Below are positions 1 to 64,000 of a stretch of 64,000 nucleotides of DNA, piece by piece. The translations under genes were made by a program, and so were the position numbers. The stretch is taken from contig DGDZ01000074.1 in the NCBI GenBank assembly GCA_002385705.1, positions 77,677-141,676 on the forward strand, read 5' to 3'. Below the pieces are notes generated by a model. It was not told the DNA's origin and made no database searches. It was given only the letters and a program-made list of their open reading frames with translations. Numbering within the stretch: position 1 is the stretch's first letter; each line of letters begins with the position of its first letter. This DNA comes from Verrucomicrobia subdivision 3 bacterium UBA3939. Its GTDB lineage: Bacteria; Verrucomicrobiota; Verrucomicrobiia; Limisphaerales; UBA3939.

Positions 1-1
1 C

Positions 2-2349
<2,348 letters not shown>

Positions 2350-2355
2350 CGTGTT

Positions 2356-2847
2356 ATGCCATTGCTTGTCAATTTGCGCCATCTGGAGGACGACAGCGTC
2401 CGTTTCAAGGGCGAGTTGCCCGTCGAGGAGCTGGATCTGGACGTGCGCGACGAGATGATCCGCGCGGATCGTCCGCTGGAGCACGATTTTGAGGTGCAGC
2501 TCGTGGATCGGAGCCTGTTGTTGCAGGGCACGCTGCGGCTGTTGTTGAACTGCGACTGTGTGCGGTGCCTGAAGTCGTTCACGCACGAGGTGCGGCTGGA
2601 GAACTGGACGCGGTATTTGCCGCTGGACGGCGAGGAGAAGCTGCCCGTGGTGAACGATGTGGCGGACTTGACGCCCTATGTGCGCGAAGATATTCTCCTC
2701 GGGTTTCCGCAACATCCGTTGTGTGAGGCGGATTGCAGCGGCCTGCCGCAAATCGACACCGGCAGGGCAACGAAAGCCAGCGACCCCGGCCAGACCGTTG
2801 AGGAATCGTCTGCATGGGCCGAACTCGACAAATTGAAGTTGAAATAG
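2356..2847 (+). CDS. YceD/DUF177 family protein (large-subunit rRNA accumulation protein)
   Basis: Cys pairs CDCVRCLKSF and HPLCEADCSGL typical of DUF177, with the conserved position immediately upstream of rpmF-plsX. Confidence 0.75.
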   Translation: MPLLVNLRHLEDDSVRFKGELPVEELDLDVRDEMIRADRPLEHDFEVQLVDRSLLLQGTLRLLLNCDCVRCLKSFTHEVRLENWTRYLPLDGEEKLPVVNDVADLTPYVREDILLGFPQHPLCEADCSGLPQIDTGRATKASDPGQTVEESSAWAELDKLKLK

Positions 2848-2862
2848 AGAGATTTTGATTTT

Positions 2863-3051
2863 ATGGGCGTTCCAAAGCGAAAACCGTCAAAGAGCCGCCA
2901 GCGCATGCGCCGGGCGTACAACAGCGTCCTGCGTCTCCCTCAACTGAGCGTCTGTCCGCAGTGTGCCGCACCCTATGTCCCCCACCGCGTCTGTCCCGCA
3001 TGCGGCTTCTACCGGGGGCGCCAGGTCATTTCGGTGACAGCCGGGGCGTGA
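2863..3051 (+). CDS. rpmF: 50S ribosomal protein L32
   Basis: MGVPKRKPSKSRQRMRRA N-terminus and Zn-ribbon CPQC...CPAC; 62 aa. Confidence 0.9.
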   Translation: MGVPKRKPSKSRQRMRRAYNSVLRLPQLSVCPQCAAPYVPHRVCPACGFYRGRQVISVTAGA

Positions 3052-3087
3052 TCTCCCGGGCGCGGCCGCGTGTCGCGCCCTTCGGTT

Positions 3088-4128
3088 ATGCGAATTGCAG
3101 TGGATGTCATGGGTGGCGACCATGGCTGTGACGTCGTACTCGAAGGCGTGCGTCAGGCCCTCGCAGCAGACCTGTCCATCCGCACTGTTTTCCTGGTCGG
3201 CAACGAACCGGAGATCCGGGCCGCCTGCGGCCGCCTCCGCTTCCATGACTCGCGCGCGCAGATCGTCCACGCCAGCGAGGTGCTGACCATGGACGACAAC
3301 CCGCTCGAGGGAATCCGCCGCAAGAAGGATTCCTCGATGGTCCGCGCCATCGAACTGGTTTACGACGAGAAAGCCGACGCCGTCATTTCGCCCGGCAACA
3401 CCGGCGCGCTGGTCGCCGGATCCATGAAGCTGCGGCGCCTGGACGGAGTGAAACGGCCGGCCATTGCGGCGCGCATGCCGTCGCGCACGGGCGATTTTGT
3501 GCTGCTGGACGCCGGGGCGAACGACGTGTGCGAGCCGCTGCACCTCGCACAGTTCGCCGTCATGGGCAGCATCTACGCCCGGGAAGTCATGGGCGTGGCG
3601 AAGCCGCGAGTCGGCATCCTGAGCAACGGATCGGAGGAGACCAAGGGAAACGATCTCACCCGCGAAGCCGCCCGCCTTACGGCGCAACTGGATTTGAATT
3701 TCATCGGATATGTCGAGGGGTTTGACCTGTTTGAAGATGCCGTGGATGTCGTGGTCACGGACGGGTTTACCGGCAACGTGGTGTTGAAGACGGCCGAGAG
3801 CCTGGGCCGGACCATCATTCATCTTCTCAAGTCCGAGCTGACGGCCAGTCCGATCCGCAAGCTGGGAGCGGGTCTGGCGCAAGGCGCCTTGCGCAGCCTC
3901 CGGCATCGCCTGGATCCGGACGTGTACGGCGGCGCGGTTCTTCTCGGCCTGAACGGCATCGTGGTCAAAGCCCATGGATCTTCCCGTGAGCGCGCCATTA
4001 TGAACGCCATTCGCGTGGCGACCGAGGAAATCTCGCACGAGGTCAACCAGAACATTTCGCAACAGATCAAGCGCGCAAACGAGTCGCTGGCGGCCGCTGA
4101 CACTGCGGCGACGCCGGTTCCGGCATGA
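3088..4128 (+). CDS. plsX: phosphate acyltransferase PlsX
   Basis: MRIAVDVMGGDHG N-terminus, GNTGAL and GFTGNVVLK motifs; rpmF-plsX-fabH synteny. A GTG at 3070 is an alternative start. Confidence 0.9.
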   Translation: MRIAVDVMGGDHGCDVVLEGVRQALAADLSIRTVFLVGNEPEIRAACGRLRFHDSRAQIVHASEVLTMDDNPLEGIRRKKDSSMVRAIELVYDEKADAVISPGNTGALVAGSMKLRRLDGVKRPAIAARMPSRTGDFVLLDAGANDVCEPLHLAQFAVMGSIYAREVMGVAKPRVGILSNGSEETKGNDLTREAARLTAQLDLNFIGYVEGFDLFEDAVDVVVTDGFTGNVVLKTAESLGRTIIHLLKSELTASPIRKLGAGLAQGALRSLRHRLDPDVYGGAVLLGLNGIVVKAHGSSRERAIMNAIRVATEEISHEVNQNISQQIKRANESLAAADTAATPVPA

Positions 4129-5162
4129 GCCCTACCACCACTCCGAAATTCAGAAATCCACGAGCCAAGCACAACTTCCAGGGCCGCACCTGCTCGGTCG
4201 CGGCTGTCGGGTCCTACGTTCCATCCCGGATCCTGACCAATGCCGACCTGGAAAAAATGGTCGATACGTCGGACGAATGGATCACGACGCGCACCGGCAT
4301 CAAGGAACGGCGGATCGCGGCCGAAAGCGAATTCACGTCCGATCTCGGCGCGGAGGCGGCGCGCCGGGCCATGGCCCGGGCGGGCGTGACACCCGACCAG
4401 ATCGATCTCATCATTGTGGCGACGATCACGCCCGACATGCCGTTTCCTTCGACGGCGTGTCTCATACAGCAGAAGATCGGCGCGCGGCGCAGCGCGGCGT
4501 TCGATATCGAGGCCGCGTGTTCCGGATTCATTTACGCGCTGGAGATCGGCCAGCAGTTCATCATGTCGCGCACCTACGACACCGTTCTCGTCATCGGCGC
4601 GGAGAAACTGTCGTCCATCACGGACTGGAAGGACCGGAACACGTGCGTGTTGTTCGGTGACGGCGCCGGCGCGGCGGTGTTGCGCAGCCGGCCGAATTCG
4701 CACGGTTTGCTGACGGCGGTGATGGGCGCCGACGGGGAGAAGGCGGACCTGTTGTTCATGCCCGGCGGAGGGAGCCGTTGCCCGGCGAGTCTGGAATCAG
4801 TGAACTCGCGGCTGCACTTCCTGCGGATGGAAGGGAAGGAGACGTTCAAGAACGCGGTGCAGGCGATGCACACGGCAGCCACCGAGGCGCTGAAGCGGTG
4901 CGAACTCGACATCAGCCGCATCAAGCTGATCATCCCGCATCAGGCCAATCGGCGGATTATCGACGCCGTTGGGGAGCGGCTGGGCGCGCGTCCGGACCAG
5001 TTGTTCGTGAATCTGGAGAAGTACGGAAACACCTCGGCCGCCTCGGTGGCGATCGCGCTGGATGAAGCGGTGCAATCGGGGCGGATCGAGCGGGGGGATT
5101 TGATTCTGATGGTGGTTTTCGGCGCCGGCCTGACGTGGGGCGCGGCGGTGATTGAATGGTGA
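4125..5162 (+). CDS. fabH: 3-oxoacyl-ACP synthase III
   Basis: Active-site Cys context AACSGFIYAL, HQANRRI and GNTSAASV motifs. ATGA start/stop overlap with plsX. Confidence 0.9.
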   Translation: MSPTTTPKFRNPRAKHNFQGRTCSVAAVGSYVPSRILTNADLEKMVDTSDEWITTRTGIKERRIAAESEFTSDLGAEAARRAMARAGVTPDQIDLIIVATITPDMPFPSTACLIQQKIGARRSAAFDIEAACSGFIYALEIGQQFIMSRTYDTVLVIGAEKLSSITDWKDRNTCVLFGDGAGAAVLRSRPNSHGLLTAVMGADGEKADLLFMPGGGSRCPASLESVNSRLHFLRMEGKETFKNAVQAMHTAATEALKRCELDISRIKLIIPHQANRRIIDAVGERLGARPDQLFVNLEKYGNTSAASVAIALDEAVQSGRIERGDLILMVVFGAGLTWGAAVIEW

Positions 5163-5170
5163 GAGGCTAT

Positions 5171-5198
5171 TTGACGATTCAAAAGCGTGTGGTAGTTT
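5171..5198 (+). promoter_or_regulatory. candidate sigma70-type promoter (TTGACG, 16 nt, TAGTTT)
   Basis: Read directly: TTGACG at 5171-5176 and TAGTTT at 5193-5198, 12 nt upstream of the ATG at 5211. Motif match only. Confidence 0.3.
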
Positions 5199-5210
5199 GA
5201 ACCGGCTTCT

Positions 5211-5540
5211 ATGAGCGCAAGAAAAATTGCAGCGTCGGGTGCACTTCAACAGAGCGTGACAGTGGAAGCTCGCCAGGCCCGGCTGTCTCTTTCCGCGGGC
5301 TCGGTCATCATCCATCGCAACGGCATCGAATTCCGCAGCAGCGTTCCGTTTGCGCCGTGGAGGGAGATGACATTGACGCTCCAGTCGCCTCGAGACAACA
5401 GCCGCGTCCATTGCTCGGGCGTGGTCATTTCCTGCACCGGGAACAAGCACACCGGTTATCACGTTTCCATGGTGTTCACGGGACTCTCGAAACAGGCGCA
5501 GGCGCGGTTGAACACCATGGCGCATTCCACCGTGGGCTGA
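5211..5540 (+). CDS. small hypothetical protein upstream of pilT (possible PilZ-like beta-barrel, unproven)
   Basis: 109-aa ORF, codon usage similar to its neighbours, same strand as pilT and 93 nt upstream. No canonical RxxxR / DxSxxG PilZ motifs seen. Confidence 0.45.
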   Translation: MSARKIAASGALQQSVTVEARQARLSLSAGSVIIHRNGIEFRSSVPFAPWREMTLTLQSPRDNSRVHCSGVVISCTGNKHTGYHVSMVFTGLSKQAQARLNTMAHSTVG

Positions 5541-5633
5541 CCCCGGCGGCCGTCCGCGGTCCGATCCTTGCCCCCTGCGGTTCGCCGCCGACTTCCGGCT
5601 TGGCCATTCCCGGTCCTTTGCTAGGCTGCTTTT

Positions 5634-6722
5634 ATGGAAATGTTTCATCGCATTCTGAAGACCGCCGTCGAAGGCGGCGCCTCCGATGTCCACCTCAAAA
5701 TCGGCACACCGGTCGTGTTCCGGATCAACCGCCAGTTGATCGCCATCGAGTGCCCGTATCCGACCGCCGAATGGATGAATTCGATCGTCGAGCAGGTGAC
5801 GCCTTCCCACCTGCGGCGCACACTCGAGGAGGAGCGCGAGATCGACTTCTCCTATTTCGTTCCCGGCATCGGGCGCTTCCGGACGAACCTCTTCCAGCAG
5901 CGCGGCCAATGGTGTTTCGCGCTGCGCTTCGTCAAGACGCACGTGCCGAGCTTCGAAGAGCTCGGCCTCCTGGAACAGATCAAGCAGATCGCCGAATCCC
6001 CGCGCGGCATCGTCCTGGTTGCCGGGTCCACCGGATGCGGCAAGTCCACCACGCTTGCCGCCATGATCGAGCACATCAACGCCAATTTCAAAAAACACAT
6101 CATCACGCTCGAGGATCCGATCGAGTACATCTTCGAGGACAACCAGTCCATTATCGAACAGCGCGAAGTGGGCCTGGACACGATGTCCTTCCACCATGCT
6201 TTGAAGCACGTGCTCCGGCAGGATCCCGACATCATCATGGTGGGCGAGATGCGCGATTCCATCAGCTTTACGGCGGCGATGAGCGCGGCGGACACGGGGC
6301 ACCTGGTGCTTTCGACGCTGCACACGACGAACGCCTCGCAGTCGATCAGCCGCATCCTGGACTTCTTCAGGGCCGACGAGCGGGAGCAGATCCGGCGGCA
6401 GTTGAGCGGGTGTTTGCGGGCCGTCATCTGCCAGCGGCTGGTCACGACCGTCAACGGCACCGTCACGCCCGCGCTGGAGATCCTCATCAACACGCCCACG
6501 GTCAAAAAGCTGATTGAGGAGAACCGCCTCGACAAACTGGCGGCCGCGATCGAGACCGGCACCGAAGAAGGCATGATCAGCTTCAATCAGTCGCTCTTTC
6601 TGCTCGTCAAGGAAGGCAAGGTCACGCAGAAGGAAGCGCTGTCCAAGGCCTCGAACCCGCAGGCGCTGGAAATGAACTTCAAGGGAATCTTCCTCGACGA
6701 AGGCCGGCGAATTCTTGGCTGA
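5634..6722 (+). CDS. pilT: PilT-family type IV pilus retraction ATPase
   Basis: Walker A GSTGCGKSTT, Asp box ITLEDPIEY, Walker B DPDIIMVGEMRD, His box GHLVLSTLHT; 362 aa. Confidence 0.85.
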   Translation: MEMFHRILKTAVEGGASDVHLKIGTPVVFRINRQLIAIECPYPTAEWMNSIVEQVTPSHLRRTLEEEREIDFSYFVPGIGRFRTNLFQQRGQWCFALRFVKTHVPSFEELGLLEQIKQIAESPRGIVLVAGSTGCGKSTTLAAMIEHINANFKKHIITLEDPIEYIFEDNQSIIEQREVGLDTMSFHHALKHVLRQDPDIIMVGEMRDSISFTAAMSAADTGHLVLSTLHTTNASQSISRILDFFRADEREQIRRQLSGCLRAVICQRLVTTVNGTVTPALEILINTPTVKKLIEENRLDKLAAAIETGTEEGMISFNQSLFLLVKEGKVTQKEALSKASNPQALEMNFKGIFLDEGRRILG

Positions 6723-6744
6723 CGCGCGTTCGCGGGGCCGCGGC

Positions 6745-8109
6745 TCAGCGCTTCGGGGCGATGTAGATCTCGCTTCCGTCCAGCGCATCCACGATCATGT
6801 CAACGGTGCGCTCGATCGCGCCGAGGTTCTCGCGGACCACCTGTCTGGCGTTGGCGCCGAGCTGCTGCCTTCTTTCCGGGTTGGCAAGCAGCGCGGCCAG
6901 CGCTTCCTCCAATTCGCTTTCGTTGCGCACCTGCACCGCGGCGTCGCGCAGCACAAATCCGCGCGCAACGTCCGCGAAGTTCTCCATGTTGGGGCCGAAC
7001 ACCATCGCCTTTCCGAGGGCGCCGGGTTCGATCGGGTTCTGGCCTCCGTGCGCCTTGATGCTTTTTCCCACGAAAATGACCGCGGCGTGCTCGTAGAAGT
7101 ATTTCAGCTCGCCGGTGGTGTTCACCAGGAGACAGTCGGGAGGCGGGTTCTCGGGCCGCGTGCTTGCGGTGATCTCGCTGCGATAGACGAAGCGGACGCC
7201 GCGTTCGCGCAACTGGCGGCCCACTTCGCCGGCGCGTTCGAAGTGGCGCGGCACCAGGATGAGGAACAGTTCCGGGAAGCGCCGGCGCAACCGCAGGAAC
7301 TGGTCCGCCAGCATCGCTTCCTCGCCCGCGTGCGTGCTGCCGGCGACCAGCAACAGCGCGTCTTTGGGCACGCCGATCTGCGCCAGCAATGCGGGCACGT
7401 CCAGGAGCCGCTTTTCCTCAAGGCGCGCCGCGTCGAACTTCAGGCTGCCGACGACGCGGATGGCTTCGGGCCGGCAGCCCAGTTCCCGAAGGCGCGCGGC
7501 ATCCGTCTCGTTTTGCGCGCCCACGCCCGAGAACGAGGCGAAGATCGAGCGGAACAGGAAGCCGAACCGCTTGTAGCGGCGGTAGGACCTTTCGGAAAGG
7601 CGGGCGTTGACGAGGAAGAACGGGATGCCGACCTGTTTGGCGCGCCAGAGGAAGTTGGGCCAGATTTCCGCCTCAACGAGCACGATGGCCTTGGGGCGGA
7701 TGATGGCCAGGGCGCGGGCCACCCAGGAGCGCCGATCCACCGGATAATAGATTTTGCTGATGTGCGTGGGCAGTTTGCGCAGCAACTCGCCCATGCCGGT
7801 GGTGGTGGTGGTGGACACGACGATCTTGATGTTGGGCATGCGTTCTTCCAGCGCCCGGATCAGGTGAGTGCAGATGTTGACTTCGCCGACGCTGACCGCG
7901 TGCATCCAGAGCACCTGGCGGTTGGTGATGGCCTGCTTCAGTTTGGCGTCGTAACTGCCAAACCGCTGCCCGAACCCGGTCACCCAGTTTCCGCGCCGCC
8001 ACATTCGCAGAAAATAATAGGGCGCCGACAAGGTGAAGAAGACGGTAAACAGAATGTTGTAGAGGACACGCACTTCAGTTTCCCATTTTCGCCGCGGCGG
8101 GATTGTCAT
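6745..8109 (-). CDS. waaA: 3-deoxy-D-manno-octulosonic acid (Kdo) transferase
   Basis: WMHAVSVGEV motif and GT30 family length. Start placed at MTIPPRRK (ATG 8109) before the N-terminal membrane helix; the tracked ORF extends to 8340 and the ATG at 8139 is an alternative. Confidence 0.85.
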   Translation of the reverse strand: MTIPPRRKWETEVRVLYNILFTVFFTLSAPYYFLRMWRRGNWVTGFGQRFGSYDAKLKQAITNRQVLWMHAVSVGEVNICTHLIRALEERMPNIKIVVSTTTTTGMGELLRKLPTHISKIYYPVDRRSWVARALAIIRPKAIVLVEAEIWPNFLWRAKQVGIPFFLVNARLSERSYRRYKRFGFLFRSIFASFSGVGAQNETDAARLRELGCRPEAIRVVGSLKFDAARLEEKRLLDVPALLAQIGVPKDALLLVAGSTHAGEEAMLADQFLRLRRRFPELFLILVPRHFERAGEVGRQLRERGVRFVYRSEITASTRPENPPPDCLLVNTTGELKYFYEHAAVIFVGKSIKAHGGQNPIEPGALGKAMVFGPNMENFADVARGFVLRDAAVQVRNESELEEALAALLANPERRQQLGANARQVVRENLGAIERTVDMIVDALDGSEIYIAPKR

Positions 8110-8302
8110 GGAACGGGCCGCGTCTCGCAATTTCATTTTGACGCGCGGCGGGCCGGCCGGGGATCCGAACCGGGCGGAGGCGGGCGCGCCCTGTGCACCC
8201 AAACGCACAGTTCCCGAGGCAAAAAATGCGCTAAACTGCGTGTGGCCGAATGCGGAACCCTCATTCGGACCTGCGGCCTTCCGCCGCGCCTGATTCCGGG
8301 CA

Positions 8303-9265
8303 ATGCGACAGTTTTTAGCGATAGCCGCGAACGCGTTCATGGAGCTGGTCCGGCAGCCGGTGTTCCTGCTGCTGACGACGGCCTCCGCGGCCTTTGAGAT
8401 TTTCCTGGCAACGCCGTATTACTTCGCCTTCGGCGACGAGCCGAAGCTGGTGAAGAACAGCGTGCTGGCGGTGATGCTGTTGTCGGGCCTGCTGGGCGCG
8501 GTCCTGAGCGCGTCGGCGGCGCTGGCCCGCGAAATCCGCAGCGGCACCGCGCTGGCGGTCCTGTCCAAACCGGTCGGCCGCGCGCAGTTCCTTCTGGCCA
8601 AGTACACCGGCCTCGTCGGCGCCCTCACGCTGATGGTCTATGTGAACGCCGTTTCGGCGCTCATCGCCAGCCGAATGGTTTTCGACGCGTATGGCGAGAC
8701 CGACCTGGCGTCCCTGGGGATTTTTGCTGCAGCCGTTGTGGTGGCGTATGCGGCCGGCGGTTTCAGCAATTTCTTCCTGCGGCGCCCGTTCGTGAGCGAC
8801 GCGTTCTTTGCGCTGCTGGTGACCCTGACCGTCGCCGCGTGGCTGATCTTTCAATTCACGCGCCAGCGCATGAGCCTTGGCGAAATGGCGTCCGTGGACT
8901 GGAACCTGGTGCCCGCTTCGTTGCTGATCCTGTTCGCGCTCTGGGTTCTGGCGGGGCTCGCGCTGGCGTGCTCGACGCGCCTGGATACGATCCCCACCCT
9001 GGCCATCTGCTCGGCGTTCTTCCTGTTGGGAATCATGTCGGATTACCTCTTCGGCCGGCCCGCCAGCCAGGGCGCGTGGTGGGCGTCCATCCTCTACAGC
9101 GTGACGCCGAACTGGCAGCTCTTCTGGGTGGCCGACGCGCTTGAAACCGGGCGCAGCACCTTTCATTGGAATTACGTCGGCAAGGCCCTGGCCTATGTCG
9201 CCGCCTACGTCGGCGCGGCCCTGTGCGTTGCCGTGGCGCTCTTTGACGAACGCGAACTCAGTTGA
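8303..9265 (+). CDS. polytopic membrane protein, ABC-2-type permease-like
   Basis: 320 aa with at least 6 hydrophobic helices. N-terminus MRQFLAIAANAFMELVRQPVFLLL and REIRSGTALAVLSKPVGRAQFLLAKY resemble ABC-2 (NosY/YhaP-like) permeases. No adjacent ATPase. Confidence 0.55.
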   Translation: MRQFLAIAANAFMELVRQPVFLLLTTASAAFEIFLATPYYFAFGDEPKLVKNSVLAVMLLSGLLGAVLSASAALAREIRSGTALAVLSKPVGRAQFLLAKYTGLVGALTLMVYVNAVSALIASRMVFDAYGETDLASLGIFAAAVVVAYAAGGFSNFFLRRPFVSDAFFALLVTLTVAAWLIFQFTRQRMSLGEMASVDWNLVPASLLILFALWVLAGLALACSTRLDTIPTLAICSAFFLLGIMSDYLFGRPASQGAWWASILYSVTPNWQLFWVADALETGRSTFHWNYVGKALAYVAAYVGAALCVAVALFDERELS

Positions 9266-9268
9266 CCC

Positions 9269-11137
9269 ATGGAACGAAGCATACACAGGAATGGAATCGT
9301 CAATACGGTGATCCTGCTGCTGGTCGGCGCAGCGGCTCTGGCCGTCGCGCGCACCGCTCATTCGCTGGCCGGTGTGCTGGTCTCCGTGTTCATCGGGATC
9401 GGCTTCCTCGTGTCCGCTCTGAGCTGGTTCCAAATGCGCCTGGAGGAGCGGGAGCGCCTCGAGAAACTCGAGGTCGATGAACTGGCGCGGGGCAGGGGCG
9501 GGTCCGCGCTGTTCGGCTCGACCGAAGAGGACGCCTTTCCCGCCCGCCGCGCCCGCGAACAGTTTGAGCGCTTCTTCGTTCCGGGCTTCACGATCCTTCT
9601 GTTCCTCGCGGAGGCGATCGGCGCCTACCTCCTTTGGCGATACCTTTCAGGCAAGGCGGTCTCGGGGTATCTGACGCAGCCGACGCTGGCTCTGGCGCTC
9701 TTTGGATTGTTCGCGCTGGTTTTGTTCCTGCTGGGCAAATTCTCGGCGACGATGGCGCGGCTGGAGGACCACCGCCTTCTGCGGCCGGGCGCGAGCTGGT
9801 TGTTGCTCGGGGCCTACCTGTGTTTTCTGGCGGCTCTGGGCGTTGTCGGCGTTGAACTGGGGCTTCCGCGGGCCGATGCGTTCATGGCGCGCGGGTTTTG
9901 CATACTGCTCGGACTGATCGCGCTCGAGACGCTGGTCAACCTGATCCTGGAGATTTATCGGCCGCGCTTGAAAGGGAAGGTGTCGCGGCCCGTGTACGAG
10001 AGCCGGCTGGTCGGGTTGCTGGGGCAACCGGAAGGGCTCATTACGACGGCGGCCCAGGCGCTGGATTACCAGTTCGGGTTCAAGGTTTCCGAGACGTGGT
10101 TCTACCGGTTTTTCGAGCGCGCGCTGGGTTGGCTGATCCTGTTGCAGGTGGGCGTGTTGCTGCTTTCCACGTGCTTTGTCGTCGTCGAGACCGGAGAGCA
10201 GGCATTGCTGGAGCGGTTCGGCAAGCCGGTTGCCGGCCGCCACATTTTGATGCCGGGCATCCATTTCAAGCTGCCCTGGCCCATCGATCGGGCCTACCGC
10301 TACCAGACCGAGCGGATTCAAAGCTTCAATGTCGGCTTTACTCCGGATCCCCGTCTGGAGGGTCAGCCGGTTGTTCTGTGGACAGTGGCGCACACGGAGG
10401 AGGAGAATTTTCTGGTGGCCAACCGCGACGAGGAGGCGGCGGCGGCCGAGACCGAGGATCGCCAGGCCCCGCCAGTGAGCCTGCTGACCGTCAGCATTCC
10501 GGTTCAGTTCCAGATCACGAACGTCATTGATTGGGCCTACAACAACAGCGATCCAGCGCGCCTGCTCGAGGATATCGCCACGCGCGAAGTGATTCGCTAT
10601 CTCGTCGGCGCCGACCTCAACCAGATCATGTCCCGCCAGCGGGGCGGCGCGGCGGAGGCGCTGCGGGAGCGGATACAGGAAGCGGCGAACGCGCGGCGGC
10701 TCGGCGCGCGGATCACCTTCGTGGGCCTCCAGGATATTCATCCGCCGGTCAAAGTGGCTCCAGACTACGAGAAGGTGATCGCCGCCAGCCATCAGCGCCA
10801 GACGATGATCCTGGGGGCGCAGGCGGAAGCCATCCGGACCAACGCGATGGCGGTGGCGCAGGCGACGAACGCCATCAACCAGGCGATCGCCGAGAAGGTG
10901 AATCTGGAGGTGGACGCGTTTTCACGGGCGGCGCAGTTCACGAATCAGATTCCGGCCTACCGGGCGGCGCCGCGCATATACATGGAGCGCTCGTATTTGC
11001 AGGCGTTTGTGCGCGCCACGGCGGACGCGCGCAAGTATTTCAATCTCACAACCAATATGCACAACGTGTATCAGTTCGATCTGCAGGACAGTGTGGCGGA
11101 TCGGTTGCTGAACCCGGACTTTCAACCCGCAGACTGA
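9269..11137 (+). CDS. fusion of a polytopic membrane domain (~290 aa) with an SPFH/band-7 domain
   Basis: The C-terminal half has HflK/C-like signatures (ERFGKPVAGRHILMPGIHFKLPWPIDRAY, FVGLQDIHPP). The N-terminal half is hydrophobic. Start lies 3 nt after the previous stop. Confidence 0.7.
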   Translation: MERSIHRNGIVNTVILLLVGAAALAVARTAHSLAGVLVSVFIGIGFLVSALSWFQMRLEERERLEKLEVDELARGRGGSALFGSTEEDAFPARRAREQFERFFVPGFTILLFLAEAIGAYLLWRYLSGKAVSGYLTQPTLALALFGLFALVLFLLGKFSATMARLEDHRLLRPGASWLLLGAYLCFLAALGVVGVELGLPRADAFMARGFCILLGLIALETLVNLILEIYRPRLKGKVSRPVYESRLVGLLGQPEGLITTAAQALDYQFGFKVSETWFYRFFERALGWLILLQVGVLLLSTCFVVVETGEQALLERFGKPVAGRHILMPGIHFKLPWPIDRAYRYQTERIQSFNVGFTPDPRLEGQPVVLWTVAHTEEENFLVANRDEEAAAAETEDRQAPPVSLLTVSIPVQFQITNVIDWAYNNSDPARLLEDIATREVIRYLVGADLNQIMSRQRGGAAEALRERIQEAANARRLGARITFVGLQDIHPPVKVAPDYEKVIAASHQRQTMILGAQAEAIRTNAMAVAQATNAINQAIAEKVNLEVDAFSRAAQFTNQIPAYRAAPRIYMERSYLQAFVRATADARKYFNLTTNMHNVYQFDLQDSVADRLLNPDFQPAD

Positions 11138-11143
11138 ATTCTC

Positions 11144-12049
11144 ATGAAACGCACTCCCTTGACCCTGACTGTCGGCATTCTGCTGGCGATCATATTCGCC
11201 GTGCTGTTGTTCACGTTCCAGGTGCGCACCACCCAGGTGGCCGTGGTGACGACGTTCGGCAAGCCCACGCGGTCCATCTCCGAGCCGGGCGCGTACTTCA
11301 AGCTGCCGTGGCCGATCCAGCGGGTGTACTACTTCGACAGGCTCACGCAAAACCTCGAAGACAAATTCACCCAGGACTTCACCGCGGACGGCCGAACGCT
11401 GCTGACCTCGGTGTATGTAGGCTGGAAAATCTCCGATCCGCAGGAGTTCTTTCCCCGGTTCGCCGGCGGTTCCGTGCAGGCCGCGGAGAATGTCCTCAGC
11501 GGCATCGTGCGAAGCGTCAAGACCGCTACGATCGGCAGACACCCGTTCTCGGATTTCATCTCGGTGTCGGGCGGGGGCACGAATTTCACCGCCATTGAAG
11601 ACGAGATGCTGGCCGGCGTGCGCGCCCAGGTCGAAGCCAACCAATACGGCATCGAGATCGAGTTCCTCGGCATCAAGAAACTGGGCCTGCCCGAGAGCGT
11701 GACCGAGGAAGTGTTCAAGCAAATGACCTCCGAACGGCAGCGGCTGGTGCAGCAACTCACCAGCGAAGGCGAGACGCTGGCGGCGGGGATCAAGTCCGAC
11801 GCGAACCGCCGGGCGGCCGAGATCATTGCAGTCGCGCAGGGGCAGGCGAACGAGATCCGCGGCCGGGGCGAGGCCGAAGCGGCAACGGCGCTGGCGAAGT
11901 TCCAGCAGAACCCGGAGCTGGCGTTGTTCATCTTCCGGCTCAGGGCATTTGAAGAGGCGCTCAAGGGCCGTTCGACGCTGATCTTCGACCGCTGGCCGCC
12001 GTTCCTGGACGCTTTTATGGGCGTGACGACCAACGCGCCCGCGCGCTGA
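11144..12049 (+). CDS. SPFH/band-7 protein, HflC-like
   Basis: N-terminal anchor, then VVTTFGKPTRSISEPGAYFKLPWPIQRVYYFD and a coiled-coil tail (AEIIAVAQGQANEIRGRGEAEA). Confidence 0.75.
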   Translation: MKRTPLTLTVGILLAIIFAVLLFTFQVRTTQVAVVTTFGKPTRSISEPGAYFKLPWPIQRVYYFDRLTQNLEDKFTQDFTADGRTLLTSVYVGWKISDPQEFFPRFAGGSVQAAENVLSGIVRSVKTATIGRHPFSDFISVSGGGTNFTAIEDEMLAGVRAQVEANQYGIEIEFLGIKKLGLPESVTEEVFKQMTSERQRLVQQLTSEGETLAAGIKSDANRRAAEIIAVAQGQANEIRGRGEAEAATALAKFQQNPELALFIFRLRAFEEALKGRSTLIFDRWPPFLDAFMGVTTNAPAR

Positions 12050-12059
12050 GAGTGCCGAC

Positions 12060-13148
12060 ATGAACAATCATCCGCATCCCGAAAAAGAGCGCGAGCTGCC
12101 GCCCGAGACGCCGCTGGATCCCGGGTCGCAGGCGCTTTCCGAGGCGCTGCGCAGCAGCTTCGCGATTGTCAAAGTCGTCATGGTCGCGCTGGTGGTCCTG
12201 TTCTTTGCCTCGGGCTTCTTCCAGGTGGGCCCGCAGGAGCAGGCGATCATCCTGCGCTTCGGCAAACCGGTGGGAGAAGGGCGCGAGGCCCTGCTGGGGC
12301 CGGGGCTGCATTGGTCGTTCCCGTATCCCATCGACGAGCACAAGAAGATTCCCATGACCGCGCAGCAGCAGGTCCGGTCCACGGTAGGCTGGTATGCGAC
12401 AACGGATGTGCAGGAGGCGGCCGGAACGGAGCCGCCGGCCGGGCCGACGCTGAATCCGGCGGTGGACGGTTACGTGCTGACGGCCGACGGCAACATCATT
12501 CACGTGCGCGCGACGCTGTTCTACCGCATCGACGATCCGATCCAGTATGTGCTCGGGTTCGCCAGCGCGTCGAACGTTGTCCAGAACGCGCTCAACAGCG
12601 CGCTGGTGCACACGGCGGCGCGGTTCCGGGTGGACGATATTCTGACGCGCGATGTGGCGGGATTCCGCGACGCTCTCACGCAGCGGGTGGCCGAGTTGCT
12701 CGAGCAATGGAACGTGGGGGTGTCGGTGGACCATTGCGAGGTGCAGAGCCGTCCGCCGCGGCAGGTGGGGAACGCGTTCGACGAGGTGCTGAAGGCGGAG
12801 ATCAACCGGAACAACGTCCTGAACGAGGCGCGGAGCACCGCCAATCAGACGCTCAGCCAGGCCGCGGCCCAGGCCCAGTCCATCACGAACGCCGCTGAAC
12901 TCGAACGCGTGCAGCTCGTGAGCGAACTGTCCAGCCTCGCCGCCAACTTCGATCGGGTCCTGCCGGAGTACCGCAAGAACCCGCAGTTGTTTGTCGAGCG
13001 CAGCCTCAACGAGACGCTGCGCCGCGCCCTGACCAATGTCGAAAAGTGGAGCGTGCCGCCCGCCATCGGTGGAAAAACGACCGAAACGCGGATATGGTTG
13101 AATCGCGAGCTGCCCCGGTCCGCTCCGGGAGCCGCGAGCACGCCCTGA
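12060..13148 (+). CDS. SPFH/band-7 protein, HflK-like
   Basis: Anchor helix VKVVMVALVVLFFASGFF, then QAIILRFGKPVGEG...GLHWSFPYPID and a Gln/Ala-rich coiled-coil. Confidence 0.7.
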   Translation: MNNHPHPEKERELPPETPLDPGSQALSEALRSSFAIVKVVMVALVVLFFASGFFQVGPQEQAIILRFGKPVGEGREALLGPGLHWSFPYPIDEHKKIPMTAQQQVRSTVGWYATTDVQEAAGTEPPAGPTLNPAVDGYVLTADGNIIHVRATLFYRIDDPIQYVLGFASASNVVQNALNSALVHTAARFRVDDILTRDVAGFRDALTQRVAELLEQWNVGVSVDHCEVQSRPPRQVGNAFDEVLKAEINRNNVLNEARSTANQTLSQAAAQAQSITNAAELERVQLVSELSSLAANFDRVLPEYRKNPQLFVERSLNETLRRALTNVEKWSVPPAIGGKTTETRIWLNRELPRSAPGAASTP

Positions 13149-13176
13149 GGCAGCAGTTGCAATTGGATTTATTGAT

Positions 13177-15219
13177 ATGCAGGTAACCTCACTTTTGAGC
13201 CGACGCGAACACGAGCACAAGGCGCACGAGCACGACGCCAGTTGCGGGTGCGGCCACGACCACGAGCACGCGCCCGTCCGCCTCAAGCAGACTCTGTTCG
13301 GCATTGTTCTGGTCATCAATGCCTTCATCGTCGATTGGCTGTTCGACCAGGGCGACATGGTTGCGGACGCCAGCGCGATGATTGGCGCCATCGTGCTGGG
13401 CTACCCCATCATGGTGACCGCCCTCAAGGATCTGCGGCGCGGCCATCTCAGCATCAACGAACTCGTCGCCATCGCCGTCCTCGCGGCCTTTGCGTCCGGC
13501 GACTACAAGACCGCGGGCGTTGTCGCCTTCTTCATGCTGCTCGGCGAGATCATTGAAACGCGCACGGCCGAGGGCGCGCGCGCCTCGATTGAATCGCTGA
13601 TTCGCCTCACGCCCACGCGCGCCCGGCGGATCAAGCCGGACAATACCGAAGAGGAAGTGCCCGCCAGCCAGCTCGCCGTCGGCGACGTGATCCGCATCCG
13701 GCCGGGCGACAACGTGGCGGCGGACGGCGTCATTGTCAGCGGTTACGGCTCGTTCAACCAGGCGACCATCACCGGCGAATCGCTTCCAGTGGACAAGAAG
13801 GCCGGGGACGAGGTGTTCGCCGGGACGCAGAATCTCACGGGCGTTCTCGAGGTGAGGGTCAGCCGCGCCGGAACCGACACGACGCTCGGGCGCGTGCGCG
13901 AACTGATCCTGGCGGCGGAAAAGACGAAGCTGCCTATCATGAAGATTGTGGACCAGTACATGGGCTTCTACACGCCGCTGGTGCTGGTCATCGGCGCGCT
14001 GGTGTGGGCGTTTGCGCCGGACACACTCGAGCTGGAACAACGCCTGAGCCGCGTCATCTCGGTGCTCGTCGTTTCGTGCCCGTGTGCGTTCATCCTGGCG
14101 ACGCCCACGGCGATGGTGGCGGCGCTGTCGGCCGCGGCGCGGCTGGGCATTCTGATCAAGAATGTCGCCGACATTGAGCTGGCCGCAAAGATCAACGCGT
14201 TCATCTTCGACAAGACCGGCACGTTGACGACGGGGGAACTGGCGGTGAGCCGTCTGGCGCCGCTGGGCAACACCAAGCCCGCCGAGCTCCTCCTGCTGGC
14301 GGCCTCCGCGGAGAAGTACAGCAATCACCCGACGGCCAAGGCCCTGGCGCAACTGGCCGAGGAGGCAAGCGTTCCGTTGTCCGAACCGTCTGATTTCTCC
14401 GAAACCGCCGGGCGCGGCGTGCAGGCCCGCGTCCAGGGCGCCCGGATCCTTGTCGGCCGCGCGCAATGGCTCAAGGATCAGGGCGTTGATTCCGACTTCG
14501 AGAAGTCGGTGGACCTCAATGAAACGGAAGGCTGGAGCCTGATCTTCGTCGCCCGGGACAACAAGTGCATCGGCTGGATCGGCCTGCAGGACAAGACCCG
14601 CGCGGAGGCCAAAGAGGCGCTGGCCGGCCTGAAGGAAAACGGCGTCCGCCGCGTCGCCATGATTTCCGGCGACCGCCAGCCGGTGGCGACGCGTGTGGCG
14701 CGCGAGATCGGCTGCGAAGAGGCTGTGGGCGAATGCCTGCCCCAGGACAAGGTGGACTTCGTTCACCGCGTCAAGGGCAAGGGTTACCGCGTGGCGGTGG
14801 TGGGCGACGGCGTGAATGACGCCCCGGCGCTGGCCGCCGGCGACATCGGCATCGCCATGGGCGCGGCCGGCAGCGAGGTCGCCATTCACAGCGCGACCAT
14901 CGCTCTCATGAACAACGATCTGCGCCGGCTGCCGTTCCTCGTGAAGCTCTCGCGCAGCACCCGCAGCGTCATTAATCAGAACTTCCTGTTCGGAGTGTTC
15001 TTCATCATCGGCGGCCTCACGCTCGCTGCCTTCGGAAAGATCAATCCCATTGTGGCCGCGATCCTGCACAACGCGGGTTCGCTGATCGTGATCTTCAACA
15101 GCGCCCGCCTCGTCCGGAAGGGCGAGGAGCTCGAGCATTATCAGCCGGAGCCGGTTCCGCCGCCCAGCCGCGGCAGCGCGCCCGCCGGCGGGCAGCTCGC
15201 GCCCAGGATGGCCGTCTGA
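13177..15219 (+). CDS. heavy-metal translocating P1B-type ATPase (Zn/Cd/Co-type by motifs)
   Basis: CPC in TM6 (SCPCAFILATPTA), DKTGTLT, SNHP, GDGVNDAPAL, C-terminal HNAGSLIVIFNSARL. His-rich N-terminus HEHKAHEHDASCGCGHDHEH replaces a classical HMA domain. Confidence 0.9.
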   Translation: MQVTSLLSRREHEHKAHEHDASCGCGHDHEHAPVRLKQTLFGIVLVINAFIVDWLFDQGDMVADASAMIGAIVLGYPIMVTALKDLRRGHLSINELVAIAVLAAFASGDYKTAGVVAFFMLLGEIIETRTAEGARASIESLIRLTPTRARRIKPDNTEEEVPASQLAVGDVIRIRPGDNVAADGVIVSGYGSFNQATITGESLPVDKKAGDEVFAGTQNLTGVLEVRVSRAGTDTTLGRVRELILAAEKTKLPIMKIVDQYMGFYTPLVLVIGALVWAFAPDTLELEQRLSRVISVLVVSCPCAFILATPTAMVAALSAAARLGILIKNVADIELAAKINAFIFDKTGTLTTGELAVSRLAPLGNTKPAELLLLAASAEKYSNHPTAKALAQLAEEASVPLSEPSDFSETAGRGVQARVQGARILVGRAQWLKDQGVDSDFEKSVDLNETEGWSLIFVARDNKCIGWIGLQDKTRAEAKEALAGLKENGVRRVAMISGDRQPVATRVAREIGCEEAVGECLPQDKVDFVHRVKGKGYRVAVVGDGVNDAPALAAGDIGIAMGAAGSEVAIHSATIALMNNDLRRLPFLVKLSRSTRSVINQNFLFGVFFIIGGLTLAAFGKINPIVAAILHNAGSLIVIFNSARLVRKGEELEHYQPEPVPPPSRGSAPAGGQLAPRMAV

Positions 15220-15250
15220 AACCCCATGACCGCCCGCAGAATTGAAAGCC

Positions 15251-16462
15251 ATGGCTGCTGAGACAACGCTCGAAACCCGAAAGTCCGCAACCCGCGCCGA
15301 CGGCGAGGTCGTTGTCTCGGTCCGCGGCCTTACCAAGGTGTTCAAGGATTTCTGGAATCGCCCCAAGGCGCGGGCGGTGGACAACGTTGATTTCGACGTG
15401 CGCCGCGGCGAGGTGTTCGGGCTGCTGGGACCGAACGGGTCGGGCAAGTCCACAACGGTCAAGTTGCTGCTCGGCCTGCTCCATCCAACGCGCGGGCGCA
15501 TCGAGGTGTTCGGCCATTCGCCCCGCCACGTCGCCACCAAGTCGCGCATCGGTTATCTTCCGGAGGAATCGTATCTCTACCGCTACCTGAATTCGCGCGA
15601 AACCCTGGATTTCTTCGGCAACCTGTTTCACCTGTCGCGTGGAGAACGCAACGACCGCGCCGAGCAGCTCCTCGAAATGGTGGGGCTCAGCCAGACCCGC
15701 ACGCGCGCCGTGGGCGAATTCTCCAAGGGCATGCAGCGCCGCATCGGCCTCGCGCAGGCTCTCATCAACGATCCCGACCTCGTCATCCTCGACGAGCCCA
15801 CGGCCGGGCTCGATCCGATCGGCTGCCGCGAGGTGAAGGATCTGATCCTCGCCCTCGCGCGCCGCGGCAAGACCGTCATCCTCAGCAGCCACCTGCTGGC
15901 CGACGTGGAGGACGTCTGTGACCGCGTGGTCATTTACTACGGCGGCAGGGTGCAGGCGATGGGAACGCTCAAAGAGCTGTTGTCCAGGCCGGATACGATT
16001 CGAATCACCACGCCCGTGCTTCCGCGCGAGACGCTGGAGAAAGTGCTGCGGGTGATTCGCGAGGACGTCGCCGCCGATCGGATTCGGGTCGATAACCCGA
16101 CTCAGAATCTCGAGAGCTACTTTCTTCAGGTGGTTGAGCAGGCGCGGTCGGCTGCGGCGGAAACCAGCGGCGCGACTTCGGGCGCCCGGGTTGCGGCCTA
16201 CTTGCGAGGCGAAGCCGAAAGCCCCTCGGAGACGGATCGCATTCTGGAGCGGCTCGCCCTGCCGGAGTCCCGGCCGGCGTCCGTGCCGGAGCCCGCGACC
16301 CCGGCGGGACCGACACCTGATGAGGCCCGGCTCGAGGAGTTGACGAAGGCCGCCGATTCTGCGGCGCCATCGCCCGAGCCGGCGCGCGAGAAGAAGGCGG
16401 AACCGGTCGATCTCTCGAAGGCCGACGAGAAACTGTCGTCCCTGCTCAAGCCGGGCGAGTAG
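15251..16462 (+). CDS. ABC transporter ATP-binding protein (ABC-2/DrrA-like) with Pro/Glu/Ala-rich C-terminal tail
   Basis: Walker A GLLGPNGSGKST, signature FSKGMQRR, Walker B LVILDEPTAGLD. About 100 aa of low-complexity tail. A TTG at 15242 is an alternative start. Confidence 0.85.
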   Translation: MAAETTLETRKSATRADGEVVVSVRGLTKVFKDFWNRPKARAVDNVDFDVRRGEVFGLLGPNGSGKSTTVKLLLGLLHPTRGRIEVFGHSPRHVATKSRIGYLPEESYLYRYLNSRETLDFFGNLFHLSRGERNDRAEQLLEMVGLSQTRTRAVGEFSKGMQRRIGLAQALINDPDLVILDEPTAGLDPIGCREVKDLILALARRGKTVILSSHLLADVEDVCDRVVIYYGGRVQAMGTLKELLSRPDTIRITTPVLPRETLEKVLRVIREDVAADRIRVDNPTQNLESYFLQVVEQARSAAAETSGATSGARVAAYLRGEAESPSETDRILERLALPESRPASVPEPATPAGPTPDEARLEELTKAADSAAPSPEPAREKKAEPVDLSKADEKLSSLLKPGE

Positions 16463-16469
16463 TCCAGGC

Positions 16470-18278
16470 ATGGCAACGACGTACGAAATTTATCGACATC
16501 CGGAAAAGGGACTGGCCGCCGCCCCGGTGACGTTTTCGATCTGGCCGTATCTGTTTGCCGAGTGGTGGGCGCTGTTCAATCGGCTGTGGATGCCGGCGAT
16601 CGTCGCGGCTGTGCTTGGAGCGGGGCTCGGCTTTATTGTCCGCCTTTACTCGATGGGGGTCATTCCTTTCTGGGCGTTGTGCCTCTTCATTCTGGCGTAT
16701 CCGACGCGTCTCTATCTGGCGTTCCGGGGCGGATACTGGAAGGCCCGGCAGCTCGAGCGGAACGGGTATTCGTACCTGGGCGAGGTGACCGCGCATACCG
16801 GTTCGGCGGCGATCGCAAAGGCGCGGGCGGGCAAATTGCGCGAACGGGCCAGGCCGGGCGGCATCGCCTTTCGTCTGCCGCGCGGTCTGACGAGGGTGTT
16901 CGCTGTGGCGGGGCTGACCTGGAAAGCCGCGTTCCGCTTCAAGCTCTTTCTTGTCATTGCCGTGCTGTTGCTCGGTGCCGTCATCGGTCTTCCGGTTCTG
17001 ATCAAGGACGACGGGACGGCGCGTGGGTTCACGCAGATCCTCCTGACGTACACGCTGAGCACGATCACGGGACTGCTAGGGCTATCGACATTGTGGCTTT
17101 CCTGCGGAACACTGGCCCGAGACATCGAGGAGTGCCAGGTCCAGATGCTCGCCGTCAAACCGATTGCGCGGTGGCAGATCTGGCTTGGGAAATGGCTGGG
17201 GATTGTTTCGCTGAACGCGGTGCTGCTCGCCCTGTCGGGTGCGAGCGTCTATACGCTGTTGCAGTGGCGCGCCACGCGCCTGCCCGCCGCCGAGCAGGGA
17301 ATTTTGAGAAAGGAAGTTCTCGTCGCGCGCGGCTCGGCCCGGGAGCCCGACTTCAGCCATGAGCTTCGGGAGAAGGCGGAGGAACTGCTCCGGCAGCGTC
17401 TCAGGGAGACTCCCGTGCAGAGCGACGCCGAACGCGCTGAAGTGCGGCGGCAGATCCTCGAACAGGTCAAGGCAAGCGTGCAGGTCGTTCCGCCAGGTTA
17501 CTCCCGCGTGTGGCAGGTTGACCTTGGGTTGGTCCGCTACCTGGTTCGGGATCGCCCGCTGCAGTTGCGCGTCAAGTTCAATGCGGCCCGGGAGAGCGCC
17601 TCGGGCACGTTCGACGCGCTGTTCCAGGTGGGCGTGCCGCAGGAGACGCAACTGTGGCGCACGGAAACCCCCATGAGCCTGGCGCCGGACACGTATCACG
17701 AGTTTGAGATTCCGCCGAATCTCTTCGATGAGAACGGCGTGCTGACGATCATGTTCGTGAACCCGAACGACACGGCGCTTCTGTTCCCGCTGGAAGACGG
17801 CCTCGAGGTGCTGTACCCCGAGGGCACGTTCGGACTGAACTTCATCCGGGGCCTCGGAATCATCTGGTGCTGGATGGCGCTGTTGTCGGCGCTCGGACTG
17901 GCCGCGGCCACGTTCCTGTCCTTCCCTGTCGCGGCGTTCTTCTCGCTGGCGATGCTGACCGTGGCGTTTTCGAGCGGCACCATGACGACCGCCATCGAGG
18001 AGGGCACCATCATGGGATCGGATTCCGAGACCGGAGAGGTCGGGTCCTCGATCGTGGACTCCGTGGCGATCCCGGTTTTTCGCGGCATCCTGGCTGTGGT
18101 GAACCTTGCGCGGCAGTTTTCTCCGATTGACGCGCTGAGCGCCGGGCGCAGCATCGGCTGGGGCCAACTGGCGGTGGCCTTCGGGCAGATCGTCGTCGTG
18201 CTGGGCGGTTTCTTCGCGCTGGGAGGCATCGCCATCTTCCAGCGGCGGGAACTGGCCACGGCCCAGGGGACTCAATGA
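16470..18278 (+). CDS. membrane protein: DUF2628-like N-terminus fused to an ABC-2-like permease body
   Basis: N-terminus YEIYRHPEKG...FSIWPYLFAEWWALFNRLWMP resembles DUF2628. Multiple TM helices flank a ~170-aa soluble loop. Follows the ABC ATPase by 7 nt. Confidence 0.5.
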   Translation: MATTYEIYRHPEKGLAAAPVTFSIWPYLFAEWWALFNRLWMPAIVAAVLGAGLGFIVRLYSMGVIPFWALCLFILAYPTRLYLAFRGGYWKARQLERNGYSYLGEVTAHTGSAAIAKARAGKLRERARPGGIAFRLPRGLTRVFAVAGLTWKAAFRFKLFLVIAVLLLGAVIGLPVLIKDDGTARGFTQILLTYTLSTITGLLGLSTLWLSCGTLARDIEECQVQMLAVKPIARWQIWLGKWLGIVSLNAVLLALSGASVYTLLQWRATRLPAAEQGILRKEVLVARGSAREPDFSHELREKAEELLRQRLRETPVQSDAERAEVRRQILEQVKASVQVVPPGYSRVWQVDLGLVRYLVRDRPLQLRVKFNAARESASGTFDALFQVGVPQETQLWRTETPMSLAPDTYHEFEIPPNLFDENGVLTIMFVNPNDTALLFPLEDGLEVLYPEGTFGLNFIRGLGIIWCWMALLSALGLAAATFLSFPVAAFFSLAMLTVAFSSGTMTTAIEEGTIMGSDSETGEVGSSIVDSVAIPVFRGILAVVNLARQFSPIDALSAGRSIGWGQLAVAFGQIVVVLGGFFALGGIAIFQRRELATAQGTQ

Positions 18279-18303
18279 GCGTTTGCAGTCAGTCTGTCAC
18301 GGA

Positions 18304-19839
18304 ATGCGCATGAACGGGCGATTGAAGAAAATCATCCTGTTGCTGGTCGCCGTCGCACTGCTGGCGGGCGGCGGGCGGGTTCAGTTGGTTTTGAACCGCG
18401 ACCGCGACCAGCTCGGGTTGACGCGCGTGGCGCCGCTGGAGAACGCGCCGCCTGTGCTGGCGTTCACGACGGTGGCCCTGGGCGGGTTTCGGGGGCTGAT
18501 CTCGAACTTTCTCTGGATGCGGGCCGGCGAGTTGCAGGACCAGGGCGAGTATTTCGAGATGAAGCAACTGGCCGACTGGATCACGAAGCTCGAGCCGCAT
18601 TTCGAGCAGGTGTGGGTTCACCAGGCCTGGAACATGGCCTACAACATCTCGGTCAAGTTCAAGGAAGCGCCCACTGAGAATCCGTACGACTTCAAGGAGT
18701 TCCCGGACCGGTGGCGCTGGGTGAAAGCGGGAATCGAGCTGCTGCGCGATCAGGGACTTCGCTACAACCCGAACTCGGTTCTCATCCATCGCGAGCTGGC
18801 CTGGTTTTTCCAGCACAAGATGGGCGCCAACCTCGACGACGCCAACATGTATTACAAGCAGCAGTGGACAGAGGAGATGGAGACGGTGTTCGGCGAATGG
18901 CGCGAACCCGATGTTGCGGAACTGGTCAACCCGCAGACGGAAGACCAGAAGCAGCGGGCCGCCCTGCTGCGGGAGAAATACAAGATGGATCCGGCGTTCA
19001 TGCTGGAGCTCAACGAACGCCACGGGCCGCTGGAATGGCGCCTGCCTGAGGCGCACGCGATTTACTGGGCTGCCGTCGGCCTCAGGAAGGCCGAGGAAAA
19101 CCCGGGACGAGTCAACAAAGATGACCTCATCCAGTTGCGGCGGGTCATCTACCAGTCCATGCAGACCAGCTTCCAACGCGGGCGGCTGGAACTGAATCCG
19201 TACGTCAAGAGGTTCGAGTTCGGGCCCAACCTCGACATCATCCCCAAAGTGGTTGCCGCTTACGAGGAGGCCATGGAGGAGGACGAGAGGAATCGCGACC
19301 ACATCGCCACCGCCCATCGCAACCTGCTTCGCCAGGCGGTTTACTTCCTCTACGTCCACAACCGGCTCGGCGAAGCGGCCAAGTGGTTCCGATACCTGGG
19401 GCAGAAGTACCCGGACAAGCCCCTGCTTGACGGCAACACGAATTCACTTCCCGGAAGACTGACCCTCGACGATTACGCGGTGCACTATGTCCTGGAGGAC
19501 ATCAACGAAACCTCGCGGGATCGCGTCAAGTCGGCGATCGAGGGTTATCTCACGCGCGCTTTTTACAGCCTGGTGGTGGGCCAGGACGATCGCGCCGCCG
19601 GGTTCCGGCTCATGGCGCAGAAGATCCGCGAGACCTACCGCGAAAAGATCGGCCCGCAAAGCTGGGCCCGCATTCCGCTCCCGACCATCGAGGAAACCAG
19701 CAGGATCATCCTCGAGGAACTGCTCGATCCCGAGACGGGTTATCCGCCGGAAGCCCGCGCCGTATTGCTCAGCAAACTGGGCATCACGGAACAGGATGTT
19801 TTCGGGCCGCGAACCAACTCCGTCCCCCGGCCTCAGTGA
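18304..19839 (+). CDS. hypothetical N-terminally anchored protein (511 aa), no motif recognised
   Basis: MRMNGRLKKIILLLVAVALLAGGG anchor, then a W/Y/E/K-rich, probably helical domain. Coding-like codon usage. Stop overlaps the next gene's start. Confidence 0.55.
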   Translation: MRMNGRLKKIILLLVAVALLAGGGRVQLVLNRDRDQLGLTRVAPLENAPPVLAFTTVALGGFRGLISNFLWMRAGELQDQGEYFEMKQLADWITKLEPHFEQVWVHQAWNMAYNISVKFKEAPTENPYDFKEFPDRWRWVKAGIELLRDQGLRYNPNSVLIHRELAWFFQHKMGANLDDANMYYKQQWTEEMETVFGEWREPDVAELVNPQTEDQKQRAALLREKYKMDPAFMLELNERHGPLEWRLPEAHAIYWAAVGLRKAEENPGRVNKDDLIQLRRVIYQSMQTSFQRGRLELNPYVKRFEFGPNLDIIPKVVAAYEEAMEEDERNRDHIATAHRNLLRQAVYFLYVHNRLGEAAKWFRYLGQKYPDKPLLDGNTNSLPGRLTLDDYAVHYVLEDINETSRDRVKSAIEGYLTRAFYSLVVGQDDRAAGFRLMAQKIRETYREKIGPQSWARIPLPTIEETSRIILEELLDPETGYPPEARAVLLSKLGITEQDVFGPRTNSVPRPQ

Positions 19840-20681
19840 TGCGCGGTACCCGCCCGAACGCCAGGCCGAATCGCCAACGCACCCGCGCCGTCCTTGAGGC
19901 CGCCGGGCTGCGCCTCCAACGGGGGCGCACTCTCATCCTGCGGGACATTTCCTGGCGCGTGTCTCCCGGAGAACATTGGGTCATTCTCGGCGCAAACGGC
20001 TCCGGAAAGACATCGCTCCTGGGCGCCCTGACCGGTTATGTCACCCCCACGGCCGGGAGCATTGCCCTGCTGGGACAACACTACGGCCGGTCCGACTGGC
20101 GCGAGCTGCGCAAACAGATTGGCATCGTCAGCTCTTCTGTCCGCCAGATGATGGCCAACGACGAACCCGCCATCGAGACCGTCATCAGCGGCAAGTACGC
20201 CATGATCGATTTCTGGGGACGACCGTCTCGCGGCGACCGCCTCCGGGCGCGGCGCATTCTTCGGCAGATCGAATGCTCGCACCTCGCAGACCGCCCGTGG
20301 CTGGTGCTTTCCCAGGGCGAACGTCAGCGCGTCCTGATCGGGCGCGCGCTGATGGCGAGTCCGCGTCTGCTGATACTGGACGAGCCCTGCGCCGGGCTTG
20401 ACCCCGCCGCGCGGGAACATTTTCTGAACTTCCTGCAACGCCTGGGTTCGCGGCGGAATTCGCCAACGCTGGTTCTGGTGACGCATCACGTTGAGGAAAT
20501 CATGCCTGTGTTCTCGCACGTGCTCGTGCTCAAGGAGGGCGCCGTGCTCGCCTCCGGACCCAGGCAGTCGATCCTGCGAACTTCGGTGCTCGCCCGGGCC
20601 TTTAACACCCGCCTTTCGCTGAAGCGCGCACGAAACCGCTACTCGCTTTCTGTGCGACGCAAGACCGGCGCGCTGATGTAA
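19839..20681 (+). CDS. stand-alone ABC ATPase (ModF/YlmA-like)
   Basis: Walker A ILGANGSGKTSLL, signature LSQGERQRV, Walker B LLILDEPCAGLD, H-loop VTHH. Confidence 0.8.
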   Translation: MRGTRPNARPNRQRTRAVLEAAGLRLQRGRTLILRDISWRVSPGEHWVILGANGSGKTSLLGALTGYVTPTAGSIALLGQHYGRSDWRELRKQIGIVSSSVRQMMANDEPAIETVISGKYAMIDFWGRPSRGDRLRARRILRQIECSHLADRPWLVLSQGERQRVLIGRALMASPRLLILDEPCAGLDPAAREHFLNFLQRLGSRRNSPTLVLVTHHVEEIMPVFSHVLVLKEGAVLASGPRQSILRTSVLARAFNTRLSLKRARNRYSLSVRRKTGALM

Positions 20682-20695
20682 TTACCTTCCGAGGA

Positions 20696-22768
20696 TCAGG
20701 TCCTGGACTTCGAAGGAGTCGGTTTGCGACTGCGGGAAGGTTTGTAACGGGTCCGGCCGGAACGGCTCTCCCGGGGCGTCTGTTCCCGGGCGGGTTTGGA
20801 ATCGCCTTCGGTGACGCGCTTCAACTCCCGGATCTGGTCCCGCAGCAGCGCCGCCTTTTCGAATTCGAGGTTGTTCGCCGCGGTCAGCATCTCCTGCTCG
20901 AGCTCCTTCAACGTCTCGTTGATGTCGATATCGACGCCGGCGTCGTTCAACACGGCATGGGCCTTGTTCTGCGTTTCCCGGTGCAGGGACAGGCTTTCCT
21001 CAACGGCGCGCGTGACGCTGCGAGGCGTGATGTTGTGTTCCCGGTTGTAGGCAAGCTGCTTGTTCCGGCGGTATTCGGAAACGGCAAGGAACTTCTGGAT
21101 GCTCCCGGTCATCACGTCGGCGTAAAGGATCACTTCGCCGTTCACGTGCCGCGCGGCACGGCCCGCGGTCTGGATCAGGCTGGTGGCGCTGCGCAGGTAG
21201 CCTTCCTTGTCGGCGTCGAGGATCGCCACCAGGGACACTTCCGGCAGATCGAGTCCTTCCCGCAGCAGGTTGATACCGACCAGCACGTCGAACTCGCCTT
21301 TGCGCAGCGCGCGCAGGATTTCCACGCGTTCAATCGCGTCGATCTCGCTGTGGAGGTATTGGACGTTGATGCCGATGTCGCGGAGGTAGTCGGTCAGTTC
21401 CTCGGCGGTGCGCTTGGTCAGGGTGGTGACCAGGACGCGTTCCTTCTGCTCGGCGCGTTTGCGCGCTTCGTTGATCAGGTCGTCGATCTGTCCGGCCAGC
21501 GGTTTCACGGTGACTTTGGGATCGACGAGACCTGTGGGGCGGACGATCTGCTCGACGACGCGGTTGCCGGCCCATTGGAGCTCGCGGTCGCCCGGCGTGG
21601 CGCTGACGTAGATGGTCTGGCTCTGCAGGGACTGGAACTCTTCGAAGTTCAGGGGACGATTGTCGAGCGCGCTGGGCAGGCGGAAACCGTGCTCGACGAG
21701 GACGGTTTTCCGCGAGCGATCGCCCTCGTACATGCCGCCGATCTGCGGGATCGTCACGTGCGACTCGTCGATGACGAGGAGGTAATCCTTCGGAAGAAAG
21801 TCAAAAAGGGTATACGGCCGCGAACCGGGCGGGCGCCCGGCCAGATGACGCGAGTAGTTCTCGATCCCCGAACAGAACCCCATCTCCTCCATCATTTCGA
21901 GGTCGTATTCGGTGCGCATCTTGAGGCGTTGCGCTTCGAGCAGTTTCCCCTGCTTTTCAAACCAGGCGATCCGCTCGCTGAGCTCCTCGCGGATGGCCAG
22001 AAGGGCGGGGCGCAGCTTTTCGGCCGGTGTCACGAACTGCTTGGCCGGGTAGATCCAGACCGTCTGCAGTTCCTCCGTTTTCTCGCCGGTGAGCGGTTCG
22101 AACCGCGTCACGCGCTCGACTTCGTCACCGAAAAACTCAACCCGCAGCGCGTCCTCCCGCCCGGCCGGGCACAGCTCGACGGTGTCGCCCCGGACCCGGA
22201 ACTGGCCGCGCGCGAATTCGATGTCGTTGCGGGTGTATTGCAGCTCGACCAGCCGTTCGAGGAAACGGTCGCGCGCGAGCTCCTGCCCCACCCGGATGGG
22301 AATTACCATTGCTTCGTAGTCCTCCTTGCTGCCGATGCCGTAAATGCAGGAGACGCTGGCGACGACAATAACGTCGCGGCGGGAGAAGAGCGAGCTCATG
22401 GTGGACAGGCGGAGCCGCTCGATCTCCTCGTTCACGCTGGAGTCCTTTTCGATGTACGTGTCCGTGCGCGGGATATAGGCCTCGGGCTGGTAATAGTCGA
22501 AGTAGCTGACGAAGTATTCGACGGCGTTGTTGGGGAAGAAGCTCTTGAACTCGGCGTAGAGCTGGGCGGCGAGCGTCTTGTTGTGCGAGATGACGAGGGT
22601 GGGCCTGGAGACGTTCTGGATCACGTTGGCGATGGTGAACGTCTTGCCGGAGCCGGTGACGCCGAGCAGCACCTGGTGTCTGGCGCCGGCCAGAATGCCT
22701 TCCGTCAGCTTCGCAATGGCCTGCGGCTGGTCTCCGGCGGGTTCGTAGGGCGCAACGAGCTGGAACAT
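20696..22768 (-). CDS. uvrB: excinuclease ABC subunit B
   Basis: Full-length match by eye: [19 protein letters not shown] domain [17 protein letters not shown]; 690 aa. Confidence 0.95.
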
Positions 22769-22785
22769 CGCCTGAGTGACGGATG

Positions 22786-23352
22786 TCAGTTCAATGACAG
22801 GTCCTCGGGCATTTGCGCGAGGATCCGATACTTCCCGCCCTTCTGGCGAAGGATCGATCGCCAGAGATCCTCCGGGTCGGTGTCGAAGACCAGGCTGAGC
22901 GAAGCCGGGTGCAACAGCCAGGCGTCGCGGCGCAGTTCATCCTCGAGCTGGCCCGGTCCCCAGCCGGCATAGCCGGCAAACAGCTTGAGCTTGCGAGTGG
23001 GCGAAAAGGACTCGCCGATCTCCATCAGCATGTCGAGCGAATGGCCCAGGCTGAGGTTGGGCATGACGTTCGCATCCGGTATGAACGAGTCCGAATGCAG
23101 GAAACTGAGCGCGGTCGGCTGGACGGGGCCCCCGAGGTACAACGGGCATTCTTTCAGCACTTCCGGCAGGTCGGCGACGATCATCTCGCCGACCTTGTTT
23201 CCCATCGCGCGGTTGAGTACGAGACCGAAGGCGCCCTCCTCGTTGTGTTCGCAGATGAGGACGACGCTTCTTTGGAAGAACGAGCCCTGCAACTGGCCGC
23301 TGTCCAGCAGCAGCTGGCCCTTCAAAGACCTGGATTCGTCAGGCATATACAT
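22786..23352 (-). CDS. YqgE/AlgH family protein (UPF0301)
   Basis: [25 protein letters not shown] and [13 protein letters not shown] signatures; 188 aa. Confidence 0.85.
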
Positions 23353-23400
23353 CCGCGCCGGATATGTTGCTTCGCTGACAATCTGGATTAAAGTTCGAGC

Positions 23401-23517
23401 ATGTCAAAGATTTGCATCGTGATGCTCCTGGCCGCGCTGGTTCTGGGCGCCGGCTGTCAATCGAGTTCGGGCAGCCGCGAATACATTCCCGGAAAAGGCT
23501 GGGTCCCGAACGACTGA
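23401..23517 (+). CDS. 38-aa predicted lipoprotein micro-ORF (not in the ORF track)
   Basis: Translated by hand: MSKICIVMLLAALVLGAGCQSSSGSREYIPGKGWVPND*. Signal peptide with a lipobox-like LGAG|C. Lies in the 170-nt gap between two minus-strand genes. Confidence 0.4.
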   Translation: MSKICIVMLLAALVLGAGCQSSSGSREYIPGKGWVPND

Positions 23518-23523
23518 CCCCGG

Positions 23524-23769
23524 TCAGATCTTCCAGCCAAGGCCTTCGAGGTGATGCGCGACGTCCTCGACGCTGGCGTCCGCCAGGATGTGGCCGTCAA
23601 TGTCGAGCGTCGGGCTGATCAACCGTCCCGCCTTTTCCATGGCTTCTTTCGCATATGGCTCATAGACCGTGACGTTGCGGATTTCGAAAGGGATACCGAG
23701 CTCGTTGAGAAAGCCGATAACGGCTGCGGCCCAGGGACAGCCGGCCTTGCGATAGAGAATGATTTTCAT
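23524..23769 (-). CDS. glutaredoxin-family small protein (monothiol-like CPWA site)
   Basis: MKIILYRKAGCPWAAAVIGFLNELGIPFE... with a thioredoxin-fold layout (SPTLDIDG). Start set at the ATG 23769 rather than the tracked 23817. Confidence 0.65.
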   Translation of the reverse strand: MKIILYRKAGCPWAAAVIGFLNELGIPFEIRNVTVYEPYAKEAMEKAGRLISPTLDIDGHILADASVEDVAHHLEGLGWKI

Positions 23770-23888
23770 GGGGTAACCATGCCACAAAACCGGCCGGAAA
23801 AACACCCAACAGCCCACATCGCACCTCCGGGGGGAACAACGACGAGGGAGGCTCGACTCGGGGGGGAGTCTTTGCTAGCTTCCGCCGG

Positions 23889-24845
23889 GTGAATTTCCTC
23901 GTTACGGGCGGTGCTGGGTTCATCGGATCGAATCTGTGCGAGCGGCTGTTGCTCCTCGGCCACGCCGTCTGGGCTTTTGATGACCTGAACGATTTCTACG
24001 ATCCCCGGTTCAAGCAGCGCAATGTGCGCTCTCTCCAGGCGCTGGCAAAGCCGTTCGAGTTCGTTCACGGAGACCTTCTGGACCGGCGCGCGCTGGATGA
24101 GCTGTTGGGCAGCGTCCGGTTCGACCAGATCATTCATCTGGCGGCCCGGGCCGGGGTTCGGCCGAGCCTTCAGGCGCCGGCGCTCTACCAGCGGGTGAAT
24201 GTGGAGGGCACGGTGAACCTGCTGGAAGCGGCCCGGAACGCGAACGTGCGCAAGATCATCATCGCGTCCAGCTCGTCCGTTTACGGCGTCAACTCGAAGG
24301 TGCCCTTCTCGGAGTCGGACCCGATCTTCACCCCGATCTCGCCGTATGCGGCCAGCAAGCTGGCGTGTGAAGCGCTGGGGCACGTGTATCACCATGTGTA
24401 CGGGATGGACGTGGCGATGCTGCGCTTCTTCACGGTGTACGGCACGCGGCAGCGGCCGGACCTGGCGATTTACAAGTTTGCGAAATTGATGCTGGAGGGG
24501 AAGCCCATCCCGGTATTCGGCGAAGGCACGACCGCCCGTGATTATACGTACATCACGGACATCCTGGATGGAATCGTGGCTTGCACTGAACACGAGTTTG
24601 GATATGAAATCTTCAACCTCGGCGAATCGCAGGTGACAAGCCTGAACCGGATGATCGAATTGCTGGAAGACGCTTTGGGGCGGAAGGCTGTCATTGACCG
24701 CCAGCCGGTCCAGGCGGGCGATGTGCCGTTGACGTATGCGGACATCTCGAAAGCCCAGGCCCGGCTGGGTTACGATCCGAAGGTCAAAATCGAACAGGGC
24801 ATTCGCCTGTTCGTGGACTGGTTCCGAAGCGACGAACTGAGATAA
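23889..24845 (+). CDS. NAD-dependent nucleotide-sugar epimerase/dehydratase (UDP-glucuronate 4-epimerase-like)
   Basis: Rossmann motif VTGGAGFIGSNL, catalytic YAASKLACE; GTG start. Confidence 0.85.
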   Translation: MNFLVTGGAGFIGSNLCERLLLLGHAVWAFDDLNDFYDPRFKQRNVRSLQALAKPFEFVHGDLLDRRALDELLGSVRFDQIIHLAARAGVRPSLQAPALYQRVNVEGTVNLLEAARNANVRKIIIASSSSVYGVNSKVPFSESDPIFTPISPYAASKLACEALGHVYHHVYGMDVAMLRFFTVYGTRQRPDLAIYKFAKLMLEGKPIPVFGEGTTARDYTYITDILDGIVACTEHEFGYEIFNLGESQVTSLNRMIELLEDALGRKAVIDRQPVQAGDVPLTYADISKAQARLGYDPKVKIEQGIRLFVDWFRSDELR

Positions 24846-24850
24846 TACGT

Positions 24851-25429
24851 ATGGCAAGTCTCCCCAAATTCGCACGGCCGACATTCGAGCAGTCCCTGGA
24901 AGTGTGGAGGAAGCTGCTGGATGATCGCAATCTGCCGACTGAACTGGTCTGGATTTACGACGAGAACCTGGTGTTTGAAAGGGACGGCGAATCGGGGTTC
25001 AGGCTCGGGTACCAGACGCATTTCACGCCGCCGCCCCCGGAGGCGGAGCGGATCACGTTCGACTACTTCTGCGAGTTCGAGGCCCGCATGGCGTATTATC
25101 GCCTCGGCAGCAACCGGGGCCGGTCCGTCTGCCTGATGCTGTGCGACGTCTGGTTTGAAGGCAAGGACGAGACGGACGGTTACGTGCGGAAGGACGATTG
25201 GCTGATGTCGTTTCACCCGGGCACCGGCAACGAGATCGAGGAGATCCGCGATGAAGAGCGCTGGAGGAACCGGATTGTGCGGAATCGCCCGCTGCACGAC
25301 CTGGACTTCTGCATGACGCTGCGCGGCGTGCACGAGATGCTGGCGCATGGCCGCGTGCTGACGACGTACGAGCATTACGCGCTGAAGCTGTTGGGCGCCT
25401 GGCGCAGAATCCTGCGCGAGCAACGGTAG
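24851..25429 (+). CDS. hypothetical protein (192 aa)
   Basis: ORF with neighbour-like codon usage, starting 5 nt after the epimerase stop. No motif recognised. Confidence 0.5.
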   Translation: MASLPKFARPTFEQSLEVWRKLLDDRNLPTELVWIYDENLVFERDGESGFRLGYQTHFTPPPPEAERITFDYFCEFEARMAYYRLGSNRGRSVCLMLCDVWFEGKDETDGYVRKDDWLMSFHPGTGNEIEEIRDEERWRNRIVRNRPLHDLDFCMTLRGVHEMLAHGRVLTTYEHYALKLLGAWRRILREQR

Positions 25430-25434
25430 CGACG

Positions 25435-25743
25435 ATGGCGGCGACGCGGCATTGCTGGAAGTGCGGCACGGAATACAAGCTGTCCGGGTCGCCCGGGCGT
25501 TCCGAAACGTGCGAACGCTGCGGTTCGGACCTGAAGGTCTGTCTGAACTGCGTGAGCCATGATCCGCGCGCGGCGCATCAGTGCCGCGATCGCCGCGCCG
25601 AGCCGGTCGCCGAAAAACACATGGCCAACTACTGCGAGTATTTCGAAATGGCCCGGCGCGAATATGTTCCCCGGGAAGACGCCTTCGGCGCCTCGCGAGA
25701 ATCGAGCGCCCGCGACGCGCTGAAGAAATTGCTCGGCGACTGA
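25435..25743 (+). CDS. Cys-rich zinc-ribbon protein (102 aa)
   Basis: CWKC...CERC...CLNC...QC...YC cysteine pattern. Starts 5 nt after the previous stop. Confidence 0.5.
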   Translation: MAATRHCWKCGTEYKLSGSPGRSETCERCGSDLKVCLNCVSHDPRAAHQCRDRRAEPVAEKHMANYCEYFEMARREYVPREDAFGASRESSARDALKKLLGD

Positions 25744-26145
25744 CGGCCAATTCGCACTCCTGCCCTGAAATCGCCGGGCTTTGTCGTGCCCTGCCTGCCA
25801 TCCACTCCAGGTGTTCGGGAGGTTTGGCTGCTGAATTGCCGCGAGGGTTTCCGTTCTCTCACTGAGGCGTCGACAAACCGGACGGCGGTTCAGGTGCCGA
25901 TCGCGACCGTTCACGACCTCGCTGCCGAGTTGCATTCTCTGAGAATCCGGCCCGGAGGAGAGCGCCCCGCCGAGGTGTGGAGCCTGACCTGGAAGACCCG
26001 TGACGCAGACACGCAGATTCGTGGAATTATCCTGCCGCATGCCGATGGAGAATTCCTCAGGATCGAAAGAATTACAGGCAGGCAGTGAAGGTCTTGAAGA
26101 TCTGAGGGAGTTGAACGGAAGTGGACCGATCGTCCGGCGGTGGCG

Positions 26146-27498
26146 TCAGCTCCGGACCAGGCGCGCCACGAACGCGCCGTCCACGCCGTCGGCAAAGGGC
26201 AGGAGTTCGCGGTGATGCTCGAGAGTGAAGGCGGGGTTCGCCTTCAGGAACAATTCGATCACACCCATGTTTTCCTCCGGTTCGAGACTGCACGTGCTGT
26301 AGATCAGCACGCCTTCGGGTTTGAGGACGGACGCCGCTTTCGTCAGCAGTTCGAGCTGGACCGATTGCAGACGCGCCAGTTCCTCCTGTTGAATGCGCCA
26401 GCGCAGATCCACCCGGCGCCGCAGCACGCCGGTGTTCGAGCAGGGCGCATCGACCAGGACGCGGTCGAACTGCGTCGGCGGCACGTCCGACGTGATCTCG
26501 ACACAGGCGGCGCGGAGCCGATCGCAATTCTCCCGGAGCAACTGGATCCGGTCCGGAGAGACGTCATGCGCGACGACCCGGCCGCGGTTCTCCATGCATT
26601 GGGCGATGAATGTCGCCTTGCCGCCCGGCGCCGCGCACAGGTCGAGGATGGTTTCGCCGGGCTGAGGATCCAGTTCGCTGACCGCGAGCAGCGTGCTCGG
26701 GTCCTGAACATAGAACAGTCCATACCGGAAGCTTGGAAGCCGCGCGATCGGCGGGGTGGATTTGAGTTCAAACACCAGGCCCTCGTCGATCCAGCTTTTC
26801 CGGACGAAATCATACTCGACGCCTTCGTCGCGCCACTGCGCCAGCACATCGCCCGCGTCCTCGAACTCGCGGTCGATGAACGGGCGGGGCGTGGTTTTGC
26901 CTGACGGCTTTATTGCCGGGGCGGTGTGCGCGATGAACGCGAGTGAATTGACGCGCGCGAAGACTTTGGGCGGCGTGTTGTTCCATTCGAGGAGGCACGC
27001 CGCGTTTTCCGCTCCCCATCGTTCACGCCAGCGATGGACGAGCCATGCCGGATGCGAATAGCCAATGTCGGGTTGCGATGTTTTCAGTCCGGCGAGGAGT
27101 TCTTTGGTGGCATCGAATTCGCGCAGGTATCCGCGGAGCACGGCGTTGACGAAACCCGCCTGGTGGCCGAAGCCGTTGCGGCGGGCTTGCTCGACGGTTT
27201 CATTAACTGCGGCGTGATTGGGAATGCGGTCCAGCCAGAAAATCTGATAGAGCCCGAGTCGCAGCAGGTTCTGCAAGCCGGGTTTCTGCGTGCGCCCCTG
27301 GCTTTTGCGGGCGATGAGCCAGTCGAGCGTGGCCTGCCAGCGCGCGACGCCGTACACGAGTTCCTGGCACAGCGCGCGGTCGCGCGGTGAGAGCCTGGAT
27401 TCGGCGAGCGCGCGATCCAGCAGCGTTTCGGTGTAAGCGCTTCCGGAGCGCTGCTGGAGAACGCGCCCTGCAATTTCTCTTGGTTTTTGTCCGTTCAA
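26146..27498 (-). CDS. rsmB: 16S rRNA (cytosine967-C5)-methyltransferase
   Basis: NusB-like N-terminal domain plus DLCAAPGGK (SAM) and DAPCSNTGVLRRR / YSTCS catalytic Cys motifs. Confidence 0.85.
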   Translation of the reverse strand: MNGQKPREIAGRVLQQRSGSAYTETLLDRALAESRLSPRDRALCQELVYGVARWQATLDWLIARKSQGRTQKPGLQNLLRLGLYQIFWLDRIPNHAAVNETVEQARRNGFGHQAGFVNAVLRGYLREFDATKELLAGLKTSQPDIGYSHPAWLVHRWRERWGAENAACLLEWNNTPPKVFARVNSLAFIAHTAPAIKPSGKTTPRPFIDREFEDAGDVLAQWRDEGVEYDFVRKSWIDEGLVFELKSTPPIARLPSFRYGLFYVQDPSTLLAVSELDPQPGETILDLCAAPGGKATFIAQCMENRGRVVAHDVSPDRIQLLRENCDRLRAACVEITSDVPPTQFDRVLVDAPCSNTGVLRRRVDLRWRIQQEELARLQSVQLELLTKAASVLKPEGVLIYSTCSLEPEENMGVIELFLKANPAFTLEHHRELLPFADGVDGAFVARLVRS

Positions 27499-27543
27499 CT
27501 CTTTTAATTATCGCCGGTTCCAGACAAGGACGCGAGTGGCAAC

Positions 27544-29454
27544 GTGATTATGCGAGAGGAATTTGAAAAACTGGCTGCGGCTGGAAAGATCGAAGGCCGC
27601 CACATCGATCCGCTCGTGCAGCTGACCACCAGTGGATTCTGCATGCACCGGAGCTGGGGCTTCGGAAGAATCAAGACTGTGGACACAGTGTTTGCGCGGT
27701 TCACCATCGATTTTCCGAGCAAGCCCGGGCATGCGATGGATCTTTCGTTCGCGGCGGAGTCGCTCAAGCCGATCCCGAAGGAACACATCCTCGCGCGGAA
27801 AGCGTCCGATCTGGAGGGCCTGCGCCAACTGGCGGCCACCAACCACCTGGAACTGGTGAAACTCGTGCTGAACAGCTACGGCGGCAAGGCAACCGCGGAC
27901 CAGATTCAGCAGGTGCTGGTGCCTGACATCATCAGCGACGACTGGAAGAAGTGGTGGGAAGCAGCGAAGCGGGAATTGAAGAAGGACGGGCATTTCCTGG
28001 TGCCGCTGAAGAAGAGCGAGCCGATTGTTTACCAGGCGGACGAGGTGTCGCTTCAGGAGCGGCTGCTGCGCGAGTTTCGCGCGGCGCGCGGGTTGAAAGC
28101 CCGCATCGCCGTGATCGGCGAGATTCTGAAAAGCGCCCACGATCTCTCCGACCGCAAGGCGGCCGCCGAGGAGATCGTGGCGGCGTTGAACGCGGAGATC
28201 CCCAGTTACCAGCGCACGCAGCCGGCGGTGGCGCTCGAAGCCGTTTTTGCCCGCGACGACATCCGGCAGATGGGCGGATTGGAGCCCGCGGAGGGCGAAC
28301 CCAGCGCGAAAGCCATCTGGTCTCAGGATTTGAAAGTCGGACCGGTGATCGAACTGTTGCCGGCGATCAAGCACCGGCGCGCGGTGGAGTCGTTCAAGGA
28401 AGCGCACCCGGACGACTGGCACGAACTGTTGCGGCAGGCGCTGAACACGGTTCCGGCGAGGCTGTGCCGCGAGTTTGTGAACGTGCTCGTGCAGGAGGGG
28501 AAGATCACCGAGTTGAAGGATACCCTGGCCCGTCTCATCAGCCAGCACACGGCCAGCAGCGAGCTGCTCCTCTGGCTGGCGCGGGAACACGCCACCGATG
28601 CCTTTGCCGATCTCCTCGGGCCGGAAGTTTTCCGCGCCATGCTGACGAGCATGGAACGCGACCAGTTCAACGAGAAACGCTCCAACCGCCTTCGCGAATA
28701 CATCCTCGACGACCCGGACCTGTTGCCCGACCTGACCGCCGCAGCGGAGCTGGACGTCATCAAGGACCTCACCCGCGCGCTGCAGCTCTCGCCGGTGTTT
28801 GACGACATGGACAAGCGCTCGCTGCTGGCGCGCATCGTGAAGAGCCACCCGGCGGTGCAGTCGCTCATCAGCGGCGAGCCGTCGCGGCAGGACACCGCCC
28901 TGATCGTCTCCTGGAGCAGCCTCGAACGGCGCAAGGAGGAATACGCGGAACTGGTGCACAAGAAGATCCCCGCGAACTCGAAGGAGATCGCGCTGGCGCG
29001 CAGCTACGGCGACCTGCGCGAAAACCACGAGTACAAAGCCGCGAAGGAAATGCAGAAGGTCCTGATGCGCCGCAAGGACGAGCTCGAAGCCCAGCTCGTG
29101 CGCGCCCGGGGAACCGACTTTTCGAATGCTCGAACCGACGTCGTCAGCATTGGCACGATCGTGCATGCCACCGATGTTTCAACCGGCGAACGCGAAACGT
29201 TCACCATTCTCGGCGCCTGGGACTCCGACCCGGACAAGGGTATCATCAGCTATCTCTCCCCGGTGGCGCAGGCGTTGTTGAACCGGAAGGTGGGGGACGA
29301 GGTGGAATTCGAGGTGCACGGCGCGCGGCATACGCACCGCATCGAAAGCATCGAAGCGTATCAGCCGGCCCCGCCGCCAACCGCGTCGGATTCCGCGGCT
29401 CCGCCGTCCGAAACGCCGGGTGCGAGTGAAACGGACCCGCAACCTCCTGCGTAG
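27544..29454 (+). CDS. 636-aa protein ending in a complete GreA/GreB-type module
   Basis: C-terminal ~170 aa: coiled-coil with acidic tip YGDLRENHEYKAAKE, then a globular domain (GTIVHATDV...FTILGAWDSDPDKGIISYLSPVAQALLNRKVGDEVEF). N-terminal ~450 aa unassigned. The first ~60 aa (HRSWGFGRIKTVDTVFARFTIDF) resemble a CarD/TRCF-RID-like Tudor fold. The ATG at 27550 is an alternative start. Confidence 0.75.
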   Translation: MIMREEFEKLAAAGKIEGRHIDPLVQLTTSGFCMHRSWGFGRIKTVDTVFARFTIDFPSKPGHAMDLSFAAESLKPIPKEHILARKASDLEGLRQLAATNHLELVKLVLNSYGGKATADQIQQVLVPDIISDDWKKWWEAAKRELKKDGHFLVPLKKSEPIVYQADEVSLQERLLREFRAARGLKARIAVIGEILKSAHDLSDRKAAAEEIVAALNAEIPSYQRTQPAVALEAVFARDDIRQMGGLEPAEGEPSAKAIWSQDLKVGPVIELLPAIKHRRAVESFKEAHPDDWHELLRQALNTVPARLCREFVNVLVQEGKITELKDTLARLISQHTASSELLLWLAREHATDAFADLLGPEVFRAMLTSMERDQFNEKRSNRLREYILDDPDLLPDLTAAAELDVIKDLTRALQLSPVFDDMDKRSLLARIVKSHPAVQSLISGEPSRQDTALIVSWSSLERRKEEYAELVHKKIPANSKEIALARSYGDLRENHEYKAAKEMQKVLMRRKDELEAQLVRARGTDFSNARTDVVSIGTIVHATDVSTGERETFTILGAWDSDPDKGIISYLSPVAQALLNRKVGDEVEFEVHGARHTHRIESIEAYQPAPPPTASDSAAPPSETPGASETDPQPPA

Positions 29455-30276
29455 TCAGGCGGGCTTTGCCGGGAACGCCATCAGCTCGCGGACGCGCTGC
29501 TCGATATTTCCGTGTTTGACCAGCGACTCTCCCACAAGGATGGCCTTCGCGCCGCATTTTGACAGGCGTTCCACGTCCGCTCGCGTGTGAATGCCGCTTT
29601 CGGCCACCAGCAGCGGCCGAACATCTGCGGGCAGGGAGACCAGCCTCGCGGCAAGGCGTTCCGTCGTCGCAAGGTCCACCTGGAACGTTTTCAGGTTGCG
29701 ATTGTTCACCCCGACCAATGGAGCCTTCAAAGCCAGGGCGCGTTCCAGCTCGATTTCGTCGTGCACTTCCACCAGCGCCGCCAATCCCGCTTCCGTCGCC
29801 AGTTCATGAAACCGGCGCAGGCGCGCATCGTCCAGGATCGCCACGATCAACAGGATCGCATCGGCGCCCCATTCGATGGCTTCCAGGATCTGGCGTTCGT
29901 CGATGATGAAATCCTTCCGCAACAACGGCAGTTGAACCGCCGCGCGGATCCGGCGCAGGTAATCCAGCGAACCCTGAAAGAACTTCTCGTCGGTCAACAC
30001 CGAAAGGCACGTGGCGCCGGCCGTTTCGTAGTCCTTCGCGATGCGGACCGGGTCGAAGTCGGGACAGATGATTCCGGCGGACGGCGAGGCCTTCTTCACT
30101 TCGGCGATCAGCGCGATGGAACCGTTTTTCGGCGAACGCAGCGCTCCGAGGAAATCGCGGCGCGAGTTGCGCGCCAGCAGGGCGTCGCGGAGATCGCCGG
30201 CCGCGAGCGGCCGCTCCGGCAGCCGCGCGACTTCACGCTTCTTCTCTTCAACGATGGTGTCGAGGATGTTGCTCAT
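29455..30276 (-). CDS. trpC: indole-3-glycerol phosphate synthase
   Basis: IAEVKKASPS, LRKDF, VGVNNRNL and ESGI motifs. ATGA overlap with the prfB stop. Confidence 0.9.
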   Translation of the reverse strand: MSNILDTIVEEKKREVARLPERPLAAGDLRDALLARNSRRDFLGALRSPKNGSIALIAEVKKASPSAGIICPDFDPVRIAKDYETAGATCLSVLTDEKFFQGSLDYLRRIRAAVQLPLLRKDFIIDERQILEAIEWGADAILLIVAILDDARLRRFHELATEAGLAALVEVHDEIELERALALKAPLVGVNNRNLKTFQVDLATTERLAARLVSLPADVRPLLVAESGIHTRADVERLSKCGAKAILVGESLVKHGNIEQRVRELMAFPAKPA

Positions 30277-31419
30277 TCGTCCTCATCCTTGACTCCCTGC
30301 ATGCGGCGCGAGGGACAGCCGGCGCGCAGCCACGCGTTGACGAACGGATCGAGGTCGCCGTCCATCACGGCCTGGACGTTGCTCGTTTCGACGCCGGTGC
30401 GCAGGTCCTTGACCATCCGGTAGGGCTGGAACACGTAGCTGCGGATCTGGTTCCCCCACGAGATACTTCCTTTTTCCCCGTAAAACCGCTCCATCTCGGC
30501 CTTCTGCGCGTCCTGGCGTTGCGCGTAGAGTTTGGACAGCAACAGTTTCATGGCCGTGGCGCGGTTCTGATGCTGGGACCGCTGGCTTTGCGAGGCCGCC
30601 ACAATGCCCGTGGGGATGTGGGTGATGCGCACGGCGGTCTCGACCTTGTTCACGTTCTGGCCGCCCTTCCCGCCGGAGCGATACGTGTCGATCCTCAATT
30701 CGGACGGCGGGATGACGATCTCTTTGGTGTCTTCCTCGAGCTCGGCGATCACATCGACGCTGGCGAAGCTGGTGTGCCGGCGTTTGTTGGCGTCGAAGGG
30801 CGAAATGCGGACGAGCCGATGCACGCCGCGTTCGGCCTTGGCGAACCCGTAGGCGTTTTCGCCGCGAATGAGCATGGTGACGCTCTTGAGGCCGGCGCCT
30901 TCGCCGGGGAGCGCGTCGGTGATCTCGACTTCCCAGCCGCGGCCTTCGGCCCAGCGCTGGTACATGCGCGAGAGCATCTCGGCCCAGTCCTGGGCCTCGG
31001 TGCCGCCGGCCCCGGCGTTGATGCTGAGGATACAGTTGTTCTTGTCGTGCGGCCCGGTCAGAAAGACGCGCAGCTCGAGCGCATCGAGGTCTTTGAAGAA
31101 CTTCGCAAGGTCGGCTTCGAGTTCGCGCTGGATCTTCTCCTGCGCCTCGGGGGGCTCGGCCTCGCCGAGCTCGACCATGACCTGGAAATCCTCGATCTGC
31201 TTTTCAGCCTTGAGGAGGGGCTCGATCCGGTTGCGCAGTGAACCGGCCTCGTCGATGATCTTCTGCGCCTGCTCGCGGTTGTTCCAGAAATTCTCCTGCG
31301 CCATCAGGGCGTTCAATTCGCCCAGGCGCCGTTGAGCGCCGGGCACGTCAAAGAAACCTCCGCAGGTGCGCGAGTTTCTCCGCCGCAGTCGAAATCTGAT
31401 CCGTAATGGTGTCGAACAT
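30273..31419 (-). CDS. prfB: peptide chain release factor 2 (two frames joined by programmed +1 frameshift)
   Basis: Frame 0 gives MFDTITDQISTAAEKLAHLRRFL then TGA (31350-31348). The +1 frame continues DVPGAQRRLGELNAL... with the SPF-type region and GGQNVNKVETAV (GGQ motif). Confidence 0.9.
31347..31361 (-). promoter_or_regulatory. prfB +1 frameshift site: GGAGG-TTT-CTT TGA C
   Basis: Minus-strand read GGAGGTTTCTTTGAC. Slippery CTT plus in-frame TGA followed by C, with an internal SD-like GGAGG 3 nt upstream, as in the classical RF2 autoregulatory site. Confidence 0.9.
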
Positions 31420-31458
31420 GCGCGGAGCATACAACAGGCTTGGGGCGGTGCCAACTGG

Positions 31459-31486
31459 TTGATGGTGGATTGTTGATGGTTGATAG
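31459..31486. repeat. 4 x 7-nt tandem array (TTGATGG TGGATTG TTGATGG TTGATAG)
   Basis: Read directly; lies 40 nt upstream of the prfB start on the opposite strand. Confidence 0.7.
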
Positions 31487-31499
31487 AGTCGCATCCCTC

Positions 31500-31535
31500 G
31501 GTGGGGCGAGCGTCCCCGCGAGCCGTCGTGCAGTG
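31500..31535. repeat. GC-rich dispersed repeat, family A, short form
   Basis: GGTGGGGCGAGCGTCCCCGCGAGCCGTCGTGCAGTG; near-identical copies at 31590-31657, 40168-40216 and (reverse complement) 40303-40338. Confidence 0.7.
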
Positions 31536-31589
31536 TGATTGGTTGTCCGAAGTTCCAAATCCCGGGTTCCAGGTTCCAAAACGATGCCC

Positions 31590-31657
31590 GGTGGAGCGAG
31601 CGTCCTCGCGCCTGCCCGGCCGTAGCCTCGGCGAAGGCCGGAGCCGTCGTGCGATGT
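31590..31657. repeat. family A repeat, long form (short form plus a 31-nt hairpin insert)
   Basis: GGTGGAGCGAGCGTCCTCGCG[CCTGCCCGGCCGTAGCCTCGGCGAAGGCCGG]AGCCGTCGTGCGATGTG. The insert at 31611-31641 contains the CCGGCC...GGCCGG stem. Confidence 0.7.
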
Positions 31658-31689
31658 GGCGAGTCGTGCGAATGCAAGCGCTCTGACAC

Positions 31690-31806
31690 TCAGAGTTCGG
31701 GCATTGTCAGTCGATTGGTCGCCAGCAGCATCAGCACCCCGAGCACCATCATCACCTCCATCAGTGTCATCGCGCGCGTTGGGCGTCTGCTCAGTCGGGT
31801 TTTCAT
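31690..31806 (-). pseudogene. 38-codon prepilin-type N-terminal fragment (probably truncated or degenerate)
   Basis: MKTRLSRRPTRAMTLMEVMMVLGVLMLLATNRLTMPEL*. Resembles the (G)FTLIELLVV methylation motif with Glu at +5, but Ala replaces Gly at the cleavage site and no pilin body follows. Confidence 0.25.
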
Positions 31807-31982
31807 GGCAATCGTCTCATGGTATGGCCGGCCGATTCGTCGGCGGGCTGCCACCCGCGTCGCTGGTGATGTTCCTGTCTCCTGCCAGGCTTGCATTCAG
31901 CTCGCGCGGCTGCTCTGTTGCGCCCACGAAATAGCTCAGGTGGATTCGAATACGCCGGCCAAACTGTGCAGAAGGCGGTCTT

Positions 31983-34900
31983 CTACCGGGCGTGGGCGGG
32001 TTCCGGCTCCGGCTCGGGTTCCGCCGGGGCAAAGTCCCTCGCAATGGCGCCGGGATCCTCGCCCTGGTGTTGTTTCGCGATCAGGACATAAATGGCCGGG
32101 ATCACGAGCAGGGTGAACAGCGTTCCCAGCGCCATGCCCGCTACGATGGTGATACCGATCGAGTTGCGCGCGGCGGCGCCGGCGCCGCTGACGAGTGTGA
32201 GCGGGAAGTGGCCGCAAATGGTGGCGGCGCTGGTCATCAGCACCGGGCGCAAGCGCACCAGGGCGGCCTCGCGCACCGCCTGGATCTTGCTCAGCCCGCG
32301 CCGTTGCAGTTCGTTTGCGAACTCGACGATAAGAATGCCGTTCTTGGAGACCAATCCCACCAGGGTCACCAGACCGACCTGCGAATAGATGTTGAGCGTC
32401 GTCGTCCAGCCCTCGGTCCAGAACGGCATATTCTGCCCGGGCATCTTGAGGAAACTGAAGATCAGGGCGCCGAACATGGCCAGCGGCACGGACCCGAGGA
32501 GAATGATGAACGGATCGCGGAAGCTGTTGAATTGCGCGGCCAGCACCAGGAAGATCAGCAGCAACGCCAGGACAAATGCCGGCAGGAACTTGCTGCCTTC
32601 CACGCGCAATTGCCGCGATTCGCCCGTGTAGTCCAGCACATACCCGCGCGGCAGGATCTCGGCCGCTTCGGTCTCGAAGAACCGCAGCGCCTCGTCAAGC
32701 GGGCGGATGGCGACGCCGCTGATCTTGACGGCGTTGAGCTGCTGGAAACGGTTCAGCGACCGCGGCACCGTCTTGCGTTCCAGGTGCGCGAACGTGCTGA
32801 CCGGCACCAGCTCGTTGTTGGGCCCTTTGACGTAGGTGCTTTCCAGCTGAGCGGGATTCAGCCGATCCGCGCGCTGCACCTGCGGGATGACCTTGTAACT
32901 GCGGCCATCGAGGTTGAAACGGTTTACGAAATTGCCGCCCACCAGCGCGGCGAGATCGGCGCCGACGGTCGCCATGTCCAATCCCATGGACGCCACCTTG
33001 TCGCGGTCCAGCACCAGCTCGACCTGCGGCTGGTCGATCTTCGTGTCAATGATCGGCGGGAAGGCGAACATGCCGTTCGTGGCCGCCTTTTGCTGCAACT
33101 GCTGCGCAAAGCCGAGAATCGTTTCCGGATCGGCCGTGGATGCAATCACGACCTCAACCGGGAACTGTCCGCCGCCGGGCAGGGCCGCCGGAGCGGCGAC
33201 CATCGTGCGCACTCCGGGAATGTGGTTCAGGTTCGATTGCACCTGGGGCATGATCTCGAACACCGTTCGTTCGCGTTCACCCCACGGCTTGAGCACGAGC
33301 CCGCCAAAGCCGTTGTCGGGGAACGTGATTTGGAACGTCCGCTCCCATTCCGGCACCGCCATCAGCTCGCGGTTGACCGCTTCCGTGTAGAACGTCGTCT
33401 GATCAATCGTCGCGTCCGCGGGCGCCTCAACGATGCCCAGGAGGAATCCCTGGTCTTCAGTCGGCGCCAGTTCCTTCGGCGCGAGCATGTACATCGGGAA
33501 GGCCAGGAGACTCAGCCCGATCCACACCGCATACACGGCCGGCCGCGCGGAAAGCGTCGTGTCCAGGATTTTCGCGTAAAGGCGCTTCAGCCGCTCGAAA
33601 TCGCGGTTGATCCTTCCGGTGAGGCCCGTGTGCTCCCGCTTGGCGTTCAGCAGCTTTGACGACATCAGCGGCGACAGCGTGAGCGCCACAATGCCGGAGA
33701 TGAACACCGCGCCGGCGAGTGTGAAGGCGAACTCGCGGAACAACGATCCGGTCAGGCCGCCCTGGAACCCGATCGGCGCATAGACCGCCGCCAGGGTGAT
33801 GGTCATGGCGATCACTGGCCCGACGAGTTCGCGCGCGCCCAGCAGCGCGGCGCGGCGCGGGGATTGCCCTTCGCGGATGTGCCGCTCGACGTTCTCGACG
33901 ATGACAATGGCGTCGTCCACCACCAGTCCGACCGAGAGCACGATGGCCAGCAGGGTCAGCAGGTTGAGCGTGAACCCGAACACCTGCATGAGGAACACCG
34001 CGCCGATCAGCGACAGCGGAATGGCCACCAGCGGGACGAGCACCGACCGGATGGACCCGAGGAACAGGAAGATCACGATCGCCACGATGAGCAGCGTTTC
34101 GGAGAGCGTTTCGAGCACCTCGCTGATGGCGTCCTCGATGTAGCGCGTGGCGTCATACGCGATGCTCGCGGTCATCCCGGTCGGGAGATCCTTCTGGATG
34201 GCCGCCATTTCCTCCCGAACCCGCTTGATGACATCAAGCGTGTTCGCATTGGGAAGCACCCAGATGCCCATGAACACCGCCTGCTGGCCGCTGAACCGGA
34301 CTTCGGAATCGTAGTCCTCCGCGCCCAGCACGACATCGGCCACGTCCTTGAGCCGGACGAGTTCGTTGCCCTCCTGGCGAATCACCAGGTTCCGGAATTC
34401 CTCGGGCGTGCGGAGATCGGTGTTGGCCGTCAGGTTGACCTGCACCAGCGCACCCTTGGTGCGGCCGACCGCGGAGAGGAAGTTGTTCGCCGCCAGCGCC
34501 TGCCGCACCTGGTTCGGGTTGATGTTCAACGCCGCCATCCGGTCCGGCTTCAGCCAGATGCGCATGGCAAAGGTGCGCCCGCCCAGAATATCCGCCCGCT
34601 GGACGCCCTCGATCGCGGCCAGCCGCGGCTGCACCACGCGCACGAGGTAATCCGTGATCTGGTTTGCTTCGAGAATGTCCGATGTGAAACTCAGGTAGCT
34701 CGCCGCAAACTGAGAGTCGGCGCTTTCGATGTTGATGATCGGCACCTCCGCCTCGGGCGGCAGGTCGTTCCGGACCTGGTCGATCTTCGAGCTGATCTGC
34801 GCCAGTGCCTTGTTGGCGTCGTAGTTGAGCTTGAGCCTCACTGTGATGGTGGAGAGGCCCATCGTGCTCTTGGACTCGATGTAATCGATGCCATCGGCGG

Positions 34901-35120
34901 CGGCGATGGCGCGCTCGAGCGGAGTGGTGATGAACCCGCGCACGAGCTCGGCGCTGGCGCCGATGTACGCGGTGGTGATGGTGATCGAGGCGTTCTCATT
35001 GCGCGGGTATTGCCGCACATTGAGACTCCGGATCGCCTGCAATCCGGCGATCAGGATGATCAGGTTGACCACGATCGCCAGGACCGGGCGGCGGAGGAAA
35101 ATGTCGGTGAACGCCTTCAT
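31983..35120 (-). CDS. RND efflux transporter permease (AcrB/MexB-like, HAE1)
   Basis: 1045 aa, 12-TM RND architecture with N-terminus MKAFTDIFLRRPVLAIVVNL and two large periplasmic loops. Pro/Glu-rich C-terminal tail. Confidence 0.9.
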   Translation of the reverse strand: MKAFTDIFLRRPVLAIVVNLIILIAGLQAIRSLNVRQYPRNENASITITTAYIGASAELVRGFITTPLERAIAAADGIDYIESKSTMGLSTITVRLKLNYDANKALAQISSKIDQVRNDLPPEAEVPIINIESADSQFAASYLSFTSDILEANQITDYLVRVVQPRLAAIEGVQRADILGGRTFAMRIWLKPDRMAALNINPNQVRQALAANNFLSAVGRTKGALVQVNLTANTDLRTPEEFRNLVIRQEGNELVRLKDVADVVLGAEDYDSEVRFSGQQAVFMGIWVLPNANTLDVIKRVREEMAAIQKDLPTGMTASIAYDATRYIEDAISEVLETLSETLLIVAIVIFLFLGSIRSVLVPLVAIPLSLIGAVFLMQVFGFTLNLLTLLAIVLSVGLVVDDAIVIVENVERHIREGQSPRRAALLGARELVGPVIAMTITLAAVYAPIGFQGGLTGSLFREFAFTLAGAVFISGIVALTLSPLMSSKLLNAKREHTGLTGRINRDFERLKRLYAKILDTTLSARPAVYAVWIGLSLLAFPMYMLAPKELAPTEDQGFLLGIVEAPADATIDQTTFYTEAVNRELMAVPEWERTFQITFPDNGFGGLVLKPWGERERTVFEIMPQVQSNLNHIPGVRTMVAAPAALPGGGQFPVEVVIASTADPETILGFAQQLQQKAATNGMFAFPPIIDTKIDQPQVELVLDRDKVASMGLDMATVGADLAALVGGNFVNRFNLDGRSYKVIPQVQRADRLNPAQLESTYVKGPNNELVPVSTFAHLERKTVPRSLNRFQQLNAVKISGVAIRPLDEALRFFETEAAEILPRGYVLDYTGESRQLRVEGSKFLPAFVLALLLIFLVLAAQFNSFRDPFIILLGSVPLAMFGALIFSFLKMPGQNMPFWTEGWTTTLNIYSQVGLVTLVGLVSKNGILIVEFANELQRRGLSKIQAVREAALVRLRPVLMTSAATICGHFPLTLVSGAGAAARNSIGITIVAGMALGTLFTLLVIPAIYVLIAKQHQGEDPGAIARDFAPAEPEPEPEPAHAR

Positions 35121-35144
35121 GCCTGTGTTCCGAAAACGATCGCG

Positions 35145-36266
35145 TTACTTGTCGGGCGGATTGGGGTTCTCGCCCGCGGCGGGCACGAGCTCGTTGTTGA
35201 CGGCGACGGACATCCCGTTGCGCAGCTTGAACAGGCCGGCGCTGGCGACGGTCTGGCCCGGCTGGAGGCCCGATTCGATGCTGACAAAGTCGCCCCGCGC
35301 GCGCCCGGTCCGGACGAACTGCTGCCGGACCACGAGGCCGCCGGTGTTGTTGGTGGCGGGTTCAATCAGGTAAACGGAATCGCCGTAGGGCGCGCCGAGC
35401 ACGGCCGTCGAGGGAACGACAACCACTTCGTCCGCGGATTCAAGCACCACCTCGACGCGGACGAACATGCCCGGGCGCAGTTCCTGGTCCGGGTTTTCGA
35501 ACGTGGCCTGAATCTGCACGCTCCGGGTGGACGCTTTCAGATCGGGATTGATGGCCGTCAGCTTTCCTTCGAAACGCTTGTCCGGATACGCATCGGCCCA
35601 GGCGAGCACTATCATGCCGGTCCTCAGCCGGGACAGCTCCTGCTGGGGAAGGGAAAACCGCACAAACACCGGCGCGAGCGATTGAAGCGAAACAATCGGT
35701 TCACCCGGATCGAGATATTCGCCGAGGTTCACCTGGCGGATGCCGAGGATGCCGGCGAACGGCGCGCGAATGATCTTCTTGTCGATCGCAGCGCGAATGG
35801 CGTCGGCGCTGGCCTGCAGTTGCTTGAGCGACGCTTCCGCCGCGTCGAGTTCGGCCTGGGAGACGGTGTTGTCGGCGCGCAACTGGCGAAGGCGTTCCGC
35901 GTTCACGCGCGCCAGATCCGCCTGCGCTTCCATCGCCCGGAGCTGCGCCTGCTCCGTGCTGCTGTCGAGTTCGATCAGCACCTCGCCCTGCCGGACGCGG
36001 GCGCCGGATTCGAAGGCGATCTTCGTGATGATGCCGGCGACTTCGGTGGTGATATCCACGCCCTGCACGGCGACGACCGACCCGATGGCGGTGAGCGTCT
36101 TCGGCCAGGTTTCCCTGCGGACCACGAAGGAGGAAACGGATTCCGGCGGTTGAACGAACGCTTTGCTCGCCGCGATCAGCGTGCTGATCTGAAGTCCTTT
36201 GATACCACCGAGAAGTCCGGCGAATATGAGGACGATAAGAATGCCAACTGCAATTTTTCGTTTCAT
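35145..36266 (-). CDS. RND efflux periplasmic adaptor (membrane fusion protein)
   Basis: N-terminal anchor MKRKIAVGILIVLIFAGLL, coiled-coil hairpin (TEQAQLRAMEAQADLARVNAERL...), beta-barrel region. Lies 24 nt upstream of the RND pump. Confidence 0.85.
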   Translation of the reverse strand: MKRKIAVGILIVLIFAGLLGGIKGLQISTLIAASKAFVQPPESVSSFVVRRETWPKTLTAIGSVVAVQGVDITTEVAGIITKIAFESGARVRQGEVLIELDSSTEQAQLRAMEAQADLARVNAERLRQLRADNTVSQAELDAAEASLKQLQASADAIRAAIDKKIIRAPFAGILGIRQVNLGEYLDPGEPIVSLQSLAPVFVRFSLPQQELSRLRTGMIVLAWADAYPDKRFEGKLTAINPDLKASTRSVQIQATFENPDQELRPGMFVRVEVVLESADEVVVVPSTAVLGAPYGDSVYLIEPATNNTGGLVVRQQFVRTGRARGDFVSIESGLQPGQTVASAGLFKLRNGMSVAVNNELVPAAGENPNPPDK

Positions 36267-36298
36267 GGTTTTTGTCCTGAGAATCCCCGCAGGATGCG

Positions 36299-36907
36299 TC
36301 AACCTGCTCGCTTTTTCGCCGCCGCGCCAGTCAAAAAGAGATCCACCATCCGCGCCGCGGCGGCGCGATTCAGAGGCGAATCGGGCATCAGTAGATGCGA
36401 AGCGAGGCAGGAGTTGAGCTGGCCGTAGAACGCGTTGGCCAGATCTCTCGGGGTGAAACGCCTGTTCAACACTCCCGCCTTTGCCGCCCGCTTCATCAGT
36501 GAATGAATGAATTCAAAGTTTCGTTCGCACTTTTCCAGGTAGGACAGCCCTTTCGGCAGCTCTCCCGGTGCCGCAAACGCCGTCGCGAACGCAATCCGCA
36601 TCAGTTCCCTGTTCTTCTTCAGGTAGTCGAACAGGGACGCGACGATGGCCACCAGTTGCGTCCGGAGCTCGCGTGAATCCTCCGCGGCCGCCCGCATCAA
36701 CCGGTATCGCTCGTCGTGCGCTTCGTCCACGAGCGCCTGGAAAAGGCCGGCTTTGTCCTTGAAATGGTAGTAGAGCGCCGGTTTCGAGACCCGGGCGTCA
36801 CTCACAATCTGCTGCACGGAGGTGGCCGCGTAGCCGCTGTGGGCAAAATGCTTCAACGCAGCAGACAAAATCTGCTTGCGCGTCAGGCTTTGTGCGCCGG
36901 TGCTCAT
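36299..36907 (-). CDS. TetR/AcrR family transcriptional regulator
   Basis: HTH region LKHFAHSGYAATSVQQIVSDARVSKPALYYHFKDK. First gene of the efflux operon. Confidence 0.85.
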   Translation of the reverse strand: MSTGAQSLTRKQILSAALKHFAHSGYAATSVQQIVSDARVSKPALYYHFKDKAGLFQALVDEAHDERYRLMRAAAEDSRELRTQLVAIVASLFDYLKKNRELMRIAFATAFAAPGELPKGLSYLEKCERNFEFIHSLMKRAAKAGVLNRRFTPRDLANAFYGQLNSCLASHLLMPDSPLNRAAAARMVDLFLTGAAAKKRAG

Positions 36908-36911
36908 GGAA

Positions 36912-36929
36912 ACCTACCGAACGGTAGGT
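36912..36929. promoter_or_regulatory. 18-bp perfect palindrome ACCTACCG-AA-CGGTAGGT, candidate TetR operator
   Basis: Read directly, 5 nt upstream of the tetR start codon (36907). Size and symmetry fit TetR-family operators. Confidence 0.45.
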
Positions 36930-37174
36930 ACGGACACCCGGCCCGTCAACCGGAAATCCGATCCATGGAACGAAAGTGGTATCCGGAGAGGCAATACGCC
37001 AGGCCATACGCCCGACGAAACGCCCCGAACGCGACCTTCGACTCCGCGCCGGACGATATCTGCCGCAGACAACATCGACCGCAACCCGCCTTCCAATCCC
37101 GGGCGCGCAACGCCGCAGGGAACCGCCGGATTTCGCTGGCGTGCAAGCCGCGAGCCTTGTAGAACGTTCCGCCA

Positions 37175-38818
37175 ATGACCACCGGTACACCGAAAGAAGG
37201 CTGGAGTTCTCGCATCGGCGTTATCATGGCAGTGGCGGGAAGCGCGGTGGGCCTGGGCAATTTCCTGCGTTTCCCGGGGTTGGCGGCGCAGTACGGGAGC
37301 GGCGCCTTCATGATCGCCTACTTCACTTCGCTCCTCATCCTCGGCATCCCCATCTGCTGGGCCGAATGGACGCTCGGCCGCTACGCCGGCCAACGAGGGT
37401 TCCGGTCCAGCCCGGGCATCTTCTACGCGCTGATCCGGCATCCCGTCGGCAAATATATCGGCGCGCTCGGCGCGATTATCCCGGTGACGATCTACATGTA
37501 TTACGTGTACATCGAGGCGTGGTGCCTGGGCTACGCCTGGAAATCGGCGACCGGCGGCCTCAGCAACCTGGGAGGCGACGTCGCCGCTTACGTATCGTTC
37601 TGGGAGCGGTTCGTCGGCGCGACCGAGGACGGCCTGGCCATCAGCCCGGGATCCAACGGCGTCATCCTCTTTCTCTTCATCGTCTTTGCCCTGAACTTCG
37701 TGATCATCTATCGCGGCCTGTCGCGCGGCATCGAAGCCTTCTGCAAGTGGGGCATGCCGGCGCTGATGGTGCTCGCGCTGGTGATCCTCGCCCGCGTGCT
37801 GACGCTCGGAACGCTGGACCCGTCCAAGCCGGACCAGAACATCCTGAACGCGCTCGGGTACATGTGGAATCCCGGTGACGTGGTTCATCAGTTGAGGAAC
37901 CCGCAGTTGTGGCTGGCCGCGGCCGGGCAGGTCTTTTTCTCGCTGTCGGTCGGCTTCGGCGTGGTGATCACCTACGCGAGTTATCTCAGCCAGAAGGACG
38001 ACATCGTCCTGAGCGCGCTGACGGCGAGCAGCGCGAACGAGTTTTGCGAAGTGGCGCTGGGCGGCATGATCACGGTGCCGGCGGCGTTTCTGTTCATGGG
38101 CGCGGCGGTTGGCGGGTTCATCGGCAGCAGTTTCAGCCTCGGGTTCAAGGTGCTGCCCATGGTGTTCGCGAGAATGCCGTTCTCGGAGTTTTTTGGAACG
38201 GCCTTTTTCTTCCTGCTGTTTCTCGCGGCCATCACGAGTTCGCTGTCGATGTTGCAGCCGGGTATTGCGTTCCTCGAGGAGGGGCTGGCCCTCAATCGAA
38301 AGCAATCCGTCGCCCTGCTCGGGCTCATCACGGCCCTGGGCACGCTGTTCATCGTCTATTTCAGCAAGGACGTGAAAGCGCTGGACACGATCGATTTCTG
38401 GATAGGCACCTTCATGCTGTTCGTCATGGCCAGCGTCATCATTGTCGTGTTCGGCTGGGTTGTGGGCGTGGACAAGGCCTGGGAGGAGGCGCACAGGGGT
38501 GCCGCGTTGCGCATTCCGGGCTTTTTCAAGCCGATCATGAAGTATGTGTGCCCGCTGTATCTGTTGACGATCTTTGTGCTGTGGATTCTGTTCAAGGTGC
38601 TCGGCTGGGATCTCAGCACGGGAGAATTCAAGCCAACGGGCTATGTCACGGACCTGATCGGGCCGGAATACAGCGTGGTGGCGCGGCTGAGCGTCGGGTT
38701 TGTCCTGGTGATCATCACCTTCTTCCTGATCACCACGGCGGCGGCCGGGCGGCGCTGGGACAAGAACCGGTCCGATCAACGGGTTCGAAATGAAACCAAA
38801 GCGGAGGTCGGACAATGA
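37175..38818 (+). CDS. sodium-dependent transporter, NSS/SNF family
   Basis: WSSRIGVIMAVAGSAVGLGNFLRFP signature, ~12 TM, 547 aa. Confidence 0.9.
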   Translation: MTTGTPKEGWSSRIGVIMAVAGSAVGLGNFLRFPGLAAQYGSGAFMIAYFTSLLILGIPICWAEWTLGRYAGQRGFRSSPGIFYALIRHPVGKYIGALGAIIPVTIYMYYVYIEAWCLGYAWKSATGGLSNLGGDVAAYVSFWERFVGATEDGLAISPGSNGVILFLFIVFALNFVIIYRGLSRGIEAFCKWGMPALMVLALVILARVLTLGTLDPSKPDQNILNALGYMWNPGDVVHQLRNPQLWLAAAGQVFFSLSVGFGVVITYASYLSQKDDIVLSALTASSANEFCEVALGGMITVPAAFLFMGAAVGGFIGSSFSLGFKVLPMVFARMPFSEFFGTAFFFLLFLAAITSSLSMLQPGIAFLEEGLALNRKQSVALLGLITALGTLFIVYFSKDVKALDTIDFWIGTFMLFVMASVIIVVFGWVVGVDKAWEEAHRGAALRIPGFFKPIMKYVCPLYLLTIFVLWILFKVLGWDLSTGEFKPTGYVTDLIGPEYSVVARLSVGFVLVIITFFLITTAAAGRRWDKNRSDQRVRNETKAEVGQ

Positions 38819-38961
38819 GCACAGGCGGTTGGATCACCATGTCGCTGTCGGTGGGTTTCGTCGTGGGCCTCTTCGTCTGGTGCATCTGGCGAGTGATGAC
38901 CGCACCGCAAGCGGACTCCCACCTCCACGGCATCGAAGACATCGATACGGGAGAAGACTGA
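38815..38961 (+). CDS. 48-aa single-TM micro-ORF, MetS-like NSS transporter small subunit (not in the ORF track)
   Basis: Translated by hand: MSTGGWITMSLSVGFVVGLFVWCIWRVMTAPQADSHLHGIEDIDTGED*. ATGA overlap with the NSS gene stop. One TM helix plus an acidic tail. Confidence 0.5.
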   Translation: MSTGGWITMSLSVGFVVGLFVWCIWRVMTAPQADSHLHGIEDIDTGED

Positions 38962-38968
38962 ACGAAGC

Positions 38969-39006
38969 GGGACAATTCTCGACGCATATGCGCGCGGAAT
39001 TGTCCC
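38969..39006. repeat. 38-bp palindromic element, copy 1
   Basis: GGGACAATTC-TCGACGCATATGCGCGCG-GAATTGTCCC: 10-bp perfect outer stems and an inner CGCATATGCG palindrome. Confidence 0.85.
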
Positions 39007-39062
39007 GGCTGCGCCGCCAATTCCGGTTTTCAGCAGGCGGTCTCTCGACTACAGTCCGGCGC

Positions 39063-40112
39063 GTGAATGCGAACCGACCGCGCCAGTTTGCCAGCGACAA
39101 CTATGCGGGCATCTGTCCCGAGGCCCTGGAGGCCCTGTTGGAGGCGAACGCCCATCACGAGGTCAGCTACGGCGAAGACGCATGGACTGCGAAAGCCGCC
39201 GACCTGATCCGCGAGGTGTTCGAAACGAAGTGCGAAGTGTTCTTTGTTTTCAATGGAACCGCCGCGAACTCGCTTTCGCTCGCGGCGCTGTGCCAGTCCT
39301 ATCACAGCGTGCTCTGCCATGAATTGGCGCACGTCGAAACCTCCGAGTGCGGCGCTCCGGAGTTCTTCGCCAACGGCAGCAAAGTCCTCCTGTTGCCCGG
39401 CGCCAACGGGAAGATCGATCCCGCCGCGGTCCGGAACGCAGTTCTGAAGCGCACCGATATTCATTATCCCAAGCCGCGCGCGTTGAGCCTGACCCAGGTG
39501 ACGGAGGTCGGCACGGTGTATTCGCCCGACGAACTTCGGGCGTTAACCGCCGTTGCGCGGGAGCACGGGTTGCGGGTGCATATGGACGGCTCGCGATTCG
39601 CCAACGCCGTCGCTGCGTTGGGTGTTGCGCCGAAGGAAATCTCCTGGCAGGCCGGCGTGGACGTGCTCTGCTTCGGTGGCTCGAAGAACGGTATCGGGAT
39701 CGGCGAGGCCGTGGTGTTCTTCGATCTGGAACTGGCGAAGGAGTTCGAATACCGGTGCAAGCAAGGCGGCCAGCTCGCGTCGAAAATGCGGTTTCTGTCG
39801 GCACCGTGGACGGGGATGTTGCGCGACGGCGCGTGGCTGAAGCACGCGCGGCGTTCAAACGCGATGGCGAAGCGCCTGGCTGAAGGGCTTTCCCGCGTGC
39901 CGGGTGTGGAGATCGTGTATCCGGTGGATTCGAACGCCGTGTTCGTCCGTCTACCGTCCGGCATGGAAGAGGCCTTGCACCGGCGCGGCTGGCATTTCTA
40001 CACCGGTGTCGTGACGCCCTTCGAATCGCGATTGATGTGCAGTTGGGACACAACCGAGGAGGACGTGGACGCCTTCGTGGCGGACGCTTTGCGATTGACG
40101 ATTGACGATTGA
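39063..40112 (+). CDS. ltaE: low-specificity L-threonine aldolase (PLP-dependent)
   Basis: FASDNYAGICPEALEAL..., NGTAANSL, lysine region CFGGSKNG. GTG start at 39063 chosen. The tracked ORF start (38790) and the ATG at 38988 inside the palindrome look like artefacts. Confidence 0.8.
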   Translation: MNANRPRQFASDNYAGICPEALEALLEANAHHEVSYGEDAWTAKAADLIREVFETKCEVFFVFNGTAANSLSLAALCQSYHSVLCHELAHVETSECGAPEFFANGSKVLLLPGANGKIDPAAVRNAVLKRTDIHYPKPRALSLTQVTEVGTVYSPDELRALTAVAREHGLRVHMDGSRFANAVAALGVAPKEISWQAGVDVLCFGGSKNGIGIGEAVVFFDLELAKEFEYRCKQGGQLASKMRFLSAPWTGMLRDGAWLKHARRSNAMAKRLAEGLSRVPGVEIVYPVDSNAVFVRLPSGMEEALHRRGWHFYTGVVTPFESRLMCSWDTTEEDVDAFVADALRLTIDD

Positions 40113-40401
40113 CGCGGTGTTGGGGATTGACGCGGCGCAGACTGATCGGCCGGCAGGACTGACCAGCGGCGGGGCACGCGTCCTCGTGCTTGCCAGGCCG
40201 GAGCCGTCGTACGATGACGCTGGCAGCTTTACAACAGCAGCAACGAACTCAAGCCAGTTGCTTTCAGCTCTAAAGGCCCACTCGTTTTTGTTTGATCAAG
40301 CTGGTCGTACGACGGCTCGCGAGGACGCTCGCCCCACGGGGAAGAGAGCCGATAGCCGCCGCCCCACCCCCGCGTCAATCGTCAATCGTCAATCGTAAAT
40401 C
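40093..40401. repeat. ~310-bp composite palindromic element (heptamer-array termini plus inverted family A modules)
   Basis: Left end (GATTGAC)x3-GCGG at 40093-40117; right end is its reverse complement CCGC-(GTCAATC)x3-GTAAATC at 40370-40401. Inside, family A copies at 40168-40216 and 40303-40338 are inverted. Fills the gap between convergent genes and overlaps both stop codons. Confidence 0.75.
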
Positions 40402-41596
40402 ACGCAGGCGCTGCCGTGGCGCGGCCCTTGACCGTGTTTCGAAACCAGCTCCACGCGGCGCGGAACCCGACGTCGCGCGTGCCGGACAACCCGTACAGCT
40501 TCACCAGTTCCTCTTCATGCCCGAGGTAGCGCGGCGGCAGCAGGATCACGGTTCTCGTCTCGTTGCCGTCCACCCGCAGGATTTCGGAATAGAACAGGCC
40601 GCGCCCGGCTTCGTACTGTCCGGCGGGCAGGGTGATCGTGCGTTCCGGCAGAATGAGCCATGGCCGGTAGGTGAACGCGAGGCGCCCTTCGGCGTCGCGC
40701 GACAGCGTGCCGTAGGTCCGCGCCGGCACCTTCTCGATCTTGCGGCTGAGGAACAACCGCGCGCCGCCCGCCTGCGGGCGGAACCGCCTTTGGCGCAGCG
40801 TCAGGAAATCCCAGATGAACACCAGACCGGTGTGGGACAGCCGGAAGGACCAGCCCGAGATGAAATAGGCCGCGACGATCAGGATCAGCGCCCATACGGC
40901 ACCGACCCATGGATTGATCCACGCGGTGGCAACCACGCTTCCAAGGACGGCTGTCCGGAGCGTCTTCAACGCCAGGTCCACCGTCGTGAATGGGCTGAGC
41001 AGGATCAGCACGTTGATGGCGTTTGAGGCGAGAAACACGAGGACGAACGCCACCATCGCGAGCGGAATGGCGACGATGTTGTACGTCCAGCTTGCATCGA
41101 TGGCGGCGAACCCCATCGAACTGAGCCAGGCGCCGTCAGCAGGCGGCGTTTCGAAGATCGACGCCGCCAGTGGCACGAAAGCGCCGGTGGCCACGAGGCC
41201 GCTGATTTTGTTTTCGACGGCGTCGGCGATGTCGAAGGGCTTCTTCAATGCGGTGGGCAGCGCGGTGCCGGCGGTGTCCTTGATGAAACAGATGGCCACC
41301 AGCAACAGGGCCGGTCCCCAGAACCACGGGTTGGCGTACCAGTGCAGCCGGGCTCGTTCCTCGGCCGTGCCCGCGTGGTAATACTCCCATGCGCCGACGG
41401 CGCCGACGCCGAGCAAGGGCGAAATGGCAACGCCGGTAATCAGCGAGATGGTTTGAGCGATTTCATGCCCGGGCAACGCGCGAGCGTTTGAATGGGAAGA
41501 ACGCGCCGGGGTTGAGCTGTCGGATGTTGGCGCGTGCGCGGCCAGGGGGCTCGCGCAAAGGAGGAGAATGAGTAGGGTGGCCGTCCGCTTCTTCAT
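40400..41596 (-). CDS. polytopic membrane protein with signal peptide (DUF4126-like) and a ~130-aa C-terminal soluble domain
   Basis: MKKRTATLLILLLCASPLAAHA signal and multiple Gly-rich TM helices. Start set at the ATG 41596; the tracked ORF extends 99 codons further through repeat sequence. Confidence 0.55.
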   Translation of the reverse strand: MKKRTATLLILLLCASPLAAHAPTSDSSTPARSSHSNARALPGHEIAQTISLITGVAISPLLGVGAVGAWEYYHAGTAEERARLHWYANPWFWGPALLLVAICFIKDTAGTALPTALKKPFDIADAVENKISGLVATGAFVPLAASIFETPPADGAWLSSMGFAAIDASWTYNIVAIPLAMVAFVLVFLASNAINVLILLSPFTTVDLALKTLRTAVLGSVVATAWINPWVGAVWALILIVAAYFISGWSFRLSHTGLVFIWDFLTLRQRRFRPQAGGARLFLSRKIEKVPARTYGTLSRDAEGRLAFTYRPWLILPERTITLPAGQYEAGRGLFYSEILRVDGNETRTVILLPPRYLGHEEELVKLYGLSGTRDVGFRAAWSWFRNTVKGRATAAPA

Positions 41597-41716
41597 GGCC
41601 CTAACTTGGCGAAGATGCATGGCCTGTAAAGCGGCATTTCCGGAGACCGCGGTTGAATTCGGAACGAATTTTGTAATTCCGGAGGTCTGTTGCATGCACA
41701 ACGTCGCCTGACAAGA

Positions 41717-41767
41717 CCCGAAATCCGAAACCGAAATCCGAAGAGGCCCGGAATCCGAGATCCGAAC
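41717..41767. repeat. interrupted heptamer array (CCCGAAA TCCGAAA CCGAAA TCCGAAG ... TCCGAGA TCCGAAC)
   Basis: Read directly in the 537-nt gap between the divergent membrane-protein gene and tolQ. Confidence 0.65.
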
Positions 41768-41787
41768 CCGCCTCGCATCCATTCCGT

Positions 41788-41874
41788 CTTGTAGTGCACG
41801 AGGCAACGAGTGCTCTCCGTTTCCACTTCGTCTTTTCCCCCTTGTAGCGCGGCAGGAGTGCTCTTCGCCTTTCC
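41788..41874. repeat. two imperfect direct repeats (~35 nt) sharing CTTGTAG...AGTGCTCT...TTTCC
   Basis: Copy 1 at 41788-41824 is CTTGTAGTGCACGAGGCAACGAGTGCTCTCCGTTTCC. Copy 2 at 41841-41874 is CTTGTAGCGCGGCAGGAGTGCTCTTCGCCTTTCC. Confidence 0.6.
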
Positions 41875-42133
41875 ATGAAGGGAATTCATTCATTCACCTC
41901 GCCGGCTGTTGTCTGGCAATCCCCTCACGGTCCGGGAACCCTTTGGGCGGCGCGCCCTCGACTCGCGGCGACGGTTTCAATAAGTTTTTTCAAAATTGCT
42001 TTGCATTTGATGATGGCATTGCTAGAAAAGCTGCACCGGAGATTGAATCCGGAATTGTTGCGGCTATTGAACGATTTCCGCGCAGGCGCGTCGATTCCTC
42101 ACGACCAGGTTTGCGGAGAAAGATCGTGATGGG

Positions 42134-42874
42134 ATGAACGTGCCTTTCTTTTTAGCAGCTTCAGCACCTGCGGCTCGAGCGGCGGGCTCCAGCCAGATGG
42201 AACTGATTTACATCTGGAACCAGGCCACTGTCGAAGCCAAAATCATCATCATCTGCCTCGTCATCTTTTCCATCGTCGCGTGGTCGGTGATGATCTCGAA
42301 GGCGCTCCAGATGCGCCGCGCCAAGAAACTGAACCATTATTTCGCCCTCGAGTTCCGGTCGCAGAAGGCGGTGCTCGATATCTTCGACCGCAGGGTTCAG
42401 GCGGAAGGCTGTCCGCTGTTTGCCGTGTATCAGGCCGGCAGCAGCGAACTGGACGCCTGGCTCAAGGATCCCGAGTCCGGCCGGCGGAGGGAGGTCTCCC
42501 TCAAGGGAATGGAACACGTGAAGCGGCGCTTGGAAAACAGTGTTGCCCAGGAATCGCTCCGGCTGGAGTCCGGCCTGATCCTGCTGGCCATCGCCGTCAG
42601 CGGCGCGCCGTTCCTCGGCTTGCTCGGGACGGTCTGGGGCGTGATGAGCACGTTCGGGCACGTGGCCCAGCAGGGCAGCGCCACGCTGACCGCGATGGCG
42701 CCGGGCGTGGCGGCCGCGTTGATCACCACCGTCGCCGGATTGCTGGTCGCCATTCCCTCGATGTTCGGCTACAACTGGCTCGTTCACAACCTGCGCGTCC
42801 TGACGGTCGAACTCGACAACTTCGCGCAGGAACTGGTGTCGAAGATGGAAACCGAGTTTCTCAAGGAACAGTGA
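42134..42874 (+). CDS. tolQ: MotA/TolQ/ExbB proton-channel protein
   Basis: GLLGTVWGVMSTFG signature and 3 TM; heads a tolR / TonB-TolA-like / tolB / pal cluster. Confidence 0.85.
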   Translation: MNVPFFLAASAPAARAAGSSQMELIYIWNQATVEAKIIIICLVIFSIVAWSVMISKALQMRRAKKLNHYFALEFRSQKAVLDIFDRRVQAEGCPLFAVYQAGSSELDAWLKDPESGRRREVSLKGMEHVKRRLENSVAQESLRLESGLILLAIAVSGAPFLGLLGTVWGVMSTFGHVAQQGSATLTAMAPGVAAALITTVAGLLVAIPSMFGYNWLVHNLRVLTVELDNFAQELVSKMETEFLKEQ

Positions 42875-42916
42875 TGAGAACGTTCGAGTCTGAACCCGCA
42901 ATTCTCGATTGACGCC

Positions 42917-43333
42917 ATGCGCCGCTTTTCTCAACGCAGTTCGCTGGTGACCCTGAGCGAGATCAATATCACGCCGCTGCTCGACCTGGCGTTTGTGCTG
43001 TTGATTATCTTCATCATCACGACGCCGCTCCTGGAAAAGGGTCTCGACCTGCAATTGCCAAAAGGCGGACAGGAAACCGCGAAGGTCGATCCGTCGGACA
43101 TCCGCACGGTGGAGATCAGCCCGCAGGGTGTGTACACACTGAACCGGCGCCCGATGCCGTTGAATCAGATCCTGGCGCAGCTGGCGCAGGATTTCCGCTA
43201 CAACCCGAACCTGGTCGTGTACATCCGCGGAGACGAGAACGGGCGGATCCGCGAACTGGCGGCGTTGATTGATGGTTGCCAGCGATACGGAATTACGCGT
43301 TACTCATTGCGAACTCAACCGGAACGCAGATGA
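42917..43333 (+). CDS. tolR: ExbD/TolR biopolymer transport protein
   Basis: EINITPLLDLAFVLLIIFIITTP anchor with the conserved Asp; 138 aa. Confidence 0.85.
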   Translation: MRRFSQRSSLVTLSEINITPLLDLAFVLLIIFIITTPLLEKGLDLQLPKGGQETAKVDPSDIRTVEISPQGVYTLNRRPMPLNQILAQLAQDFRYNPNLVVYIRGDENGRIRELAALIDGCQRYGITRYSLRTQPERR

Positions 43334-44124
43334 ACCGGCTCCAGAAAAAATGCTTTATCGCTTCGGCAGGCATGCACCTGCTCATGGCGGGCATTCTGTT
43401 CGTTGGCCCCGCGTTTCTCTCGTCGCCCGATTCAAAGTCGGAGGACGTGCCGATCATCAACTTCATTCCCCTGATCACCACGGATCAGAACGTCAGCGGT
43501 GGCGGTAGCCCGACGGGCAGCCCGCCGCCTCCGGCGCCGCGCGAGCGGACACCCGCCCCCCCGGCTGAACCGGTTCGCGCGTCCGAGCCGCCGCGGGTTC
43601 CCGAGACCCGCGCGGAACCGGTTCCGGAGCCGAAGCCGGCGCGCCGCCCGCAGATCCAGGTCAGCCGAAACCGCATCCGGGCCGGCTCGACCACGGCGCC
43701 GGCGAATGACACCCGGACGGAGACCGCGCGCGAGTTGCGCAACCAGGTCAGCGCCGCGCTGAGAGATGTCCGGAACAGCCTGTCGTCGAGCACGAGCATC
43801 GAATTGCGGGGCCCCGGCGGCGGCGGCGTGCCTTACGCCAACTGGCTTGCCGCGGTGAAGAAAGCCTACACAGACGCCTGGCTGCCGCCCGAGGGCATTC
43901 AGGATGATTCCGCAACGGCGACCGTGTCGATCACCATTGCGCGCGACGGCACCGTTGTTGACTGGCGCTTCGTCAAACGGTCCGGGAATGCCGTTGTGGA
44001 CTCGTCCATTGAAAGCGCCGTGAAACGTGTCCGCCCCGCTCCGAAGCTGCCCGCGGAAGCAAAAGAAGATCAACGAACCGTCATCATCGATTTCAATCTG
44101 AAGGTAAAGCAACTACTTGGATGA
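43330..44124 (+). CDS. TonB/TolA-like energy transducer (Pro-rich linker, TonB_C-like end)
   Basis: N-terminal anchor MNRLQKKCFIASAGMHLLMAGILFVGPAF, Pro-rich spacer, C-terminal ...ATVSITIARDGTVVDWRFVKRSGNAVVDSSIESAVKRV. ATGA overlaps at both ends. Confidence 0.7.
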   Translation: MNRLQKKCFIASAGMHLLMAGILFVGPAFLSSPDSKSEDVPIINFIPLITTDQNVSGGGSPTGSPPPPAPRERTPAPPAEPVRASEPPRVPETRAEPVPEPKPARRPQIQVSRNRIRAGSTTAPANDTRTETARELRNQVSAALRDVRNSLSSSTSIELRGPGGGGVPYANWLAAVKKAYTDAWLPPEGIQDDSATATVSITIARDGTVVDWRFVKRSGNAVVDSSIESAVKRVRPAPKLPAEAKEDQRTVIIDFNLKVKQLLG

Positions 44125-45308
44125 AAAGCACCATGCTGAAGAATGTGTCGTTCGTCGTCTTTTCGCTGGCGACGTGCGCGTCCGCCCTGTGCCAGGGGGA
44201 CCGCATCACAGTGATCAAGGAAGCCCTCCGGCCCGGCGACACCGAGCCCGTGTGGGTGAACATCAGCGGGCTGACCGGCGAGGCGCTGGAGACGCTGGAG
44301 TTCGATCTCTATGTGCAGGGATTCAACTTCACCAATGCCGCAAACGCGCAGTACCTGATCAGCGGCAGCAACAACGGCAATCTCCAGGCGCGCGCCATTG
44401 ACGCGATCAACAAGAACACATTGGTTGGCCGGGCCTACTCCGGCGCCTCGCTGCGTCGGCAGGTCCATGCGTTCGCCGACGACTTCGTCCAGGCGCTCGG
44501 AAGAAAGGGCATCGCCCGGACCATGATCGCCTTCAAGACCGAAGTCGGCCGGAACAGCGAAATCCGCGTGGCGGACTTTGACGGTGCCAACGTGCAGCAG
44601 GTCACGCGCGACAACACGATTGTGGCGGCGCCGGCGTGGGTACCGGGCCGTTTCGCGCTGTTCTACACGTCATATCGCCTGGGTAACCCGAACATCTTTC
44701 ATCACGACCTTGCCACCGGCCGGCAGACCGTGTTCGCCAAGTACTCCGGCCTGAACACCAGCGCCGCGGTGTCGCCGGACGGCCGGCGCGTCGCGATGAT
44801 CCTGAGCAAGGGCGGCAGTCCGGACGTGTATGTGTGCAACATCGACGGCAGTGATTTGAAACGGCTTACGGAGACGCGCGAGGACGAATCCTCGCCGTGC
44901 TGGTCGCCGGACGGGCAGTGGATCTGTTTCGCGGGGAAGATCAACGAGCGGCGCGCGTTGCTTCGCGTGCCGGCCAACGGCGGGCCGGTGCAGCGCATTG
45001 CGACGGTGGGCGCCGGCAATCCGACCGAACCGGACTGGTCGCCCGACGGCCAGTGGATCGTGTTCACCCGGCAGTCGCGCGACTTTGAGATCTGCATCGT
45101 GCCGGCAAATGGCGGGCGCGGCGGCGATGCCACCATCCTGGTTTCGGGCGAGGATCCGTCGTGGGCGCCGAACTCGCGCACGATTGTGTTCACGCGCCGC
45201 CAGGGCGATGGGCGCCGCGTTTTGTACCTGCTTGACGTGTTTACGAAACAGATAAAGGATGTGGCTCGGATTTCGGGAAGCAATTCGCAACCCAGTTGGG
45301 CTCGGTAG
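44121..45308 (+). CDS. tolB: TolB-like periplasmic beta-propeller protein
   Basis: Signal peptide, TolB-N-like domain, repeated SPDG/WSPDGQWI propeller blades. Confidence 0.8.
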   Translation: MKSTMLKNVSFVVFSLATCASALCQGDRITVIKEALRPGDTEPVWVNISGLTGEALETLEFDLYVQGFNFTNAANAQYLISGSNNGNLQARAIDAINKNTLVGRAYSGASLRRQVHAFADDFVQALGRKGIARTMIAFKTEVGRNSEIRVADFDGANVQQVTRDNTIVAAPAWVPGRFALFYTSYRLGNPNIFHHDLATGRQTVFAKYSGLNTSAAVSPDGRRVAMILSKGGSPDVYVCNIDGSDLKRLTETREDESSPCWSPDGQWICFAGKINERRALLRVPANGGPVQRIATVGAGNPTEPDWSPDGQWIVFTRQSRDFEICIVPANGGRGGDATILVSGEDPSWAPNSRTIVFTRRQGDGRRVLYLLDVFTKQIKDVARISGSNSQPSWAR

Positions 45309-45337
45309 CCCGGCACAGCCGTTCCACGACAAACAAA

Positions 45338-45940
45338 ATGAAACCAACCAGTTTTACAACGGCAACCCTGGTGGCAGTGGTGCTGATGATCACCTCGTTC
45401 GGTTGCGCGAAGCGGCCGACGCGCGTCACGAACATTCCCAATCCGCCTATTGCCGAAGTGCCGGACGTGGGCATGACCGAACCGATCGAAGGGGTCTTCT
45501 CTCCGGAAGGAGTCTTCTCTCCGGAAGGCCTCGATACCCCCTTGATTCCCCTGAATCCGCCGGGCTCGCACCTGAACTGGCAGGAAGACAGCGAAACCTT
45601 CCGCGCGCACACGGTTTATTTCGCCTTCGACAGTTCCGCCGTGGGCAATGCCGAAAAACCGAAAGTGGAGGCGGTGGCCGCGCATCTCAAATCCAACCCC
45701 GTGCAGGCAGTGCGCGTGGAAGGCCACTGCGATGAGCGCGGGACCGAAGGGTACAACATGGCGCTGGGCGAACGCCGCGCGATTGCGCTTCGCGACGAAT
45801 TGATCCGGCTGGGTGTCGAGCCCGGACGCGTGGACACCATCAGCTACGGCGAGGAACGCCCGGCCGATCCGGGGCATAATGAAGAGGCATGGCGGAAGAA
45901 TCGCCGGGGCGAATTCATCCTCCTGATCCCGCCCCAGTAA
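45338..45940 (+). CDS. pal: peptidoglycan-associated lipoprotein (OmpA-C domain)
   Basis: Lipobox ITSFGC, then VYFAFDSSAV...[22 protein letters not shown]...NRRGEFILL. Confidence 0.8.
   Translation: MKPTSFTTATLVAVVLMITSFGCAKRPTRVTNIPNPPIAEVPDVGMTEPIEGVFSPEGVFSPEGLDTPLIPLNPPGSHLNWQEDSETFRAHTVYFAFDSSAVGNAEKPKVEAVAAHLKSNPVQAVRVEGHCDERGTEGYNMALGERRAIALRDELIRLGVEPGRVDTISYGEERPADPGHNEEAWRKNRRGEFILLIPPQ
45488..45529 (+). repeat. in-frame 18-nt tandem duplication in the Pal linker (EGVFSP EGVFSP EG)
   Basis: GAAGGGGTCTTCTCTCCG / GAAGGAGTCTTCTCTCCG / GAAGGC, read directly. Confidence 0.8.
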
Positions 45941-45979
45941 CGCGTGAGGCCGTTGAACCGCTTTTTTCGAATGACTTGT

Positions 45980-46573
45980 ATGAATTTCCCGAAGTTTTCA
46001 ACGCTGGCTGTGGTGTTGATGGCCCTGAGCCTTGCCGCCACCGGCTGCAAGACGCGGAAGATCGGGCCAACCCCGCTGGGATCGCGCTCGGGTGCCTACG
46101 GCGACGGACGCCCGACCGAGCTTTCCGGTGGCATTCCCATCGGACGACCGGGCGAAGAAGTATGGCCTGTGGAAATCGGAGGAGGGCCGACGGCTTCGTT
46201 TGATCCGGATCAGATGCACCAGGATCGCGCGGCGTTGGCGGCCCACACGGTTTACTTCGACTACGACAGCTCGGCCGTGCGGCCGGGGGATGAGGCGAAG
46301 GTGGACGCGGTCGCAGCGGTGCTGGCCAGTGATCTTTCGGCGAAGCTGTTGATCGAAGGCCATTGTGACGAGCGCGGCACGGAGGAGTACAACCGTTCGC
46401 TGGGCGAGCGGCGTGCGTTGGCGGTGCGCCAGGCTTTGGCGATGCGCGGCGTGGATCCTGCGCGCGTGGCGACCCGCAGTTACGGCGAAGACCGCCCGGC
46501 CGATCCCGGGTACGGCGAGGCGGCATGGAGTCGCAACCGTCGCGCGGAGTTCGTCCTGCTGCATCCGCAATAA
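45980..46573 (+). CDS. second Pal-like OmpA-family lipoprotein
   Basis: Lipobox LAATGC, then [10 protein letters not shown]...[22 protein letters not shown]...NRRAEFVLL. The ATG at 45971 is an alternative start. Confidence 0.75.
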
Positions 46574-46586
46574 CTTCGGGCGTTGC

Positions 46587-46600
46587 GATTTACGATTGGC
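46587..46600. repeat. GATTTAC-GATTGGC heptamer pair 14 nt after the pal2 stop
   Basis: Same word family as the arrays at 40093-40117, 40374-40401 and 63342-63355. Confidence 0.5.
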
Positions 46601-46787
46601 ACGGGTGTGGTGCGAACCCGCGGGCCAGGACAATAGTGAGCAGCACCTGCCTCCGGGGCGCGGCCTTCAGATTCGGCCGTCCGCATGCATACGCACCTTC
46701 AAGCGGCATGAATGCCACGCGCCGCAGTCGGATTGGAGCTTTACTAAGTCCGGCGCGGGGCGTAGCTTCCCTTCACTTAAACACACT

Positions 46788-46952
46788 ATGAATACTGCTT
46801 TGTTCGGCTGGCTGAACGGCTGGGAAATTGTCCTGCTGCTGGCGGTGGTGCTCCTGCTGTTCGGCGCGCGCAAGCTGCCTGAGTTGGCCCGAGGGCTCGG
46901 TCAGGGCATCCGGGAATTCAAGAAGGCCAGCCGCGACGAAAGCGAACGTTAG
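46788..46952 (+). CDS. tatA: twin-arginine translocase subunit TatA (54 aa)
   Basis: [47 protein letters not shown] matches the TatA/E consensus (FG..KLPE..R..G). Confidence 0.8.
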
Positions 46953-46959
46953 CCGAGTT

Positions 46960-47247
46960 ATGAATGCTGTCACTTTCGCGTGGCTGAACGGATGGGAGAT
47001 CGTCGCGATCCTGGTGGTCGTCCTGGTGCTGTTCGGCGCTCGCCGACTCCCTGAGCTGGCGCGCGGGCTGGGCCAGGGTATCCGGGAATTCAAGAAGGCC
47101 ACGCGCGACGTCACGGACGAACTCCAGCAGGCCATCGAAGACGAGCCGCCACGGTCCGCGTCCGGGCGGAAAGCGCCTGAAAAAACTGTCGAGCAGGTCA
47201 GCGTCCCGCCGTCCGATCCGTCAGCTTCTTCCGAGCACAAAGGCTGA
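46960..47247 (+). CDS. second TatA/TatB-type subunit (95 aa, extended acidic/Pro-rich tail)
   Basis: [47 protein letters not shown], near-identical core to the upstream tatA, with a longer C-terminus. Confidence 0.75.
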   Translation: MNAVTFAWLNGWEIVAILVVVLVLFGARRLPELARGLGQGIREFKKATRDVTDELQQAIEDEPPRSASGRKAPEKTVEQVSVPPSDPSASSEHKG

Positions 47248-47256
47248 GCCGCCGTC

Positions 47257-48078
47257 ATGGCCAACGAGTCCGAGGTTGTCCGTCCTGATCCGGAGCCAGA
47301 GGAGGAAGGGGGACCCGTCAAACCCTTTCTGGAACACCTTGAGGATCTCCGGTGGGTGATCATCCGTTGCCTGGTGTCGCTGGGTGTCGGGATGGTGGTG
47401 TGCATGGCCGGGGCAAAGCAGGTGATGGCCATTCTTCAATGGCCGCTCGAGCGTTCCGGCATTCATGTCCGGCTGGACTGGCTCAACCCCCTGGGTGGCG
47501 TTGCCTCCATGATGAAAATCGCCCTGTGGGGCGGGATCACGGTGGCGCTGCCGTTCATCCTTTATTTCATCGCGGACTACGTCGTGCCGGCGTTGACGCG
47601 CAAGGAGAGAAAGTACTTCCGCCGCGCGCTGGTCGTCGGTGCAGGGCTGTTTCTGGCCGGCATTGTGATGTGTTATTTCCTGGTGTTGCCGATTTCGCTG
47701 AAAGGCCTGGCGGCGTTCAACGAATGGCTGGGGATTGAGACGCAACTGTGGCGGGCGGAGGATTACATCTCGCTGGTGACGATGTTCATGATCGGGATGG
47801 GGCTGAGCTTTGAATTTCCGGTGGTGTTGCTGACGCTGGTCCGGCTGGGGGTGATTCCGCACGAGTGGCTGGTGAAGGGCAGGAGATACTTTTTCGTGAT
47901 CAACCTGGTGGTGATCTGCTTCATCACGCCGGATTTCATCAGTTCGTTCTTCATCATTGTGCCGGTCCAGCTGTTGTTTGAGGTGTGCGTGCTGATATCG
48001 CGCCATTGGGAGCGGGAGAAGCTGGCGGCGGTGGAATTGCTCCCGGCCCGGCCCGGCCCGACCTCGTTGCGGGAATAA
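47257..48078 (+). CDS. tatC: twin-arginine translocase subunit TatC
   Basis: FLEHLEDLRWVIIRCL N-terminus, 6 TM, 273 aa. Confidence 0.9.
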   Translation: MANESEVVRPDPEPEEEGGPVKPFLEHLEDLRWVIIRCLVSLGVGMVVCMAGAKQVMAILQWPLERSGIHVRLDWLNPLGGVASMMKIALWGGITVALPFILYFIADYVVPALTRKERKYFRRALVVGAGLFLAGIVMCYFLVLPISLKGLAAFNEWLGIETQLWRAEDYISLVTMFMIGMGLSFEFPVVLLTLVRLGVIPHEWLVKGRRYFFVINLVVICFITPDFISSFFIIVPVQLLFEVCVLISRHWEREKLAAVELLPARPGPTSLRE

Positions 48079-48134
48079 AACCTCCTTTACAAGAGCGTTA
48101 TTCGCGATACTCTCCGGCTAACGAATCGAACCTT

Positions 48135-48575
48135 ATGCGAACAACTATTTCCCTCCTGGTTCTGGCTGTGGCCGCCACGATGGTGACGGGCTGCGCCAAA
48201 GTCGAACGCAAGTTTGGCCGCGGCATGGCCAATACCCTGGAAATCCTCCGCGGCGGAGAGTTTCGCCGGACCGTCGAGCAGGCGGCGCTCTGGGATACGC
48301 CGGATTACGCCTATACGACGGGTGTCATTCGCGGCGTCAATCGCACACTCGCCCGCACGGGCATCGGCATTTATGAAATCATCACGGCACCCTTGCCGCC
48401 CTACGATCCCATCCTGACCGACTACTTTGCGCCGGGCCCGGTGTATCCGGACAACTACGTGCCCGGTGTCGTGGCCGATTCCCTGTTCGCCACAGACACT
48501 TCCATCGGTTTCAGCGGCGGCGATGTGATACCGTTCATGCCGGGCAGCCGATTCCGGATTTTTGACGTGCACTGA
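48135..48575 (+). CDS. lipoprotein resembling the exosortase-system-associated TIGR04073 family
   Basis: Lipobox VTGC, then KFGRGMANTLEILRGGE... and RTGIGIYEIITAPLPPYDPIL, which match my recollection of that family's K.GRG..N and G.YE..TFP.P blocks. Confidence 0.55.
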   Translation: MRTTISLLVLAVAATMVTGCAKVERKFGRGMANTLEILRGGEFRRTVEQAALWDTPDYAYTTGVIRGVNRTLARTGIGIYEIITAPLPPYDPILTDYFAPGPVYPDNYVPGVVADSLFATDTSIGFSGGDVIPFMPGSRFRIFDVH

Positions 48576-48595
48576 TCGGCTCAGCCGCAACTTTG

Positions 48596-48630
48596 AGCCA
48601 GCCTCGAATGCGTTCGAGGTTGGCTTTTTT
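48596..48630 (+). terminator. rho-independent terminator
   Basis: 13-bp stem AGCCAGCCTCGAA / TTCGAGGTTGGCT (one G-U pair), 4-nt loop TGCG, then a T6 run; 20 nt after the stop at 48575. Confidence 0.65.
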
Positions 48631-48677
48631 GTTGGAATGCCCATCATCCTGCCAGCCGGTGCCTGCCATCGGCCACG

Positions 48678-49550
48678 ATGATCCGAAGAGAATCACCCTG
48701 CAAAGTCAACCTGCTGCTGAACATCCTGGGAAAACGACCGGATGGCTTTCACGAGCTGGAAACCGTGATGCATCCGGTGCGGCTTTCGGATGAATTGACC
48801 TTTGAGCGCTGCGGTTCGGGCATTCACCTGACCTGCAGCGATCCCGCCCTGCCGACCGACTCCGCCAACCTGGTGTATCGCGCCGCGCAGAGCTTCCTTG
48901 AAGCTTCGAAGGCGGGAGACGGCGTGCGGATTGTTCTGGAAAAGCGGTTGCCGTTGGCCGCGGGTCTTGGCGGCGGAAGCGCCAATGCGGCGATTACCTT
49001 GACCGCGCTGAACGACCTCTTCGGAACGCCCCTGGCGGAAGACCGGATCCAGGCCCTGGCGGCGTCGCTGGGGTCGGATGTGCCGTTCTTTCTGCAGGAC
49101 CGCCCGGCGCTGGCGACCGGCCGCGGGGAGCGCATCGAACCCCTGGATCCCTTTCCCGCGCTGCGAAACACCGCGTTCTTCCTCGTTCACCCGGGCTTTG
49201 GGATTTCCACAGCCTGGGCGTACCAGTCGCTCAAGGATTTTCCTTCAGCGCTGAACGGCACGCCGGGAAGGGCGCGCCAATTGATCGCCGCTTTGCAGGA
49301 CGCCACACTCGATCGGACCGCGTCGCTGTTCTACAACTCGCTCGAAGCGCCGGCGCTCCGGAAGTATCCCATCCTGGAGATCTACCAGGAGTTCCTCAGG
49401 GAGAACGGCGCGCTGGCGACGCTCATGTCCGGCAGCGGTTCGACGACCTTTGCGATTTTCGATAGTGTGGACCGCGCCCGGGGTGTGGTGGAACCGTTCA
49501 AAGCGCGATTCGGCGAAAGCTGCTGGATTGCCGTCGTGCCGGTTTCATAG
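48678..49550 (+). CDS. ispE: 4-diphosphocytidyl-2-C-methyl-D-erythritol kinase
   Basis: KVNLLLNILGKRPDGFHELETVM and the GHMP kinase motif GLGGGSANAA. Confidence 0.9.
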   Translation: MIRRESPCKVNLLLNILGKRPDGFHELETVMHPVRLSDELTFERCGSGIHLTCSDPALPTDSANLVYRAAQSFLEASKAGDGVRIVLEKRLPLAAGLGGGSANAAITLTALNDLFGTPLAEDRIQALAASLGSDVPFFLQDRPALATGRGERIEPLDPFPALRNTAFFLVHPGFGISTAWAYQSLKDFPSALNGTPGRARQLIAALQDATLDRTASLFYNSLEAPALRKYPILEIYQEFLRENGALATLMSGSGSTTFAIFDSVDRARGVVEPFKARFGESCWIAVVPVS

Positions 49551-49584
49551 CACCGACCCGCCGCAGTTCTGGCCCCCGTTACTT

Positions 49585-49622
49585 GGGACAATTCCGCGCG
49601 CATATGCGACAGGAATTGTCCC
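49585..49622. repeat. 38-bp palindromic element, copy 2
   Basis: GGGACAATTC-CGCGCGCATATGCGACAG-GAATTGTCCC. The core is the reverse complement of the copy 1 core apart from its last 4 nt. Confidence 0.85.
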
Positions 49623-49681
49623 AACGGAATTGCCAAGCGCCTTGGCCTGTGATCCTTACGAAAACCCGCCTCCTTCAGCGC

Positions 49682-49719
49682 GGGACAATTCTGCGCGCAT
49701 ATGCGACAAGAATTGTCCC
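49682..49719. repeat. 38-bp palindromic element, copy 3
   Basis: GGGACAATTC-TGCGCGCATATGCGACAA-GAATTGTCCC; 59 nt after copy 2. Confidence 0.85.
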
Positions 49720-49753
49720 GGTTGTGGGGCGGTTTTATGGGCCTAATTGAGCA

Positions 49754-49781
49754 TTGACCTGCACCCGGGAATGGCTAGATT
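49754..49781 (+). promoter_or_regulatory. candidate sigma70-type promoter (TTGACC, 16 nt, TAGATT)
   Basis: TTGACC at 49754-49759 and TAGATT at 49776-49781. Would start a transcript near 49788, upstream of the uORF/attenuator. Confidence 0.4.
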
Positions 49782-49793
49782 CACGTCCGACTC

Positions 49794-49889
49794 ATGAAGC
49801 TGAACATCGCCCATCTGAATTGGCTGCCGGTAGATCCGGCGGCGATGCGCCTTTGGCGCGTAGCGGGCGGTGGGAGCACAGAGTCATAG
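49794..49889 (+). CDS. 31-codon upstream ORF in the EamA leader (candidate leader peptide)
   Basis: Translated by hand: MKLNIAHLNWLPVDPAAMRLWRVAGGGSTES*. Its GGC GGT GGG codons are the antiterminator strand. No obvious SD. Confidence 0.2.
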   Translation: MKLNIAHLNWLPVDPAAMRLWRVAGGGSTES

Positions 49890-49942
49890 GCCAGCAACAT
49901 TTTTTAAGAGCCCACCGCTGGATTACGGCGGTGGGTTTTTTT
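49866..49942 (+). promoter_or_regulatory. mutually exclusive antiterminator/terminator structure
   Basis: GGCGGTGGG occurs twice (49866-49874 and 49927-49935). Either copy can pair with CCCACCGC (49911-49918). Only the downstream pairing is followed by a T7 run. Confidence 0.5.
49911..49942 (+). terminator. rho-independent terminator 40 nt upstream of the EamA start
   Basis: Stem CCCACCGC / GCGGTGGG (8 GC-rich bp), 9-nt loop, T7 run at 49936-49942. Confidence 0.65.
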
Positions 49943-49981
49943 ATCTGCCTTTTATCTGCCGGCACGGACCGGCAATCGAAC

Positions 49982-50977
49982 ATGACAAAAGACGAACAAG
50001 TGGAACAAGCGCAGCCCGGGCGGGACGGGCCGCCCTTTGGCTGGGTCGTAGCCGCGTTTGCCGCCATTTACGTGATCTGGGGATCCACCTACCTGGGCAT
50101 CCGGTACGGTGTGGAGACGATTCCGCCCTTTCTCATGGCGGGGTCGCGGTTTCTGGTGGCGGGATTGATCCTCTATGCGTTCGCGTTCGTGCGTTCCGGC
50201 GAGAGGCCGTCGCTCCGGCAATGGCGCGTTGCCGCGGTGGCGGGAGCGCTGATGCTGCTTCTCGGCAACGGAGGCGTTACCTGGGCTGAGCAGGTGATTC
50301 CGTCCAGTGTGGCGGCGCTGCTGGTTGCCCTGACACCGCTCTGGATGGTGCTGATGGATTGGGCCCGCCCCCGGGGTGTGCGACCGTCCAACAGCGTGAT
50401 CCAGGGGCTGGTGGTTGGTTTCCTGGGCGTGGCCGTGCTCACGAGTGGACAGGGGCGCGGGCAGGGAACGTTCTACGCGTGGGGCGTGGCGGCGCTGATG
50501 CTGGCGTCGATGTGCTGGGCGTGGGGTTCGCTCTACACCCGGCACGCGGACAAGCCGAAATCCGCCCTGTTGTCCGTGGCGATGCAGATGATCACCGGCG
50601 GCGCGCTCCTGATGCTGGCCGGTGTACTCGCCGGAGAACTTCACTCCTTTTCATGGAGCCGGATCTCAACCGGTTCGGCGGTGGCGTGGCTGTACCTGAC
50701 GATTGCGGGTTCATTGATCGGTTTTCCCGCCTACGTGTGGCTGTTGCAGGTGAGCACGCCCGCCCGCGTGTCCACTTATGCCTATGTCAATCCGTTCATC
50801 GCCGTGCTGCTCGGGTGCACGATCGGTCGTGAGCCTCTTTCATCAAACCTTTTCATCGCCGGTGCCCTGATCATTGTTGCTGTCGCATTGATCGTGCGTG
50901 GCAGGTCAAAGCCGTCGCCGAAGGCGGACCTGGTGATCGCTGCCGGGGCGCGTTCGACGGAAGTCCCGGGCCGTTGA
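49982..50977 (+). CDS. EamA/DMT family transporter
   Basis: Ten-TM duplicated EamA layout with IWGSTYLGIRY near the N-terminus. Start set at MTKDEQ (49982); the tracked start 49754 runs through the leader. Confidence 0.85.
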   Translation: MTKDEQVEQAQPGRDGPPFGWVVAAFAAIYVIWGSTYLGIRYGVETIPPFLMAGSRFLVAGLILYAFAFVRSGERPSLRQWRVAAVAGALMLLLGNGGVTWAEQVIPSSVAALLVALTPLWMVLMDWARPRGVRPSNSVIQGLVVGFLGVAVLTSGQGRGQGTFYAWGVAALMLASMCWAWGSLYTRHADKPKSALLSVAMQMITGGALLMLAGVLAGELHSFSWSRISTGSAVAWLYLTIAGSLIGFPAYVWLLQVSTPARVSTYAYVNPFIAVLLGCTIGREPLSSNLFIAGALIIVAVALIVRGRSKPSPKADLVIAAGARSTEVPGR

Positions 50978-50978
50978 T

Positions 50979-52430
50979 ATGCGAGGGCATTTGACCAGAC
51001 GATTCCGATTGTGGCGTCGCGAAGCGCGTCCGACGCTGGCGCTCGCGTTTCCCATCATGGGCGGGATGCTCAGCCAGATGCTGATGGGGCTGGCTGACAC
51101 GATCATGGTGGGGCGGGTGGGCGTGGTTCCGCTGGCGGCCTGTTCGCTCGTCAATGCCGTGGCCCATCTGCCTTTGGTTTTCGGCTTCGGACTGCTGTCG
51201 GCGATAGCGGTGCTCACGGCGCAGGCGTACGGTGCGCGCCGGCCCGACGATGCGGCCCAGGTGCTTCGGCACGGACTGTTGATGTCGGTGCTGATGGGGC
51301 TGGCAGCGGCGCTGTCGCTGATTGGCGTCCGTCCGTGGCTGGCGGTCCTGCGGCAGCCGCCCGAGGTGGTTGAGGCGGCGGACACGTATCTCATTCTCTT
51401 TGCGGCTTCCATGTTTCCGGCGCTGGTGGCGCATGGGATGAAGCAGTTCAGCGAGGCGTTGAAACATCCCTGGGCGCCGACGGTGGTTCTGCTCGGCGGA
51501 GTCGGGTTGAACGTGCTGTTGAACTGGGTGTTGATCTACGGACATTGGGGCGCGCCGGCAATGGGGCTGGACGGAGCGGGCTGGGCAACGCTTCTGGCGC
51601 GAAGCGGGATGGCGCTGGCGATGCTGGGTTATGTGCTGGTTGCCGCGCCGTTGCGGGCCTACCGGCCGGCGCGCTGGAGCGGGCGCCTGGAATGGCAACG
51701 CCTCCGCGGTCTGCTGGCGCTCGGGGTTCCGGTCGCCTTGCAGCATTTGCTCGAGGTGAGCGCGTTCGTCTTCGCGGCGTTAATGATGGGCTGGATCGGT
51801 TCGGAGGCGATTGCCGCGCATCAGATTGCCATGACGTGCGCGGCCACAACATTCATGTTTCCGCTTGGGATCGGGATGGCGGTGTGCATCCGCGTCGGCC
51901 ACGCCTACGGCGCCGCGCAATTCTCCCGGATGCGGCGAATTGGTTTCGGGGGCGTCGGGATGGCCGCCGCGATCATGGCTGTCAGTGGGGTTCTCTTCAT
52001 GACAGCGGGGCGTCCCATTGCGGGACTGTTTATCACGGCACCCGAGGTGCTGAACCTGGCCGCGCAATTGCTGATTGTGGCTGCGATCTTTCAGATCGCC
52101 GACGGCGTGCAGGTTGTTGCGATATCCGCGCTGCGCGGGCTGAACGACGTGCGGCATCCGGCTGCGATTGCCGGGCTGGCGTATTGGGTGCTGGCACTGC
52201 CGGTGGGTTCCTTGCTGGCGTTCCGCTTCGGACTGGGCGCGATGGGGATCTGGATCGGGCTGGCTGCCGGGCTGGGCGTGGCGGCGGCAGGTTTGTCGTG
52301 GCGCTTTCACGCAAAGACCGGCTGGGCGGCGTGTCACTGGGTGCGCATGACAAACAAATGCTCGCCAAGCGCCGATCAAGATGGGACTCTGGCGCCGTTG
52401 TTGCCCGAGAAACCAGGCACACAAGCATGA
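50979..52430 (+). CDS. MATE family efflux transporter
   Basis: 12-TM MATE layout with PIMGGMLSQMLMGLADTIMVGRVG near the N-terminus. Starts 1 nt after the EamA stop. Confidence 0.85.
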   Translation: MRGHLTRRFRLWRREARPTLALAFPIMGGMLSQMLMGLADTIMVGRVGVVPLAACSLVNAVAHLPLVFGFGLLSAIAVLTAQAYGARRPDDAAQVLRHGLLMSVLMGLAAALSLIGVRPWLAVLRQPPEVVEAADTYLILFAASMFPALVAHGMKQFSEALKHPWAPTVVLLGGVGLNVLLNWVLIYGHWGAPAMGLDGAGWATLLARSGMALAMLGYVLVAAPLRAYRPARWSGRLEWQRLRGLLALGVPVALQHLLEVSAFVFAALMMGWIGSEAIAAHQIAMTCAATTFMFPLGIGMAVCIRVGHAYGAAQFSRMRRIGFGGVGMAAAIMAVSGVLFMTAGRPIAGLFITAPEVLNLAAQLLIVAAIFQIADGVQVVAISALRGLNDVRHPAAIAGLAYWVLALPVGSLLAFRFGLGAMGIWIGLAAGLGVAAAGLSWRFHAKTGWAACHWVRMTNKCSPSADQDGTLAPLLPEKPGTQA

Positions 52431-53599
52431 GCAGACTATTGAAGCCGACCAACCTTCTCCGGAACATCTGGCTGGTTGTCTGTTTGTTGCCGGGGATTCT
52501 TTCACTGCCGCTGACTGCCGCCGAGCCTTCGGTGAAGACACCGTCCACCTCCCACCGATGGTTGCTGGTGGTGGACACGTCGCGCGCGATGGAGCGCCGG
52601 AGCGAAGCGGTGCAGCAGATCGCGTCGAATCTTGTTGTCAGCGCGATGAACGGCCAGGCGCAACCGGGGGATACGCTCGGCGTCTGGACGTTCAACGAGG
52701 AGCTGCAGACGGGGCGTTTTCCGCTGCAGACGTTCACGTCCAACAACATCCCGGCGGCGCGCCGGCTGGCGGGCTTCCTTCGGGCGCAACCGCATGAGGG
52801 CAGCGGCCGGCTTCCCAATGTGATGCCCACCTTGATGCACCTGGTGCAGTCGTCCGACTTCATCACGGTCATCATCCTTTCCGACGGATCGTCGGAGATC
52901 GTCGGGACGCCTTTTGACGAGAAGATCAACGCGAGCTTTCGTTCGTGGCGGCGGGAACAGGCGAGAGGACAGATGCCCTTCGTCACGCTGCTGCGGGCGA
53001 GTCTGGGGAACGTAACGCAGTACGCGGTGAGCACGCCGCCGTTTCCGCTCGAGATGCCGCCGTTGCAGGAGGCGCTGGTGCAGGCCCGCAACGAGGCGGT
53101 CCGCGCCGTGGAACCTGTAAAGGCGCAGCCCCGGCCCACTCCACCGCCGCTCATCGTTTCCGGAAGAAAGCCTTCGACCAATGTGACGCAGGCCGTGCCT
53201 CAACCCGATCCACAGCCGCTCAAGGTCGTTGAATCAACGCCGACAAACTCTTTGCCTGAACGCCCGGCGGTTGCCGCGGCGCCCGCGCCTTCCGCGCAGA
53301 CCTCCGCTGTTGCTGCGGCCGAGACTCAGCCGAAGCCGGTGGAGCCGACTCCGCCTTCCGAACAAACGGTTGAAACATCGCCCGGCGTGACGCCCGTTGC
53401 CGCGCGGGCTTCCGCGCCTCAGCCCGGTGCGAACGCCGGTCCGGCTCCGTCCGCCGGCCGCATGAACAACGCAGTGCTGGCGGGAATTGTATTGACGGTG
53501 GCGCTGAGCGGAGTGGTTCTCATCCTTCTCATGCGGGGACGCCATTCAAGAAAACACGCGAGTCTCATCACGCGGTCGCTGGAGAATCGCCGCCAGTGA
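52427..53599 (+). CDS. secreted VWA-like domain protein with Pro-rich linker and C-terminal TM anchor
   Basis: Signal-like N-terminus; WLLVVDTSRAM (partial MIDAS DxS) and ITVIILSDGS strand pattern; Pro/Ala-rich segment; AVLAGIVLTVALSGVVLILLMRGRH anchor. ATGA overlap with the MATE stop. Confidence 0.5.
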   Translation: MSRLLKPTNLLRNIWLVVCLLPGILSLPLTAAEPSVKTPSTSHRWLLVVDTSRAMERRSEAVQQIASNLVVSAMNGQAQPGDTLGVWTFNEELQTGRFPLQTFTSNNIPAARRLAGFLRAQPHEGSGRLPNVMPTLMHLVQSSDFITVIILSDGSSEIVGTPFDEKINASFRSWRREQARGQMPFVTLLRASLGNVTQYAVSTPPFPLEMPPLQEALVQARNEAVRAVEPVKAQPRPTPPPLIVSGRKPSTNVTQAVPQPDPQPLKVVESTPTNSLPERPAVAAAPAPSAQTSAVAAAETQPKPVEPTPPSEQTVETSPGVTPVAARASAPQPGANAGPAPSAGRMNNAVLAGIVLTVALSGVVLILLMRGRHSRKHASLITRSLENRRQ

Positions 53600-53606
53600 G
53601 GGCGTG

Positions 53607-55211
53607 TCACGCGACGCGCAGCCAGACAGTCTTCAGGTAGGCGGGCTCGTCTCGCGAGATGGGAAAGTCCGGTGGTTGGGGAACATAATGTTCCTGTTGA
53701 ATCGCCCGTCGGCATGACGCCGCCGTGTGGCGAACAGTCGCCAGGAACTCTTCAGCATCCCAGCGCGCGGAATTGGTGGACGCGAACAGAACGCCGCCCG
53801 GCTTCAACACGCTCAATGCGGTGGCGATCAGTTTTCCGTAATCCTTCTCCGCCCGGAACCATCCGCTGCTCCGCGATTTTGAAAAGGTCGGCGGATCCAG
53901 GAGGACCAGGTCGAACGCGCGATTTTTCTTCGCAAACCTCCGAAGCCAGTCGAACACGTCGCCGTAAATGAAGTCGTGCTGCTCCGGATCCAGCCCGTTC
54001 AACCGGAAGTTGCGCCGGCCCCGGTCGAGGTGCTTCTTCGACAGATCGAGGCTTGTCGCGCGCCATCCGGCGGCGGCTGCGCACACCGAGAAGCTGCACG
54101 TGTAGGCAAAGGTGTTCAGCAGTTCTTGTGGTTTGCCCGGCGCTCCGGCCCGCAGATCGAAGCCCGCCGCCACGTGTCCGGTGAGCAGGCGCCGCCGATT
54201 GTCGCGTTGGTCGAGGAAGAGTCCGACGGAATATCCTTCATGAAAGCTTGCTTCATACCGGACGCCGTTCTCGCGCACGACGAACGAATCAGGGGCCGCC
54301 GTTCCCGTGAACAATTGCGGCGCCGCCTCTGAGGCAGACAGTCTTCTGACCTCCGTGGTCAGGATCTTGTGGTACACCGTGTGAGTTGGCCTGGCGGGCA
54401 GTGCAGCCGAGGCGAACTGTTTCAGCCATTCGCGCTGCTTTTCACCGGGCACCCGCTCCGCCTGCGATAACAGGAAGTCTCCAAACCGGTCCACGTACCA
54501 TTTCGGCCAACCGTCGCTCGCACCGTGGATCACCCGGAACGCGTCGGTCTCGTCAAAATCAATCAGGGCGCGCCTCAGTGCCCATGCCGTGTCGGCCGTG
54601 AAATCGACTTCGGCTTCGAACGTCATCGGCCGGCCGGTCGCGGGATGCTCGAAAGTGATCTTAGCGGCGTGGAGGCAGACACGGCCGAAGGCGGATCCGC
54701 CATACAGACGATCGCCGAGCACCGGCACTCCCGCGTCGGCGGCGTGAACGCGGACCTGGTGCGTTCGCCCGGTTACGGGTTCGGCTTCGATGCAGAACGC
54801 GGCCTGAGGGAGGTGTACCTGGCGAATGACGCGAAAGCGGGTCTCGGCGGGATCTCCGACGGATCCGCTGACATAGCGTTCGCGGGCGCGGCGGATGTTT
54901 GAGCGCGCGCGCCAGCTTTCGCGGGAGGGTTTGCGATCTGTGAGCAGCAGGTAGGTTTTCTTCACCGCGCGCCCGCTGAACCGGGCGGTCAACGAGCGAT
55001 TGGCGAGCGGTGTTTTTGAAAACACCAGCACGCCGCTGGTTTCCTTGTCGAGCCGATGAATGATGGCGAGATGCGACCAGCGCGGTTCTCGGTGTTTGAG
55101 CCAATCGTAGATTCCCTCGCCGGCGTAATGAGAGGGCGCGTGTGTGTTCATTCCCGCCGGTTTGTTGACGACCAACAGGTGCTCGTCTTCAAACAGGATG
55201 CAGGGCGTCAT
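53607..55211 (-). CDS. fusion protein: RluA-family pseudouridine synthase (N) plus RlmI/RlmK-type class I SAM methyltransferase (C)
   Basis: N-terminal half: LLVVNKPAGM, HRLDKETSGVLVFSKT (catalytic Asp), GRTHQVRVH. C-terminal half: FRVIHGASDGWPKWYVDRFGDFLL, LLNTFAYTCSFSVCAA (SAM motif I), LVLLDPPTFSKS (motif IV). One uninterrupted 534-codon frame. Confidence 0.8.
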   Translation of the reverse strand: MTPCILFEDEHLLVVNKPAGMNTHAPSHYAGEGIYDWLKHREPRWSHLAIIHRLDKETSGVLVFSKTPLANRSLTARFSGRAVKKTYLLLTDRKPSRESWRARSNIRRARERYVSGSVGDPAETRFRVIRQVHLPQAAFCIEAEPVTGRTHQVRVHAADAGVPVLGDRLYGGSAFGRVCLHAAKITFEHPATGRPMTFEAEVDFTADTAWALRRALIDFDETDAFRVIHGASDGWPKWYVDRFGDFLLSQAERVPGEKQREWLKQFASAALPARPTHTVYHKILTTEVRRLSASEAAPQLFTGTAAPDSFVVRENGVRYEASFHEGYSVGLFLDQRDNRRRLLTGHVAAGFDLRAGAPGKPQELLNTFAYTCSFSVCAAAAGWRATSLDLSKKHLDRGRRNFRLNGLDPEQHDFIYGDVFDWLRRFAKKNRAFDLVLLDPPTFSKSRSSGWFRAEKDYGKLIATALSVLKPGGVLFASTNSARWDAEEFLATVRHTAASCRRAIQQEHYVPQPPDFPISRDEPAYLKTVWLRVA

Positions 55212-55223
55212 GAACAGCGCGGG

Positions 55224-55913
55224 CTAGAAGAACTTCCACGCGTCGCCCTGCTTCCACACGACATAGACGCCGAGCAGGAAGTTGGTGATGGCGTGCGCGG
55301 TTATGGCGTCGCCGAGGCGATTCTTCCGCAACACCAGTCCCTGGTAGGCCATGCCGCAGAGGATGCCGGGAAGCCATTGAAAGTGCACCAGGCCGAACAC
55401 GATGGATACCACGATGAAGGCGGTGGGATGAAAACGGTTGAACGGCATCTCCGTGAAATTTGTCTGCACGCCGTAGCGATACAGGAACGAGCGATAGAAT
55501 ACCTCTTCGAGCGGCGGTACCACCAGCGTCATGCCCGCAATGCGGATACAGACCAGGGCCCACGCGGTTGAACTGCCTTCGCCAAACCGCGCGAACGGAT
55601 CCCAAACGCTCTCCGCGGTGTCCTCCCAGAACAGGTGGTTCTTGGGATAATACGGGTCGAGCCCGACCCAGATGACAAAGATGAGGATGCCGACGACCAC
55701 GGCCTCCCAGCTGAAGGCCCAGCGCATTTCCTTCACGAAGGGGCGCATTTCCCAGATCAGCCAGGCGCCGACGAACACCTTGGCGGCGTAGAGCCAGAAC
55801 TTCCAATCGCCGCCCATCAGCCCGCCCGCAGTGGTGATGATCAGAAAAACGAAGAACGGCGCGACGCGGGCATAAACCGGGGAGGACCGGATTTTCTCGC
55901 GGAATGAATTCAT
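55224..55913 (-). CDS. CPBP-family intramembrane glutamic endopeptidase (CAAX protease-related)
   Basis: PLEEVFYRSFLYRY (EExxxR), FGLVHFQW and HAITNFLLG motifs; 229 aa. Confidence 0.8.
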   Translation of the reverse strand: MNSFREKIRSSPVYARVAPFFVFLIITTAGGLMGGDWKFWLYAAKVFVGAWLIWEMRPFVKEMRWAFSWEAVVVGILIFVIWVGLDPYYPKNHLFWEDTAESVWDPFARFGEGSSTAWALVCIRIAGMTLVVPPLEEVFYRSFLYRYGVQTNFTEMPFNRFHPTAFIVVSIVFGLVHFQWLPGILCGMAYQGLVLRKNRLGDAITAHAITNFLLGVYVVWKQGDAWKFF

Positions 55914-55962
55914 CGGGCGCTCATCATCCTGATCCCGGGCGCCACGGCCAAGAAAAATTCTC

Positions 55963-56487
55963 CTATTCCAGCGTCAGGATGTGCGATTCGGTTTCGCCGA
56001 CGAGCGTCACCGTCGTCTCGGTAATGGAGGTTACGCGGAAGTTGGCCACGGTGTTTCCGATGAAGACCGTTTTGCCGTTCACGACCGCCGAAGGACGGGC
56101 GGGGTTGAAAAGGATGGCCTGCAATCGGGGGACGGGCGCAGGCGCTGGTTCGGCAACGGCGGCAACCTCATTCGTCGATTCCGCGGGGGGCGTGTTGGTG
56201 GCGACTTCCGCGACGGATGTTACGGGTTCGACCACTGCGGGCGTTACGGGAGCTGCGGCCTGGGGACTGGCGATGGGCTTTGCGGCGACCGGTTCGTTCG
56301 AACGCAGCATGAGGAACAGCACGCCGATCGCGCACACGACGGCGCCGCCGGCCGCCCACAGCAACAAAGGACTCCGGGGATTTCGGTCGGGTTCGACCGG
56401 GCGGAATTCGAGGTTGGGGTCCGGCGGCGGAGGGTTGGACTGTTGCACTGCCTTCGCGCGCCGCAAGGCATCATTGATGAGACTCAT
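55963..56487 (-). CDS. GspB/ExeB-like protein
   Basis: MSLINDALRRA N-terminus, single TM, Pro/Ala-rich spacer, C-terminal LQAILFNPARPSAVVNGKTVFIGNTV..FRVTSITETTVTL. ATGA overlap with the upstream ExeA-like gene. Confidence 0.6.
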   Translation of the reverse strand: MSLINDALRRAKAVQQSNPPPPDPNLEFRPVEPDRNPRSPLLLWAAGGAVVCAIGVLFLMLRSNEPVAAKPIASPQAAAPVTPAVVEPVTSVAEVATNTPPAESTNEVAAVAEPAPAPVPRLQAILFNPARPSAVVNGKTVFIGNTVANFRVTSITETTVTLVGETESHILTLE

Positions 56488-57299
56488 ACACCGACATCAC
56501 CTTCCAGTTCGCGGATTGCCGTTCCGATGACCCGGTAATCCAGTTCCGCGGTTTGGTTGACAAACCCGGCGAGCAGCGCCTTGTCGCAGACGGCGTTGAC
56601 CAGGCGGGGAATGCCGCCCGTGTAATGGTGGATGCGCCACAGAGCCGGTTTGGTGAATCGGGGAACGCCACGCGAACCCGAGACCTGCAGCCGGTGCTGG
56701 ATGTAGTCGTTGATCTCGGATTGCCTGAGTGGCGAAAGGTGGTAACGCACGGTGATGCGCTGTCGCAACTGGCGGAGGTTCGGGCTGTTCAATCGATCGC
56801 GAAGCTCGGGTTGCCCCATCAGCACGATCTGCAGCAGCTTGCGGTTGTCCGTCTCCAGGTTCGACAGCAGGCGCACCTGCTCGAGCAGTTCTTCCGTCAG
56901 GTTCTGCGCTTCGTCGATGATCAACACGGCGTCCTTGCCCTGCTCGACGTTCCAGAGCAGGAAATTGTTGATGGCGGCAACGGTGTCGAGGCGGTCCATG
57001 CCGCGCACGTCGAGCCCGAACTCGATGGCGATGGCCTTCATGAGTTCGTCGGCGTTCAACACCGGGTTCAGGATCAGCGCGGTGGAGTAGTTGTCGCCGA
57101 GTTGTTCCAGGAAGGCGCGGCAGAGCGTGGTCTTGCCGGCGCCGACTTCGCCGGTGAGCTGGACGAAGCCCTTGCGCTCGCGGATGCCGTACAGGAGGTG
57201 GTTGTAGGCCTCGCGATGCTTGGCGCTGTAGAACAGGAACCGCGGGTTCGGCGTGATGTCGAACGGCAGTTCGGTCAAGCCATAGTAGTCGAGATACAC
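56484..57299 (-). CDS. ExeA-family AAA ATPase (general secretion protein A / PEP-CTERM-locus ATPase-like)
   Basis: YLDYYGLTELPF...LTGEVGAGKTTLCRAF (Walker A), VLIIDEAQNL (Walker B). GTG start at 57299 chosen; the tracked ATG at 57377 adds 26 aa. Confidence 0.8.
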   Translation of the reverse strand: MYLDYYGLTELPFDITPNPRFLFYSAKHREAYNHLLYGIRERKGFVQLTGEVGAGKTTLCRAFLEQLGDNYSTALILNPVLNADELMKAIAIEFGLDVRGMDRLDTVAAINNFLLWNVEQGKDAVLIIDEAQNLTEELLEQVRLLSNLETDNRKLLQIVLMGQPELRDRLNSPNLRQLRQRITVRYHLSPLRQSEINDYIQHRLQVSGSRGVPRFTKPALWRIHHYTGGIPRLVNAVCDKALLAGFVNQTAELDYRVIGTAIRELEGDVGV

Positions 57300-57457
57300 G
57301 CCTTCCAGTGAGCAAGACGAATGCCCGGGCGCTCCCGTTCGGCACGCCGGCCCCGGGAGCGTCTGAACCCGATGCACCAGTGTGTAAATTGGTGACAGCT
57401 CCGGCAGGCTGCCGCTGAGAATCCCAACGGGATTTCCGGGCGAAAAGCCAGATTCCC

Positions 57458-58579
57458 CTACTGAACCCGGCTCAGGATTTCGCGCACGGCCCGGACCAGG
57501 GCGCGCGCTTCGGCTGGAGTGCCGATGGTGATCCGCAGATACTGCCTGACTTCGGGCTGATCAAACCAACGGACGAGAATCTTGCGCTCGCGCAATTTCC
57601 GCAGCCACTCGCTCGCGGGAGGACCCGGCGGCTGCGCCAGGAGGAAGTTCGTGCTGCTGGGGAACATGCGAAAACCCAGCCGGGTGAGATCGCGCGCCAG
57701 TTGTTCCCGCGTGGCAATGATCCGCGCGAAGTTCGCCCTGTAGTAGGCCAGATCGTCGAGGGTCGCTTCGGCCGCGATCTGTCCGAGGCCGTTCACGTTG
57801 TAACTGTCGCGGATCTTGTGCAGCGCCGCGATGAGTTCCGGATGCCCCACGCAATAGCCGACGCGCTGGAAGCAGAGCGAGTAAGCCTTCGAAAACGTGC
57901 GCGCGACCAGCACGTGATCGTGCTTCAGCGCCAGCCGCAGGGCGTTCTCGTTCGCGAAGTCGGCGTAAGCCTCGTCGAGCACCACCACGCCGCGTTGCGC
58001 GCGGCAGAGGCGGTCGAGTTCCTGTGTGGTGTAACCGCGTCCGCTCGGCGCGTTGGGCGTGGTAACGAACGTGAGCGCGGCGTTGAAGTTCCATATCCGC
58101 CGCCGCTTGAGCTCCGGCAATGCCGGCAGAGTGAAATCGGGGCGCAGGGAGACGGGGTTTCGCATCGCGCCATGAATGTCGGCCAGCACCGGATACAGCG
58201 AGTAACTGGGAGTGAAGTACTGGACCGTCGAGCGTGCGCGAGCGGCGCCGCGCGAACGACGGCCCCTGGGCGCCGGTTCAACAAACGCCCTGACCGCGAG
58301 CGCGAGCACTTCGTCGGAGCCGTTGCCGACGAGGATGTTTTCGGGTTTGCAGCGATGCAGCTTTGCGAGTTTGGCGCGCAACCGGTCCGCGGCGGGATTG
58401 GGGTAGAGCCGCAATCGCCCGTCGGTGGCCGCTTTGACGGCGGCCAGCACTTTGGGAGAAGGCGGGAACGGGTTCTCGTTCGTGTTGAGCTTGATCAGCC
58501 CCTGAATCTTCGGCTGTTCGCCGGGAACATAGGCGTGCAGCTTCCGCACGAGCGGACGAATGAGAGATTGCGGCGTCAT
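57458..58579 (-). CDS. hisC: histidinol-phosphate aminotransferase
   Basis: KLNTNENPFPPSP, YPNPAA and TFSKAYSL (PLP Lys) motifs. Start at ATG 58579; the tracked ORF continues upstream into hisD. Confidence 0.9.
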   Translation of the reverse strand: MTPQSLIRPLVRKLHAYVPGEQPKIQGLIKLNTNENPFPPSPKVLAAVKAATDGRLRLYPNPAADRLRAKLAKLHRCKPENILVGNGSDEVLALAVRAFVEPAPRGRRSRGAARARSTVQYFTPSYSLYPVLADIHGAMRNPVSLRPDFTLPALPELKRRRIWNFNAALTFVTTPNAPSGRGYTTQELDRLCRAQRGVVVLDEAYADFANENALRLALKHDHVLVARTFSKAYSLCFQRVGYCVGHPELIAALHKIRDSYNVNGLGQIAAEATLDDLAYYRANFARIIATREQLARDLTRLGFRMFPSSTNFLLAQPPGPPASEWLRKLRERKILVRWFDQPEVRQYLRITIGTPAEARALVRAVREILSRVQ

Positions 58580-58587
58580 GCGACGGA

Positions 58588-59883
58588 TCAACGTTGCAGG
58601 CGTATGGCGGCCGATTCGCCGTGGGCACCAAGGCCTTCGAGTTCGGCAAAGCGCGCGACACCCTTGAGCGCTTTCTTCAGAGCGGCGCGGTTGTATTCGA
58701 CGATGCTGGTGCGGCGCTGGAATTGATCGACCGAAAGCCCGGGGAAGGATTTGCCCGCGCCGCCGGTGGGCAGCGTATGGCTCGGTCCGGCAACGTAGTC
58801 GCCCAGCACGGTCGGTGACCAGGGCCCCAGGAAGATCGCGCCTGCCGTCACAATGCCTTCCGACACCTTGCGCGCGTTGCGCGTCATGATCTCGCAATGT
58901 TCCGGCGCGAGATCGTTCGCGATTGCCACCGCCTGCTGGATGTCCTTCACCTGGACGAGCCACGTGTTCTCTTCGAGGACCCGCTGGATTAAATCGCGCC
59001 GCGACAGCTTAGGCAGTTGGCGGGCGATTTCCTTTTCCACCGCCTTGAGCATGCGCGCCGAGGTCGTGACGAGCCAGACGCGTTCGTGCCCGGAACCGTG
59101 CTCCGCCTGGGCCAGAAGGTCCGCCGCCGCGAAACGCGGATTGGCGGTGTCGTCGGCGATGACGAGCACTTCGCTGGGGCCGGGCAGGAGGTCGATGGCG
59201 ACGTGTCCGAAGAGCAGGCGCTTGGCGGCAACGACGTAATCATTGCCGGGACCAAAGATCTTTTGAACGGGGCGAATGGTGGAAGTGCCGAGCGCCATGG
59301 CGGCGATCGCCTGGGCTCCGCCGACGCGGTAAATTTCCGTCGCGCCGGCGGCGCGCGCGGCAAAGAGGAGCGCGGCGTTGATGCTGCCGTCGGGGCCGCA
59401 CGGTGTGCACACGACAATCTCCCGGCAACCGGCCACACGGGCCAGGGTGGCGGTCATCAGGGCTGTTGAAGCCAGCGGCGCTTTGCCGCCCGGGATATAA
59501 ACGCCGACGCGCTGGAAGGGATCGAAACGTTCGCCGGTTCGCGCGCCGTGCGAATTGCGGCTTTCCCAGTCCCGGCGCAGGGATTTCCTGGCAAACGCGG
59601 CGATGTTCCGGTCCGCCTCGGCCACGGCGGCGCGGAGCGATGGGTCGGCCCGAAGCGACGCGGTCATGAGCTCGGCGCGGGTGACCGCGAGCCGGTCGGC
59701 GGTCAGTTTCGCGCGATCGAAGCGTTCAGTGAACTCGAGCAACGCTTCGTCGCCGCGGTCGCGGACAGCGTTGATGATCTCGCGCGTTCGCTGTTCGATT
59801 TCGGGATCGAACAGGCTGGACGCCGCGGCCATGGCGCGCAACTGCCGGGAGAAATCCGCGTCCGTGTGGCGAATAACTTTCAT
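58588..59883 (-). CDS. hisD: histidinol dehydrogenase
   Basis: GGKAPLAST, GPGNDYV, QAEHG and HTLPTGG motifs; 431 aa. Confidence 0.95.
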   Translation of the reverse strand: MKVIRHTDADFSRQLRAMAAASSLFDPEIEQRTREIINAVRDRGDEALLEFTERFDRAKLTADRLAVTRAELMTASLRADPSLRAAVAEADRNIAAFARKSLRRDWESRNSHGARTGERFDPFQRVGVYIPGGKAPLASTALMTATLARVAGCREIVVCTPCGPDGSINAALLFAARAAGATEIYRVGGAQAIAAMALGTSTIRPVQKIFGPGNDYVVAAKRLLFGHVAIDLLPGPSEVLVIADDTANPRFAAADLLAQAEHGSGHERVWLVTTSARMLKAVEKEIARQLPKLSRRDLIQRVLEENTWLVQVKDIQQAVAIANDLAPEHCEIMTRNARKVSEGIVTAGAIFLGPWSPTVLGDYVAGPSHTLPTGGAGKSFPGLSVDQFQRRTSIVEYNRAALKKALKGVARFAELEGLGAHGESAAIRLQR

Positions 59884-59889
59884 GCGCGC

Positions 59890-59918
59890 AGGCTAGAGGA
59901 GGGGGGAGGCAAAGTCAA
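59890..59918 (-). promoter_or_regulatory. candidate promoter for hisD (TTGACT, 17 nt, TAGCCT); would give a leaderless or near-leaderless mRNA
   Basis: Minus-strand read TTGACT (59918-59913), 17-nt spacer, TAGCCT (59895-59890), then 6 nt to the ATG at 59883. Confidence 0.3.
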
Positions 59919-59950
59919 AACCGGGCCCTGTTTCGAGGCGCAGGCGCATC

Positions 59951-59980
59951 CGGAGCGCGGCTCTGCGAGCCGCAGCAGCG
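59951..59980. repeat. GC-rich dispersed repeat, family B, short form
   Basis: CGGAGCGCGGCTCTGCGAGCCGCAGCAGCG shares GGAGCGCGGCT, CTGCGAGCC and AGCCGCAGCA blocks with 63391-63446. Confidence 0.55.
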
Positions 59981-60082
59981 GTCGAACGCGCAATCGGCTC
60001 AGATTTACCCGTGATTCTGGAACGCTTGAACGTTGCTGCGGGTCATAGACGTCATAGGCCCGCGGCGGAGCGCCCGGGTTCG

Positions 60083-60111
60083 TTGACACTGCGGAAGCGC
60101 ACTGTTACTTT
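60083..60111 (+). promoter_or_regulatory. candidate promoter for ileS (TTGACA, 17 nt, TACTTT)
   Basis: TTGACA at 60083-60088 and TACTTT at 60106-60111; the ATG at 60126 implies a very short leader. Confidence 0.35.
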
Positions 60112-60125
60112 GCGCCTCCTTTGTG

Positions 60126-62948
60126 ATGGACTACAAAGAGACATTGAACCTGCCCCGCACGGACTTCCCGATGAAAGCGGATCTCGTGGCCCGGGAACCG
60201 GAACGCCTGAAGCAATGGCAGGCGTCGAGGTTGTACGAGCGGATCCAGGAGCGCAGGGCGGGCGCGCCGAAGTTCGTGCTTCACGACGGCCCGCCGTTTG
60301 CCAACGGCGACGTGCACATCGGCACGGCGCTGAACAAGATTCTCAAGGATTTCATCATCAAGTACAAAGCGCTGCGCGGGTTCTATGCGCCCTACGTGCC
60401 GGGGTGGGATTGCCACGGGTTGCCGATCGAGTTCAAGGTGTCGCAGGAGATGCGCAAGGCCGGCGACGCGAGCGCCGACGCGGCGACGATCCGGAAGGCA
60501 TGCGACGCGTATGCGCGGAAGTACATCAACATCCAGCGCGAACAGTTCAAGCGCCTGGGCGTGCTGGGCGACTGGGAGAACCCGTATCTCACGCTGAACA
60601 AGGAGTACGAGGCGGAGGAACTGCGGTTGCTCGCCAATATCGTCGAGCAGGGATTTGTGTATCGCGGCAAGAAGCCGGTGTATTGGAGCATTCCCTGCCG
60701 GACCGCGCTGGCGGAGGCGGAAGTCGAATACAGGGATCACATCAGCCAGAGCATTTTCGTGAAGTTCCCGGTCGTTGGTCAACCCGACCGGAATGTGGTG
60801 ATCTGGACCACGACGCCCTGGACGTTGCCGGCCAACCTGGCGGTGGCCTACAACGAAACGTTCCAATACGTCGAGGTTCGCGTCGGCGCGGAGAGCTACA
60901 TCGTCTTCCGCGGACTGCTTCCGGCTGTGGCGGAGAAGTGCGGGTGGAAGGCGTATGAAGAGAAACCGGTCGCGGCGGAGGAGTTGTCGAAACTGGAGTT
61001 CCGGCATCCGTTCTGCAATCGGACGGGGAAGTTGTATCCGGCGGAGTTTGTGACGAGCGACACGGGCACGGGTTTTGTGCACATCGCTCCGGGGCATGGT
61101 CTGGAGGACTACCAGCTGGGAGTGAGCAAAGGTCTGCCGATTTATTCGCCGGTGGACGACGACGGCCGCTTCACTCGCACGTCGGATCTGCCGGTCGAAC
61201 AGCAGATGCCGGCTGCGTTGATCGGCAAGGCGATCCTCGAGAAGCATGGGAAAAGCGAAGCGAACGAGGCGGTGCTGGCGGAGTTGCGCGCACGGAACGC
61301 GCTGCTTCATCAGGAGGACTACAGCCACAGCTATCCGCATTGCTGGCGCAGCAAGACGCCGGTGATCTTCCGCGCCATGGACCAGTGGTTCATCCGGATC
61401 GATCATGCGCGGGCAACCGGCGGCGTGACGTTCCGCCGGGAAGCCCTCGACGAGATCGGGCGCGTGACCTGGATCCCGGACTGGGGCGTGAACCGGATCT
61501 GCGGCGCGGTGGAGTCGCGACCGGACTGGTGCATTTCGCGCCAGCGCACCTGGGGCGTGCCGATCCCCGCGTTCTACGACGCGCAAGGGAACGCGTTGCT
61601 CGACGCGCAGATCGTGCGCAACACGGCCGACCTGGTGGAACAGCACGGGTCGAACGTGTGGTTCGAGAAGAGCACGGAGGAATTGTGGTCGCTGTTGAAG
61701 CCGAAGAACTGGACCGGGCCCGAGGCGGCCTCGAAATCCGCCGACACACTCGATGTCTGGATTGATTCGGGTTCGTCGTCCCGGGCGGTGATTGCGCAGC
61801 GCCCGGAATTGCGCGGGACGGGGAAACCGTTTCAGTGTGACATGTATCTCGAGGGCAGCGACCAGCACCGCGGCTGGTTCCAGTCGTCGTTGCTGCTGTC
61901 ACTGGCGGGCAACGGCGCCGCGCCGTTCCGCACGGTGCTCACGCACGGGTTCATGGTCGATGCGGACCGCGAGAAGATCTCGAAGAGCAGGCAGGGCCAG
62001 GGCGGATACGAGAAGCCGCAGACGGCCGAGGCGTACGTGAAGAAGTGGGGCGCCGACGTCGTGCGCCTGTGGGTGTCGTCGCAGGACTTTCGCAACGACA
62101 TCGTCGTCAGCGAAGAGCGCATCGCCAAGGTATCGGAAACCTACCGTGGCATCCGCAACGCCCTGCGGTATCAGTTGTCGAACCTTTACGACTTTGATCC
62201 GGCAAAGCACGCGGTGGCGGAATCGGCGCTGACGGGATTGGACCGGTGGATCCTGAGCGAGTTTGCGAAGCTCGAGCGGGCGGTGATGGACGCTTACGAC
62301 CGGTACGAGTTCCACGTGGTCTATCAGCGGGTGAGCCAGTTCGTGGCGGTGGAACTGTCGGCGGTGTATCACGATGTCATCAAGGATCGGTTATATACGG
62401 ACCCGGCCGGATCGGCGCGGCGGCGTTCGACGCAGACGGCGTTGCATCGGCTCGTTCACGGGCTGTGCCGGATGTTGGCGCCGATCCTTGCGTTCACGGC
62501 GGACGAGGCATGGGAATGCATTCCCGGCGTCGGGACCGGCAGCGTTCACGAAACGGACTGGGAACCGCTGGCGTTTTCCATGACCGAGGCGGAGAGCGCG
62601 TTATGGCAGGACCTGTTTGCGCTTCGCGAGTTGGCCTTGCCGGAACTCGAGAAGGCGCGGCAGGCGAAGTTGATCGGAAAAGCGCTCGAGGCCCGATTGC
62701 GGATCACGGGTCCGGCTGAGCGGCTGGCCGCAGCGGCAGAACAAACCGAAGCGCTGCGGGAACTGTTGAATGTGTCTCAACTGAGCGTGACGCCGGGCGG
62801 TTCGGACGCGGTGGTGGTGACGGTGGAAAAGGCCGAGGGCACGCGATGCGGACGTTGCTGGCATTGGGAACCGGACGTGGGCCGGCATGCGGAGCACCCG
62901 ACGATCTGCGGGCGCTGCGTCGAGGCCGTGAGAACCTTTACTTCCTGA
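60126..62948 (+). CDS. ileS: isoleucine--tRNA ligase
   Basis: [12 protein letters not shown] (HIGH), KISKS (KMSKS), CP1 editing domain, C-terminal Zn ribbon CGRCWHW...CGRCV; 941 aa. Confidence 0.95.
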
Positions 62949-63314
62949 TTGGACTGGAATCGCATTCACGCACTGGCGCTGGAGCAGGTGGAATCGACGC
63001 TGGCCCGTTTGCCGCGGGAGTTGCGCGAGCGGGCGATTCAGTTGCCTATTGTGTTCGAGCGTGTTCCAAGCCCGGAGCTTCAGGCCGAGGGCATCGAGCC
63101 CGATACGCTGGGTTTGTTCACGGGACCGGAGTTCGCCGATGAACCCGCCGGCCCGCTGCCGCCGCAGATCATTCTTTTCCTCGAAAACCTCTGGGACTTC
63201 GCCGAGCAGGATGAAGAGATCTTCCGCGAGGAGGTCGAGACGACGCTCCTGCACGAGCTGGGGCACTATCTCGGACTGGATGAAGAAGGGTTGGCGGGAC
63301 GGGGTCTGGACTGA
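62949..63314 (+). CDS. metallopeptidase-family protein (zincin-like, DUF1025-type)
   Basis: TLLHELGHYLGLDEEGL (HExxH) near the C-terminus; 121 aa. TTG start immediately after the ileS stop, so the start is uncertain. Confidence 0.7.
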   Translation: MDWNRIHALALEQVESTLARLPRELRERAIQLPIVFERVPSPELQAEGIEPDTLGLFTGPEFADEPAGPLPPQIILFLENLWDFAEQDEEIFREEVETTLLHELGHYLGLDEEGLAGRGLD

Positions 63315-63341
63315 GGCGGGAGATACATCCAACGCCCCGGG

Positions 63342-63359
63342 GATTTACGATTGACGCGG
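63342..63359. repeat. GATTTAC-GATTGAC-GCGG heptamer module
   Basis: Identical to the reverse complement of the inner end of the 40374-40401 array; 28 nt after the stop at 63314. Confidence 0.6.
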
Positions 63360-63390
63360 GCTTTACGCGACGCGGCCCGGGCGCCTGATT

Positions 63391-63446
63391 CTGCGAGCCG
63401 GGGCGGAGCGCGGCTGTGTCCCGCCGTTCGGGACCAGCCGCAGCAC
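63391..63446. repeat. family B repeat, long form (with GTCCCGCCGTTCGGGAC hairpin insert)
   Basis: CTGCGAGCCGGGGCGGAGCGCGGCTGTGTCCCGCCGTTCGGGACCAGCCGCAGCACA. Confidence 0.55.
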
Positions 63447-63487
63447 ATGGACGAAGCGTGTGGCTCCCAGGGTTCTGCAAGCGCCCG

Positions 63488-63519
63488 GACGGAACGAAGA
63501 ATCCCAACGGCGTTCCGTC
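63488..63519. repeat. 9-bp-stem hairpin GACGGAACG...CGTTCCGTC whose loop carries AGAATCCCAACGG
   Basis: The 13-mer AGAATCCCAACGG (63498-63510) recurs at 57418-57430, and TCCCAACGG recurs at 49620-49628. Confidence 0.55.
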
Positions 63520-63567
63520 TCAAAGCCCCAGGTTGTGAGCAAGGCGAGCTATCTTCAATCAGGCCGC

Positions 63568-63962
63568 TCAATCAGTCACCCGGTGGAAGCGATAGCGGAA
63601 CTGGAGCGCGTTCGTGTCGGTAAGATGAAATCGCCGCTGAGATCGCCGGTGGCAGAACCGATGTTCGTCCAGTGAATGAAGTTGGTGGTTGCCTGGATCG
63701 TGTGAACCGCCTCGGGTCCGCCGGAGCGGGTGAGTCGAAAGGTTGGCGACCGAGACCGAGCCCGTTGGGATCAGGACGGTATAGGTGCCGTTGTTGGTGG
63801 TGGTGGCCGTGTCCAAGGCGCCCGGGACCGCATTGGGAGTCCAGTTGGCGGCAACAAACCAGTTTCCGCCGAGTGTATTGGTCCATCGAAGGACCGCGCC
63901 TGAGCCGGGTGAAATGAAAGGGCGAGAACCGCGAGTGCAAAGCAGCCGCCGATGCGTTTCAT
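63568..63962 (-). pseudogene. frameshifted remnant of a secreted autotransporter-like / beta-strand-repeat protein
   Basis: Signal peptide MKRIGGCFALAVLALSFHPAQA in one frame. WTNTLGGNWFVAANWTPNAVPGALDTATTTNNGTYTVLIPTGSVSVANL in a second. TFRLTRSGGPEAVHTIQATTNFIHWTNIGSATGDLSGDF in a third. The second frame returns for ...LQFRYRFHRVTD*. At least 3 frame changes in ~390 nt. Confidence 0.35.
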
Positions 63963-64000
63963 ACGAGGAAGGGCGGGAGTATAGTCGCCGGGGCCGTTTG

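Follow-up and report, generated by a model that had tools for sequence, protein, structure and literature searches.

The leader upstream of an exporter operon in Verrucomicrobia subdivision 3 bacterium UBA3939 is probably a ribosome-dependent transcription attenuator, as judged from leader comparison and RNA folding. It lies in the window, i.e., the whole 64,000-nt stretch of DNA analyzed here, and its layout is of the four-segment trp type: region 2 (GGCGGUGGG) pairs either with the 5′ region 1 or with region 3, and otherwise region 3 goes to region 4. The direct basis for this reading consists of a conserved promoter, upstream open reading frame (uORF), stop codon position, three helices and Trp codon (Table 1). 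A more specific version, in which the four segments would control an EamA-family transporter, a MATE efflux transporter and a third gene (ORF3) and the ribosome would probably stall at the Trp codon, is in our judgment about evenly balanced between right and wrong.

Table 1. Features of the leader and of the downstream genes, in window coordinates
Feature	Position	Strand	Details
Promoter-like pair	49754..49781	+	-35 TTGACC 49754-59; 16 nt spacer; -10 TAGATT 49776-81
Leader uORF	49794..49889	+	ATG 49794; TAG 49887-49889; 31 codons; peptide MKLNIAHLNWLPVDPAAMRLWRVAGGGSTES
Region 1 (CATCGCCC)	49805..49812	+	anti-antiterminator strand in MFE folds; partner region 2
Trp codon W10	49821..49823	+	conservation limited to the closest sub-clade
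Two internal hairpins	49823-49843 and 49845-49861	+	inside the loop closed by the region 1:region 2 helix
Trp codon W21	49854..49856	+	context A-x-W; 12 nt 5′ of region 2; proposed stall site
Region 2 (G-GGCGGTGGG)	49865..49874	+	Gly-Gly-Gly codons; partner region 1 or region 3
Repeat GGCGGTGGG	49866-49874 and 49927-49935	+	complement CCCACCGC at 49911-49918
Spacer, A/C-rich	49890..49905	+	after the uORF stop; alignment consensus TAG-AYCAACAA
Intrinsic terminator	49906..49942	+	15-bp stem 49906-49920/49926-49940; loop 49921-49925; T7 49936-49942; core strands region 3 CCCACCGC 49911-18 and region 4 GGCGGTGGG 49927-35
EamA-family transporter, YedA-like	49982..50977	+	331 aa; Pfam PF00892, E = 5e-32
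NorM-like MATE efflux transporter	50979..52430	+	begins 1 nt after EamA
ORF3	52427..53599	+	ATGA overlap with MATE; signal peptide, Pro-rich linker, C-terminal membrane anchor

The initial annotation of this locus had described the promoter-like pair, the 31-codon ATG-initiated uORF, the 9-mer occurring twice together with its complement, the alternative hairpins with a T7 run after the downstream one, the two small hairpins 5′ of them, and the close gene junctions (the 1-nt EamA–MATE gap and the ATGA overlap between MATE and ORF3); all of these were recovered exactly where it had placed them. Region 1 and the conserved Trp codon W21 had both been overlooked.

The first downstream gene encodes a YedA-like transporter that scored 255.5 bits against the NCBIfam YedA model, below the cutoff of 270. 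EamA was the gene following the leader in all homologous loci, on the same strand, with a small ORF coupled to EamA sitting between the two in some of them. MATE also follows EamA in only some of the loci (L003, L104, L202, L204 and L206), and ORF3 was not found after EamA in other loci. ORF3 had been labeled a VWA-like protein; searches of Pfam, NCBIfam and PDB sequences returned no match and gave this label no support, and only the motifs VVDTSRAM and ILSDGS, seen by eye, suggest VWA. The regulated genes are transporters and not makers of Trp; the links to the Trp pathway are limited to trpG, found after EamA in one of 80 loci (L066), and to the L196 leader discussed below.

A single promoter-like match was detected in 2.5 kb (0.4 expected), namely the pair preceding the uORF, which would place the transcription start of the leader near 49788. 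A TTGAC-type -35 element was present in 21 of the 23 homologous leaders at an unchanged relative position, and the TAGATT -10 element is identical in L001 and L203. The window uORF lacks a Shine-Dalgarno sequence and has a 5′ UTR of approximately 6 nt; across the leaders, the start codon lies 7–23 nt 3′ of the -10 box, again with no Shine-Dalgarno sequence. Because of this absence, it is the conservation of the ORF alone that points to its translation.

The 23 homologous leaders carry an EamA/YedA-like gene downstream wherever the contig reaches, and those with a taxon label all belong to Verrucomicrobia. Six of them were recovered by the terminator sequence alone, EamA not being used in the search. 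Checked in these leaders in front of EamA orthologs, both the repeat and the uORF proved to be conserved. The uORF ranges from 29 to 47 codons, with no in-frame stops, compared with 39 and 12 stops in the two alternative frames, and its frame relative to region 2 is constant despite this range of lengths. The start codon is ATG in 11 of 13 lineages and GTG in the remaining two. The stop codon falls 5–14 nt 3′ of the end of region 2 (12 nt in the window) and 19–34 nt from region 3 and the terminator, a placement that would let a terminating ribosome cover region 2, the antiterminator strand. The chance of such a uORF layout was estimated at 0.01–0.05 per lineage and approximately 1e-17 combined across lineages. 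EamA homologs in Gemmatimonadota, Acidobacteriota, Chloroflexota and other groups were found without such a leader; their upstream neighbors are heterogeneous and do not indicate the substrate. A search of the protein database with a leader-peptide profile returned only six called peptides.

At the RNA level, the segment 49786-49945 has a minimum free energy (MFE) of -78.4 kcal/mol, compared with -53.1 ± 4.2 kcal/mol in shuffles (z = -6.0), and none of 200 shuffles folded as well. The terminator, with a folding energy of -26.2 kcal/mol, is present in all homologs, and most leaders form the 1:2 helix in their MFE structure; the homologs carry two or three hairpins at the place equivalent to the internal pair, with different sequences. 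In constrained folds without a ribosome, region 2 was locked (-57.5 kcal/mol) and region 3 was free. With a ribosome placed at W21 or W10, an 8–9 bp region 2:region 3 helix formed ahead of the synthesis of region 4, and with a ribosome at the stop codon, the terminator alone formed. Since the equilibrium stability of the terminator exceeds that of the antiterminator, the attenuator model depends on kinetics.

All three helices are kept in the alignment: paired cells amounted to 91.7% (1:2), 98.1% (2:3) and 98.5% (3:4), compared with 31–74% for a slid partner, and the invariant columns lie almost all in regions 2–4. Compensatory changes are few. In the 1:2 helix (18-25/105-112), two pairs are changed on both sides within the window’s clade, namely G-C to A-U in L206 and position 25:105. 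Compensatory changes occur in L205 (GGCGAUGGG / CCCAUCGCC) and in L013 and L017 (CCCGCUGG with CCGGCGGG); the 2:3 helix shows one compensatory pair. The covariation that the initial annotation had proposed to look for in both alternative helices is sparse, and in a six-sequence alignment it was not significant against shuffles, though the helices themselves are kept. Region 2 varies in step with the terminator type. Because misalignment of region 2 made the broader MAFFT alignment A3 unusable, duplex energies were used to compare 2:3 pairings, and in 17 of 19 cases the leader’s own region 3 was a better partner than that of another type; L028 and L029 show weak 2:3 pairing.

The initial annotation was correct that the uORF has no run of one amino acid, but one Trp codon in it is conserved. 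No uORF lacks a Trp codon (one to four per leader, two in the window, never as a run), the conserved one lying 12–38 nt 5′ of region 2; in L102 none is located 5′ of region 2, and Leu occupies the homologous site. The codon was present in 15 of 15 non-redundant leaders, a result matched by none of 1000 shuffles (z = 4.4), and TGG was counted 25 times in frame as against 13 and 10 times out of frame. The codons flanking Trp vary at synonymous positions. In five close relatives, variable sites numbered 22, 23 and 23 over the three codon positions, without bias, and the synonymous fractions in the three frames were 0.17, 0.16 and 0.18, from which it follows that the peptide is not selected as a protein; a conserved arrest peptide was dropped from consideration on these grounds. 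The Gly codons of region 2 were also rejected as the sensor, since a stall there and normal termination would both mask region 2. The uORF stop codons are a mixture of UAG, UGA and UAA, so control by one specific release factor is unlikely. Elsewhere, leaders with this terminator carry classical codon runs ending one or two codons before region 2: Cys before sulfite reductase, Val/Leu before ilvB and ilvC, and Thr before aspartokinase. A related Trp-bearing leader precedes 3-dehydroquinate synthase in L196.

In the model that we propose, we infer that the uORF is translated and that the helices compete kinetically, and we likewise infer where the ribosome stalls and which physiological signal is sensed. 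After transcription starts near 49788, a ribosome would load on the near-leaderless uORF. If no ribosome loads, regions 1 (49805-12) and 2 (49865-74) would pair, closing the two-hairpin domain and leaving region 3 free for region 4, and transcription would terminate at T7 (49936-42). A ribosome that reaches the stop codon, 12 nt past region 2, would cover region 2, and the terminator would again form. A ribosome stalled in the uORF 5′ of region 2 would instead keep region 1 from reaching region 2, which would consequently take region 3 once it is made; this 2:3 pairing would block the terminator, and the exporter genes would be transcribed. The likeliest stall site is the conserved Trp codon (49854-56), joined in the window’s clade by that at 49821-23, where a stalled ribosome would cover region 1. 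What the leader senses is probably, with moderate confidence, a ribosome stall at the Trp codon, and in that case it would report how much charged tRNA-Trp is available, a level that would fall with Trp shortage or with blocked tRNA-Trp charging. Two observations speak against this signal: it is not obvious why an exporter, if Trp itself were its substrate, should be induced by uncharged tRNA-Trp, and the conserved Trp codon is a single one instead of a run, replaced by Leu in L102.

A reading that we consider appreciably less likely, but which has some weight, is that the same attenuator senses any slowdown of translation, whether caused by ribosome-targeting antibiotics or by general stress, and induces both efflux pumps. 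The ribosome would then stall at any point within the first two thirds of the uORF, with the Trp codon being a slow codon or a by-product. The targets fit this picture, since the YedA-like EamA and the NorM-like MATE are drug or metabolite exporters, as does the lack of a codon run; by folding, region 2 is released whenever the stall falls between approximately codon 5 and codon 21, and precedents are found in bmrCD (PMC4191407), vmlR (PMC9226507) and the whiB7 uORF (PMC10274678). However, a general slowdown leaves unexplained why all lineages have retained a Trp codon whose neighbors drift. The peptide has no evident arrest motif and shows no amino-acid selection, and MATE is present in only part of the loci. 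The initial annotation had spoken of a transcription attenuator or a riboswitch expression platform; the 23 conserved leaders support the former, and the latter is not favored. As a riboswitch or protein-binding leader, the element would use the 1:2 helix as the P1 stem of a multi-hairpin aptamer, which a ligand or protein would stabilize to favor the terminator, and the ORF would be incidental. The arrangement does resemble an OFF-riboswitch, with the 3′ strand of the P1-like helix common to the antiterminator, the constraint acts at the RNA rather than the amino-acid level, and a Shine-Dalgarno sequence is absent. We nevertheless find this reading improbable: the leader is of the leader-peptide type because the ORF is kept across non-homologous lengths, no aptamer core is conserved and Rfam contains no matching family. 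The domain between regions 1 and 2 differs among leaders in its hairpin number, length and sequence, without a conserved core; had the ORF been incidental, it would not have retained, in all lineages, an ATG following the promoter, a frame constant across indels and a stop 5–14 nt after region 2. Rfam 15 scans of the window, of 49500-50050 at E ≤ 10 and of 13 related loci gave no relevant match either at the gathering threshold or at E ≤ 10, the best sub-threshold scores of 13–15 bits being due to the terminator alone. The initial annotation had been unable to assign the ~90-nt upstream part of the leader to any riboswitch class; the empty scans rule out T-box, guanidine, ykkC and mepA motifs as well as known leader families.

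Two further readings would detach the element from the control of EamA. It is very unlikely that an independent small gene, encoding an sRNA of approximately 150 nt or a 31-aa protein, merely adjoins EamA. Such a gene would account for the promoter of its own, the strong terminator and the prediction of some uORFs as proteins by gene callers, and rnTrpL and peTrpL are known to act in trans (PMC7298713, PMC7968998). Against it, the leader always stands directly before EamA or an EamA-coupled small ORF on the same strand, the peptide sequence is not conserved, and the alternative 2:3 pairing would be purposeless in a stand-alone gene. We give scarcely any credence to the notion that the hairpin is the terminator of ispE or that the whole pattern arose by chance in GC-rich DNA. 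Although ispE lies on the same strand, ending at 49550, and open frames are common in GC-rich shuffles (18–42% per frame), the terminator is located 360 nt downstream of ispE with a promoter in front of it, and the leader is kept where the upstream gene differs or is on the opposite strand (L201, L203, L206). The origin from an ispE transcript, which the initial annotation had named as a refutation of its proposal, is contradicted by these loci. Chance is opposed by the fold z-score of -6 and by the probability of approximately 1e-17 for the uORF layout.

In the classic trpL geometry, four segments form 1:2, 2:3 and 3:4 pairings, the uORF spans region 1, and the regulatory codons stand just before region 2; a terminating ribosome masks region 2, and RNA polymerase meets an intrinsic terminator before it enters the first structural gene. 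The attenuator proposed here has the same four-segment pairings, uORF across region 1, location of the putative regulatory codons, stop placement and intrinsic terminator as E. coli trpL and the his, leu, thr and ilv leaders. In contrast to the tandem run of the trpL type, it has one conserved Trp codon (two in the window); it also differs in the 31-codon uORF, the two extra hairpins in the 1:2 loop, the missing Shine-Dalgarno sequence, the exporter operon as target in place of a biosynthetic one, and the lack of a match to an Rfam leader family. TnaC, likewise a short leader peptide, depends for its function on one Trp; it requires an invariable W12-D16-P24 spacing, arrests the ribosome on its stop codon and blocks Rho. 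The L003 peptide begins with MNHSLNICVT, similar to the TnaC N-terminus (MNILHICVT). Unlike in TnaC, 9 to 19 codons separate Trp from the stop, neither Asp nor Pro is conserved, and the terminator is intrinsic; a TnaC-type arrest peptide was ruled out by these three properties.

Regulation of efflux by leader peptides has been described elsewhere, in the ribosome-mediated attenuation of multidrug efflux by Bacillus subtilis bmrB-bmrCD (PMC4191407) and in the antibiotic-inducible leader of vmlR (PMC9226507). As in the window, a leader peptide and a terminator stand in front of a gene for efflux or resistance, with read-through when the ribosome stalls; the two systems respond to ribosome-targeting drugs and belong to Firmicutes, whereas here a conserved Trp codon precedes EamA and MATE pumps. 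The mycobacterial whiB7 uORF responds to amino-acid starvation and antibiotics (PMC10274678). There too, a stall in the uORF relieves a terminator, and whiB7 turns on intrinsic resistance including efflux, but the target is a transcription factor, the uORF is Ala-rich and the host is an actinobacterium. A precedent for tying efflux to Trp status is ycbK of B. subtilis, the gene for "a putative efflux protein", which is under repression by Trp-activated TRAP (PMC13170310; PMC3971595, citing Yakhnin 2006). The polarity is that predicted here, a putative efflux gene going up when Trp is low, although in ycbK an RNA-binding protein blocks the ribosome-binding site and no leader peptide is involved. 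B. subtilis YcbK is presumably also a member of the EamA family; a literature search for YcbK as such a member returned no paper stating so.

The genes following single-Trp leaders are of three kinds: the YedA-like/MATE exporter pair in the window, a CCA-adding enzyme in L142, L143, L153 and L187, and a 3-dehydroquinate synthase operon in L196. We speculate, with low confidence, that single-Trp leader peptides of Verrucomicrobia and other soil bacteria might together constitute a "tRNA-Trp sentinel" regulon, in which stalling at UGG would switch on genes outside Trp biosynthesis and the exporter would clear molecules that interfere with the charging of tRNA-Trp, for example Trp analogs or tryptophanyl-tRNA synthetase inhibitors. 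In this way, the attenuator would be an indirect toxin or antibiotic sensor.

Leader-peptide attenuation is textbook knowledge for amino-acid operons in Proteobacteria, Actinobacteria and Firmicutes. In the literature searched, no leader-peptide attenuator was found described in Verrucomicrobia, and there is no curated RNA family for this element. The kind of switch is already known; what appears to be new is the verrucomicrobial host and this exporter target. A scan of metagenomes also yielded unannotated Cys, Val/Leu and Thr attenuators, which are candidates for new curated families. If our reading is true, near-leaderless uORF attenuators operate in the poorly studied Verrucomicrobia, a widespread YedA-type exporter is under the control of translational status, and one Trp codon may suffice as a sensor. 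The leader offers a testable route to the physiological substrate of YedA-like exporters.

To define the architecture of the leader preceding EamA, its features were mapped in the window and compared with homologous loci. All features of the initial annotation were found again, including the sole promoter-like site in 48500–51000 (0.4 expected), a uORF encoding MKLNIAHLNWLPVDPAAMRLWRVAGGGSTES, and the repeat GGCGGTGGG, each copy of which is complementary to CCCACCGC. Folding of the transcript 49786–49945 (−78.4 kcal/mol versus −53.1 ± 4.2 for shuffles; z = −6.0) revealed an additional strand missing from that list, region 1 (CATCGCCC), which pairs with GGGCGGTG in region 2 and encloses two small hairpins. 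With this helix, the leader is therefore a four-segment one, with the same segments as the trp attenuator (1:2, 2:3, 3:4; regions 3 and 4 are the terminator arms). Directly after the terminator T-run the window carries a TTTTATCTGCC tandem repeat, replaced in homologous leaders by a conserved TTTTTTGTTTCCC-like tail.

The gene order was as previously described. The third gene (ORF3) had been labelled VWA-like, a label suggested by motifs picked out by eye and lacking profile support; searches of Pfam, NCBIfam and PDB returned no match, and ORF3 was not found 3' of EamA in the other loci compared. The EamA frame is open from TTG 49754 through the entire leader (49754–50977; 407 aa in the ORF listing), and an automated gene call might mistakenly include the leader in EamA; the database protein starts at 49982. 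A near-palindromic 38-nt repeat, GGGACAATTC(C/T)GCGCGCATATGCGACA(G/A)GAATTGTCCC, present in three copies in the window (0 expected), two of them in the gap from ispE to the leader promoter, may represent an operator or a REP/MITE-like element.

Features of the leader and its surroundings (window coordinates unless a compared locus is named)
Feature	Position	Strand	Remarks
ispE	48678–49550	+	upstream of leader
38-nt repeat	38969–39006	−	
38-nt repeat	49585–49622; 49682–49719	+	
Promoter-like pair	TTGACC 49754–59; TAGATT 49776–81	+	16-nt spacer
uORF	ATG 49794 to TAG 49887–89	+	
Region 1	49805–12	+	uORF codons 4–7; pairs with 49865–72
Trp codons W10; W21	49821–23; 49854–56	+	
Small hairpins	49823–43; 49845–61	+	
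Repeat	49866–74; 49927–35	+	complement at 49911–18
Terminator stem	49906–20/49926–40	+	15 bp, then T7; extends downstream repeat pairing
Tandem repeat	49939–49960		
EamA	49982–50977	+	NCBIfam YedA equivalog, 255.5 bits, just below 270 cutoff
MATE	50979–52430	+	NorM-like (NCBIfam)
ORF3	52427–53599	+	signal peptide, VVDTSRAM and ILSDGS motifs, long Pro-rich linker, C-terminal membrane anchor
~60-aa ORF	L002 3834–3983; L003 1335–1529; L006 3786–3971; L143 3882–3968		also L104, L196, L142, L153, L187

The EamA protein is identical to one annotated from a Verrucomicrobia MAG, the next relatives sharing 58–68% identity. In a set of 80 genome loci that encode EamA homologues, a homologous leader precedes EamA only in Verrucomicrobia (L001, L002, L003, L006, L013, L017, L028, L029, L050, L066) and is absent in Gemmatimonadota, Acidobacteriota, Chloroflexota and Planctomycetota. 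A metagenome scan by the terminator alone (CCCACCGC-N4-12-GCGGTGGGTTTT), with no selection for EamA, yielded six further leaders with an EamA homologue as the next gene (L085, L099, L102, L104, L190, L200) and three on contigs cut off before it (L084, L133, L092). Contigs that encode EamA homologues supplied four closer relatives (L203–L206); the leader of L201 duplicates that of L001. The repeat and the uORF, whose conservation had been proposed as a check, are both kept in homologous leaders. In related loci, an unrelated gene or one read from the other strand lies 5' of the leader; the hairpin is therefore not an ispE terminator, a reading ruled out by the occurrence of the leader beside other upstream genes. 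Several loci carry a conserved ~60-aa ORF (...YLE(L/I/V)GLPL..A..AA.ADL...) between terminator and main gene (EamA, a phosphodiesterase/3-dehydroquinate synthase pair, or a CCA-adding enzyme), with a 4-nt overlap of the main gene start in the three checked (L002, L003, L006); it has no Pfam match, and the window lacks it.

A TTGAC −35 box lies at the matching relative position in 21 of 23 leaders, and the uORF starts 7–23 nt 3' of the −10 box with no visible Shine–Dalgarno sequence before it. Every leader has an ORF of 29–47 codons ending 19–34 nt 5' of region 3, some predicted as proteins by gene callers; across 17 leaders its frame contains 0 internal stops, the two alternative frames 39 and 12. 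An ATG no more than 20 nt from the transcript start, with the ORF ending 15–40 nt before region 3, was found in 11/13 lineages (GTG start in the remaining two), a layout arising in 1–5% of dinucleotide shuffles per lineage. The reading frame of region 2 is constant despite differing uORF lengths, and the stop codon lies 5–14 nt 3' of it, where a terminating ribosome would mask region 2. A comparison of five close relatives found equal variation at the three codon positions (22, 23 and 23 variable sites) and an equal synonymous fraction in all frames; selection therefore does not act on the amino-acid sequence, as would be expected if RNA pairing shapes the leader peptide. The N-terminus of the L003 peptide, MNHSLNICVTGQKPAMW, alone in the set resembles that of E. 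coli TnaC (MNILHICVTSKW); this is probably a coincidence.

In a six-sequence alignment of the window's clade, 91.7% of cells are paired in helix 1:2 (two pairs changed on both sides), 98.5% in 3:4 (wobble changes only) and 98.1% in 2:3, which has one compensatory G-C to A-U change (L205, GGCGAUGGG with CCCAUCGCC). Sliding the partner by 1–3 columns lowers pairing to 31–74%; with so few sequences (n = 6), covariation was not significant against shuffle controls. Across the wider family, region 2 varies together with terminator type: GCGGUGGG pairs with CCCACCGC in 13 leaders, CCGGCGGG or CAGGCGGG with CCCGCUGG in L017 and L013, and other variants occur in L028, L050 and L066. In 17/19 cases a leader formed a better duplex with its own region 3 than with that of another type; in L028 and L029 the pairing is weak. 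Constrained folding of the window's leader predicts the expected attenuator logic: without a ribosome, region 2 would be locked and region 3 free; a ribosome at W21 or W10 would allow an 8–9 bp 2:3 helix before region 4 is transcribed; one at the stop codon would leave the terminator alone to form. Folding favours the terminator over the antiterminator at equilibrium, so the switch would have to operate kinetically, like classical attenuators.

For the sensor, the metagenome scan provided a calibration: further leaders built on this terminator have classical codon runs, which stop 1–2 codons short of region 2. Leaders with 8–11 Cys codons (e.g., MSASSILRAVCCCTCCCCACVCTGAGRLLT) and the terminator CCCACCGCCAG...CTGGCGGTGGGTTTT precede sulfite-reductase-like genes (L107, L126 and more than 60 other metagenome loci, e.g., L082, L086, L090, L094, L105); they match no Rfam family and seem to form a cysteine attenuator family that has not been curated. 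Val/Leu-rich leaders precede ilvB- and ilvC-like genes, and Thr- or Thr/Lys-rich ones aspartokinase- and asd-like genes (L148, L083, L108, L124; L103, L125, L168, L081, L097, L111, L137, L175), none of them in Rfam. In L196, the leader before an operon that includes a 3-dehydroquinate synthase (NF004852, 440 bits versus cutoff 333) is related and shares the A-V-W...G-G-G features, and in L066 a trpG/pabA-like glutamine amidotransferase lies ~22 nt 3' of EamA, the sole case among 80 loci. In L142, L143, L153, L187 and L156, a CCA-adding enzyme (PolyA_pol + HD) follows a leader peptide that has a single conserved Trp (e.g., MFGPFAITDFSCPPSKRWCVGFAMFNGEARSAGKGTSS), which suggests a tRNA-repair gene attenuated through a Trp codon.

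The uORF has no run of one amino acid, as initially noted, yet every uORF contains at least one Trp codon. Trp occurs in 15/15 non-redundant leaders, a level matched in 0/1000 shuffles, and TGG is found 25 times in frame versus 13 and 10 out of frame (z = 4.4). The invariant codon of the window's clade is that of A-x-W (W21), preceded by varying codons (GCC, GCG, GCA, GTT, GTA, CTT); W10 is common to the nearest relatives. The conserved codon has no constant position in predicted hairpins, so RNA structure alone fails to explain it. It lies 12–38 nt 5' of region 2. In E. coli trpL, a ribosome at the Trp codons abuts region 2, and by analogy one held here would do the same. Given Trp conservation, the codon-run calibration and the Trp-related loci, the preferred candidate for the signal is a ribosome stall at this Trp codon, in other words scarcity of charged tRNA-Trp. 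Against this reading, the codon is single, L102 lacks Trp at the homologous position, and it is not obvious why exporters should be induced when Trp-tRNA runs short. In the main rival reading, anything that slows translation, antibiotics included, would be the inducer, with bmrCD (PMC4191407) and the whiB7 uORF (PMC10274678) as analogues. For Trp sensing, the polarity predicted for the exporter operon is that of B. subtilis ycbK, described in PMC13170310 and PMC3971595 (citing Yakhnin 2006) as "a putative efflux protein" repressed by Trp-activated TRAP.

Rfam 15 gave nothing at the gathering threshold across the 64-kb window, nothing at 13 related loci, and only terminator-driven scores (13–15 bits) for the leader at E ≤ 10; the leader is outside every Rfam family, T-box and TnaC. 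No description of leader-peptide attenuation in Verrucomicrobia or 5' of yedA-like genes was found in the literature searched. The leader lacks the codon run and biosynthetic target of amino-acid biosynthetic attenuators, and its near-leaderless uORF, single sentinel Trp codon and exporter target are unusual. All defining features that can be read from sequence are present, and the predicted mechanism is of the leader-peptide kind. We consider it likely that the leader is an attenuator, and give an even chance to the full statement, in which the Trp codon would act as its sensor.
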